Below the pieces are notes generated by a model. It saw only the letters and a program-made list of their open reading frames with translations. It made no database searches and was not told where the DNA came from. 64,000 bases of DNA from Somniosus microcephalus. Lineage: Eukaryota. Both the position numbers and the translations under genes were made by a program. Positions 1-64,000 of this stretch are shown piece by piece (the first letter of the stretch is position 1; the number at the start of each line of letters is the position of its first letter). The stretch lies in the NCBI GenBank assembly GCA_052327205.1, contig CM126203.1, positions 195,238,001 through 195,302,000 of the forward strand. The letters run 5' to 3'.

Positions 1-1329
1 ATGCTTCATGATGTTCCTGTTGGACCCATGGCTCTGATTGTATCTAAGCTGTGCAGGCATGGTGGGATAACAGAGGAGTGTCATCAGCCATGACTGTAGG
101 GCATATCCCTTGGTCCCTAGCAGCCATCCTCTGAAGTTCCTGGATGGATGGAAAAGTGTGGGATGGATGAGTGCTGCAAGGTGAAGGTGTCATGATAGCG
201 AAACTGCTTCACACTTGCATTATCCATCTGCTGTGATCACACATCTGTTGAGCATTAATGGAGTGGAAACCCTTCCTGTTCACAGAAGCTCCAGGATCTT
301 CTTCTGATGCCCTAAAAGCTACATGAATTCAGTTTATTATGCCACAACACAAGAGAAGCCAGCCACTGTGGCAAATATCAGAGCTCTCTTATTCTGGCTT
401 ATTGTGTCCATTATTTTGCTCTGGCAAGGAGGGCATTGGTGACCTGCATGATGCAGATGTGCACTGTCCCCTGATGATCCCTGCAGCAGACTGGAAGGAG
501 CTTGAGGAGAAAAAATTAAGGGCAGTGGTGACTTTGACACTCACTGGAATAATATGGCCTCTGGGTCCAGCAGGTAGCAAGTCTTGTTGCAGGATGCTGC
601 AAAGATCAGCATTAACCACCTGGAGAAGAACAGCTTCTTAATACAGTGCACCTCAGAGATATCCAGGAAAGTGACACTTGGCCTAAAGATCCTGTTGGCT
701 AAGTGGGGCCTTCTGTGAATTCAACCCCTCATTTGCAGTATTCTAACAAGCTCATCTGCTGCTTGTTTTGATTGTTGAGATTGCTGTTTCTCCTGTTGCT
801 GCTCCTCCTTCTCCAACTGCTCCTCCAATCAAAGCAATGAAGCAAAATTGGCACCCATGATGGGCTGTGACTACGTAATTAGGGTGAGTAATGCAGGAAA
901 TAATCAGAAAGAAGCAATCTGCATGCTCAAAAATGCCTAGGAAATCTACTAAGCACTGTAGTACACAGATCCCTATGATCTGAGTGCCTGCAGCTGAATG
1001 CTCCTTTAAATCTAGGTTCCAGTCATGTTAGCCAGTTTGCAAAGCCAATCTTGAAAGGTTTTACTTAGTGGTTTATCACTGGGTGGGATTTCTGACCTTT
1101 CCGGGTAAAATTGTGTCCGGGTCTTAATAACATCATAGGACTCCGATTTGCATGTAATAATGAAGCACCCACCTGTTCCCAGCAAGTGCATTTCCCACCA
1201 GTCAGCTCCCAAGTTAAAATGGCCGTCGGCGGGTTTCTGGCAGGAACGGGGCAGTAAGTTGGCTTTTTTTGTATTTTAACCCTTCACCCGTACCATTCCT
1301 GCTGGTCAGGTTGGGTTAAAATTAGGGCC
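1..1329 (-). mobile_element. Decayed PIF/Harbinger DNA transposon, right part (runs off window start), with transposase remnant at ~200-860
   Basis: Minus-strand peptides DLCSILQQDLLPAGPRGHIIPVSVKVTTALNFFSSSSFQ and VNRKGFHSINAQQMCDH match Harbinger transposase and the copy at 40815. Terminus ...GGGTTAAAATTAGGGCC is followed by TTA. Confidence 0.8.
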
Positions 1330-1985
1330 TTAAATATTCAAAATTATAATTGCACAAGTAAGAATACTAGTCCTAGATCTGCATTGCTGACCTTTACCTT
1401 CCTCCAGTCACAACAACCAAAATGAAGGTGGCCGGCTAGATTAGCCTTCCTTATATGGCAAAGGGAGAGAAAACCATGTGATTCTGGTTGAAAAATCCCC
1501 TAAAAATGGGCTACCTTTTCGGATTGTTTGTTGTACCCATGATAGGTGGAGAAATGGGAAGGATATATTAAGTTGCAGAACTTAAGCAGCCGACAAGATA
1601 TCCATGCTGTTACATCAGAAACTTTGGCCTGGAGATCCAACTTAGATATTGACATTTGATTTGCTTTGCTACTGCCATACAAAAGAAGAAGAAGTTGAAG
1701 AATGAAGTCACCTACTTTTAAAGGTTAGTAATCAACTTCTTGTTCCAGTGCTAGGAAAGTTTGATTGCATTTTTGGCTTTGTCTGATAGATCCTGTGAAA
1801 CAAATTTAGCTAATCTTACAGTATGATGTAGCTGGAGTGAAACTACACTAAATCATTATGCAGCTGAGTTTTGCCATAGCTTCTTAGGCTGAACCATACA
1901 GCACAGTGACAAGGTGGGCATTTTTCAGTGTTCTGTATGGCAATTTTAATAATCAAAGCTATTTTGGCATATGAGAATTATACCT

Positions 1986-2259
1986 GTTGGCCGTGTGGTG
2001 GATAGTGAGGAAGAAAGCTGCAGACTGCAGGAAGATATCAATGGACTGGTCAGGTGGGCAGAACAGTGGCAAATGGAATTCAATCTGGAGAAGTGTGAGG
2101 TAATGCATTTGGGGAGGGCTAATACGGCAAAGGAATGCACAATAAATGATAAGATACTGAAAAGTGTAGAGGAACAGAGGGACCTTGGAGTACATGTCCA
2201 CAGATGCCTGAAGGTAGCAGGACAGGTAGATAAGGTGGTTAAGAAGGCATATGGGATAT
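1986..2259 (+). mobile_element. CR1 LINE fragment (RT C-terminal part)
   Basis: LQEDINGLVRWAEQWQMEFNLEKCEVMHLG...RDLGVHV is a typical CR1 ORF2 segment. Confidence 0.9.
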
Positions 2260-3161
2260 TTTATAATAGGGCAGTGCTGTCGTCTTCTGTGATTTCATCT
2301 TATATTGGTGAGTCATTGACAGACAAAGGGTTATTTACACCTCACATATAACAGTTCCTTTTTTAAAAACAGTATCTTAAACTATTACCTAATCAACCAT
2401 GCAACATAGTTACAATTGTCATCACTGATTTATTAGTTTCTTTAATAAAATTCCATAGTGAGGGCAGTGATAATAGACTCTGAAAATGGTAAGGTGATTG
2501 GCTTGTAAGTTACTGCAGCTTCTGGTTTTACATGGTGACTAGACATGTGCAACTAAAATAAGATGGAAACATGCCAAAACCAAAATATTTGAATGAAAAC
2601 AAATATCAAAATGCTAACACCAAACAGTGTATTTGTCAAAAGGGATACAGTCGTGAGCTACAAGTGTTTCAATTAAATTAAAAAGGAGCATTAAGTATCA
2701 TGAACATAAAATACAGAAAAAGTAAAGGTAATCCTTATGTATTAATCATATTTACAAGGTAATTTGTTGGCAAACCTTCCAAATATATTAAATAGATTTG
2801 GTTGACTGTATTTCAGTAAGTGCATGTATAGATGAATGGTAGTTGTAATGCCAAATATTTTAGGCATGTATTATATTAAATATGTAGCACACATATTACA
2901 AAAGCAGAAATGCTAATTAATTTGCATCAATAGCAAAGCGACCTCATATTGAAATCAAAAAGTCAACTGTGAAATGTAAGATAAAATGGCTCATACAAAA
3001 GACCATTGAACAAATTGAAAGAAGAGCATGTTCATTTCAGGCAAATTAGCTATGACAAAGCTGAACCTAAGAAGCCATGTCCATAACATTTTGAGTGTGG
3101 CTCTTACAAAAGCCTGTTTTTGTAGAGATTATAGGGCCGATTTCTGTTAAAAAAACAGAAC

Positions 3162-6050
3162 GTGTCAGGAAGGGACAGAAGGTATGGAGTAAAAAGTCAA
3201 GTATTAAAAAGGGAAAAAACAGGAACTAAGTGTTACAAAACATATTTGAAAGTTCTTTATCTGAATGCACGTAGCATTCGTAACAAAATGAATGAGTTAA
3301 CGGCACAAATAACTACATATGGGTATGATCTTGTGGCCATTACAGAAACATGGCTGCAGGGTGACCATGACTGGGAATTAAACATACCAGGTTATTTAAC
3401 AATCAGGAAGGACAGGCAGGAAGGGAGAGGAGGTGGGGTGGCTATGTTAATAAAGGAAGGAATCACTATAATACAGAGAAATGATATTGGGTCAAAGAAC
3501 CAGGATAGTGAAACAGTTTGGGTGGAGATAAGGAATAATAAGGGGAAAAAAACACTAGTGTGTGTAGTCTATAGGCCTCCGAACAGTTGCAACTCTGTTG
3601 GACGGAGTATCAATCAGGAAATAGTTGAGGCTTGTAATAAGGGAACAGCAATAATGATGGGGGATTTTAATTATCATATTAACTGGACAAATCAAATTGG
3701 GCAGAGCAACCTTGAGGATCAGTTCATTGAGTGTATTAGGGATGGGTTTCTTGAGCAGTATGTAACTGAACCGACCAGGTGGCAAGCAACCTTAGATTTG
3801 GTCCTGTGTAATGAGACAGGATTAATTAAAAATGTCCTAGTAAAGGATCCCCTTGGAATGAGTGACCATAACATGGTTGAATTCCTTATTCAATTAGAGG
3901 GTGAGAAGGTTGGATCTCAAACAAGCATGCTGAGCTTGAATAAAGGAGACTGTGAAGGTATGAGAGCGGAATTGAGTAGAGTGGACTGGGAAAATAGATT
4001 AAAGGGTAAGACAGTACATGATCAGTGGTGTACATTTAAGGAGTTATTTTACAACTTCCAAAAAATATATATTCCGCTGAGGAAAAAAGGGTGTAAAAGA
4101 AAAGATAGCCATCCGTGGCTAAGTAAAGTAATTAAGGATAGTATCCGACTAAAAACAAGGGCATATAAGGTAGCCAAATCTAGTGGGAGGATGGAAGATT
4201 GGGAAGTCTTTAAAAGACAGCAAAAAATAACTAAAAGATTGATTAAGAAAGGGAAGATAGATTATGAAAGTAAATTAACAAAAAATATAAAAACAGACAG
4301 CAAAAGTTTCTATAGTTATATAAAAAGAAAAAGGGTGGCTAAAGTAAATGTTGGTCCCTTAGAGGATGAGACCGGGAAATTAATGGTGGGAAACATGGAG
4401 ATGGCAAAAACACTGAACAATTATTTTGTATCAGTCTTTACAGTAGAGGACACTAAGAATATCCCAACACTGGACAAACAGGGGGCTCTAGGGGGGGAGG
4501 AACTAAATACGATTAAAATCACTAAGGAAGTGGTACTTGGTAAAATAATGGGACTCAAGGCGGATAAATCCCCTGGACCTGATGGCTTGCATCCTAGGGT
4601 CTTGAGGGAAGTGGCGGGAGGGATTGTGGATGCATTGGTAATAATTTTCCAAAACTCACTGGACTCAGCAAAGGTCCCGGCAGATTGGAAAACTGCTAAT
4701 GTAACACCCTTATTTAAAAAGGGTAGTAGGCAGAAGGCTGGAAACTATAGACCTGTTAGCCTAACATCTGTGGTTGGTAAAATATTGGAGTCCATTATTA
4801 AGGAGACAGTAACGGGACATTTGGATAAACATAATTTAATAGGACAAACTCAGCATGGTTCCATGAAGGGGAAGTCATGTTTGACAAATTTGCTTGAGTT
4901 TTTTGAGGATGTAACATACAGAGTGGATAAAGGGGAACCAGTGGACGTAGTGTATTTAGACTTCCAAAAGGCATTTGACAAGGTGCCACACAAAAGATTA
5001 TTGCTCAAGATAAAAAATCACGGGATTGGGGGTAATATTCTGGCGTGGGTGGAGGATTGGCTCTCTAACAGAAAGCAGAGAGTTGGGATAAATGGTTCGT
5101 TCTCAGATTGGCAACCAGTAACTAGTGGTGTTCCGCAGGGGTCAGTGCTGGGTCCCCAACTCTTTACAATCTATATTAACGATTTGGAGGAGGGGACCGA
5201 GTGTAACAAATCAAAGTTTGCAGATGATACAAAGATGGGACGGAAAGTAGTGAGTGAGGAGGACATAAAAAACCTGCAAGGGGACATAGACAGGCTAAGT
5301 AAGTGGGCAGAGATTTGGCAGATGGAATACAATACTGGAAAGTGTGAGGTTATGCACTTTGGCAGGAAAAATCATAGAGCAAGTTATTATCTTAATGGCA
5401 AGAAACTGGAAAGTACTGTAGTACAAAGGGATCTGGGGGTCCTGGTGCACGAAACTCAAAAAGTTAGTGTGCAGCAAGTGATCAAGAAGGCCAATGGAAT
5501 GTTGGCTTTTATTGCTAGGGGAATGGAATATAAAAACAGGGAGGTATTGCTGCAGTTGTACAAGGTATTGGTGAGACCGCAACTGGAATACTGCATACAG
5601 TTTTGGTGTCCATACTTAAGAAAAGACATACTTGCTCTCGAGTCAGTACAAAGAAGGTTCACTCGGTTAATCCCGAGGATGAGAGGGTGGTCATATGAGA
5701 AGAGGTTGAGTAGATTGGGACTCTACTCATTGGAGTTCAGAAGAATGAGAGGCGATCTTATTGAAACATATAAGATTGTGAAGGGGCTTGATCGGGTGGA
5801 TGCGGTGAAGATGTTCCTAATGAAGGGTGAAACTAGAACTAGGGGGCATAATCTTAAAATAAGGGGCTGCTCTTTCAAAACTGAGATGAGGAGAAACTTC
5901 TTCACTCAGAGGGTGGTGGGTTTGTGGAATTTGCTGCCCCAGAAGGCTGTGGAAGCTCCATCATTAAATAAATTTAAAACAGAAATAGATAGTTTCCTAG
6001 AAGTAAAGGGAATTAAGGATTACGGGGAGCGGGCAGGAAATTGGACATGA
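3162..6050 (+). CDS. CR1 ORF2: APE endonuclease plus reverse transcriptase (962-aa open frame)
   Basis: APE motifs LNARS, AITETW, YRPP, GDFN, LDL, SDH. RT motifs NYRPVSLTS, YLDFQKAFDKV, GVPQGSVLGP, FADD. A few likely damaging changes (QHGS for QHGF; 2-codon deletion KVSVQQ vs KVSMQVQQ in sister copies). The true start is uncertain. Confidence 0.93.
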   Translation: MSGRDRRYGVKSQVLKREKTGTKCYKTYLKVLYLNARSIRNKMNELTAQITTYGYDLVAITETWLQGDHDWELNIPGYLTIRKDRQEGRGGGVAMLIKEGITIIQRNDIGSKNQDSETVWVEIRNNKGKKTLVCVVYRPPNSCNSVGRSINQEIVEACNKGTAIMMGDFNYHINWTNQIGQSNLEDQFIECIRDGFLEQYVTEPTRWQATLDLVLCNETGLIKNVLVKDPLGMSDHNMVEFLIQLEGEKVGSQTSMLSLNKGDCEGMRAELSRVDWENRLKGKTVHDQWCTFKELFYNFQKIYIPLRKKGCKRKDSHPWLSKVIKDSIRLKTRAYKVAKSSGRMEDWEVFKRQQKITKRLIKKGKIDYESKLTKNIKTDSKSFYSYIKRKRVAKVNVGPLEDETGKLMVGNMEMAKTLNNYFVSVFTVEDTKNIPTLDKQGALGGEELNTIKITKEVVLGKIMGLKADKSPGPDGLHPRVLREVAGGIVDALVIIFQNSLDSAKVPADWKTANVTPLFKKGSRQKAGNYRPVSLTSVVGKILESIIKETVTGHLDKHNLIGQTQHGSMKGKSCLTNLLEFFEDVTYRVDKGEPVDVVYLDFQKAFDKVPHKRLLLKIKNHGIGGNILAWVEDWLSNRKQRVGINGSFSDWQPVTSGVPQGSVLGPQLFTIYINDLEEGTECNKSKFADDTKMGRKVVSEEDIKNLQGDIDRLSKWAEIWQMEYNTGKCEVMHFGRKNHRASYYLNGKKLESTVVQRDLGVLVHETQKVSVQQVIKKANGMLAFIARGMEYKNREVLLQLYKVLVRPQLEYCIQFWCPYLRKDILALESVQRRFTRLIPRMRGWSYEKRLSRLGLYSLEFRRMRGDLIETYKIVKGLDRVDAVKMFLMKGETRTRGHNLKIRGCSFKTEMRRNFFTQRVVGLWNLLPQKAVEAPSLNKFKTEIDSFLEVKGIKDYGERAGNWT

Positions 6051-6164
6051 GTCTCGGTTCGGAATGGTCATGGCCCTGTGGGTAGTGGAGTGGGCCCAGG
6101 GGCTGTGTAGCCTGGTTCTGCTCCTACTGTGTTCTAATTCTGTGTTAGATTTCAGGAGATGGTT

Positions 6165-6375
6165 TTATTCCTGTTCCTGGCTGGGGTGGAGATCGCCTTT
6201 ACAGAAGGTAAGTACTGTAGAAAATATAGGGACAGAGTGATCTCCTGGAAGAATTTCGATCGCCGAGATGGGTCAGAGAGGAATTTCCCAGATTTTTTTC
6301 TCCCAAATTGGCCATTGGGTCTTCATCTGGTTTTTCGCCTCTCCCGGGAGATCACATGGGTTCGGGTGGATGCAG
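6165..6375 (+). ncRNA. Candidate structured RNA module in the CR1 3' UTR
   Basis: Helices 6237-6248/6344-6355 (12 bp, one G-U), 6276-6281/6338-6343, 6288-6293/6325-6330, 6302-6306/6315-6319, and a second domain 6171-6178/6228-6235. The segment is absent from the sister copy. Confidence 0.55.
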
Positions 6376-7397
6376 AGTGATAGAAGATTTGAGGTTAGGA
6401 TCAGATCAGCCATGATCTTATTGAATGGTGGAGCAGGCTCGAGGGGCCGATTGGCCTACTCCTACTCCCATTTCTTATGTTCCTGGCATTGAAGCAGTGG
6501 GACCAGAGAGTAGCAAGCTTAATGCTCACCAACATAGTTCTGGGACCCTTGTCCACTTCAACATACAGGCGGACCAGAGAAAAAGAGGTTCTGGGCAGGG
6601 CTTTAATGCCGTTATAAGGTGACCAGAAGTCTACTCTCATGTTCTGGTGCAGCCTGGAGGAAAATCCAACACCGATCTTTCCAGCGTCCCTCTGGATAAG
6701 GTTCTGGTCCTCACTTTGCTAACTTGGGCCAATTTGGAAAATCAAATGGACAATCACAGATATTAACCAGGCTACTGTGCCATCAGACTGCGATAAAGAA
6801 CATTTAGAAAAAAGCTGTTCCACTCGATCTTGGCACAAACATTTGGCACATTTTAAGGAAATTCATTGTGCATACTTAGAGCTAGGCAAAGCGAGAGAGT
6901 GCCTTTTATGTTAAAACATGACACACTGTTAAAGACAAATCTCATTTTTTAAAATAAAGTAGATTTGTTAGGTGAAATTAAATTCCTTTTAAAGGGTTTT
7001 TCAATACAAGAGGACGACCTAAATTGCAGGATGTGAACAAAAGTCCTCAATGATTGATGACAAAAAAGTGAGTAATTTTTGTTTTCTTCAATGTCAATGA
7101 AGTTAGTGATGTGAGTTGTGACTGACCTTAATTAAAGTACAGCAGCTCTTCATTGTCACAGAATTGTTCTCCAGTCTCAAAAAAAGGAGTTAAGGAAACG
7201 CCAAGTGGTTCATCCATCAAAATATTTTCTATCCAGAAGACCCAGTATTAAAGTTATAATAGCCAAGGGCGATTTCCAGAATGTGTGATTTCTACCACTT
7301 TTCCGTGGCTTTTTGCCAATTATAAACCTTGAACTTAATGACAAAGCACAAAGATCAGTGGTGTGAATACACAAATTAACCAAAAGGGGTCACCAAG

Positions 7398-10090
7398 AGA
7401 ACATAAGAACATAAGAAATAGGAGCAGCAGTAGGCCAATCGGCCCCTCGAGCCTGCTCCGCCATTCAATAAGATCATGGCTGATCTGATCCTAACCGCCA
7501 ATCTACTATCACTGAACCATCTCCTGAATCTAACAGAATTAGACACACGAAATAGGAGCAGGATCAGGCTACATGGCCCCTGGGCCCGCTCCGCTACCCA
7601 CAGGGCCATGACCGATCCGAACCTAGACTCATGTCCAAATTCCTGCCCGTTCCCCATAACCCTTTATTCCCTTTACTTCTAGGAAACTGTCTATTTCTGT
7701 TTTAAATTTATGTAATGATGTAGCTTCTACAGCTTTTTGGGGCAGCATATTCCATGGACTGTATGCAGTATTCCAGGTGCGGTCTCACCAATACCTTGTA
7801 CAACTGAAGCAATACCTCCCTATTTTTATATTCTATCCCCCTAGCAATGAAAGCCAACATTCCATTGGCCTTCTTAATCACTTGCTGCACCTGCATACTA
7901 ACCTTTTGAGTTTCGTGCACCAGGACCCCCAGATCCCTTTGTACTTCAGTACTTTCCAGTTTCTTGCCATTAAGATAATAACTTGCTCTACGATTTTTCC
8001 TGCCAAAGTGCATAACCTCACACTTTCCAGTATTGTATTCCATCTGCCAAGTCTCTGCCCACTTACTTAGCCTGTCTATGTCTCCTTGCAGGTTTTTTAT
8101 GTCCTCCTCACTCACTACTTTCCCTCCCATCTTAGTATCATCTGCAAACTTTGATATGTTACACTCGGTCCCCTCCTCCAAATCATTAATATAGATTGTA
8201 AAGAGTTGGGGACCCAGCACTGACCCCTGTGGAACACCACTAGTTACTGATTGCCAGTCCGAGAATGAACCATTTATCCCAACTCTCTGCCTTCTGTTAG
8301 ATAGCCAATCCTCTATCCATGCCAGAATATTACCCCCAATCCCGTGATTTTTTATCTTAAGCAATAATCTTTTGTGTGGCACCTAGTCACATGCCTTTTG
8401 GAAGTCTAAATACACTACGTCCACTGGTTCCCCTTTATCCACCCTATATGTTACTTCCTGAAAGAACTCCAGCAAATTTGTCAAACATGACTTCCCCTTC
8501 ATAAAACCATGCTGACTTTCTCCTATTAAATTATGATTATCCAAATGTCCTGTTACTGTCTCCTTAATAATGGACTCCAATATTTTACCTACCACAGATG
8601 TTAGGCTAACCGGTCTATAGTTTCCAGCCTTCTGTCGACTGCCCTTTTTAAGTAAGGGCGTTACATTAGCAGTTTTCCAGTCTGCCGGGACCTTTGCTGA
8701 TTCCAGGGAGTTTTGGAAAATTATTACCAATGCATCCACAATCCCTACCGCCACTTCCCTCAAGAGCCTAGGATGTAATCATCAGGTCCAGGTGATTTAT
8801 TCGCCTTGAGTCCCATTATTTTACCGAGTACCACTTCCTTAGTGATTTTGATCGTGTTTAGCTCCTCCCCCCCTATAGCCCCCTGTTTGTCCAGTGTTGG
8901 GATATTCTTAGTGTCTTCTACTGTAAAGACTGATGCAAAATATTCATTCAGTGTTTTTGCCATCTCCATATTTCCCACCATTAATTTCCCGGTCTCATCC
9001 TCTAAGGGACCAACATTTACTTTAGCCACCCTTTTTCTTTTTATATAACTATAAAAACTCTTACTATCTGTTTTTATATTTTTTGCTAATTTATTTTCAT
9101 AATCTATCTTCCCTTTCTTAATCAATCTTTTTGTTACTTTTTGCTGTCTTTTAAAGTTTTCCCAATCCTCTATCCTCCCACTAGATTTGGCTACCTTATA
9201 TGCCCTTGTTTTTAGTCGAATACTATCCTTAATTTCTTTACTTAGCCACGGATGGCTGTCTTTTCTTTTACACCCTTTTCTTCTCAGTGGAATATATATT
9301 TTTTGGAAGTTGTAAAATAACTCCTTAAATGTACACCACTGATCATGTATCGTCTTACCCTTTAATCTATTTTACCAATCCACTCTACTCAATTCCACTC
9401 TCATACCTTCATAGTCTCCTTTATTCAAGCTTAGCACGCTTGTTTGAGATCCAACCTTCTCACCCTCTAATTGAATATGGAATTCAACCATGTTATGGTC
9501 ACTCATTCCAAGGGGATCCTTTACTAGGACATTTTTAATTAATCCTGTCTCGTTACACAGGACCAGATCTAAGGTTGCTTGCCCCCTGGTTGGTTCAGTT
9601 ACATACTGCTCAAGAAACCCATCCCTAATACACTCAATGAACTCATCCTCAAGGCAGCCCTGCCCAATTTGATTTGTCCAATTAATATGATAGTTAAAAT
9701 CCCCCATAATTATAGATGTTCCCTTATTACAAGCCTCAACTATTTCCTGATTGATACTCCGTCCAACAGAGTTGCCACTGTTCGGAGGCCTATAGACTAC
9801 GCCCACTAGTGTTTTTTTCCCCTTATTATTCCTTACCTCCACCCAAACTGTTTCATTATCCTGATCTTTTGACCCAATATCATTTCTCTGTATTACAGTG
9901 ATTCCTTCCTTTATTAACATAGCCACCCCACCTCCCCTTCCTTCCTGCCTGTCCTTCCTGATCGTTTAATAACCTGGTATGTTTAATTCCCAGGCATTGT
10001 CACCCTGCAGCCATGTTTCTGTAATGGCCACAAGATCATACCCATATGTAGTTATTTGTGCCATTAACTCGTCTATTTTGTTACGAATGC
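7398..10090 (-). mobile_element. CR1 LINE, sister of the 3150 copy; 5'-truncated, disrupted ORF2, ~320-bp internal deletion near 7755
   Basis: ORF pieces 9372-9926, 8760-9125, 8383-8763 and 7708-8382 are nearly identical to the 3162 ORF2. The tail reads GAACATAAGAACATAAG on the + strand. Deletion junction YCIQ|SMEYAAP. Confidence 0.95.
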
Positions 10091-12375
10091 CTGGGAAGTT
10101 TCCCCCCCCCCCTCCCCCAGAAGAATAGCTGTAAGCTCATATAACCGTTTTCTTTTGTGTAATCTAATTGGACAATGGCAATTGTTCTCAATACAGTATT
10201 CTCTTATATTATGTGAGATCAAATGTTGAAATTTTTGTCCCAAAGGTTTGCTTTTCTGCACCAAGGTTTGAATCATGATTGAATAGATGGTTTTTATGCT
10301 GAAGACAAAATAAGCTTTATTCTCTCTCTGCAAAAATTGTTGCAACTTTCTTTAATAAGAAAATAACAAACAACTTACTGTCCTTTTAGATATTACCACT
10401 TTCTCAACCACTGGTAAAATAAACTCCTCCCAGCAAAATGCAAGTAAGCAATCCTGAGAAGCCAACACTCTTATCTCCAATTATACTGTACAGAATACCA
10501 GTACATTTTGTAGAGACTATTGAACAATTCTAGACAACGTGCAAAACAACAAAGAGTTTGAGTCGGAAAAGAGATTGGCAGGGCAAGTGACAATGCACTT
10601 AATATCTTGTCCAGCCTTCGATGCTTGAGATAAGCAAATTGGCTATTTTATTTTCTATAGCATTTAGTGTCAAACATGTTAAATTTATGGATTTTTATCC
10701 TGTAGGCCATCTTTTATTCCCTATGATCTGGTGTGCCTTTATTTACCTAATAGGTAATTTGTAGTGCGTCTTAGGATCAAACATAAAATCCTCTTCCTTG
10801 TTTTGTGGCTTGATTGGTTATATCATCAACCCTCATGTGATCTTCTTCAAATTTAGCAGGCAGTAAACATTCCACTAGACTATAGCTTCAGCTGAACATA
10901 TGCTGAACATATTTAATAAACAGAAAATGGATAAAGGGTCAGGAGCAATGGCACACTATCAATTTACAGTAGTTACAAACTTAACTATCCTCTTAAGAAG
11001 ATAGAATTTTTTTTTTTAAATAGACTTATCCGCTATGCTAAACTGCAAAGTAAGCTGGACTAGACACAATGGATCAAATATCCATGATCTCACTGAGTTG
11101 TGAGCCTGAATCTCATGGAATTCCTGGAGTTATGCCATTTGCATAAAACAGGCAGGCATCCATGCCAGTTTTGGTGCATCTTGGGCACTCTCTGGAAGGG
11201 AGAAGGAAAGTATAATGTTTGCTATTTGCATATAGACAAAACCAGCAGGACCTCTGGTGACATTTGAAATAGGGCCCTTTTTATAAGAGAGTTGATTTCG
11301 CTCAGGGAACCCTTTATCTTCTGGAGTGTTTGAGGCCATAAACCTAGCCTGGAACACTCCTGTGAACTGAATTATGCTGTTGCTCTCAACTGCATGCCAG
11401 TATCTTGCCAGCATCTTGTTCATTTGGGGCAGAGGAGGTTAGAGTTGCTGGAATTCTTGAGGGTGATGCCACGCTGCCAAGCTTACTTCCTTTTCAAACA
11501 CCACGCTTTGAGGGAATTGATGAAAGTACTTCTGGAATAGGGCCAACATCAATGGAATGCGACAGGATCTAGCCAAGGTAAAATGGAGCCAAAGACTGAC
11601 AGGAAAAACTGTAACGGAACAATGGGTGATCTTTGAGGAGGAGATGTTCCAAGTACAGGCTAGGTACATTCCAACAAGAGGGAAGGGTAAGGGAACCAAA
11701 GCAAAGGCTCGTTGGATGACGAGGGAAATAGAGAAGATTATGAAACAAAAAAAGAGGGTGTATGATGTGTAGCGGTTTTGATCCTAGCCCAATTGCTAGA
11801 TGGACAGTTTGAATTGCCCCCGCCTTACGAAAGTTCTATACCCGGGAATTATTATTCAGAGTGTAAATGGAATAAGTCACGGACAGGAATGCTTCGGTGA
11901 AAAATCAGACTTTTATTTATTTGGTCTAACATACGCTGGCTAAAACATGCACTACTAAACAAAATCACTGTCTCTGTGGAGAATAAGATCCAGGTTACAA
12001 ACAACATACATACAGTACACAACTCGGGACTGTAACAAGCAGTAATTCCCTTGTTGCTATGGTGGACTCTAACTCCACCCCTATCAACGAATTACCCAGT
12101 CACATAAGCCCCTTCACCTGGCTGAACCAAACGAAGCTTCCACCCCGGAATAGCCCAAAAACTTCACTTCTGAGGAAAAACTCTTGAGTCCTTACAGCTC
12201 ACCCAGCTTGCCTGGGATATCGGGTTACCAGCTTGGGACACTCGAGACCATGCTTACCACCACACACAGTCGGTCTCGATTGCTCCGCTCAGCGGCTTCT
12301 TCTGATACTTCTTGTTAGGTCAATCTTAGTGGAGCGGGAGCGAGACAGAGAAAGAATGGTGGGAAAGGATCTATC

Positions 12376-12412
12376 TTTATAGGAGTCTGTCTACCCCTGT
12401 CTTTCCCGCCAA
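12376..12412 (-). promoter_or_regulatory. LTR core promoter: TATA box with adjacent E2F-like site
   Basis: TATAAA (minus) at 12376-12381; TTTCCCGCCAA at 12402-12412, overlapping a CCAAT. Confidence 0.6.
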
Positions 12413-12432
12413 TCTTTAAAATCTTTTTGTTT

Positions 12433-12903
12433 CTAAGCACTCCAGTGCTTAATCAGTGATGGGCCATCATCGGACCCATGAGTATTCCATGATTGGACTA
12501 ATGGCCCTAAGTCTGGGACATATCTTCGGTCTTTGTGTTGGGAAAAACTGGCTCCTCTTCGGATGGCTGAGGCTAGTGGGTTCATTGTTCTGCTTCTCTT
12601 CTGAGATTGAGGTGAGAAGTGCTTTTGCATATTAGAGTGGCTTTCTAATAGGTTCAAGTTCAATGGGTGCCTCAGGGTCCTCAGCCCCTTCGTCAATGGC
12701 CCCCTTCCTTTTTCCAGGACTGTCGGGCGAACCCATACATACTGGATGACTGACAGTTCTTTTGGTACAGCCAACTGCCATGCGTTCTCTGGAGTTTTAA
12801 CAAACCAGTCACCCACGCATCTGCACAGGGTGATCCCACCACAGGGAAAATACCCACAGAAAAGTCGCATAAAGTCCACAAAAATATTCACGACTGAGTC
12901 CAT
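12433..12903 (-). CDS. Hypothetical 156-aa ORF within LTR U3 (possible retroviral accessory protein)
   Basis: ATG 30 nt inside the LTR 5' end in strong Kozak context (AGAATGG), same strand as the promoter, stop ~50 nt before the TATA box. No recognised domain. Confidence 0.35.
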   Translation of the reverse strand: MDSVVNIFVDFMRLFCGYFPCGGITLCRCVGDWFVKTPENAWQLAVPKELSVIQYVWVRPTVLEKGRGPLTKGLRTLRHPLNLNLLESHSNMQKHFSPQSQKRSRTMNPLASAIRRGASFSQHKDRRYVPDLGPLVQSWNTHGSDDGPSLIKHWSA

Positions 12904-13864
12904 TCTTCAAACAGAGACCTTGTGATCTCTTCAGATGCATGTCAGGTGAATTCTTCAAGGGAGAACCAGACGAAATACAATAAGTTGAGAGGGCAAGTGA
13001 AGATGAAAATAAGATTGGCAAAGAGAGCATATGAGAGTAGAATGGCGGTTAACCTAAAAGGGAACCCAAAATCTTCTACCAGCATGTAAACAGTAAGCGG
13101 GTAGTAAGAGGCGGGGTGGGGTCTATAGGGACAAAAAAGGTGATATATGCTTAGAGGCGTAGGGCAAGGCCAGAATACTCAATGAGTCCTTTGTATCGGT
13201 GTTTAGTAAGGAGGTGGATGCTGACAAAATATCGGTAGAAGTGGAAAAGGTAGAAGCAATGGAAGGTGTGAAAATTGATAGACAGGATGTACTAGAAAAG
13301 CTGGGTATGCTTACAGTGGATAAGTCCTTGGCTTAAGGACAGAAAACAGTGAGTTGTGGTAAATGGCTGTTTTTCAGACTGGATGATGGTAGACAGTGGT
13401 GTTTCCCAAGGGTCAGTGCTGGGGCCACTGCTTTTTTTTGATATATATAAATGACCTGGATATTGGAATACAGAGTAAAATTTCTAAATTTGTCGGTAAC
13501 ACCAAACTTGGGAGCGTGGCAAACAGTGAGGATGATACCAATCGACTGCAACAGGACATAGAAATGCTAGCAGAATGGGCAGACAAGTGACCGATGGAAT
13601 TTAATACAGAGAAGTGTGAGGTGATGCATTTTGGTAGAAGGAACAGGGAGAGGCAATATACACTTAATGGCACAGTTTTAAAGAGGACAGAGGGACCTGG
13701 GAGTTGAGGTGCATAGGTCCCTGAAGGTGGCGGGACATATTGAGAGAGTGGTTAGCAAAGCATATGGGATCTTGGGCTTCATAAAAAGAGGTATTGAGTA
13801 CAAAAGTAGAAAAGTTATGCTGAACCTTTATAAAACTCTGGTTAGGCCACAACTGGAATATTGT

Positions 13865-14020
13865 AATAACAACAGAAAATGCTGGAAAAACTCAGCAGGC
13901 CAGGCAATATCCGTGGAGAGAAATTAGAGTCAACGTTTCGGGCCAAAACCCTTTATCAAGACTAAAGAGGCACAGGGAATGAAATAGATTAAGAGGCCGG
14001 GCTGGGAGAGAACAAAAGAG
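13865..14020 (-). mobile_element. Penelope-like element terminal (pLTR) fragment with a degenerate minimal hammerhead ribozyme
   Basis: 13-bp TSD ACTGGAATATTGT (13852-13864, 14021-14033). Minus strand GTCTTGATAAAGGGTTTTGGCCCGAAACGTTGAC...CCTGCTGAGTTTTTCCAGCATTTTCTG. Confidence 0.75.
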
Positions 14021-14543
14021 ACTGGAATATTGTGTCCAGTTCTGGTCACCACACATTAGGAAGGATGTGAAGGCACTTGAGAGGGTGCAGAGGAGATTTA
14101 CCAGAATGGTTCCGGGGATGGGGGATCTTAGCTATAAGGACAAGTTGGAGCAGCTGGATTTGTTTTCATGAGAACAAAGGAGGTTGAGGGGTGATTCGAT
14201 AGATGTGTACAAGATTATGATGGGTTTGGATGGGCTGGATGGGGCAAGGCTGTTCATGCTAGTTGATGGTACAAGGACTAGGGGACACCGATTTAAGGTT
14301 ATGGGCAAGAGATACAGGGGGGATGTGAGGAGAAAAAATTACGCTACGAGTGGTGAGGACCTGGAAGTGGTGGAAGCGGAGACACTCTGTTTTCAAGGGG
14401 AGACTGGGTAGGCAATTGAGGGAAATAAACTTGCAGGGATACAGGGATAGAGCGGGGGAATGGGACTGACTGGATTGCTCTACAGAGAACCGGCACGGAC
14501 TCAATTGGCCGAATGGCCTCCTTCTTTGCTGTTATGACTCTAT

Positions 14544-15400
14544 GGGCCGCATTTTACCTGCCGAGATGAGTTGGGGGCGGGACTGCTGTCTTCCGGGGTC
14601 TAGTCCCGCCCCCAGCGACGTCCGATGCACAGACGCTATTTTCCCTTGATTGGCTTTGTTAAGCCTGCCCTGCAGGCTTGCCGGCCAATTAAGGGAAAAC
14701 CGGTGTCAGATGACATCAGTTGATGATGCTTCATCTGCCGGTTTTCTTAAATGGACATGTAGCATTTATTTTTGACAGATGATTTGTCAGTGTTTGACAG
14801 CATTGAAGTGCTGTCAGACACTGACACATCACTGTACAAAGGTGAGCCCTTGCACCCAGGCTCTCCAATAACTCTCTCCTTAGGATAAAACAGATGGCAG
14901 CTGCAGGTGAGGTAACAGAAGCGATCTGTCACTTCTCCCAATGAGTTGAGGCCACACAAATACTTCAAAACTTGTCACCTACAGAAAAATCTAAACACAT
15001 TAAAAATGACTTTCCCAACATCTTCTTACCTCCTGATACTCACCAGTGTCCCATTGGATCCTTCACACCACTTCTGCAGCTGTCATCTTTATACAAACAT
15101 TACAGCACGCCTCAGTTACCCTGGCGGGATCCCCCGATGTCGGGAAGCCTGCAGCAGAAGTCTCAAAATGGGAAAAGACTCTTAACTGCCTGTTAACACG
15201 TAATTAACAGATAGTTAAGTGGCTATAATCCTCTTCTCGCCACTAGGAGTCGGGTCCCTGCACAAATCGGGGACCCGACTCCTGGGAAGATTGTTTGGAG
15301 GCAGGTTGGGAGCGGGTTTGGGACCCGCTCCCATTCTTTTTGATTTTGCCAGCAGTCCCGCCTCCAAACCCGCCTCCTCAGTGCTGGTAAAATCCAGCCC
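14544..15400. mobile_element. Harbinger-type non-autonomous element (MITE family A)
   Basis: TIRs GGGCCGCATTTTACC / GGTAAAATCCAGCCC, 3-bp TSD TAT, inserted in the CR1 (ATGACTCT)n tail, subterminal GGCGGG hairpin. Confidence 0.85.
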
Positions 15401-16459
15401 TATGACTCTATGTCTTCCTGCCTCTGGTCCCATGTCTCACAGCCTGTTCTTTGGAGCAGAGACCTGTGATACTAGGCCCCACCAGTATGTCTTCTCTTCC
15501 CACAACTACTCCTCGGATATGCTGCTTCGAGAAAATTCAAGGCCAAAATCCCTGACTATCAACCTTTTGTTGCTGACCATGCACAGGGTGTCTCTTAGCC
15601 TATCAATCTCTCTCTGATTGTTTCACAGGGACTACCCAATTTAAACAATATATGCTGAGAAATACTTTAAAAAAAATTACTGCGGGCAAAGGAAATTTAA
15701 ATCTGTTTGTTAAGCTCAAAAAGGACTGCCAATCAAATGTATATATAAACAAAACCCATAAGATGTTTATATTTAATTGAATGGCCCACCCCACCCTCAA
15801 ATACCTGACCAAACAAATCGTCTATTCTGGGGTTATTTTGTATCAAAACAAGCTGGACCATTTTCTGGTGTGAACCTGTTTTTTTTAAGCTCCTATGTTC
15901 AGTAACAGGGAAAAACAACACATGTTGCAACACAGAAAATAATGCTTCATTTTTGTCACACAGCCCCATTCTATTGCGTTAATTGTTCTCCCCCTGAAGT
16001 CTCATCAGATTTATTTTTTTCATGTTCAGCAGCATTTCATGGACCTTCAACCGTAGCGCAAAATGCATCTGCTTTTGGTTCTTCAATCTCAGGTGAATAA
16101 CTTGCCTTGTGACCAACAGTTCAGAAATGAACATCTTTGAGAATCAGCCAGGGATTTAGGATTTGTGTGAAATAAATTAGCATTGTCATTCTATTTTATG
16201 GACTCAAAAACATTGACCCTCTCGGGCACTCTAATAGAGATTCTCCTTGCTCTACCCCCAGCATAGCTCAAATCAGGTAATGCTCAATGTAGTCAGTATA
16301 GGTAATGTAAAAGGAAATAACGATCTTGTTTATAGAGCCCATGGTATGTGCTTTAAAGATAGGAAGCAAAATGAGGTATTATCTTTTGAAATAATCTATA
16401 GGAGTCACTGGAGCTTTTCATTTTCGTTTTATTTGCGATTCGTAATTGAGAATTGAACT

Positions 16460-16504
16460 GAATTCATCTTGAGTGAAAGGAATTCATCTTGAGTGAAAGG
16501 AATT
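16460..16504. repeat. Perfect 20-bp tandem duplication
   Basis: GAATTCATCTTGAGTGAAAG x2 plus GAATT. Confidence 0.9.
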
Positions 16505-18363
16505 GCTTGGGAATAAATATTGTAGATCAGTTGCCATGTAAATATTCATCAGTTTTATGTTTAAAATGTACCAATTGGTAGGGAAAATAGTATTGTTTAT
16601 TAAAAAACGCATTTTCTAATAATAAATACATGAGCATTGTATATTTCTTAATGTTTCAAGCACAGTTATACTTAGCTAGCAAGAGATGTTTGTAGCTGAT
16701 GTTGATGTTGTTGATTAAGTCAATTCTGTGATTTGTACTGCAGGATCAGTTCTGTCCTTAGTCCCAAGCTATTTGCAGTCACTGAGGCTCTGTTCAGAAG
16801 GCCACATATTAGACAGCAAGCTCTTTTACAGAGGTTTCCCCTCATGGTCCATTTATTTAATCTATTGTTTTGTGTTACTGAACAATTTAAAGCATGAAAT
16901 TAACGTTTCTAACTGAAAGACATTAAGTGGGACCCAAGGCAGTGATTAGCTTAAGCTATATTTTAATGCATTCATTCATTGATTATTCTTTCTAAAGTCT
17001 ACTTGTTGCTTTTGTGTTCAAGGTGAATAAAGGGCAGCTCAGTCCCACAGAATGAGGGTGTGCCTTTGTACATTGAAAGCGAGATGTGTATCAAACTACA
17101 TAGTCATCTTGACATGTTAGTATTTCAGAAGAGAATCAATTGTTTTGCCTTAAGTTCTTTTTGAAACGTAAAGTTCTTGGGACAGCCATAAGCAATTTCA
17201 TTGGATGTGTGTGTATTTAAGTTTAAAAAAAAACTTTTACATAGGAGTAAATGAAAGTCAATGAATTTAGATAATGACACAATTAGTAAAGCATATTAAC
17301 TCAAACTAATTATACTTGAGATTACCATGAATATTATATTGACTCTGAAACATTAAGAATATGACATTTAATGTTTATACAATTAGGCAGCAGTTCAGTG
17401 TCCACAGAAACAATTTTTCAATTTAGAACAAATCTCATTGCTTTATTTTCTGTCTTTCGCCCTACATCTGCTTGAAATATGTCAGGAAACATTTTGAAAC
17501 CTTTTTTTCAGAAGGTACAGTTGAATTTGCAGAATGAGTCATTGGTCAAAAACTAATTTTTTCATCAGTACCATTATTGCCAACGTGACTTGATGAGCAC
17601 AATTAAATGATTGCAGTTTAAGGGTGAAACAGATTTACATGCTGTACTTTTAGTTACTTTAAATGTTAAGCGGCGTAGTTAATTTAAATTTCCAAAGCAG
17701 TCTATAACAAACTCATCCAAGCATATTTTATTCTCATCAACTCCTGATGCTTGCTGACAGGAGAATGTAAATGAAACTCATTTTTGCTAAACTAGTCTTG
17801 TACAATCTTCCATGAAAGTCAAAACAAGTTAAAATATGTGGAAGGAAGTGAAAACCAACAAAGAAAATACAAAATTAAGAGTTGATTTCATGGTGGATTT
17901 TTCTGCCGGCCTTTTTTCCTCCGCTTTTCCTTATGATGTCAGCTCCGTGCTGGGGGTTTCACTCACCCTACAGTACCATGTTGAACTGACTGTTCTTCAT
18001 GTATGGGACAGTCAGTGTTGGCAAACTATGCATCCAATGGAGTATCAAAGATCAGCCTGATCCTTTTCTTGCCTCACATCCATGTAACATTTGCATATTG
18101 ATTTATCATTGGCCCGCAGGCATCTGTAAGGAATACCTATTATATTCACATGTGATCACATGCTGAGTTGTCATTGGCCTGCAGGCACCTGGTAAGGACT
18201 GCTAATGTTTAGAAGACCCGAGGGTCCTGACTCCATCTTGTCCACACGGTGCTGTACTGTTGTGAGTCAGATCACAGACCTGATGCTTCATTAAAAGAGT
18301 TTAAACTGTAATACTCCGTTGTCCTGCAATTTATTATTTTATACAAAGTGTGCAAAACAAGAC

Positions 18364-19210
18364 ATGGTGTCAGAACAGGGATTTGAGGTGGACATCATTG
18401 GAGCTCCCTTATCCCGAATGAATTGGGAATCTTTGAACTTACCTAGAGAATGGAGCAAGTTCAAGCAACATGTGGAGTTGATGTTTTCAGGTCCACTGAA
18501 AAGCAAAGGGGAGGAAGAAAGATGAAGTTACCTACTCTTGTGGATCGGAGAAAAAGGGAGAGACATTTTTAACACGGTCTCTCACTGCAGATGAAGCAAA
18601 GGTACTGAAAAGTTATTTTGACCGTTTTGAAGCATATGTGATGCCCAAGACAAATACGATATTCACTAGGTACAAGTTTCAGGAGAAAGTACAAGGAGCT
18701 CGTGAGTCGTTCGAACAGTTCGTGACTGAGTTAAAACTGCTGGTAAAAGACTGTGCATATGCAGATAAAGATGAGATGGTCAGAGACCGCATCGTGTTTG
18801 GAATACATTCAGCTAAAGTGAGAGAGAAACTTTTGAATGTTGGGTCCGGGCTAATGCTGGACAAAGCTATGGACATAGCTAGATCGCACGAGATAGCCCA
18901 AGCACAGTTGAAAACCATATCCGGCGCCACGAACAGCTCGTATGAACAGACAGTGCACGCAGTTAATAGACACACACCAAAGAACACTGCCCAGAGAGCG
19001 TGTTTCAGAACAGAAAGAACAGCGAGAGTTCTAAAAATGGGCGACATAGACATAAAACGCTTCAAAAACTGTGGATATTGTGGAAACAACTGGCATGGAG
19101 AAAAGGAGCATTGCCCCGCCAAAGGAAGGCAATGTACTAAATGTGGTAAACGGAACCACTTTGCTAAAGTTTGCAAGACTGTTTTTGGAAAAACAGTACA
19201 CAGTGAGTGA
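18364..19210 (+). pseudogene. gag: Gypsy gag (stop and frameshift)
   Basis: RDRIVFGI...VREKLL and tandem zinc knuckles CGYCGNNWH...C and CTKCGKRNHFAKVC. Stop at 18523. Confidence 0.88.
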
Positions 19211-19249
19211 CAGCCAAATGCCAGATAGAGAGCCAAATGCAGAGGAACT

Positions 19250-21700
19250 GTTTATTGATTCTATGTCACAGAACAAACAGATTTCAGAGACTGAGCAAGC
19301 CTATGCCGATATTGAGATAGGAAAACAGGGCAAAGAGCTTAAGTTCAAACTAGACACTGGATCTCAGGTTAATGTAATTCTTCTGAGTGAGTATCACAGC
19401 TTGAAGGATGAGTGTGAGCTACAGCCCACCTCCCGCAGACTGACCGGCTATGGAGGTGAGCAGCTCATTGTAAAAGGCACATGCGTGATGAAATGCAAGT
19501 ACAAAGAAAGTGACATGATGTTGGATTTTTACATTATTGACACTCGAGCACCTCCAGTGCTAGGTCTAAAGGCATATTTAGACATGGACCTCGTCAAGCT
19601 AGTGCTATCATTGACAGCACCAGTTGATAAGCAGACAGTCATGGAGGAGTTTGCTGACGTTTTCAAAGGAATCGGACTATTCCCAGGTGAATGCACTATT
19701 CACCTTGACCCAGCAGCAACCCCTGTGGTTTGCCCACCGCGAAGGATACCCCTTGCTCTACTTAGTCGCCTGAAGGAGGAGCTGCAGAGCATGGAGAATA
19801 CAGAAATCATCGTCCGGGAAACAGAACCGACAGAGTGGGTCAACGCGTTAGTAGTGGTTGAGAAACCACGTACAGGCAAACTCGGAGTCTGTCTCGACCC
19901 CAGAGATTTGAACAAGGATATCAAACGCCCTCACTACCCTCTACCAATGCTAGATGACATCACACCCAAGCACGTTACTTCAGTGTAATGGACGCACGAT
20001 CAGGATACTGGACTATCAAGCTCACGGAAGCGTCATCTAAGCTAACAACGTTCAACACACCATTTGGACGCTACCGATTTCTGCGTTTACCATTTGGTCT
20101 TATCTCAGCTCGGGATGAATTCCAGTGGAAGATCGACGAAACCTATGAAGGCCTCAACGGAGTAGTCGCAATCGTAGACGACATCCTCATCTATGGCAGG
20201 AATAGAGAGGAACATGACAGGAACCTCCGTGCGATGCTACAAAGATCACGGGAGAAGGTATCCGGCTCAACCCCGAGAAAAGCATAATCGGATCCACCGA
20301 GATCAGTTATTTCGGGCATCGCCTCTCAACTGATGGCATTAAGCCAGATCCAGAGAAAATCTCCGCCATCAAGAATATGGAGCCGCCGAAGAACTGCGCA
20401 GAGCTAGAGACAGTACTAGGCATGATTAACTACTTAGCCAAGTTTGCCCCGAGCCCCTCAGGAAATCAACGCACCCATGCGTCAGTTGCTCAAACAATCC
20501 AATGAGTTCCTGTGGGACAAACAACATGACACAGCATTTCAGAAAATGAAAGACCTAATCACCAGAGAACCAGCACCAGTTCTTGCCTACTTCGACCCCA
20601 ACAAAGAGCTCCGACTACAAGTGGACGCATCAAAGTACGGGCTAGGCGCAGTATTCCTGCAAGAAGGAAAGCCCATCGGCTACGCTTCCAGATCTCTCTG
20701 AAATCAACTGTGCTCAAATCGAGAAAGAGCTGTATGCAATTCTGTTTGGATGTAAGCATTTCCACCAGTACGTCTATGGCCGACAAGTCATTGACTCGAG
20801 GGGCTTGTGGTCGGATTCCACAATCATGAGGAAACCACTAGCCGCAGCCCCACCAAGGCTATAGAGAATGATCCTTCAGCTACAGAAGTATGACTTCACA
20901 ATCATTCACCGTCCAGGCAAAGACATTCCTGTTGCAGACATGCTCTTCAGAAAGTCTCTTAGCTACCAGGGCAGCAGCCTCAGTGAAGGCATGGATGTGC
21001 AAGTGCACATGGTGTACAACAGCTTACCTGTGAGTGACTCAAAACTGAAGGAGATCCGAGCAGAAACAGAGAAAGATGCACAACTTGCACTGCTGAGCAA
21101 AGTCATACAGGAAGGATGGCCTGAGGAAAGGAGGAAATGCCCTCAGAGCATATCTGAATTCTGGAACCACAGAGATGAAATGTCATAAATCAACGGAATC
21201 GTCTTCAAAGGGGAGAAAATCATCATTCCTACCAGTCTCAGAGAAGAGATGTTGACAAAAATTCATGCTGGACATATGGGCATGGAAAAATGCAAACAAA
21301 GAGCACGTGACATTATGTTTTGGCCCGGAATGTGCAAACACATTGAGGACATTGTCGGAAAATGTTCCCTTTGTCTAGAACGCCGCCCATCAAATGTCAA
21401 AGAGCCCATGATACCTCACCGTATCCCAGACAGGCCCTGGCAGGTCACGCATGGAAAACGTGTACAGAGACAGCAACACCAAAAGAGATACTATGACAGG
21501 TCAGCTAGACTACTGCCGCTGCTGCACAATGGAGAATCCGTCAGAATCCAGGAGCATGACTACTGGAAGCCAGCAGTCGTCATCCAGCCAGCTGACACTG
21601 AGCGATCGTATCACGTCCGCACCCCAGAAGGACAGGTGTACCGTTGCAATCGCAGGCACCACCTGAACACCAAGGAACAACACCGTCATTCCGACAAGAG
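19250..21700 (+). pseudogene. pol: Gypsy pol (PR-RT-RNaseH-partial IN), multiply frameshifted
   Basis: PR LDTGSQ, RT IVDDILI, RH VDASKYGLGAV, IN zinc finger HAGHMGMEKC...C..C. The DDE core is missing after RPWQV (~21445). Confidence 0.92.
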
Positions 21701-22197
21701 GTCAAGCCTAGAGTTATCCTTGATTTGTGAACTGTCAAAGGGTGTAGGCGGATCGCTGCCTTAAAAAAATAACTCTACATCGTTATTGAAACGTTAAGAT
21801 GTTTTCAGTGCTAGTTAAATGCTGAGTTTACTTATATGTTGTTGCTACTGAGAACATTATGTAGAAGAAAGGTTCAAAAGTAATGCATAACATTTTTCTT
21901 TTAAAAGAAAGGGGATGTAACATTTGCATATTGATTTATCATTGGCCCGCAGGCATCTGTAAGGAATACCTATTATATTCACATGTGATCACATGCTGAG
22001 TTGTCATTGGCCTGCAGGCACCTGTAAGGACTGCTATTGTTTAGAAGACCCGAGGGTCCTGACTCCATCTTGTCCACACGGTGCTGTACTGTTGTGAGTC
22101 AGATCACAGACCTGATGCTTCATTAAAAGAGTTTAAACTGTAATACTCCGTTGTCCTGCAATTTATTATTTTTGTACAAAGTGTGCAAAACAAGACA

Positions 22198-22422
22198 ATC
22201 CACACACGTACCTTTTCTAGCAGGAACCCCTGGTAGTGACTAGGAAAGAGAATCCGGGCTGACTCTTCCCTCTCCAGCCCTGAGACACTGAGGCCAATTA
22301 CACCACTGCTATGGCTCCACCATCTGAGATCAGCTAACTCAGTACAGGCCAGGAATCAAATTTGGGGATCATATAGTCTTTATAGCTTAGCTACATGCGG
22401 CCTTTACAAACTAAGCCATTGA
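22198..22422 (-). mobile_element. Old tRNA-derived SINE, split by the Gypsy insertion (remainder probably ~18020-18082)
   Basis: The minus strand starts with A-box-like TGGCTTAGTTTGTAA and B-box-like TTTGATTCC, followed by GAGTTAGCTGATCTCAG...GGCCTCAGTG. Degenerate. Confidence 0.45.
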
Positions 22423-23299
22423 ACCACAAAGAAGGACATTTACAATGCTCAGAATTTTCTGCCAGAGATAAATACAATGTTCCCAAATTTAAAGCTTGAA
22501 CAACAATATCATAACAACAACAACTTGCATTTATGTAGCACCTTTAACATAGTAAACCGTCCCAAGGCGTATCACAGGAGCATTATCAAAAATAAATTGA
22601 CACCAAGCCACATGAGATATTAGGACAGATGACCAAAAGCTTGTTCAAAGAGATAGGTATTAAGGAGCGTCTTAAAGGAGGAGAGAGAGAGGTAGAGAGG
22701 CAGACTTTAGAGAGAACATTCCAGGGCTTAGGGCTGAGGCAGTTGAAGGCACAGCTGCCAATGGTGGAGCGATTAAAATAGGGATATGCAAGACGCCAGA
22801 ATTGGAGGAGCACAGAGATCTCGGAGCGTTGTAGGGCTGGAAGAGCTTAGAGATGGGGAGGGGTGAGATCATGGAGGGATTTGAAAACAAGGATGAGAAT
22901 TTGAAAATTGAAGCATTGCCAGACTGGGAGCCAATGTCGGTCAGCGAGCATAGGGGTGATGGATGAATGGGACTTGAAGTTCTGGATGAGCTCAAGCTTC
23001 TGGAGGGTGGAAGGTGGGAGGCCGGCCAGGAGAGCAGTAGAAAAGTCAAGTCTAGAGGTAACGAAGGCCTGGATGAGGGTTGAGAAGAACTGAGAACCGA
23101 GACAGGGCAAAGTCGGGTGATGTTATCGAGGTGGAAGTAGAGGGTCTTGGTGATGGAGTGGATATATGGTTGGAAGCTCATTTTGAACAAATACCACACC
23201 AAGGTTGTGAACGGCCTGGCTGAGCCTCAGATAGTGGCCAGTGAGAGGGATGGAGTAGGTGGTTACGGAACGGAGTTTGTTGCGGGGTCCGAAGACAAT

Positions 23300-26036
23300 G
23301 GGCTCAATTTTCATCGGGCCGTTGAGGCGGGATCGGAGGCGTGTGGAGGGATAAAATTGCAAAAACTGGCGGGTGGGCCCAACCCCACCTCCGTCCTGCC
23401 TCCAAGCAATTTTCATTAAATCGTGTTTACTGGTCCCGCCTCCAAGAGGCGGGATAGGCCATTAAGGCCCTTAACAAGCACTAAATTGCTTCTATAATGC
23501 TATTTTGATAGGCCTTTGTGATTTTAACCCTTTTCCCACGTGAAGCCCGCCTGTTCTGAAACCCGACGGTGAAACCTGGCGGCAGCACAATTGGATTGCT
23601 CACTACCAGCTGCAGCTCAACCATTAAATAGGAGATTTGATCAGCCATCATTTGGAGGTGGCAGGACTGTGTTGTCTCAGGCCTGGGGGAACTTTTAGAA
23701 GGCATAACCACAGCTATGGAAGTTTGCAGCCTGACACCCATCTCCAGTGTGACCTCCTGGGAAACCCCTCTTGCCACCTTCACTGAGCACTTCCTCAACT
23801 GCGGCATATACCAAGTAATCCTAAGCCCTCAATGTGGAAGCCCCATTAGCAAAATGACACATGCCACAACTGCAGCAGTAGCCATCAGATTTTTTATTTA
23901 CAGTAACCATCTGATGGCTTTTTAATGTTAAACATCAAATTTCACCCAAGTGACTACCCTTGTGACTATTTGTGCAGTATTTGTGAACCTGTGAAGGCTC
24001 ACCAACAGTCTGCTGCCCCTGCGGCTGTGCAGGGATTGAGATGCCCATCTCAGTTGGGTGTGGACTCTGGTGGGGCTCTGACCGAGGGCTCTGCAGTGGC
24101 ATGGAAGTGTGAGCACTTGGAGAGGAGCCCCCACTTCCTTGATGTCTGCCACCAACTTCCCTCTCATGGGTCAGGTCCCCCTCAGCACTTGCAAGTGGCT
24201 TGAGAGCACCTTGCTGCACATCAGGGGGGCCATGGGGGCCCGTATCTGCACTGGCAGTCCTACTGAGAAGGAGTTCCATGAAGATCTGGTTTCTCTGTTC
24301 AATAGATGACCATCGCCCCTCCAGAGATGCCAATCTATTCAGAACACTCACCATGTTTTCTGCACTCTGGCAACTTATCACCTCCATGGAGGTTGCCATC
24401 CTTTCCATGGTGATGCGTTCATGCGCCAATGACTCCACAAAGGCTCTGCTCATGTTTGCAATGGACTCCTCCATTTGCTCCACACTCGCAGTGATCCTGG
24501 AGACAAAACCTGCCAGAGACTCCTGCATCTGTTCCTGGAGTTCCAGCACCGCTGATCTTCTGGATGGACCCACAGGCAGAGGGTCGACATGCAGCTGAGC
24601 CAAGCTGGCAGAGTCCTGCGTCCTCCGACTAGGACTCGCCACTGCTGTCCCTGTCTCCACAATCTGCTGATGCTCACTTGTGAGCTGTGCTACATCAGGT
24701 GACAACACTACTCTATCTCGCGAAGGTCCCACCGAGGTGTGAGTGTCTGCGCTGGTACTGGGTGCGCTGAATTCTGTTGCTGCTGCGCCCTCCGAGGTGG
24801 CAGCTTCCTCTGAGGAGTCTGGATGCTCATGTTCTTCCTCCTGGTTAGTGGGGATGGGTGCTTGCGATGGTCCTGTGGGGGAGTAAAGGAAAGAGTCAGC
24901 GATGTGATGCCAAGGTTACATGCACATTGCATATTGCAGATGATCGTAAGTCCATCTGTTAGAGCTTCAGAATCATTATCAGCAACTCCTGCAATGTCAA
25001 TGAGAGAGATGGAAAACTAATCTGTCACCAGCTTGCTGTGATGCACCCGTCTGTCCATCCCCCCACTTGCGCATCGTCCTCCACTCCCATGATCCCAAGG
25101 ACTGCCTCCTCCCAGGGGGTGAGCTGGGCTACTGAGGGTGGCCCTCTTCCTGTCTTCGCTCTTTCCCTTTCATTGTGAGCTCTCTTTTCCTGCAATGAGG
25201 GAGACAAGTGGAGTTTGAGTGAGAATGAAGGAGTGAGTGTAGAGAATCCATAGCATAGATGCTTAGAAGGAGACAAAGATGGAGTGAGGTGGAAAGACCA
25301 AGGGCCCTCCCTGTATGTTGTAAGTTGTAATTGCATCACCGTGATAGGGAGTGTGAGGGCTGCATTGTCGAATAATTAGGTGAATGTGACCATAGAGCGA
25401 GAGGGAATGGGTAAGGGTGCATGGATGTCAATGTCAAGTGGGATCTGGAGGAAGAAATAGCTCAAGCTGAGTGCTGGTGAGGAGAGGCAATGGGGATCAG
25501 ATTGAGGGTGATGGGAATTTCATACTCACTTTTCCAGTGCACAGGAGGTCATGAAGCCTCTTCCTGCACTGAAGCCAGCTTCTGCGGGTTATTGACAGAG
25601 TTGACCTCCTCTGCTACCTGGATCCACATAGCCTTGGTTTGCTGGGGAGGCTTCTTCCTCCCTGAAGAAGGGAAGATCACCTCTATTGCTGCCTGTACTA
25701 AAGCCTGCAGGGCAACGTCATCAAAGCGGGGTGCAGACCTAGGTCTCTGGCTGGCCATTCTTCCTGCAGGTGCCTCTAACATGCAAAGGCAAAAGCTTGG
25801 CAGTCTGCAGAAGAAGATAGGCTTGTTGCAGGCCTTAAATGCACCAGCAATGATGACATCATCGGAGGTGACTTTCAGACTGGAAAAAACTCATTGGCCA
25901 TGGGTTCCCACACGTTGGAACTCAATTGGCCAATTAAGTTAAAATGGCATCATTCTCCCACATCGATTTAGAATCGAGTGGCTAACACGAAATGCAGATT
26001 ACACGACCCCAGCCCGCCCCAGTATCAAAATCCAGC
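23300..26036. mobile_element. Harbinger deletion derivative carrying the Myb/SANT gene but no recognisable transposase ORF
   Basis: Ends (GG)GCTCAATTTT / AAAATCCAGC, possible TSD TGG. The L2 sequence rejoins across it. Subterminal GGAGGCGGG repeats. Confidence 0.85.
23900..25758 (-). pseudogene. Harbinger Myb/SANT-like (MSANTD-type) DNA-binding protein gene, 3 exons: ~25758-25530, 25189-25029, 24872-~23900
   Basis: Exon 1 RSAPRFDDVALQALV...W.QVAEEVNS...W.QCRKRLHDL; exon 2 EKRAHNERERAKTGRGPP...LTPWEE; canonical GT/AG at all four junctions; frameshifted. Confidence 0.8.
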
Positions 26037-26191
26037 TGGCTTTGGTCTTCCCAATATTTAGTTGGAGGAAATTTCTGCTCATCCAGTACTGAATATCGGA
26101 CAAGCAGTGTGACAATTCAGGCAATGGAGGAGTTGAGAGAGGTAGTGGTGAGGTGGAGCTTGTTGTCAGTGTACATGCGGAACCTGACATT

Positions 26192-26905
26192 GGGGGAATT
26201 TTAACCCCCCAAAAATGGGTGGGTTGGGGTTGGGTGCAAGGTTAAAGAATTAAAAAAATGGAATCCCAACCCCACCTACCTCCAACAGGCCCACCTGCGG
26301 TTTTAACGGAGATGGGACGGTGTGGTGGGGGCCAGCAGCCAACCCGCTCCCAGGAGGAGGGTTGCCCATTTAAATATTATAATGAGGCTGGTGTGCCTCA
26401 TGGTGATCCACCAATTCAAATTCAGCTGTGGGCGGGTGGGTTTCCCTGGCCTTCGGAAACCCACCAGCTGAAGGGAGGTGAGGACCGCTGGATCCAGGAC
26501 GTAAGTGCCTTTCCACTTACCTGCTGGAACCAGCGTCCCTGCCTCACGCTCCCTCTGTGATCGGAACCCCCCTGACTCTTCGGATCTCCCCCCCCCACCC
26601 CCGACCTTCCCCCCGGGCCTCCGACACCCCCACAGGAGACCTCCGATCTCCCCTCCGGCCCCCGATCACCCTCCGGCCTCCAACCTCCCCAACCCGATCC
26701 TCCTTCGGCCTCGATCCTCCAGCCCCAATCCTTCTCCAGCCACCGCCACTTCCCCGCCCCCCCCCCCCACCCCCTGCGCCACCCCTACCACTGATCCCTC
26801 TTTCCCTCCTCCCTGCCACCTAGTGTCTTTGGCCTACCTGCCCGACTGCCAGCCAGCCTCTCCATCTGGCTGGCTGCAGGCATGAAACAGAACTTGAAAA
26901 TGTTA
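26192..26905. mobile_element. Harbinger-type non-autonomous element (family B), left part with C-rich tract
   Basis: Starts GGGGGAATTTTAACCCC; similar to the reverse complement of 50660-51382. Confidence 0.55.
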
Positions 26906-26908
26906 ACC

Positions 26909-29601
26909 TGGGGACTTATGCCAAAATTAGGAGAGCGGTCCAACAGACTAGTCAAGCAACAGCCTGACATAGTCATACTCACAGAATCATACATTTCAGC
27001 CAATATCGCAGACTCCTCCATTACCATCCCTGGGTATGTCCTGTCCTACCAACAGGACAGATCCTTCAGAGGTGGTGGCACAGTGGTATACAGTCAGGAT
27101 GGAGTAACCCTGGGAGTCCTCAACATTGACTCCAGACTCCATGAAGTCTGATGGCATCAGGTCAAACATGGGCGAGGAAACCTCCTGCTGACTACCACCT
27201 ACCGCCTCCCTCAGCTCATGAATCAGTACTCCTCCAGGTTGAACACAACTTGGAGGAAGCACAGAGTAGCAAGGGCACAGAATGTACTCTGGGTGGGGGA
27301 CTTCAATGTCCATCACCAAGAGTGGCTCAGTAGCACCACTACTGACCGAGTTAGCGGAGTCCTGAAGGACGTAACTGCCAGACTGGGCCTGGGTGGTGAG
27401 AGAACCAACACAAGGGAAAAACCTACTTGACCTCGTCCTCACCAATCTACCTGTTGCAGATGCATCTGTCCATGACAGAATTGGTAGGAGAGACTACTGC
27501 ACAGTCCTTGTGGAGACTAAGTACCATCTTCACACTGAGGACACTCTCCATCGTGTTGTGTGGCACTACCACCGTGCTAAATGGGATAGATTCAGAACAG
27601 ATCTAGTAGCTCAAAGCTGGGCATCCATGAGGAACTGTGGGCCATCAGCAGCAGCAGAATTGTATTCCACAATAATCTGTAACCTCCTGGCACGGCATAT
27701 CCCTCACTCTACCATTACTATCAAGCGAGGGGACCAACCCTGGTTCAATGAGGATTGTAGAAGAGCATGCCAGGAGCAGCAAAATGCATACTTAAAAATG
27801 AAGTGCCAACCTGGTTAAGCTACAGCACAGTACTACATACATGCTAAACAGCGGAAGCAGCATGCTATAGCCAGAGCTAAGCGAGCCAACAACCAACGGA
27901 TCAGATCAAAGCTCTGAACCTGCCAACTCCAGTCATGAATGGTGGTGGACAATTAAACAACTAATGGGAAGAGGAGGCTCCATGAACATCCCCATCCTCA
28001 ATGATGGCAGAGCCCAGCATGTGAGTGCAAAAGTCAAGGTTGAAGCGTTCGCAACCATCTTCAGCCAGAAGTGCTGAGTAGATGATACATCTTGGACTTT
28101 TCTTGAGGTCATCAGCATCACAGAAGCCAGTCTTCAGCCAATTTGATTCACTCCACGTGATATCAATAAATGGCAGAACGCACTGCATACAGCAAAAGCT
28201 GTAAGCCCCGAAAACATTCCGGCTATCCTCTGAAAACTTGTGCTCCAGAACTAACCGAGCCTCCAGCCAAGCTGTTCCAGTATAGCTACAACACTGGCAT
28301 CTACCCGACAATGTGGAAAACTGCCCAGGTATGTCCTGTCTATAAAAAGCAGGACAAATCAAATCCTGCCAATTACCACCCCATCAGTGTTCTCTTAATC
28401 ATCAGCAAAGTGATTGACGGTGTCATCGACAATGCAATCAAGTGGCACTTACTCACCAATAACTTGTTCACTGATGCTCAGTTTAGGTTCTGCCAGGACC
28501 ACTTGGCTCCAGTCCTCATTACAGCCTTGGTCCAAATACGGACAAATAAGCTGAATTCCAAAGGGTGATGTGCGAGTGACTGCCCTTGACATCGAGGCAG
28601 CAATTGACTGAGTGTGGCATCAAGGAGCCCTAGTAAAATTGAAGTTAATGGGAATTAGGGGGAATATTCTCCACTGGCTGGAGTCATACCTAGCACAAAG
28701 GAAGATGGTTGTGGTTGTTGGAGGCCAATCATCTCAGCCCCAGGACATCGCTGCAGGAGTTCCTCAGGACAGTGTCGTAGGCCCAACCATCTTCAGCTGA
28801 TTCATCAATGACCTTTTCTGCATCATAAGGTCAGAAGTGGGGATATTTGCTGATGATTGCACAGTGTTCAGTTCCATTCACAAATCCTCAGATAATGAAG
28901 CAGTCCGTGCCCGCATATAGCAAGACCTGGACATCATTCAGGCTTGCGCTGATAAGTGCCAAGTATCATTTGCACCACACAAGTGCCAGGCATTGACCAT
29001 CTCCAAGAAGAGAGAGTCTAGCCACCGCCCCATGACATTCAACAGGATTGCCATCTGCAAATACCCCATCATCAACATCCTGGGAGTCAACATTGATCAG
29101 AAAATTAACTGGCCCAGCCATGTAAGTACGGTGGCTGCAAGATCAGGTCAGAGGCTGGGTATTCTCTGGCGAGTTTCTCACCTCCTGACTCCCCAAAGCC
29201 TTTCCACCATCTACAAGGCATAAATCAGGAGTGTGATGGAATACTCTCCACTTGCCTGGATGAGTGGAGCTCCAACAACAGTCAAGAAGCTCGAGACCAT
29301 CCAGGCCAAAGCAGCCCGCTTGCTTGGCACCCCATCTACCACCTTAAACATTCAATCCCTCTACCATTGATGCACCATGGCTGCAGTGTGTACCATCTAC
29401 AAGATGCACTGCAGCAACTCGCCAAGACTTCTTCGACAGCACCTCCCAAACCCACGACCTCCACTGCCTAGAAGGACAAGGGCAGCAGGCACATGGGAAC
29501 ACCATCACCTTCAAGTTCCCCTCCAAGTCACACATCATCCTGACTTGGAAATATTTGGCCGATCCTTCATCGTCACTGGGTCAAAATCCTGGAACTCCCT
29601 T
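26909..29601 (+). mobile_element. CR1-clade LINE (second family), near-complete ORF2 with many stops and frameshifts
   Basis: PDIVILTESY, RGGGTVVY, VGDFNVHH, LLDLVLTN, NYHPISVL, GVPQDSVVGP, FADD. Confidence 0.9.
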
Positions 29602-29605
29602 CCTT

Positions 29606-32190
29606 ACAGCCTGAGGATTGGAAGGATTTTAGAATTCAGCAAAGGAGGGTGAAGAAATTGATGAGAGAGGAAATTAGCAAGAGACAAAAAACAGTTTGTA
29701 AAAGCTTCTATTGGTACGTAAAAATGAAGACATTAGCGAAAGTAAACACGGATCCCTTACAGGCAGAGACAGGAGAAATTATAATGGGGAATAAGGAAAC
29801 GGCAGAGACTATTTAAAACATGCTTTTTATCTGCCTTCACAGAAGAAGACAGACGAACATTTTGGAAATAGTGGTGAATCGAGGGTCTAATGAGAATGAG
29901 GAACTTAACAAAATTAGTATTGGTAAAGAAATAATACTGGTGAAATTAATGGGATTAAAAGCTGGCAAATCCCAATGACCTGATGGCCTGCATCCTAGGG
30001 TTTTAGAAGAGGTGGCTACAGAAATAGTGAATGCATTGGTTTTGATCTTGCAGAATTCATAGATTCTAAAACATTCCCTGTGGATTGGAAGGTAGCAAAT
30101 GTAACCCCACTATTGAAGAAAGGAGGAAGAGAGAAAACAGGGAACTATTGACCAGATAGCCTGACTTCAGTATTAGAGAAAATGCTAATAATTATTGGGC
30201 AGAGTCAACACAGATATATGAAAGGGAAATCGTGTTTGACAAATAGTTACTTGAGATTGTAACTATCAGGGTAGATAAGGGGGAACCAATGAATGTAGTG
30301 TATTGGATTTTCAGAAAGCATATGCTAAGGTGCCACACAAGAGGTTATTACACAAAATTAGGGCTCATGGGGTTGAGAGTAATATGGCCCAGAAATTCGG
30401 GTCTCCACGGGTGAGTATGCAGGGGTACTCACCCGTAAGCCCAATGGAAGTGCCGGTTTCCTGCATGCACTGCGCATGCGCGGGAAACCGGCACTCCCGT
30501 TCCCCTGAAAGAAGGGGTTCAGAAGTCGAACGCGTGCGCAGGAGAGGCAGCGCGTGCGCATCGAACTTACTTTTTTTTGCAGGTTTTCCCGGGAGGGTAA
30601 GTCTCCAGAAGTTAGATATGTAAAAAGCAGTCGCAAGGCCTGCTTTTTACAAGGTAAGTGGTGCATTAATTAAATTAAAACATTTTTTCCACAGGCTTAT
30701 TATTTTTAAATACTTTAAAGAAAGGTAAGTTTATTTTTAGCCCCATTAGAAAATGTAATTTTTTTCAAAAATTTAAATTATTGTTTAAAATAGTTCATGT
30801 AATTTATAGTTTATTTTTAAAATGTGATTTAAAAAAAAAAAAAAAATTATTTGAAGATTTAGTGATGATTTGGGGCTTGTAGTATTTATAGGTTGATAGG
30901 TCTTCCTGTCAAACTTATGAATGAAGCATTCCCTGCTACCATTGGCTCTCCATGGCCCACATGATCCCAGGGGACGCATCGAACTAACTGCGCCCCTGGG
31001 ATATGCAAGCAATGCGCGTCGGCAGTTGGAGGAGGCCCAGGATCAGAATTCCATGGGGGCCCACAGCTCAACGGCCGGCACGGTAGGTAAGTGCAGGTCG
31101 GGGGCTTACACCCGCGGGAAGCCCCCGACCCAAATTTCTGGGCCATTAGCATAGATGAGGATTGGTTAACAGACAGTAAACTGGCAGGCTAGTGGGGTAC
31201 TGTAAGGATCAGTGCTTGGGGCTCAGCTATTTACAATCTATATAAATGACTTAAATGAGGGGACCGAGTATAATGTATCCAAGCTTGCTGGCCATACAAA
31301 GCCAGGTGGAAAAGTAAGTTGTGAGGAGGATGCAAATGGATATAGACAGGTTAATGAGTGGGCAAGAACATCGCAGATGGAATATAACATGAAAAAATGT
31401 GAAGTTATCCGCTTTGGTAGGAAAAAAAGAGCAGAATATTTTTTAAATGGGGAGAGATTGGGAAATGTTGGTATTCAGAGGGACCTAGGTGTCCTTGTAC
31501 ACGAATCACTGAAAGTTAACAAGCAGGTACAGCAAGTAATTAGGAAGGCAAATGGTATGTTGGCCTTTATTACAAAAGGATTGGAGTACAAGTGTAAAGA
31601 GGTTTTAATGCAATTATATAGGACCTTGGTGAGCCCATGCCTGGACTACTGTGCACAGTCTTGGTCTCCTTACCTAAGGAAGGATGTACTTGCCATTAGA
31701 GGGTGTGCAATGAAGGTTCTCCAGACAGATTCCTAGGATGGGGGGATTGTCCTATGAGGAGAGATTGAGGAGACTAGGCCTATGTTCCCTAGAATTTAGA
31801 AGAATGAGAGGTGATCTCATTGAAACATATACAATTCTGAGGGGGATTGACAGGGTAGATGCTGGGAGGATGTTTCCCTTAGCTGGGGAGTCTAGAACTA
31901 GGGGGTCACAGTCTCATAATAAGGGATCGGCCATTTAGGACTGAGATGAGGAGAAATGTCTTCACTCTAAGGGTTGTGAATCTTTGAAATTCTCTACCCC
32001 AGAGGGCTGTGAATGCTCAGTCGTTGAGTATATTCAAGACAGAGATCGATAGATATTTGGATATTAAGGGATATGGGGATAGTGCGGGAAGGTGGAGTTG
32101 AGGTAGAAAGTCAGCCATGATCTTATTGAATGGCAGAGCAGGCTCGAGGGGGCAAATGGCCTACTCCTGCTCCGACTTCTTATGCTCTTG
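29606..32190 (+). mobile_element. Decayed CR1 LINE interrupted by a MITE
   Basis: DFQKAYAKVPHKRLLHKIRAHG, RT C-terminus, canonical 3' tail at 32100-32190. Confidence 0.9.
30386..31144. mobile_element. MITE (Harbinger-like), CpG-rich ends and AT-rich core
   Basis: TIRs GGCCCAGAAATTCGGG / CCCAAATTTCTGGGCC (15/16). CR1 sequence rejoins across it. TSD unclear. Confidence 0.85.
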
Positions 32191-32194
32191 TGAT

Positions 32195-32850
32195 AAGAGT
32201 TGTTTTGGTACTATGGCAGGGGTGGAAACTTGATTAGAGGGATTCCAACATGGAGTTGTGGAAAAGACAAGCATGGATCTGGGCTGCAACAACACTTGGA
32301 GAGGACTTTGGAGAAGAAGCGGAGGTTGGAGATGAGGCGGTACTTTGCAAGGACAGAAGGATTAAGGGTGGGTCTTTTGATGAGAGGTGTGATGACGACA
32401 CATTTGCCGGGGAGGGAACGGTTAACAATATCACCTAACATGGGGGCCAGATAGAAGTTGGGTAGTCAGCAGTTTGGTAGGAATAGGGTTGAGGGAGCAG
32501 GAGGTGGGTCTCGTGGACAAGTTGAGCTCGGAGAGGGCATGAGGGGAGATAGGCGAGAAATTAGAGAAAGATGCGAGTTCAGGGCTAGGGCGAGGGCAAC
32601 CTTCGGGGATTTTTATCCTGGTGGGCTAGTGAAAGGGAGGGAAGCGGCAGAGGCACCTGAACGGATGGTCTCAATCTTAGTGATGAAGAAGTCCATGAGC
32701 TCCTCTCATTTGTTGGAGGTGAGGATGAAGGAGGCAGGGGAGAGGGGTTTAAGAAGACCGTTTGTAGTGGAGAAGAGAAGTCTGGGGTCATCTTTGCATT
32801 CCAGGATGATCCTGGAATAGTGAGCAGTTTGGGCAGAGGCCATACCCAGG
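32195..32850 (-). mobile_element. L2 LINE internal fragment
   Basis: VITPLIKRPTLNPSVLAKYRLISNLRFFSKVL is an L2 RT N-terminal motif. Confidence 0.8.
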
Positions 32851-33349
32851 ATAACTTGACAGGATGATACCAATACAATGACAACAAGTCCACAAAATAC
32901 TCATTCACTGTTTCAAGGGATCTGTCAAGATTAAAAGTAAAATTGAAAAGAAAGGCCTTATTTCGTTTCCTTTGCTACTTTTAATGAAAAAGTAGACATA
33001 AATAAAAAGTGGTACAATGTCAATAGAAAATCCTAATGGAGTATTTGTCCATGTATAGTATTGCTTGATGATTCCTACCCATCCAAAATTGGATTGACTA
33101 CCATGAGTAAAAAACGTCAGCAAAAAGGTCAATTTTTGCTTATGAGACCATGTTAAGGTCATCAATGAAGAAGTCATGCTCTGTTCCTCAGTCGCTCAAT
33201 CAAATCGAGAAACAAATATTTTATACCAAGCTCAACAAAGGAGAAGAATCTAAAGTATCAGAATAAAAATGAAGAAACAAATAGTCCATGGATTTTTGTC
33301 TAACAGCAATTGGAGCAGGAAAAGGAAAGGCATGCTGGGTGCATGGAGG

Positions 33350-33510
33350 GTATAGGAGGCACATGGTTTATAGCCCTTACTACCCTAAACATTTGGTCTA
33401 CCACAACAGACCCAGCTTCCTAAACATGGGTTGAGGAGTGCATGAGGCGACTTCAGCTCACCAAGGAAATTGTGATTGAGGTGTACCATGAAAACCTACA
33501 GAGACCATGA
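33350..33510 (+). pseudogene. Harbinger transposase N-terminal remnant
   Basis: PYYPKHLVYHNRPSFLNM..ECMRRLQLTKEIVIEV aligns by eye to [33 protein letters not shown] at ~41000. Confidence 0.5.
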
Positions 33511-33729
33511 AAGAGATGATTGCCTTCAACTTTAACGCTATAGTATTTACAAAGAATATTATAGGAGCCAGCCAGTTCATTTGTTTGTCTTTTGAACAAC
33601 TGATACATTTTAAAATAGAATGAAAGAAGTACAGACTGCAAGATCAGATGAAAGTGAACTTCATTTAATTATGCAATGGCTGTAGTATATGTTTGTAATG
33701 TGTTTTGCTCGTGCATTTGCCTCTTATGT

Positions 33730-34098
33730 CCGCCTCAGCTAAGTGATAGCACTCTCACTTCTGAGTCAGAAGGTTGTGGGTTCAAGCCCCACTCCAGAGA
33801 CTTGAGCACATAATGTAGGCTGACAATTCAGTATATTACTGAGGGAGTGCTGCACTGTGGGAGGTCTTTTGAATGAAATGTTAAATCTGTTCCTCTTAGG
33901 TGGTTGTAAAATATCCCATGGCACTACTTGAAGAAGAGCAGGAGAGTTCTCTGGTGTCCTGGCCAACATTTATTTCTCAACCAACACCTAAAATAGATTA
34001 TCTAGTCATTATCCCATTGCTGTTTATGGGAGCTTGCTGTGTGCAAATTGGCTGCCATGTTTCCTACATTATAACAGTGACTCCACTTTGAAAGTACA
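33730..34098 (+). mobile_element. DeuSINE (SacSINE1-like) tRNA-derived SINE
   Basis: B box GGTTCAAGCC; Deu-domain-like CTGAGGGAGTGCTGCACTG...CCCATGGCACTA..GAAGAAGAGCAGG..GTCCTGGCCAA...GGGAGCTTGCTGTGTGCAAATTGGCTGCC. Confidence 0.8.
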
Positions 34099-36125
34099 CG
34101 GAGTGTCAATATCTGAGCTGGTGGCTGCGAATGTGAAATTGAGTGAAGGTGCTGTGTCTTCCTCTTCCAGTTTTTGCTTTTGCACAACTGCCTGGCGAGG
34201 TTGCAGTTCTTGGATATCTGAAAGAAGAAAGGCATAAGGGTAGAGTTGTGAGGGGAGGGGGGATAGCAAAAGGTACATGCTTACATCATTTGCAGCTTGT
34301 AAATCAGAAGAGATTTGGGATGAAGGGAAAGTAGAATGTGAGAAGGAGGATTAGGTATGAGGATACCGTTATCTTTGATTGTTTCAGCCCCACCGCTGAC
34401 CATGGGCTCAGTGATGGCCGCTCTAATTATATCTAGTACCAGCTCCTCCATGGGAGTTAGGTCATTCAGGCGCACCTATCCCCCTACTGGTTGCCCTTGC
34501 TGCCTTTGGTTATGCACCACCTTGTCCTGCAAGAGAGGGACAAGTGTGCCATTGAGTGTGGTGCAATGTGTTTGGGTGATGTGCCTGTCATGGTTGAATA
34601 GCTGAAAGTGTGTGCAAGCTTTGAGATGTGGGCATGAGGCTTGCAGCAGTGCTAAATATGTGAGGGTGAGGTGAAGCTTTAAATGTTAGTTATGACTCCT
34701 GTTTGGTAGTGATTGTTGGTAGGTGAGTGATGGGGCTGTGGTGCATTGAGCAAAGTGTGAGGCTATTGGTGCAGTAGGTGTGATATGGTATTTGAAGATC
34801 AATTCACTGACCTTAACCACCCGTGTGAGGTCATTGAACTTTTTGCGTCACTGCATCCAGGTCCTCAAGGCTTGACTTCTGGCATTGACCGCCACGGCTG
34901 CCTGGTCCCACTGCCTTCGCGAGAAGGCCTCCTGGCCCCCTTTGGACAGAGGACCTCTCTCATCCTGTCCACCTCCTCCACCAAAGCCTCCAATCCAGCA
35001 TCTAAGAACCTTGCAGCATGCTCTCTCCCCTGTTGTGCCATAATGCAGTGTTCTTCTAGGTCAAACACTCTTCCCCAGCCACATTCAGCACCTACTCCAT
35101 CCAGAATGCACCTCCCCTTTAAATGGTGCAGGCTGGCTTTAACTGGTACTAGCTGTCACAAATTTGCCCCCTGCTCAGGCGTGCAGCTACTCAACAGCAC
35201 GTTGTGCACTGGGTTCCACACTAAAATCATTAGCAGGCAGCACGAAGTTTGCGTGCTACCTGTATCGGACTCAATGGGCAGGATTTTCATTGGGCCGTGG
35301 AGGCGGGATTGGAGGCATGTGGGGGGTCAAAATCCCAAAATCAGGGGGCATGAACCCATCCCGGCCCCAACCCACCTCCATGCCAGTTTCAAAGGAGGCG
35401 GGTACCCAATCCGCACTAGGACTCGCCTCGCCGAGGTGGGAAGGGGTTTAGTGCCAATTAACTGCCTGTTAACGGGCAGGTTTTAGCCTAATCCTTAATT
35501 TCATTCTTGAAGTGTGGGGTTCCCGACGGCTCCAAACCACGCCAAGTTAGCGAGGCCGGCCGTCGGGCTAAAGGGCTTGGAGGGGTTGAGCTGCCCAGTG
35601 TTCAGGTGAGTGATGAGTGCATGAGTGCAGAGATAAGTGTGTTTGGTCTGTTTAAATTGTTTAAAGAAGTTTTACTTTCCTTTACAGCCTTCCTTCAGGT
35701 TTCGGGAGTCCCTCATCTCACCAGCACAGAAAGCAGAATGGCCGCGAGCTGTCAAAAGTTGCAGCATTCAGCTTTCTGTTACGGAGAGATCTCTAAATCA
35801 TCCTGAGAGGAAGGAATTAACTTGGAGTACAGATTGTCAGTGTTCGACAGCTTCAAACGCTGATATTTCATCTGTCAAAAGGTCTTGACAGATGAAATAT
35901 CAATCTGTGACGCCACCTGTTGCCAGGTGGCCCGTAATTGGCCTCAGGCTCAACAAGGTCAATCAAGTCAAAATCACGTATGTTGGCTACAACTCGATGG
36001 AGGCGGTACTACAACCCCGAAAGTTGTAGTACCGCCTCCTCAATGAAAATCCAGCCCAATGAGTGCGGGCTAAACAAGCATCGCAATACCCACACACATT
36101 TTCGGGGCTGTCAAATTTAGCTCCC
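34099..36125 (-). mobile_element. Harbinger fragment with a decayed 3-exon Myb/SANT gene (different family), containing a nested MITE
   Basis: MAQQGREHAARFLDAGLEALVEEV...RTWMQ*RKKFNDLTR|GT; exon 2 DKVVHN...LTPMEELVLDII; exon 3 EEEDTAPSL. Confidence 0.75.
35276..36057. mobile_element. Harbinger-type MITE family A (reverse orientation)
   Basis: TIRs GGGCAGGATTTTCATTG / CAATGAAAATCCAGCCC (16/17), TSD AAT, perfect 17-bp hairpin at 35999-36039. Confidence 0.9.
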
Positions 36126-36239
36126 CACAAATGTTGATCTGCTAATATCACCAACAATAATTTCTAGGTTTATAATTTAGGAGTTTTTGCAAGAAGATTC
36201 CCTTTGGGTGCTAGTTGTAGTCAAATCAAGAAAAAGGCC

Positions 36240-36327
36240 CATCACCATTTTCTTAGGGCAACTAGAGCTGAGCGATAAGTGCCAGCCTTCTCAGTGACGC
36301 CCACATCCCGAGAATGAACAAAAAAAT
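36240..36327 (+). mobile_element. CR1 family-2 3' tail fragment
   Basis: GGGCAACTAG...GCCCACATCCC..GAATGAA matches the end of the 49677-50650 copy. Confidence 0.65.
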
Positions 36328-37504
36328 GAGAAACCCTCTTATAAAGAATGGTTTAATGATTTTGCTACACCACATAGAGGAAACCTTCCCCCACAATTAC
36401 TTTACACTTTGTAATAAATAACATTTCACTTTAATTAAATAAAACAGTTAAAGACCTCCTATAATTTAGATGTGCTAATATTCCAAGTTTAACAGGAGTT
36501 AACATTTATCCAAAATGATGGTAATGAGAAGATTTAAATTGCAGAGTAACTTTTGTTAAGGGAATTTGTTACAGTGGCAGTTTAGATATATGCTGCCGAA
36601 TTCTGGCTCCGTGAATTCTTGTGGACTCCACTGCACTGAAATACCAAAACCTATCTTCAGCTCCTGCCCCACCTGTCCAAAAAAAGACGAGAGAAATCAT
36701 GTTAACTCCTCTTGGTAAAGTAATTGTAACACGGGTAGTTAATGGCACCAGATTGTTTGGAAAGATGCAAGATAAAAGCTAAGAAAGTTGAATTCACGGA
36801 AATCTTCCCCTCAGGCCATATAAGTAAAAGACGATTCTTCAAATAGTAGATTTCAGCAAAATAAGTTGTTGAAAGGTTGCAGAATGGGAGTAGTCAAACA
36901 GTGTGTGTATCCAATAACTCTCCTGAGTGTGACATGACACCAGATCAAAATTTGTTCCATTTAGTTTTTAGTAGTGTGGAATTACTCAGGTGAATACAGT
37001 ATAGCAGGTGGGTTCTTCTTCTGCAGGAGTTGTCTCTGGAGCTATTTTGAAATGAAACCTTTACAAATGGTTGAGAGAATTTAATTTAAATAGTATCAAG
37101 AAGTGCAGAATACAGAATATATTATTACATTAATGATTTATTGTGTAAGAGTGCACCTTCTTCCATTCCAACGGAGTATTAATGGTGAAGATTCTACTAT
37201 CTTAAGCATAATACTACTCTTTAGAGTATCTTTCTGTCAAAACTGGCTTACTTGTAGATCCTAAAGTAGTGCGTGTCATCTGAGCAGGCGACGTATGCAA
37301 GTGCTTCATGATTCCAAAGATCACAGCATATAAATTGTATAATTATTTACTTTTCTTTATCATAAGCAATATTTAAATTTCAATTCCAGGAGAATAACCA
37401 TCAATCTCTCCCATGTTTTTGGTTGTGCTGCTTCAAACTTAATCATTTTTAGCATTGCAACTCCCAGGTGAATACTTTGGGAGTAGCAATGCTAAGAACT
37501 TTTT

Positions 37505-37790
37505 TTAAATATTTGTTCCTGGGATGTGGGCATCACTGGCAAGGCCAGCATTTATTGCCCTTGAGAAGGTGGTGCTGAGCTGCCGCCTTGAACCGCTGCA
37601 GTCCATGTGGTGAAGGTACTCCCACAGCGCTGTTAGGTAGGGAGTTCCAGGGTTTTGACCCAGCGACGATGAAGGAATGACGATATATTTCCAAGTCGGG
37701 ATGGTGGTAGCTTGGAGGGGAACTTGCAGGCAATGGTGTTTCCAGGCGTCTGCTGCCCTTGTTCTTCTAGGTGGTAGAGGTTGCGGGTGA
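37505..37790 (-). mobile_element. CR1 family-2 3' fragment
   Basis: SFIVAGSKPWNSLPNSAVGVPSPHGLQRFKAAAQHHLLKGN. Confidence 0.88.
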
Positions 37791-38015
37791 CTGAGTAGAT
37801 CTTGATTCTGGATTCCAACTTCATCAAGCAGGAGCAGCTCGCTCACATTATTTAAAAATAACAACAATAAGAGAAATAGAATTTTAAATCGCAGGTCATT
37901 TAAAAAAAAAGTCACTGGTTAAATGCTTACTTCCCTATGCCGGCAGGTCAGTATTAGAATCGGATGGTTTTTTCCACTCAATGTCTGAGTGCAGGTTTTC
38001 TACTGCAGACACTAA

Positions 38016-39779
38016 GGCTGCGATTTCGCCAGCGGAGGCGGGATCGCGACGGGAGAAATGGTTGGCGGGTTCTTGTCCAGCTCCCGGCTGCAGCCACTCT
38101 GCAAAAAGGATTTTCCATTACTAGGAATTGTTAAGCCCACCCTGCGGGGTTCCTGGCCAATTAACAGGAAGCGGGTCTGATGACGTCATTTGATGACGCG
38201 TCATCAGCCGGTTTCCTTAAAGGAAACATGGCCGCATTAATTTTGACAGTTGTGATGTCAGTGTCCTGCAGCATTGAGGTGCTGCAAACACTGACGAGCA
38301 CTGCACAAAGGTGCACGGCTGCACCCAGGCTCTTGCATGACTCCCTCCATATGCTTATGGAGGGAGTCACAACATGCAGGGAGGTTTTCTTCCCTTCCAA
38401 GGGCAGAAAAGGCCTCCCAGAACACCAACACACATTGCACAGGAGGGCAAAAGCAGGGATGTTGTCAGGAGTCCCTGGCTGCTGTGGCACAAACCTGTCA
38501 ATGATCTCAGTAGATCACGAAACATTACCGCAAAGCCACAACTCAACCTCATCCTGCTGTGCCACTCATCACATCCCCATAACTCTGCCTTCCCTACTGT
38601 ACTCCTGCACATCCTTACTCACACCAACTTACCTTGCACCTCCACCCATCCCTCTCTATCTACATTATCACTTCCCCATCTCACAAGCTACCCCTCACAC
38701 TCACCCTCATCCTAGTGTAATAATACCAACTAACAACACACAAGGGCAGGCACTTTGTTGTTTTATGCAATGTTCATGTAAAGTTTCTGTTAATGTGTTG
38801 TCAAACATTGAAATCTTTATTTTCAACACTGACTTATTGTACAGATCTGTGCTCGCCTTTGGAAGTGTCTTAGTGAGTTGCAGTGAATGGTGAGATGTAA
38901 CGGTATCTTCCACAATAGTAATGAGTGTGAAAAGAATGACTTGGTCATTGTAGGAATGCTTTATGGTGCTGGTGTGGGGTGGTGTTAACCTGGCGCATCA
39001 TGCGGCAGCCAGGGTGTACAATGTCAAGTGAAGTAAATCTGGCCATGGTGATGCCATCGTTGGCCTCCTGGGCAGCAATGTTGTCAGATGCTGATGCCCT
39101 GTGTCCTGTGTAGCATCAGGTGATTGCGGAGAAGGTTAGTATTCTTGTTGGTGATGTTGGTGTGCCTCGTGATGTTGGTATTGGGGCTGATCGTGGAGGG
39201 ATTCAGAGGACCAAGGTGAGATTTTTTCAAGGGCACTGATGTTGCTGGAATAGATGGCAGCTGAAGTTGAGATGATAGAAGCGATCTGTCAATGGTGAGA
39301 GAGCTTGCTCCAAGGAGGTGACAGTGGATAGAGAGTTTACTCCAAACACTTCCAAACTGCATAAAGCTCAAAAGTGTCTTCCATGTCCTGAAGGCTCAAG
39401 CTTCTGACATTGGAAAGTGATCAGCTGTGAAATGGTAGCTTTCATACCACTTTTGCAGCTGTCAACTATTCACAGCAATGGGGAGACACAGAGAACCCGA
39501 CGTACTTACCTGACGTAATCTCCGAATGACGTAAACCCCATTAAAAATGTGGTAAAATAGAAAAAGGCTGGCAAAATAGTAGTTAACAAGCAGTTAAGTA
39601 TCTTCAATGCCTCCCCCGCCGCCTGGTGTCGGGTCTGTTCTGAAATCACAGACCCGACACTTTGGAAACTTATATGGAGGCGGGTTCGCAGCGGGTTCCC
39701 AACCCACTGTCAATCATTACAATTTTGATAGCAGACCCGCCTCCAAACCCACACTCTGAGCGCCATCAAAATTCAGTCC
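38016..39779. mobile_element. Internally deleted Harbinger element (Myb remnant on +, probable transposase-side remnant on -)
   Basis: TSD TAA on both sides; AAPRLLHDSLHMLMEGVTTCREVFFP Myb-like start; right end is homologous to the left end of the 40332 element. Confidence 0.75.
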
Positions 39780-40814
39780 TAAGAGAAGCATTGGGACCTA
39801 GTGGTATCTCACTGTCACCAAAGCTGGAGTATTAGAAATCTGCTAGCAGCTCTGTTTTTAGTGTTTCCACTAAATGAAAAATTCTGAATCCATGATGATG
39901 CTGCTACTCTTATTCATCGCCAACAATGAAGCCCAGCCAGCAATATGTAAGGGAGGATTAAATCTAGGAAAACAAGATTTCTCTTCCTTATCTTGACTGA
40001 AAGATACAATTAATTTCTTATTAAATCCAACAAAGCCAGAAATGTGCTGTTGAGAATATTAATCTTTCTATTTGCTCGGCATTGATTGACACCCACAGGA
40101 AGGAAATCTGCACAAAGACTTCATTTCCACAGCATATGTCGACTTGTCCCTCGCATTCAAAAATTAAAAGCAATGAACACATCTTCATTACGTCTAACTT
40201 TTGTAGCCTATTTTTACAATTTTTCACAAGGAACTAAGCTGAAAACAGATAACATTCACTCTTTCAATTGAAAAGAATTTTTTTAATTATCAGTTTATGA
40301 AGCAAAAGGTCCATTTGTCAATAGACACTTTGGCCGCGATTTTGCTGGCGCTCAGAGGGCGGGTTTGGAGGTGGGTCAGTAGTGAAAATCTAAATGATTG
40401 ACAGTGAGTTACGAACCCACCGCCATCCCGCCTCCATGAGACTTTCCAAAGTGTTGGGTCTGTGAGTCCCAATCAGACCCGACACCAAGCGACGGGAGAG
40501 GCTCTTCCCATTTTACTACATTTTCTGCATGTTGCAAGTTGTGCGACAAACATGCCAGCTGATTATGCCGGGTTCAGCAACCACTTGAATTCTTGACAGC
40601 TGCACCTGCAGCATAAAAGCGGACCTGTAACATGGCTGACTTTCAGATGCCAGAACTTTGTTTTGAGGTTTTGGAATACATTTTGCAGGTCTATTGAGCT
40701 TGTATGTGTTTAAGCTGAGATCCATATGCACTGTGACCTCCTTGGAAAACCCTCTCCCCACTTTGACACAGTGCTTATAACATCTATTCCTCAACTGAGA
40801 TATATACCAGCTGA

Positions 40815-42042
40815 ATGGGAACCATTTATACCCTCTCATCCTGGTCCACAGAATCGGAGGAAGAGCAGCTGTGGCAGCAGCAGAACCAGGCACAACAGCA
40901 GCAGCAACAACAGGAGCGCCAACCTTCTCAGCCACCTGATGCTGCACAGGGCAGAGAGCGTCAGCGCAGGGCTGCACTACGCCGCAGGAGATACCCCCAA
41001 CACAGGGTTTATAGGCCGAGGATGACCTTCCTCAACCTGAATGAACAGCAGTGCCAAAGGAGACTGAGACTTCCGCGAGAGGTAGTCGCTGACATCTGCA
41101 CAATGCTGCACCAACACCTGGAGCCCAGAGGAGCGGGTGGACACTCTTTACCAGTGGCTGTCAAAGTCACCACCACACTCAACTTCTTTCCTTCAGGGTC
41201 CTTCCAGGGATCAGCAGCAGACACCAGCGGTATCTCCCAGTCGGCCGCACACTTGCATCATGCAGGTTACCGATGCCCTTTTTGCAAAGTCGCACAATTA
41301 CATCCACTTCTCCACGGATGAAGCAAGTGTAACTGTGCGTGTGGATGGCTTTGCAAATATGGCAGGCTTCCCAAGGGTGCAGGGCATCATAGACTGCACA
41401 CATGTGGCCATTAGGGCATCCCATCACAACCCAGCTGTATTTGTCAACCGCAAGGGCTAACACTCCCTTAAGGCCTAGCTGGTGTGTAACCACAGGAAGA
41501 ACATTATGCATGTTTGCGCCAAGTTCCCTGGCAGTTGCCATGAGTCGTTCATCCAGCGGCAGTCTACTATGCCTAAGCTGTTCAATCTGCCAAACCAACT
41601 TTCCGGATGGCTACTTGGAGACGAGGGCAATCCCCTGAAGACGTGGCTAATGCCACCGATGAGGAGGCCATCAAACGAAGCTGAGGAGTGCTACAATGTG
41701 AGACACATTTCCACCAGAAGCATCATAGAGCAAACCATTGGTTTACTCAAAATGTAATTCAGATGCCTCGACAGATCTGGTAGAGCCCTACAATACTGAC
41801 GAGCCAGGCTCTCCTGAATCATCGTGGTCTGCTGTGCACTGCACAACATCGCACAGCAGCATGGCTTACCACTGTCTGAGGAATAAGTGGCTCAGCGCAC
41901 AGCCTCCTCCTCCTCTTTCTTGGAGGAGGAGGATGCAGATGAGGAAGACGTTGTGGAGGTGCATGTGCCAGTTCCACTAGCACGTGAGCATATTGCTGGC
42001 CGTGAGGCAAGGGATACACTAATCGATGCCAGATTCGCGTAA
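40815..42042 (+). pseudogene. Harbinger DDE transposase (HARBI1-family), one frameshift and several stops
   Basis: [56 protein letters not shown]; Q-rich N-terminus. Confidence 0.93.
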
Positions 42043-42327
42043 GTTTATGCAGCCAACACATGTGGTTGGCACATGGAAATGATTGTCTGGCCAACCTTCT
42101 TAACAAACCATACAGCTTCTGTACAATAAAATGTGGATTCCTATCACTCTCAGCACCATCATTACAGATGAAAGGCACCCTGGCCCCTCACTGTGACACT
42201 TCAATTTCTGAGCACACATAGGCCAACTCTTTGAAGCTTTGCCAGCACATCTCTTTATTGCACTTTAATAATGATGACAATCTTCACTTTGTTTTATATC
42301 AAAACACCCAAGTTACTATCCTTGTGT

Positions 42328-45063
42328 CTATTTGTGTGTTAACTTTCTCTTACGTGTGCTTCTACGTGGGGCTTTCCCTGTCGCTTCAGCAGATGTAAAG
42401 GCACCTTGCTCACTTCCATGCTGCGCCTGCTTCGACGCTTTTGGCGGGCGCCCTCTGGGTTTGGGAGCCTGGGAGGGCTCCACAGCAGTCTGCTCCTCCT
42501 GCAGCTGTGCACGGGCTGAGATGGCCATCTCAATTGGGTGAGGAATCTGGTGCTCTGACCGAGGGCTCTGCAGTGGCATGGGATTGTGAGCACTTGCAGA
42601 GGAGCCCACACTTCCTTGTTGTCGATCACCAACATCCCTCTCGTGGGTCACCCACACTTCACTGCTAGCAAGTAGCTGGAGAGCACCATGCTGCACATCA
42701 GTCGGGCCATGAGGATCGTCTCTGTACTGACAGTCCTCAACGGGGACGTCCATGTACCTCTAGTTCCTGTCCTCAATAGATGCCATCTATCCTCCGTAGC
42801 AGACCATATATTTAGAAGAATCACCATGTTCATTTGCATCTGGCAATTTATGTCCTCCATGGAGGTTGCCATCCTTTCCATGGTGGCAACTGCATTCGCC
42901 ATTGAGTGCCCCACGGCATTGCTCATGTTTGAAATGGACTCATCCATTCTCTGCGCACTCACAGTTACAGGGGTTGCAAACCCTGTCGGAGACTCCTGCA
43001 CTTGTTCCTGAATTTCCACCTCCGCTCTCTTTCTGGATGGCCCCAGAGGCACAGTGTCCACATGCAGCTGAGCAGTGTTAGGAGCGTCCCGCACCCTCCA
43101 ACGAGGACTCTCCGCTGCTGTCCCTGTCACCACCACCTGCTGATGCTCACTTGTGAGCTGTGATACACCAGGTGACAACACTAATCTATCTTGCGAATGA
43201 CCCACAGAGGTGTGCGTCTCGGCGCTGGGTGTGCTCAATTCTGCTGATGCTGCACCCTCAGAGGTTGCAGCTTCCTCTGAGAAGTCTTTGGGCTCTTCCT
43301 CCTGGACAGTGGGGAGGGGGCTCTCAATGGTCCTGTGGGGGAATAAAGGCATGAGTTAGACATGTGATATTAACGTAGCAGACACATCCCACTGTGCAGT
43401 TGATCAGAACTCAATCTGTATGAACATCAGATAAGAACATAAGAAACAGGAGCAGGAGTAGGCCATTCTGCCCCCCCGAGCCTGCTCTGCCATTTAATAA
43501 GATCATGGCTGATCTGATCTTGGCCTCAACTCCACTTTCCCGCCTATAACCCTTGACTCCCCTGCAGCTCAAATAATCTGTCTATCTCCGCCTTGAATAT
43601 ATTCACTGACTCAGCCTCCACAGCTCTCTGGGGTAGAGAATTCCAAAGATTCACGACCCTCTGAGAGAAGAAATTCCTCCTCATCTCTGTCTTAAATGGG
43701 CGACCCCTTATCCTGAAACTATGCCCCCTAGTTCTAGATTCTCCACGAGGGGAAACATCCTTTCAGCATTCTACCCTGTCAATCCCCCTCAGAATCTTAT
43801 ATGTTTCAATAAGATCACCTTTCATTCTTCTAAACTCCAATGACTGTAGGCCCAATCTGCTCAACCTTTCCTCGTAAGGCAACCCTTTCATCTCCGGAAT
43901 CAACTTCGTGAACCTTCGCTGAACTCCCTCCAATGTAAGTATATCCCTCCTTAAATAAGGTGACCAAAACTGTACACAGTGCTCCAGGTGTGCTCTCGCC
44001 AACGCCCTGTACAGTTGTAGCAAGACTTCCCTACTTTTATACTCCACCTCCCCCTTTGCAATAAAGGCCAACATTCCATTTGCCTGCCTAATTACTTGCT
44101 GTACCTGCATGCTAATGTTTTGTGATTCATGTACGAGGACACCCAAATCCTTCTGTACCACAGCATTCTGTAGTCTCTCCAATTAAATAATATTTTGCTT
44201 TTCTATTTTTCCTACCAAAATGGATAACCTCACATTTTCCCACATATCTCCACCCAAACTGGTTCTACATCTTGATCTTCTGAGCAAATATCATTTCTCA
44301 CTAATACACTGATCTCATCCTTTATTAACAGAGCTACCCCACCTCCTTTTCCTTTCTGTCTATCCCTCCGAAATGTCAAATACCCCTGAATATTCAGTTC
44401 CCAGCCTTGGTCACCTTGCAACCACGTCTCTAATAGCTATCAGATCATACCCATTTATTACTATTTGTGCCATCAATTCATTTATCTTGTTACGAATGCT
44501 GCATGCATTCAGATAAAGAGCCTTCAATTTTGTCTTTTTAACAAATTTCCCTACTTTGGCTGTAATTTCTGGTACACTCTTGTATTTGTACATCCTGTCC
44601 CTTCCTGTCACACTCTGGTTATCATTACCCCTATTGCTACCTTCCACTATTGCCTTGTCCTATGTCTTTAACTTTCTAAATTTCCCATCACCTGCCCCAC
44701 TCCCGCCCACTATTTAGTTTAAAGCCCTATCTACAGCCCTAGTTATTCAATTCGCCAGGACACTAGTCCCAGCATGGTTCAAGTGAAACCCGTCCCAATG
44801 GAACAGCTCCCTCTTTCCCCAGTACTGGTGCCAGTACCCCTGCCAGATCCCATATCAGTCACTCATGCAATCTAAATGAGAGGGTTGCAAATCTGTTCTG
44901 TCACCAGCTTGCTCTACTGTGACCGTCTCTCCATCCCCCACTTCCAGCTCCTCAGCACCTCCAACAATGTCGATTGCAGCCTCCTCAGTGGTGGTCAAGT
45001 GCGCCAGCGAAGTGGGCCTCCTCCTGTCCTGCCCCTCTCCCTCTTATTGGGGGCTCTCTTTTC
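42328..45063 (-). pseudogene. Harbinger Myb/SANT gene exons 2 (45063-44905) and 3 (43332-42328); exon 1 missing
   Basis: Homologous to the 23300 copy (LSPGVSQLTSEHQQVV, MERMATSME), same splice junctions, basic C-terminus RRSTRKRK. Confidence 0.8.
43433..44843 (-). mobile_element. CR1 LINE with a large internal deletion (end of ORF1, ORF2 start, ORF2 end)
   Basis: ORF1 end WDGFHLNHAGT (esterase-like), LYLNACSIRNK, junction VWVEI|CGK near 44243, 3' tail at 43433, possible TSD CAGAT. Confidence 0.88.
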
Positions 45064-45871
45064 CTGCAATGAGGGAGACACGTGGAGTTTGAGCGAGAAT
45101 GTTGGAGTGAGTGTAAAGAATCCGTAGCATACATGCTTAAAGGATGACAAAGAGTAAGTGAGGTGCCAATATCAAGGTCCCTCCCTGTGCGTTGTCAGTT
45201 GTTGCCATTGCATAACAGTGAGAGCGAGTGTGAGGGGTGCACAGTGGGGTGGGGTGATTCTGCACATGGGGAGAGAGAGGGATAGTTAAGGGTGCAGCAG
45301 ACCTGAACCCACTGATTGGGCTGGGCAATGCGCACAACAGTTAATAAGCCCAGTTAAGGCAAAATACTTAATGCAGAGCGGATTAAACTGGCAGCGGGAC
45401 CGGGACCCGCCGACAAGCCAACCTGACTCCAATCTTCCTCCACTTGGAAAACTGCGGCCTTGATATGGAAATCTCATAGATAGTTAAACGAGTTGATTGC
45501 AGGGACTTAGGTTATCAAAAGATGCAAACCAGGAAGCAATCAAAAGCCTCTCCTGATTGAACACTAATCAGATTGACAAGGCTCAGAGCAACTCAACACT
45601 TCTATCTCCTTTGGATCACTGCCTAAAACTTGTCAGCCAAAGATTGAACCTAATAACTGACAAATATCCTACCAGATGTTGTACAAGCTTAGGTTGCCAG
45701 AATGAAGGACATAACAAGTAGGAGTTCTGAGTTCAAAATAGAAACATATGTCTGTATAATCTTATGTGTTCATTGAGATTTGTCTTACGTGTGCCATTGC
45801 TACAGCGGTGATCATCTGAATAGCATAAATATTTTAAAAATGTAATTACGTCTTACTGTGAGGATGATGCA

Positions 45872-46054
45872 GGGATGAAATTGCACATGACTGGGGATGT
45901 AAAACAGGTGATACCACATTGATCGCCTGTTATTCGCCCCTACCAATATTCAGTTCCATTGACTGGAATAGAACTGACCATCAGGCGTGTCCTGTACCGG
46001 GCGACAAAAACTGAGTCAGCCTGTTTTGTATCCCTGCCCATGTCGAATTTCACC
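45872..46054. mobile_element. Short palindromic MITE
   Basis: GGATGAAATT...AATTTCACC with inverted arms and central CCATTGAC. Confidence 0.55.
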
Positions 46055-46734
46055 TGCTAAATGTCTCAACTCAGTATTAAACAATTCAGTGCTTTTGTAC
46101 TAGTTTGCTTCTGGAAATGGCACATGCACATTACATCACAAATGTAATGTAGCTGACCATGTTAACAGTATCCCTTTTATTAACTTTCTACAGCAGAATG
46201 ACAACCCAGCCTTTGGAAATAACATGTGATCTTTACTCAAATTCACTTCATGTTTTTATTATAAGAAATACAACAACAAAAACACCTAGCTGCCAACATC
46301 CTATGGGGTTGAATTTCATCTCGGGGGTGCGGGGGGAAGTAGGGGTGCAGCTGGGGGTGTGGGGTGGGGTGGGGGTGAAGAGCCTCCTGATTGTTCAACA
46401 TAATTTTTGGGGAAGATCGCAGAAATCTTGGAAAATAACATGAACAGCATTTATTTATATTTCTCTAGGGTTCCTATGGAATGGAAGTTACATCGGTCAA
46501 TCAGTAGAACCCTTGCAAAAATTAGTGGCATGTACCTTTTTAACCTTTAAATGTTCTTATCTTTTAAAAATGCAACACAATTTAAAATTGCATTATTTTA
46601 CATTTATCCTGATTCTTTAGGCAACTGTGGTTAATCTCATGACTTAATGGATGCAAAATGAAAAACCTGACACAGCAGAAGAATTGCACATAGATGAAAA
46701 TCACCTAGATATAGAAAATAACTGCACTGTAATC

Positions 46735-46913
46735 ATAGATGCATTTAAGGGGAAGCTAGGTAATTATATGAGGGAGAAAGGAATAAAAGGATATGTTGAT
46801 AGGGTGAGATGAAGTACGGATATAAGGAGGCTCGTGTGGAGCATAAACACTGGCCAAGATCTGTTGGACTGAAGGCCTGTTTCGGTGCTGTACATTCTAT
46901 GTAATTCTATGTA
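46735..46913 (+). mobile_element. CR1 3' tail fragment
   Basis: GCATTTAAGGGGAAGCTAG...GGCCTGTTTCGGTGCTGTA followed by (ATTCTATGTA)2. Confidence 0.7.
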
Positions 46914-47001
46914 TTTTGAAGAAATTCGTAGCATTGTGTTGGCATTTTAGCCAAATGACCTTCCCCCACTCCAACTGTATTAAGATTATATACTGAACTA
47001 T

Positions 47002-48953
47002 GGGCTGGGTGGAAGATTGGCTATCTAACAGAAAACAAAGAGTTGGGATAAATGGTTCATTCTCGGGCTGGCAATCAGTAACTAGTGGTGTTCCGCAGGG
47101 GTCAGTGCTGGGACCCCAACTCTTTACAATCTATATTAACGATTTGGAGGAAGGGACCGAGTGCAACATCTCCAAGTTTGCCGACAATACAAAGATGGGA
47201 GGGAAAGCAGTGAGTGAGGAGGACATAAAAAACCTGCAAAAGGACATAGACAGGCTAAGTGAGTGGGCAGAGATTTGGCAGATGCAATATAATGTTGGAA
47301 AGTGTGAGGTTATGCACTTTGGCAGAAAAAATCAAAGAGCAAGTTATTATCTAAATGGAGAGAAACTGCAAAGTGCTACAGTACAAAGGGATCTGGGGGT
47401 CCTGGTGCATGAAACACAAAAAGTTAGTATGCAGGTGCAGCAGGTGATCAGGAAGGCCAATGGAATCTTGGCTTTTATTGCGAGGGGGATGGAGTATAAA
47501 AACAGGGAACTCTTGCTGCAGTTATACAGGGTATTGGTGAGGCCACACCTGGAATACTGCGTGCAGTTTTGGTTTCCATATTTAAGGAAAGATATACTTG
47601 CTCTCGAGGCGTTTCAGAGAAGGTTCACTCGGTTGATTCCGGAGATGAGGGGGTTGACGTATGAGGAAAGGTTAAGTAGGTTGGGACTCTACTCATTGGA
47701 GTTCAGAAGAATGAGAGGCGATCTTTTCGAAACATATAAGATTGTGAGGGGGCTTGATCGGGTGGATGCGGTGAGGATGTTTCCACTGATGGATGAGACT
47801 AGAACTAGGGGGCATAATCTAAGAATAAGGGGCTGCCCTTTCAAAACTGAGATGAGGAGAAACTTCTTCACTCAGAGGGTAGTAAATCTATGGAATTTGC
47901 TACCCCAGAGAGCTGCGGAAGCTGCAACATTAAATAAATTTAAAATGGAGATAGACAGTTTCCTAGCAGATAAGGGAATTAGGGGTTACGGGGAGAGGGC
48001 AGGGAAGTGGACGTGAGTCTAGATTCGGATCAGCCATGATCCTATTGAATGGCGGAGCAGGCCCAAGGGGCCGTATGGCCTACTCCTGCTCCTACTTCTT
48101 ATGTTCTTATGGATTTTGCCAATGGGGAGCTTTTGGAGGCGGGACTCCCACTTGTCGGGTTTCAGTACCGCCTCCATCAACTTCTGGCCAGCCCACGCTA
48201 TTTTCCCTTGATTAACCTTAGTAAACCTGCCCAGCCGGCTTAGCAGGCCAATTAAGGGAGAGCTGGTTACAGAGAACGTTAACGTATGACGTTTCATCCG
48301 TCAAAATTTTTTTGACAGATGAATTGTCATCATTTGACAGCTCTGTGAAGCTGTCAAACACTGACATTCTCTGTAGTTTGATGAGTTCTTGAATTCAAAA
48401 CTCATCAAACCTCTTTATTTAGCAGAAATTAGATGGTTGCTGCATTGGAGAATGCAACGGCCATCTGTCATCTCTGCCGCGGAGGTGCAAGACTATCCGC
48501 ATACCCAACTCTTGAAGCCTGCAGGAAGAAACAAAGATAAGGAAATTTTTACTAATACTTTCCACTTACCTTACATACTCACCTCTACACACTTGCACCC
48601 ATCACTTAACTTCACAGCGCACCTTTGCACCCCTCCGACTCCCGCAAACCCACTACTCTCCTCAGTGACCCTGGCGGGGTTTGCAGCCTTCGGGAAGCCC
48701 GCACTTGTGTGGGTAAAATGGGGATAATCCTCTTATCTGCCTGTTAACTACCTGTTAACAGGCAAATAAGTGGCACTAATTCCCTTCCCGCCTCCAAGGA
48801 TATGGGACCCGGCGTGGGTCGGCTACCCGTATCCTGGCAAGATGGCATGGAGGCAGGTTGGGGGTGGGTTGGGCATCCGCCCTCCAGGTTCTGCCATTTT
48901 CCCAGCAGTCCCGGCTCCATACCCGCCTCCCCAGGGCTGGCAAGATCGCGCCC
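47002..48953. mobile_element. MITE family A whose left TIR is split by the CR1 insertion (body 48111-48953)
   Basis: GGGCTG|CR1|GATTTTGCC ... GGCAAGATCGCGCCC; body similar to 14544-15400. Confidence 0.75.
47008..48110 (+). mobile_element. 5'-truncated CR1 LINE with an open RT C-terminal frame to 48016 and a single 3' tail
   Basis: Close relative of the 3162 ORF2 (FADN at the catalytic motif); tail CTTATGTTCTTAT. Confidence 0.93.
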
Positions 48954-48956
48954 AAA

Positions 48957-49150
48957 GGGCTGGATTTTCCAAGCCACAAGGAGGCGTGCATGGAGGCGGG
49001 ACAGTTGGTAAAATCAGAGAAAGTGGGGGGCAGATAGCAAACCCGCCCCCATCCCGCCTCCGTGCCCTTTTGCCAGGAGGCGGGAAGATGTGCAGCTTCG
49101 GGTTCTGTCTCCTGGAGGCAGGAAAGGCATTTAATCCTTTTAACTTAATC
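48957..49150. mobile_element. Harbinger-type MITE left end, followed by a short CR1 piece (49153-49300)
   Basis: GGGCTGGATTTTCC start with GGAGGCGGG repeats; then CNISKFADGTKLG. Confidence 0.6.
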
Positions 49151-49676
49151 CTTTGTAATATATCCAAGTTTGCTGATGGTACAAAATTGGGTGTGAATGT
49201 AAGTTGTGAGGAGGATGCAAAGATGCTTCAAGGGGAAATAGACAAGCTAAGTGAGTGGGCAAGAACATGGCAAATGGAATATAACATGGAGAAATGTGAT
49301 CCTCTACAACAGTTGGAATTGTTTCTGGACATCACATCACTTCACTTCAGAAGTTTGAAGTCTCCTTCAAACTCGACAGAAGACCTGAAAGTGACCATGG
49401 CTAAGAATTTTGATGGAGCTGCTCCCACTCCATCGCTGTAATTTCACTGAAAGTTCAGTGAAATCCCTATCTACAGGCTTAATCGGGCTTTCCGTCGCAC
49501 TTTCGGCAAAGCTGCGGTGACGGAGGGGGACCAACTCCGAGGAAATTTCTGGTTCATATATTCCACTCGGAGGCTAATGTGATGTGAATATTTGAGCCCG
49601 GTTCCTCTCTCTATAGACCGACCATAGGATAACACAAGCATAGAAAAGGAAGGCCATTCAGCTGATCTTAGCTGAA

Positions 49677-50650
49677 TCCTAGGCCCAACCATCTTCAGCT
49701 GTTTCATCAATGACCTTCCCTCCATCATAAGGTCAGAAGTGGGGATGTTCGCTGATGATTGCACACTGTTCAGCACCATTCGAGACTCGTCAGATACTGA
49801 CGCAGTCCGTGTCCATATGCAGCAAGACCTGGATAACATTCAGACTTGGGCTGAAAAGTGGCAAGTAACATTCGCACCTCACAAGTGCCAGGCAATGACC
49901 ATCTCCAACAAGCGAGACTCTAACCATCTCCCCTTGACATTCAATGGCATTACCATCGCTGAATCCCCCACTATCAACATCCTGGGGGTTACCATTGATC
50001 AGAAACTGAACTGGACCAGCCATATAAATACTGTGGCTACAAGAGCAGGCCAGAGGCTGGGAATTCTGCAGCGAGTGTCTCACCACCTGACTCCCCAAAG
50101 CCTTTCCACCATCTACAAGGCACAAGTCAGGAGTGTGATGGAATACTCTCCACTTGCCTGGATGAGTGCAGCTCTTACAACACTCAAGAAGCTCGACACC
50201 ATTCAGGATAAAGCAGCCCGCTTGATTGGCACTCCATCCACCACCTTCAACATTCACTCCCTCCACCACCGGCGCACTGTGGCTGCAGTGTGTACCATCT
50301 ACAAGGTGCACTGCAGCAACTCGCCAAAGCTCCTTCAACAGCAGCTTCCAAACCCGCGACCTCTACCACTTAGAAGGACAAGGGCAGCAGATGCAAGGGA
50401 ACATCACCGCCTACAAGTTCCCCTCCAAGCCACACACCATCCTGACTTGGACCTGTATCGCCGTTCCTTCACTGTCGCTGGGCCAAAATCCTGGAACTCC
50501 CTTCCTAACAGCATTGTGGGTGTACCTACACCATATGGACCGCAGCGGTTCAAGAAGGCGGCTCACCACCATCTTCTCAAGGGCAATTAGGGATGGGCAC
50601 TAAATGCAGGCCTAGCCAGCGATGCCCACATCCCATCAATGAATAAAAAA
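49677..50650 (+). mobile_element. CR1 family-2 LINE, 5'-truncated, open 283-aa RT C-terminal frame
   Basis: MFADDCT...QVRSVMEYSPLAW...HHLLKGN; tail GAATAAAAAA. Confidence 0.92.
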
Positions 50651-50659
50651 GACTGTACA

Positions 50660-51382
50660 GTATCCTCCCCCACCACGTTCCGGATTGGGGGTGACGGGGG
50701 GTCGGGGACTGGCATGGTCGGGGTTGGGTGGGAGGGGGTTGCAACAGTCGGCAGCCGGGGATTGTGGGAGGGGCTCGGAGTGGTTCGATTAGGGGTGGTT
50801 TCGGCTGGAGTATCGGCGGGGGGGTGTGTTGAGGGACAGCTGGGAATCGGGGAGTTTGGGGATCAGGGATCAGTAGTGGGGGAGAGAAGATTGGGACCGG
50901 CCACCAGAGGATTATGGCCAGCCTCAGCATCATCGGTGGGGGGCAGGGGGAGGCCTTCATGGTGGGGATCGGAAGCCTGGGAAGGTGATTGGATGCCTGG
51001 GAAGCTGATCGGAGGCCTCATGGGGAGGTCTCTGATCACAAGGGGTAGGTTAGGCAGGGATCCTGGATCCAGCAGTAGGTATAAAGCCACTTACCTCGAA
51101 GATGCAGCCGTCCCTATCTTGGTTTAACTACCGGGCTTCAAGAATTATGTGAAACCCGTCCACATGCAGTTAAATTCAAAATGGAGGTTAAAAAGATTCT
51201 TCCAGCCTGATTTATAATATGTAAATTGATGTACTGCTCCCTAGCAATGGGTTGGTCGCCCGCCTCCGTCAAAACCGGAAATGGGCGGGTTGGAGGCATC
51301 CAGGTCAGAAATCCCATTTTTAACAAATTAACTGCCCGCATGCTCCATACCAACCAATTTTTTGGGGGGAGGCAATTCCGGC
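50660..51382. mobile_element. Harbinger-type family B element, right part with G-rich tract
   Basis: Ends GGGGGGAGGCAATTCCGGCC; similar in reverse to 26192-26905. Confidence 0.55.
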
Positions 51383-51407
51383 CTATGTGTTCCTTTTATT
51401 TACTCAC

Positions 51408-53097
51408 CAACCAGGGAACAGGATATTGTAGTGTATTGTGTAATGAGACAGGGTTAATTAGTAATCTCGTAGTAAAGGAAGCTCTGGGGAAGAGTGATCA
51501 TAATATGATAGAATTTCACATTGGGTTTGAGAGTGAAATACTTAAATCCAAAAGTAGAGTCTTAAATTTAAATAAAGCCAAATACATAGGAATGAGGGGT
51601 GAGTTGGCTAAGGTAGATTGGGAAATTAGATTAAAAGTTATGACGATGGATAAGCGGTAGCAAACATTTCAAGAAGTATTCCAAAGTGGCTAACTAAAGA
51701 AGTTAAGGATAGTATTAGATTAAAAGAGGCGGCTTATAATGTTGCTAAGAATAGCAGTAAGCCTGAAGATTGGGAGAGCTGTAGAAACTAATAAAGGTTG
51801 ACCAAAAAATTGATAAAAAGGCAGAAAATAGAATGAGAGTAAATTAGCAAAAAATATAAAAACAGATTGTAAGAGTTTATCCAAGTATGTAAGAAGGAAG
51901 AGAGTAACAAAATTAAGCGTTGGTCCCTTAGAGGCTGAGATAGGTGAAATTATAATGAGGAATAAGGAAATGGCAGAGACTTTACACACACATTTTGTAG
52001 CTGTCTTCACAGTAGAAGACACAAAAAGCATACCAAAAATAGTGGGGACCCAAGGGGCTAATGAGAGTGAGGAACTTAAAGTAATTAATATCAGTAGACA
52101 AAAAGTACTTGAGAAAATAACAGGACTAAAAGCCGACAGATCCCCAGGACCTGATGGCCTACATCCTAGAGTTCTAAAAGAAGTGGCTACAAAGATAGTG
52201 GATGCATTGGTTGTGATCTTCCAAAATTCCCTAGATTCTAGAATAGTTCCACTGGATTGGAAGGTAGCAAATGTAACCCTGCTATTCAAGAAAGTAGGGA
52301 GCGAGAAAACGGGGAACTACAGGCCAGTTAGCCTGATATTGGTTCTCAGGAAAATGCTAGAATCCATTATTAAGGAAGTGGTAACCGGGCATTTAGAAAA
52401 TCATAATCTGATTAGGCAGAGTCAACATGGTTTTATGAGAGGGAAATCATGTTTAACAAATTTATTGGAGTTTTTGAAGATTTAATAAGCAGGGTAGATA
52501 AAGGGGAACCAGTGGATGTGGTATATTTGGGTTTCCAAAAGGCATTCGATAAGGTGCCATATAAAAGGTTGCTAAGCAAGATAAGGGCACATGAGATTGG
52601 GGTTAATCTATTAGCATGGATAGAGAATTGGTTAACAGACAGAAAACAGAGAGTAGGGATAAATGGGTCATTTTCTGGTTGGCAAGCTGTAACTAGTGGG
52701 GTGCCACAAGGATCAGTGCTTGAGCCTCATCTATTTACAATCTATATGAATTACTTAGATGAAGGGACTGAGTGTAACATATCCAAGTTTGCTGACAAGA
52801 GTCTAGAATTAGGGGGCATAGTCTCAAGATAAGGGATCTGAGATGAGGAGGAATTTCTTCACTGAGGGTTGTGAATCTTTGGAATTCTCTGCCCTAAAGG
52901 GTTGGAGATACTGAATTGTTGAGTATATTCAAGGCTGAGATAGATAGATTTTTAGACTCTAGGCGAATCCAGGGATACAGAGGTAGGGCGGGAAAGTGCA
53001 GTTGAAGTTGAAGATCAGCCATGATCTTATTGAATGGCGGAGCAGGCTGGAGGGGCCATATGGCCTACTCCTGCTCCTAATTTTTACGTTCTTAAGT
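51408..53097 (+). mobile_element. Decayed CR1 LINE with an internal deletion near 52798
   Basis: KSDHNMIEF, RSPGPDGLHPRVLKE, NYRPVSL, GVPQGSVL; canonical tail. Confidence 0.9.
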
Positions 53098-53524
53098 TAT
53101 GATGTCTTGTTATTATCAGTCACCACTGTTCAAAAAAGATTCATGAAAAACTTTCAGTCACACAGCAGCAGTGCCAGAAGAGAACACTTCTCAGCCCATT
53201 TTTCAGACAGGCTGAAGTTAGTGACACTGCATGCTCTAAACTATACTGCCACCAACAGGCATTTGATAATCATCTGGGAACTGAGGTGAAACCAAATAGA
53301 TGTACTCTATAGTGGTAAGGCATTGTTTCCATTTAAAACTCCATTATTTGCCATGAGAATCTATAATTCCTATGTAAAATGTACATCCTTAAGGTCTATT
53401 GCTATGCGTTAGAATCCTAGGTACATTGTTTGGATGATCCATGAGATAGTTTCTGTCTTTATTTTTCCTTTTAAAATAAAGAATTTACGGTCCTCAAATC
53501 TGTTATGAACTGAAATTCAGGTGG

Positions 53525-53990
53525 AATGGGTACCAGCGGGAGACCATTTTGGAGGTAGTGATCACAATTCAGTTAGATTCAGCAGAGTTATGGAAAAGGT
53601 CCAAGATAGACCAGGAGTAAAAGTTCTCAATTAGGGAAAGGCCAATTTTACTAAGCTGAAATGTGATTTAGCAAAAGTGGACTGGAAACAGCTCCTTGAA
53701 GGTAAATCAGTGTCAGAGTAATGAGAGGCATTCAAGGAGGAGATAGTGAGGGTTCAGAGCAAATATGTTCCCACAAAGGAAAAGGGTTGGACTCCCAAAT
53801 CTAGAGCCCCCTGGATGCCAAGCGGCATGCAGGGTAGGATAAGGCAAAAAAGGGAAGCTTATGTAAGATACCAAGAGCTAAATACTGCAGAAAGCCTAGA
53901 GGAGTATAGAAATTGCAGGGTGAAATTAAAAAGGAAATTAGGAAAGCAAAGAGAGGGCATGAAAAAATATTGGCAAGTAACATCAAGGAT
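53525..53990 (+). mobile_element. CR1 ORF2 internal fragment
   Basis: GGSDHNSVRF...AKVDWKQLL...KKEIRKAKRGHEKILASNIK. Confidence 0.8.
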
Positions 53991-54913
53991 AACGTGCTTC
54001 AGTGTTGCAGTGCACCAAACCAGTCTCAAAATACAGATCTTAAAAGTCCACTACCATTTTCTGCCCTATTTTGTGGAAGATTCTCATATGTACTGGAGAG
54101 TTGAATGAATGAGGAAGAATGTTAGCCTTTCTACCATATGTATGACAATCCTAATGCAACATCAACATATCCACACTCATTAGGACTTGACCGCAACTAC
54201 AATTACATGAATCAAATAACTATGAACAACTGTAGTGCTTCTTTGCAGTATCACATATGAAGGTACGAAAAGCCCCCCGCACCCCCTGCAATTTCATTCA
54301 TATCAGTGGTTTGGAAATTTCGGCAACTAACATTTGTTTGCCATTGAATAATGAAGATACAGACTGGACTCTGGTATGATGCAACATTCCAACAAGTCTT
54401 GGTATCCAACGGGAATTGACACATCGAGTACTTTAGTGTTTATATATCAGATGGTTCGTACCACTCATTTATGTGTTTTATTTTTGCACTGTGGTTACTA
54501 ATACACTTTCTATTATTTCAAGAGCTAAGAAATGAAAATAGCTGCCATTATGAGTGAATAAATGCTTAACACTTTTGCTGCTATTTTAACACAAACATGA
54601 TTATTTTAAATGGGTTAATGTATCCATTAAACTACTAGAAAAACATTTCCTGATACTGTTAAATGTTTCAACAACTAATATTACCAACAGTAAATTCTAG
54701 GCTAATGACACAACTAAGATGGCAACCTCAGGAGCCAAATATTCCATGTGGATTGTGACTGCCAATATTTGCAAGTTGACAGCTATCAGAGTCAAGCAGA
54801 TAGACATTCATTTAGAACTTTTACCACAAAAAAATCATGTGCAAGGTAATAGTGCTTTGAAACTTCATTATTTTGTTAGCAAATTTTTCTGGTCCCTATT
54901 AACAGAAAAGTAA

Positions 54914-55543
54914 GGTGTGGATTTTCTGCATGCGCAGACTTCGGGCAGCTTGCCAGCAGAATGCACTAGCCAGTAGTCCCAGCAGGAGCCCCAATCCATT
55001 TTGAGAGCCTGGCTTCATTAGCATCGGGACGGTGGGCAGCTGCCATGTCCCGGGGCAGCCCGCCAGCTCTGGGCCATCACAATTTCAGGCAGCCCGTCCA
55101 GCCTCGGGGCCAGAAGAAGGTAAGTCCGTGGTGATGGGGGGCATCTGATGCCTGAAGCGGGGGTGGGTGGTGAGCCGGAACAGACGGGTTTTGTGGAGTC
55201 TGGAGAAGCAATCCTGCTCCTCCCGGCCCCACAAAAATAAAGAGGAATTTTCCTCTGGCGTCCTCCTCAGCCAAGTCGCCAGCTGATACTGGTCAGAATG
55301 TACACAGTGCATTCACTGCCCAGTTCAGTCCAAAAATGGCAATTGAGGTCCTATGTACATCACTGGAACCCTGATTTGTATTTTAAATGGCTCTGCCATC
55401 AAGGTCAGGGGGTCACTATGGCCATCCAGTGGTAGGCAGGGGAACCATTGCCAATGGTGGCAATGGGACAGTATATCCTTGTCCACCATTTCTGGGTCGC
55501 TGCTGGCCCATTTCTATCAAGCTGGAGGCCTGAAAATTCACCC
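54914..55543. mobile_element. Degenerate Harbinger-type MITE
   Basis: TAA|GGTGTGGATTTTC ... GAAAATTCACCC; GC-rich body like the other MITEs. Confidence 0.5.
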
Positions 55544-58056
55544 TTCTGTGTCAAAAATTTAATGTAGTATAAAGAAACTCTGATAGAAAGCTAGACCTTC
55601 CCTCAAGACACATCAAAACCAAAGAATTGCGACTAAAAAATCTGTCCGTTTCCCCATTATTCCAAAAATGTACCTTTTTGATTATGTTGTACTGTTTGAC
55701 ATTAACTCAAACCATACCTTAAGGAGTCAATAATTTTTTTTTCTTTAATAATGATGGAGACCTTGTTCCATTTGGATGATTTTCTTGCCAGAAGAAATGT
55801 CAGGCATGACTGTATGCTGTGGTGTCATCCAATTTTTTTAAAAGAAGACATTTACTTCAGGATGCAGAAGCAAATGATAATGTTACTTCAACCTGTAAAA
55901 TTCCACTTCAGGTATGTTCACAGCACATTTTAATGAGCCTGTAGCCTTTTTTATTCTTCCAGATTTCTTTTGATTTATGGGAATTTGTTGTAGAACCGGA
56001 GAGTATTAACCTTAACTAGTTCCTACAAGCGTCAACAGTGTCACTCAACACTGCAAATGACATTAAAAAAAGTCATTGTCAGAAATTGTAAGCCAGTGTT
56101 ATTCAATTAGGTTATATTATGGTAGAATTTCAATTCAAGATCAAGGTTACAATTATCACATCGTAACAGAGCTAATACTTTCTTTACTCATTGTTCTCCA
56201 CACAACATGGACAAGTCAGCGAATGTAATGGGGGTAGTAAACAATCACTAAAGGTGCCTCCGGTCCTGAAATTCCGAGAGCTGCAGAGGTCAGAGACTGG
56301 ATGCATCACCTGCTAAGAAATTTAATTTTGGCAGATCCCGGTTCCATTGGCTCCTGTGTTAACAGTGCATAAAATTTAATTTGGGGTTTAGGTGTGGGCA
56401 AGTTTTCTGCCATCCCTTCCGATCAACAGGGCTTGTTACTGGGCTACCCTGGGAATGCTGCCCATTACACCGATGTAAAGTGCAGCGTAACTCTTGCCAG
56501 CAAAGAGCTGGCATGAATTCTGTAGCGGGCCTTATTAAGATCCTAAGAGGGCGATTTTCTCCGGAGACTTTAGGCGCTAAAGAGCCTCCGAGGTAGCCAA
56601 GATGGGGTCTTGAGCTGCAATGCTGGTTTAGCCTGCCTTTAACGCAAGACACCACCTTGGTAAAGGAGTTGAAGCGCGCACTAGGAATGGTTGCCCCGAG
56701 GATCATTAAGGCTCTGATTAATGATTAAATTGGCTACTCGTGCTCATTAAAGAGGCTGCACACCATTTTGCTGGCTAGAGCTTCAATTAACAGCCTCTCC
56801 TAACAGCAACCAGCTGAATAGGAGTAAAGAAGCCGTTGCTGAGGATTTTCAGTGCTACTTAAAGCCATGCTCAGCTTTCACTGTTCACTTGCTGCTGGAG
56901 ATTGACTGAGTACACTGCATTTGAAGGGGACTTTGAGCCACATTGGGAGACTTTCTGGGACACTTCGTCAAGCCTTCACCAACATATATTCCGAAATTCT
57001 CTGAGGACTTCACCTAAAGAGAGTGACGGCTGTGCTACTCTACCTTATAAGAATCACCAGGAGAAAGGGAGTGCTTGGTCATGGGGATCTTGCTACGGGT
57101 CCCCCTTGTTCTAGAGGAGGAATGGTAGGAGGAGATGAGGCCAAGCAGAGCAACACAAGCTGCTGCAGGAGAGAGGGAGAGGATGATTAGGAGGGTGAGG
57201 TGGACTCCTTCCCCGCTGCGAGTACAGGACAACCCTCCTCTTCTGGACCTCCTCCACCTGGACCTACAGCACTGCATCGGAGAACCTGTGCGCTCTCTCC
57301 CTCGGTCCCTGAGCCATCCTGAAATGTTCTGTTGTGTGGCAGCCAGTGCACTCCACACCTGCAGTGGAAGTAGGAGTGTGGAGCCCACGTATACTGCTCC
57401 AGGAAAATTGCTTCTAATTAGCGCTTGAGTGCTAAACCTGCAGGTGTCTGTTTTAGCACCTCAAGGCAAGTTTAAAGCATGGTAATTATCAATTAGCCCC
57501 AAAATTGTGAGCTAAAACCAGGTGTGTCTTAGCACAGCACCCACTTAGCGCCTGTTTTCACCCTTTCCCCATATAATCCCCTACTATGATTGCACCAAGG
57601 AAATGTACTTGATACAAAGTGGATTCATTACCTTAAAAAAAAGGCTTGCTTTCTCCCTAAGGAACAGAAAAAAGTGAGAAAATATTCTTCTCCGTTCTTC
57701 CCAGCCCTCATTTCTGTCCTAAGAACGGCATGCTGCTACTCTTGTTTTCCTCTTGATGAATGGGTGCCTTTTAAGCACCCTGATATGTGCTGGTGCCCAC
57801 TCTGAGTATTTTAATGACCCCCCATCCCTGCAGTTTGAGATGGGATCTGCGTCAAGCTCCATGGGCAACCACTCAATCGTTAAAGGATTTTCATCTTGCA
57901 TATAGACTTTGTTTTCTTTTTGTGGTTAACTCATATATTGGTACAATCTTACTAAAAGGAGAGAAAACTTTCCTCCTGACAGTTCATTAGAGGTTTTTTC
58001 TTAACCATAACTCAAAGATTATTTTCAAAAGAGTGAGATGGAATTCTGAACCAATA

Positions 58057-58241
58057 GGATAGATTTTGACTCTCTGCTCTAGTGTAAAACAGGTAATAGC
58101 GAATCGGCAGCCTGTTTCACATCTCTCTCGATATCTATTTCCATTGACTTCAGTGGACACACAAATCGGGAGAGATGTGAAACGGGCTGCCAATTAGCTA
58201 ATCACCCATTTTACACTATCGCATAAAGTCAAAATCTACCT
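58057..58241. mobile_element. Palindromic hairpin MITE (~185 bp)
   Basis: TAGATTTTGACT/AGTCAAAATCTA, TAGTGTAAAA/TTTTACACTA, GGCAGCCTGTTTCACATCTCTC/GAGAGATGTGAAACGGGCTGCC; centre CCATTGACTTCAGTGG. Confidence 0.8.
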
Positions 58242-59344
58242 CTACCCCAATTTTTTTTTTTTTTACCATTTGGATTCATATCAAGTCTTTCATTCAAAAT
58301 TCACCAGTCATTTGCATTGAGGTTCTCCCAATCTCCTACAATAACTTTGCTGTAACTTTGGTGGAAATCTTGCAAAAATAATAGCCTTTTACACTGTTTC
58401 TGCCAAAGTCACAACAGGAGATTGGGGTACCCCTGTGGAAATTCTACCCCCTTAACTATAATTGATGATCATGGCCAGTGTCTCTGGCAGCAAATCATGA
58501 CCCCTATTGCCTGAGTTGTGGCAAAGCTTTCCAAGGAGGTCTATAAATGAGTTTCTCCACTGACTTGGAGAGCTGATAAAATCAAAATTGCTGAAACTAT
58601 AAATCTTTTTCGATCAAGTGCAAGAAGCACTGAAAGTTGACACACAATTTATCATGATCCCATAATCATTCTCCAGAGACAACAATCAGTGAAGAAGCCT
58701 TAGAAAAGAAGTGGCTTAGGTTTGACATATTAACAAAGTTTACATTGTATTTGTGTTTCTTTTGGCACCAAAGACCGAATCCCAGAAGGATAGGGAAAAA
58801 CCTAAAGAATGTGAGGGAAAAAAAGCACATTCTGGATTCCGCTTAAGGCCCCTCATTGACCTAGTACATAAATATAAAGAATCAGACTTGGTGGTTTGGG
58901 AACAGACTCTTAGCGAAGTAATTTCAACCTAACTGTGATATCCGAGTGGTAAGGTCCGAAACTGAGAGAAGCGAGATATTAGGAACAAAACCCAACTATT
59001 TATTACACGGTGTAGCAGAGGACCAGCTCTTACAGGCTGCAAGCAAGACACACAATTCTTACTGCACGATGGCAAGATGGAGGATTCACCTCTGAGTCAT
59101 ACCCATAATGCAATGCCACATTACCTTATAAACTGGTGTACCAGGACATTGAATACATGACTCATTACCTTAAAAACTGGTGAATGTGAACCCTTAATAT
59201 TTAGCTCTATCTGGTGGATAACTTAAACATTACATCCCAGATTACTATATCCCTCCCCTCTTAAGTTGAACATTAATTTCTTAACAACATTCTTAAAAAG
59301 TCCCATAAGGAAACTCCTTTAACGATAGTCCATACTGAATGAAT

Positions 59345-62300
59345 CTAGCAGGTCGTGATCAATCTCTCTGGCGGCTTGTGAGCCCTTGGTGAACGTCTTA
59401 CAGTCAAGTCCCTGCTTGGTTGTGGTAGAGCCACCTGCTGCTCCTGAGCAGTACTCAGAGTATCTGACTCTGCTACGATGGTTTCCTCTTGACGAAGAGG
59501 TCCAGGTGGAACTGGCTCTGTTCGTGGTGGTGGTACCACCGATGCATTTGGATAACTGGGGGCCAACTTGTCCTCCGACATCTCCTCTGGAAACTCTAGT
59601 TCGATTCCCCCTTGCCTGGTCAGTATCTGATCTACATGTCTGCGTAATACCTGACCAGTTCCCACCATGACTGTATATGATACTGGACTGGTCATTGAGT
59701 CTATGACGCCAGGAATCCATTTTGGACCATAACTGAAATTCCTGGTAAGGACCGCATCTCCTTCTCCAAAACTGCGGCTCTTTGTCCTTCTTTCATGGTT
59801 CTCCTTTTGTTTGATTTGTCGGTTTTCCACCTTTTTAGGTCTGGGTGAACCAGGTCAAGAGTGGAGCGTAGTCGACGTCCTAACAACAGCTCAGCAGGAG
59901 AGAGTCCTGTGGTAGATTGAGGTGTTATTCTGTAGCTGAACAGAACTCGTGACACTTTGGCTGCCAAACTCCCTTCCGCACTTTTTTTCATCATCTCCTT
60001 AAATGTTTGTACGGCTCTCTCCGCAAGTCCATTTGAAGACGGATGATATGGAGCTGAGGTCACGTGCACTAGGCCATTGTTTCTCATGAATTCTTTTGTT
60101 TCTGTACTCACAAAACACGTGGCATTGTCACTTACTACGATCTCCGGTAGCCCTTGATTACTAAAACTCCTACGCAGGCAGTCTATAGTAACAGTAGATG
60201 AAGCAGAATTTACAGGATACACATCCATCCATTTGGAATGTGCATCAATGATTATGAGGAACATCTTTCCCATGAATGGACCCGCATAATCTACATGTAA
60301 TCTTCTCCATGGTTTATCCGGCCACTCCCAGGGGTGGAGAGGAGCCGCTGCTGGTGCCTTCCTGTGTACTTGACAAGTGCTGCATGTCTTGACTAGATTT
60401 TCTATCTCCTCATCTAGCTTTGGCCATCACAAGTAACTCCTTGCCAAGGCTTTCATACGCGAAACTCCAGGATGACACTGATGTAGTTGCCCTAGGATAG
60501 ACTGTCGTGCTGGCTGTGGAATAATCACTCGTGCTCCCCACAACACGCAACCATTCTGCACACCCAGCTCTGTCTTCCTGACACTGTAAGGTGTGAAATC
60601 AGTCCCTTCCGGATGCTGTAGCCAACCCCTCATCACATATTCTCGGACTCTAGACAGTACTGGATCTTTACCGGTCCATGTCCTTGTTCAGCGGTCACAA
60701 TTGCCGTGTCCGTGTCCTCCAACATCAAAACTCTGTCCTCTGGAGCTGCACGGATAGGTGTACCTGGCAGTGGAAGACAGCTCAAGGCATCTGCGTTCCC
60801 ATGATACTTGCCCGCCTTGTAAATGATGACATACTCATATGCCCTCAACGTCACTGCCCACCTCTGGATGACACCATCTGTGGTACTGCTTTCATTTCAT
60901 TAAAAAGAGATAGAAGAGGTTTATGATCGGTGCATATGGTGAATTTCCTACCATATATGTACTTGTGAAACCTCTGTAACCCAAACATTACTGCTAACCC
61001 CTCTTTATCTAACTGGGAATAGTTTTTTTCTGCTGGTGTCAGAGTTTGAGACATAAACCCTATTGGTCTTTCTGTTCCATCTTCCAAGCTGTGTGAAAGA
61101 ACCGCCCCACCCCATAAGCTGAAGCATCACAAGAGAGAATGATGTCTTTCTCTGCATTGTAGTGAACCAGCACATCTGAGGACAGCATCAGTTTCTTGGA
61201 CTGTTCAAATGAAACCCTCTGTTCCTCTTCCCACTGCCACTGTGTCTCCTTATGCAGAAGTTTGTGAAGAGGTGCTAACACTGTTGCCAAGTTTGGTAAA
61301 AATCTGTTATAATAGTTTAGCAGTCCCAGGTAAGCTTTTAACTCCATCACATTGGTAGGAGCTGGGGCCTCCTGCAGTGCTTGTACCTTCTCCTTGATTG
61401 GATGGAGCCCAGTGGCGTCCACTCTGTGTCCCAGGAACACAGCCTCATTCCCCAGGAAAGTGCACTTACTCCTCTTGAGCCGTAACCCAGCCTTATCCAA
61501 TCTTTGTAGTACCGCTCTGAGTGCTCAGATGCTCCTGGTTGCTTCTTCCCATCACCAGAATGTCATCCAGATAGATTGAAACATGTGGAATCCCTTGCAG
61601 TACACCCTCGATAGTCCTCTGGAAAATAGCTGGACTAGATGAGACACCGAATGGTAAGCGGTTATAGGTAAACAAACCCTTGTGTGTATTTATGGTTACA
61701 TACTTCTTGGATTCCTCATCTAGTGCAATCTGCAAGTATGCATGACTCATATCCAGCTTCGTGAATTTCTTCCCTCCAGCCAGGTTCGCAAAGAGATCCT
61801 CTGTTTTGGGAATAGGATACTGTTCTAGTTTAGACACCCTATTTACTGTCAATTTATAATCTCCACAGAGTCTTACCGAATTGTCCAGTTTTAAAACAGG
61901 TACAATGGGAGCTGAACATTTCAAGGGTTCCAGAATGTTCTCTCTCAAAAGACGGTCAAGCTCAGCCTCTACCTTTGGTTTCATGGCATACGACACAGGT
62001 CGTTGTTTAAAATACCTTGGCAGTGCCTCCTTGTCTACATAAATCTTAGCTGGGGGTCATTAAATGTGCCAAGTTATTCCTTGAACACGTTCTCATGTTC
62101 AATCAACAGTTCTTGCAAAGACAATTGTTTGCCTCCCTCTATTTGATTTATTGCTCCCCAATCTAATTTAAGTTCTTGTATCCAGCCCCGACCTAACAAG
62201 TTTGGTCCGGAACCCGATACTACAACTACAGGTAGCTGTTCCATGGTGTCCCTGCGTTGCACAGTTACAGTAGCTGTACCCAATGTCACCACTCGTTCAC

Positions 62301-62500
62301 CGGTATATATTTTAAGCTGCATAGAGCAAGACTTTAACTCTGGAACTTTTGCATGGTTCCACAGTTTTGAGTACTCCTCCCTGTTCATTATGGTTACGCC
62401 GCATCCTGTATCCACTTCAAAGTTGACCTTAGAGTCATTTACTGTCAGTTGCAAAGTGATAGGATCCACTTTTGGAATGTTCTCTACCATACTATGCATT
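59345..62500 (-). pseudogene. pol: Gypsy pol (PR-RT-RNaseH-IN), frameshifted
   Basis: FEVDTGCG, RLCGDYK, YLDDILV, CDASAYGVG, HQCHPGVSRMK, VSDNAT, SNGLAERAVQTFK. Confidence 0.93.
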
Positions 62501-62562
62501 ATGAAAAGATCGTCTTCTTTCTCAGCTTCTTCGCTGATGTGATGTGCTCCCTGTCTTTTCAC

Positions 62563-63348
62563 TTATCTTCCTAGGTTTTGCTTTCCTCCTCCTTTTGGTT
62601 TGTATTCCTCCACGATTGCTTTTGCCCTGCATGCACGTTTTATATGTCTTTTTTTCCCACACTTGTGGCACTTTTCCTCCAGAAACCTGCATTCCCTCGC
62701 CAGGTGATCGCCATTGCATCTATAACATGCCTTCACATGCTCACGTTGTGGTTTCTGACGCATATTTAACTTGTGCACAACAACCTGACCTGCAACTTGC
62801 TTTGTAGTAGCCCAGCCTGAACCTTGTATTTCTTTTACATCTCAGTTCGCTGTCTCTATGGCTTGAGCAAGTTCCAATGATTTTTCATATGTAAGCCCAG
62901 TCTCGGACAATAATCTCCGCTGCATTCGATCATCCATTATCCCGCAAACTAGCCTATCTCTCAGCATGTCTTTCAGGTTGTTCCTGTATTTGCAATCATG
63001 TGCCAAATTTCGCAACACCGCTACATAATCCAATACAGTCTCTCCTGGTTTTCTGTTCCGTGAATTAAATTTGAAACGCTGTACAATCTCACTCGGTCTG
63101 GGATTGAAATGGTCCTGTAGCAAGGCCACTAAGTTAGCAAATGAACTGTCTCCAGGCTTTTCAGGACTGCGTAAGTTTCTCATTAAACTATATGTCTGAC
63201 TTCCCACGGAAGTGAGCAAAATAGCTCTCCTTTTTCCGACATCAATTATATCATTTGCTTCAAAGAAATGCATCAGCAACTCGCAGTACTCATCCCAGGT
63301 CTGCGTCTGAACATCAAAAGCAGAGATCTTTCCTTCCATAGCAGCCAT
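62563..63348 (-). pseudogene. gag: Gypsy gag
   Basis: RFKFNSRNRKPGETVLDYVAVLR...LRDRLVCGI; CYRCNGDHLARECRFLEEKCHKCGKKRHIKRAC. Confidence 0.9.
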
Positions 63349-63729
63349 GATCCTCTATTCAGTGCTCTTTTTTTCTGCTTCAAGATGTGATCTGTTTATC
63401 CTCGTCGCCAATATGTGATATCCGAGTGGTAAGGTCCGAAACTGAGAGAAGCGAGATATTAGGAACAAAACCCAACTATTTATTACACGGTGTAGCAGAG
63501 GAACATCTCTTACAGGCTGCAAGCAAGACACACAATTCTTACTGCACGATGGCAAGATGGAGGATTCACCTCTGAGTCATACCCATAATGCAATGCCACA
63601 TTACCGTATAAACTGGTGTACCAGGACATTGAATACATGACCCATTACCTTAAAAACTGGTGAATGTGAACCCTTAATATTTGGCTCCATCTGGTGGATA
63701 ACTTAAACATTACATCCCAGATTACTATA

Positions 63730-63907
63730 CTAACCTGCCCAGCAGGAAACTGATGGGATGGGATCGGATGCCCATTTTACAGTGCATCCCATTTTACTTT
63801 CCATTGACGTCAATAGAAAGTTAAATAAGGCGGGGTATAAAACAGCCAGTGCCAGTGGATCTGATCCCATCAGTTTCCCATCAGCTGGGTTAGGTTAAAG
63901 TCACTCC
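63730..63907. mobile_element. Palindromic MITE split by the Gypsy insertion (left tip at ~58915-58933)
   Basis: GTAATTTCAACCTAAC on the left pairs with GTTAGGTTAAAGTCAC on the right; GGAAACTGATGGGAT/ATCCCATCAGTTTCC; centre CCATTGACGTCAAT. Confidence 0.75.
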
Positions 63908-64000
63908 ATTACCATAGACATCAATAAAGCTGTCAGAAAATAAAGAATAGCTGGTGGAAAGCATTCTATAACTATTGCAAAATAGCAACCTGGTTGCGAT

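Follow-up and report, generated by a model that had tools for sequence, protein, structure and literature searches.

A structured core captured from an older CR1 family in the 3' UTR of a young CR1 of Somniosus microcephalus, with a predicted fold resembling poly(A) clamps

Two copies of a young CR1 element that lie close together in the genome of Somniosus microcephalus (6.4 Gb) differ in their 3' untranslated region (UTR), where one carries about 210 nt that its sister lacks; they raise the question of what this stretch is, where it came from, and what it might do. Both lie in the window analysed here, which comprises 64,000 nt of contig CM126203.1 (assembly GCA_052327205.1, positions 195,238,001 to 195,302,000 of the forward strand); all window positions below count from its first letter.

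On alignment, 6165-6375 of the long copy (211 nt) is swapped for one C in the short one, a net difference of 210 nt, as a preliminary description of this DNA had given it. That description regarded the stretch as a single optional RNA module; optional it is, but not a single unit, since 6170-6211 is the decayed end of the ORF2 of another CR1. Exact junctions occur genome-wide in 9,641 copies with the module (long form) and in 805 without it (short form; 12 to 1; reversed controls 0), and both forms have thus spread. All 40 scored hits to the segment are 99-100% identical, and all 30 fetched loci hold it in the same place. The tree holds 53 long copies (the 59 of 71 long loci with both anchors, minus six that were too short) next to 15 short and two one-tail ones, and in it the short copies form one clade with a support of 100/100; as the root among the long copies is unresolved, the tree does not settle deletion versus insertion, and the short form is probably a deletion from the long form. 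A spliced intron, of which the short form would be the product, is rejected: the missing stretch begins with TT, has one C in its place and shows no GT...AG. The sister copies themselves (3274-5601 on the plus and 7758-10090 on the minus strand) face each other with their tails at a distance of about 920 nt. With 94% identity over 2.3 kb they form a long inverted repeat, from which read-through would make dsRNA; the minus-strand copy is without about 320 nt of ORF2, at a junction (7755-7757, minus strand) that occurs only once genome-wide. A 105-aa open frame without a Pfam hit (6401-6718, minus strand) enters the element's tail.

The host of the long segment has both ORF2 domains (RVT_1, E 3e-29; Exo_endo_phos, E 2e-13; Pfam) and two consecutive tails, which align to each other with a score of 74, reached by 0 of 500 shuffles; the four other CR1 ends within the window have a single tail each. 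The host tails resemble those of shark and ray elements that we take to be HER1. Host and donor alike have the traits of CR1-type LINEs: a 3' hairpin tail with a microsatellite, 5'-truncated copies, and no poly(A). The name HER1 is a bare entry in the accessible part of PMC3747384.

Table 1. Features of the long CR1 copy and its sister in the window.
Feature	Position	Strand	Remarks
Open frame of host young CR1 ORF2	3135..6050	+	971 aa between stops; codes for endonuclease and reverse transcriptase
Tail 1, decayed first copy of host 3' tail	6048..6142	+	aligns to tail 2
Spacer	6143..6169	+	weak alignment to donor ORF2; short-subfamily junction at 6164
Decayed last codons and stop of donor ORF2	6170..6211	+	aligns to donor A majority, with frameshift
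Hairpin upstream of the core, within captured former-ORF and spacer sequence	6171..6235	+	stem 6171-6178/6228-6235, one G-U; outside conserved core; flanks differ between donor subfamilies
Splice-donor-like motif AAG/GTAAGT	6205..6213	+	overlaps donor Arg codon and stop
Conserved core, 119 nt, closed by stem P1	6237..6355	+	P1 6237-6248/6344-6355, one G-U; covariance model, folding
Hairpin P2 with bulged G at three-way junction	6258..6274	+	predicted in majorities A, E and Y and in L191, L204, L258
ENE-like arm	6276..6343	+	P3, lower U-rich loop, P4, upper U-rich loop, P5
P3	6276-6281/6338-6343	+	GAGAGG/CCTCTC helix
Lower U-rich loop	6282-6287/6331-6337	+	
P4	6288-6293/6325-6330	+	
Upper U-rich loop	6294-6301/6320-6324	+	disrupted in window copy (U-to-C changes)
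P5	6302-6306/6315-6319	+	
Residual donor 3' UTR	6356..6378	+	cut before donor's own tail
Tail 2, host-type 3' tail with TTCTTATG-type repeat; insertion end	6379..6483	+	30/30 loci end here
Sister copy, short subfamily	7400..10090	-	module junction 7514-7515

The origin of the segment is seen in its older relatives. A 17-letter pattern from the core occurs in 1,155 exact copies in the genome, and the 95 loci fetched with core-pattern searches divide into 41 of the young family and 54 older ones; the latter belong to another CR1 family, whose ORF2 ends in LFLAGAEITSYRR-stop and is followed by the core and then by a different tail. Among 48 old copies, a count that leaves out five GGAAGG-variant loci and one truncated young copy, the donor ORF end is present in 29, the donor tail in 37, and at least one of the two in 44 (reversed controls 0). 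The ORF2 ends of donor and host share 46% identity. The captured stretch is the last ORF2 codons and the 3' UTR core of this older CR1 family, lying between two young-CR1 tails. A MITE insertion, the other origin rejected for the segment, is at odds with its architecture: its inverted repeat (6237-6355) lies 72 and 20 nt in from the two segment ends, and target duplications are absent at those ends; nor does the core occur as free-standing MITE copies, as 44 of the 48 old copies keep the donor ORF end, the donor tail or both, and 30 of 30 young copies hold it in the same place. On the simplest account, transcription of a one-tail host would have run on into a fragment of the donor, with another host-type tail coming after it; in one branch the 210 nt would later have been lost, giving rise to the short subfamily.

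Some further loci show the donor in other surroundings. At L046:1500-1800, a donor copy is directly followed by a host-type ORF end and tail, a neighbour pair of a kind that could seed such a chimera. Second module copies lie near fetched ones at L158:530-651, L064:1999-2119 and L283:600-746; two of these three are the more decayed, which suggests further old subfamilies. The donor stretch is covered by contigs of four other organisms. In sequencing run X1 (organism A), the summed contig depth reaches 15,000-54,000 over most of the core (L163:1846-1977; 6,900 in one bin) and 50-6,200 beside it, and a loose end shared by 14 contigs, just before the first P1 base, matches the start of a host-type tail 1 (25/30, by eye); a relative may have kept the core alone. 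The tail-1/core fusion hinted at there has 0 matches in the genome of S. microcephalus.

The splice-donor-like motif that had been placed inside the upstream hairpin is indeed present; 6170-6211 aligns to the donor's last codons, and the motif therefore overlaps an Arg codon and the stop of the donor. The form AG-GTARGT stands at the ORF2 stop in all six subfamily majorities, despite diverging downstream sequence, and could be either a U1 site or mere stop-codon context; among the read joints listed, none starts from AAG/GTAAGT. In the upstream hairpin, three substitutions made after capture improve the pairing, as judged by eye.

Within the segment, the covariance model finds the core at 123.7 bits, its only strong hit in the window. 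The core is more stable than shuffled sequences (z -3.7; 1 of 200 as good), and the whole stretch 6160-6385 is not (z -1.4; 23 of 200 as good). All helices named in the preliminary description are present, and both mismatches are G-U pairs on the LINE-sense strand, as it had said. As a fold of the window copy, its proposal holds in part: ViennaRNA gives pair probabilities of 0.80-1.0 for the closing stem and 0.95-0.99 for the upstream hairpin, but of about 0 for the three inner helices, because an alternative fold is better by 4.3 kcal/mol (-43.9 versus -48.2 kcal/mol). The inner helices do form in the predicted folds of the young-family majority (Y, 29 copies) and of the donor majorities A and E, and these three share one layout, in which P1, P2 and P3 are followed by a U-rich loop, P4, a second U-rich loop and P5; the two paired U-rich internal loops, flanked by G-C stems and, like the G-U pairs, on the LINE-sense strand, are absent from the preliminary description, which had named stability as one of three possible roles. 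Of the 31 long copies that could be scored (11 others could not), 18 have the upper of these loops intact, 10 have it broken as in the window copy, and three have it otherwise changed; the loop is broken in the youngest long branch, and the window copy, whose upper loop is broken, is thus probably a weakened version. No Rfam family at E<=10 covers the module, in keeping with the earlier inability to name one; at that threshold, window positions 4000-10000 and eight loci gave chance hits only.

The five donor subfamilies A-E, represented by 18-29 copies each that were chosen as best hits and are not a random sample, have the core just after the ORF2 stop, within differing flanks. Mean identity to the own majority is 0.79-0.92 in the donor subfamilies and 0.99 in the young family. 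The majorities B, C and D, which are noisier and have longer flanks, fold otherwise; a single donor copy (L163) folds by itself into the core topology (z -4.5). With 32 raw copies, RNAalifold recovers only P1, and covariation among these 32 copies of the genome is not above that of shuffles, 75 of 500 being as high; sliding the partner strands against each other halves the pairing. P2 is paired in 89% of cells of the model alignment, the outer P1 pairs vary across subfamilies between U-A, U-G and C-G, and a realignment of P4 hints at a change of U-A to or from G-C; as this realignment is noisy, we do not claim covariation in P4. Not only the pairing, but also the sequence is preserved in P2 and in the AAUUU and AUUGG stretches. 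In subfamily C (L282-L299), the majority P2 loop is the extra-stable tetraloop C(UUCG)G, and subfamilies D and E have P2 loop forms that resemble a CpG-decayed tetraloop.

The preliminary description pointed to a variant of P3 with GGAAGG/CCTTCC in amphibian and turtle CR1s. In the genome of S. microcephalus, GGAAGG has five matches, which we read as decayed copies without a change in the partner strand. A scan with the 5' strand of this variant alone yields 93 loci elsewhere (89 metagenomic and 4 viral). In exactly four of them (L191, L194, L204, L258), the P2 strand lies upstream, and these same four also contain a U-tract with the complementary P3 strand after it; the remaining 89 have neither the P2 strand nor the U-tract and P3 partner. 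The variant thus exists and covaries, with the whole layout in four of the 93 anchored foreign loci. These four are counted as one lineage because they are 78-95% alike. L191 carries a CR1 ORF2 fragment (E 2e-14) that resembles amniote sequences and is presumably bird-like. Folded independently, L191 (z -2.4), L258 (z -3.5) and L204 adopt the core layout with a single U-rich loop, and L194 differs in P1 and P2. Three of seven P3 pairs are changed on both sides, and none of 500 shuffles attains the covariation score; the model alignment behind this result is fitted to the structure, contains one spurious row and has its score inflated by relatedness. By a covariance model built from this genome only, the four foreign loci score 15-18 bits, level with chance anchored loci; by model score they rank 2, 3, 5 and 6 of 42 (E 0.014-0.07), and a comparison of covariance and sequence-only models gives no score separation of the foreign homologues from chance. 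No module was seen at the matches in prokaryote genomes (16) and in viral contigs (4, 0 and 8). For amphibians, what the trimmed alignment in the supplement of PMC4316615 retains of P3 in Xenopus CR1-2_XT is its 3' strand alone; of the suggested amphibian and turtle occurrence, only this strand in Xenopus is borne out. The core, carried by five donor subfamilies and by four amniote-like contigs of one lineage, is supported as the conserved and structured element of CR1 3' UTRs that it had been proposed to be.

Two of the foreign contigs (L194:772-1245 and L204:831-1305, both minus strand) have three tandem units about 174 nt apart, which decay in order and follow a 163-aa frame that has no Pfam hit above the cut-off and is not a CR1 ORF2. 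The second unit, in L191 and L204, has lost P2 and retains the U-loop arm.

What the core might do is suggested by its predicted fold, which resembles U-rich poly(A) clamps and by this likeness points to protection of the LINE RNA. ENEs are stems around paired U-rich loops with adjacent G-C pairs, and double-domain ENEs have two such loops and a short duplex, as given in the portions consulted of two reviews (PMC7583470, PMC13541005); G-C pairs beside the loops are named as an ENE feature in the accessible parts of Brown 2020 and Li 2025 (PMC12501189). In the core, G-C occupies the two uppermost pair positions of P3 (18 and 19 of the 21 alignment rows), a C/G stem stands above the upper loop, and the two loops are split by a short duplex in donor A, donor E and the long family, with a single loop in the foreign loci; the 5' side of the lower loop has only 3-4 U. 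A strict stem/U-loop/stem scan, tried on 10 loci, matches six, namely L051, L062 and the foreign four; it misses the donor copies L163, L158, L117 and L314 as well as the window copy, and 205 kb of control loci yield 0 matches. We put at about one half the probability that the core is an ENE-like double U-rich loop which likely clamps the poly(A) tail in a triple helix and slows RNA decay. The two loops would grip the transcript's own tail as a triple helix, and the clamp would slow the decay of the intronless LINE transcript. For a plant retrotransposon, Li 2025 in the part available (PMC12501189) describes such an effect: the corresponding structure within Evade binds A20, prevents deadenylation and increases transposition.

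The tail to be gripped would have to be present in the RNA. In the DNA copy, the core ends 128 nt before the end of the element, and neither an A-run of at least 5 nor AATAAA occurs in any of the six majorities; vertebrate CR1 copies without poly(A) tails are on record in the accessible text of PMC13343379. The loose read ends listed at the tail, which come from short cDNA reads of mixed copies and could miss a tail added after transcription, continue as microsatellite and not as poly(A). Two RNA runs cover the module at a depth of about 280-890, a coverage that does not in itself point to autonomous sense RNA, and the strong strand bias in one of them may be antisense read-through. It also speaks against the clamp reading that the module is dispensable, as short copies and one-tail relatives have multiplied in its absence. 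A wider form of the clamp reading is tentative and less likely than not: jawed-vertebrate CR1s would carry ENE-type clamps of their own, with an added three-way junction, kept since the lineage of S. microcephalus and that of amniotes parted; the tail would never be copied into DNA, and the clamp would pass between LINE families as a portable fitness module, would have helped the chimera to some 10,000 copies and would have been reused in tandem behind an amniote gene.

The core could also be a real structure that binds not poly(A), but a protein, for instance ORF1p or a host factor acting in RNA export or stability, a reading that we hold to be rather unlikely. Intronless RNAs need help with export, and a protein would account for the conservation of sequence as well as pairing in P2, AAUUU and AUUGG and for the three-way junction, which has no role in the ENE model; against it, each of the two internal loops is rich in U on either strand, with flanking G-C stems, and it is P2 that the second tandem unit dropped and the U-loop arm that it kept.

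Whether the core is still of use to the young family is a separate matter, on which the changes since capture bear. Relative to the majority of donor A, which may not be the exact donor, the helices in three long-family age groups, which are not independent of one another, are changed at 1, 3 and 2 of 64 sites (one of these changes being forced by the sampling pattern), and the captured flanks, in the same order, at 16, 15 and 17 of 90 (helix versus flank, p 0.0012, 0.024 and 0.0028; helix versus loop, p 0.09, 0.30 and 0.02). Since the changes in the former ORF include a frameshift, they postdate the capture, and over that time the helices were kept. That the core was once functional in the donor family and is a neutral passenger in the young chimera, which we regard as improbable, would agree with the amplification of the short form to 805 exact-junction copies; with the broken upper loop of the youngest long branch and the different fold of the window copy; and with the weakness of the helix-loop difference in two of three age groups. 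It is opposed by the far lower number of changes in helices than in captured flanks, by the twelvefold excess of the long form and, as a weak hint, by the contig depth in organism A, which peaks on the core alone.

Recognition of the RNA by the ORF2 protein, one of the functions suggested at the outset, would suit a core in the 3' UTR, the site of the recognition signal in stringent LINEs according to the part of PMC4176376 consulted; as that signal is there a terminal stem-loop, specific to its family, this role is very unlikely for an upstream element, the more so as 30 of 30 loci end in a host-type tail, the core has passed between families with 46% identity at their ORF2 ends, and copies without it transpose. 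A self-cleaving ribozyme, suggested likewise and in keeping with a compact multi-helix fold and conserved junction bases, can be set aside almost entirely, with no hammerhead core on either strand of the six majorities, no match to a ribozyme family of Rfam at E<=10, no accumulation of read ends (an insensitive test), and a cleavage that would presumably part ORF2 from the priming tail.

If the poly(A)-clamp reading of the core is true, LINEs are a new home for ENEs, which are known from viruses, from MALAT1 and MEN-beta, and mainly from plant and fungal transposons. The accessible portions of the ENE reviews (PMC7583470, PMC13541005) give as sources plants, fungi, slime mould and stickleback retroviruses, and no LINE; the literature searched, to which the primary ENE papers and the repeat databases did not belong, ties no ENE to CR1 or another LINE, and the core motif strings were not found in the full-text literature, nor matched in the supplement of PMC11303007. 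CR1 LINEs would then rely on a poly(A) tail of which their DNA copies bear no trace, and a function would be given to a region of the 3' UTR that is usually discarded from alignments; that of Suh 2015, as far as available (PMC4316615), omits the ORF2/UTR boundary. The sister subfamilies, with intact, broken and deleted modules on a near-identical backbone, form a natural experiment.

Among known elements, the 3' terminal hairpin and microsatellite of CR1 (Suh 2015, PMC4316615, in the part available) are present here as the decayed tail 1 and as tail 2, and the core is a separate, upstream element. With the triple helices of MALAT1 and MEN-beta, the core has in common a vertebrate U-rich internal loop near the RNA 3' end; unlike them, it is without a genomic A-rich strand downstream and without an Rfam match. 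The single-domain ENE of KSHV PAN is matched by the amniote-like homologues in the one U-rich loop, the purine/pyrimidine lower stem and the C/G upper stem; in contrast to it, these are cellular, repeat-derived and arranged in tandem units, the first of which has an extra hairpin at the junction. From the double ENEs of rice hAT TWIFB1 and Arabidopsis Evade/Copia93, the core differs in its vertebrate non-LTR host, in DNA copies without poly(A), in being known from sequence alone, in a lower loop that begins with AA on the 5' side, and in the added three-way junction of P1 and P2, which is absent from the accessible portions of the ENE reviews. With these same double ENEs, as described in the available parts of PMC12501189, PMC7583470 and PMC13541005, it shares the two U-rich loops, the short duplex, the loop-side G-C pairs and the place after the ORF of an intronless transposon RNA.
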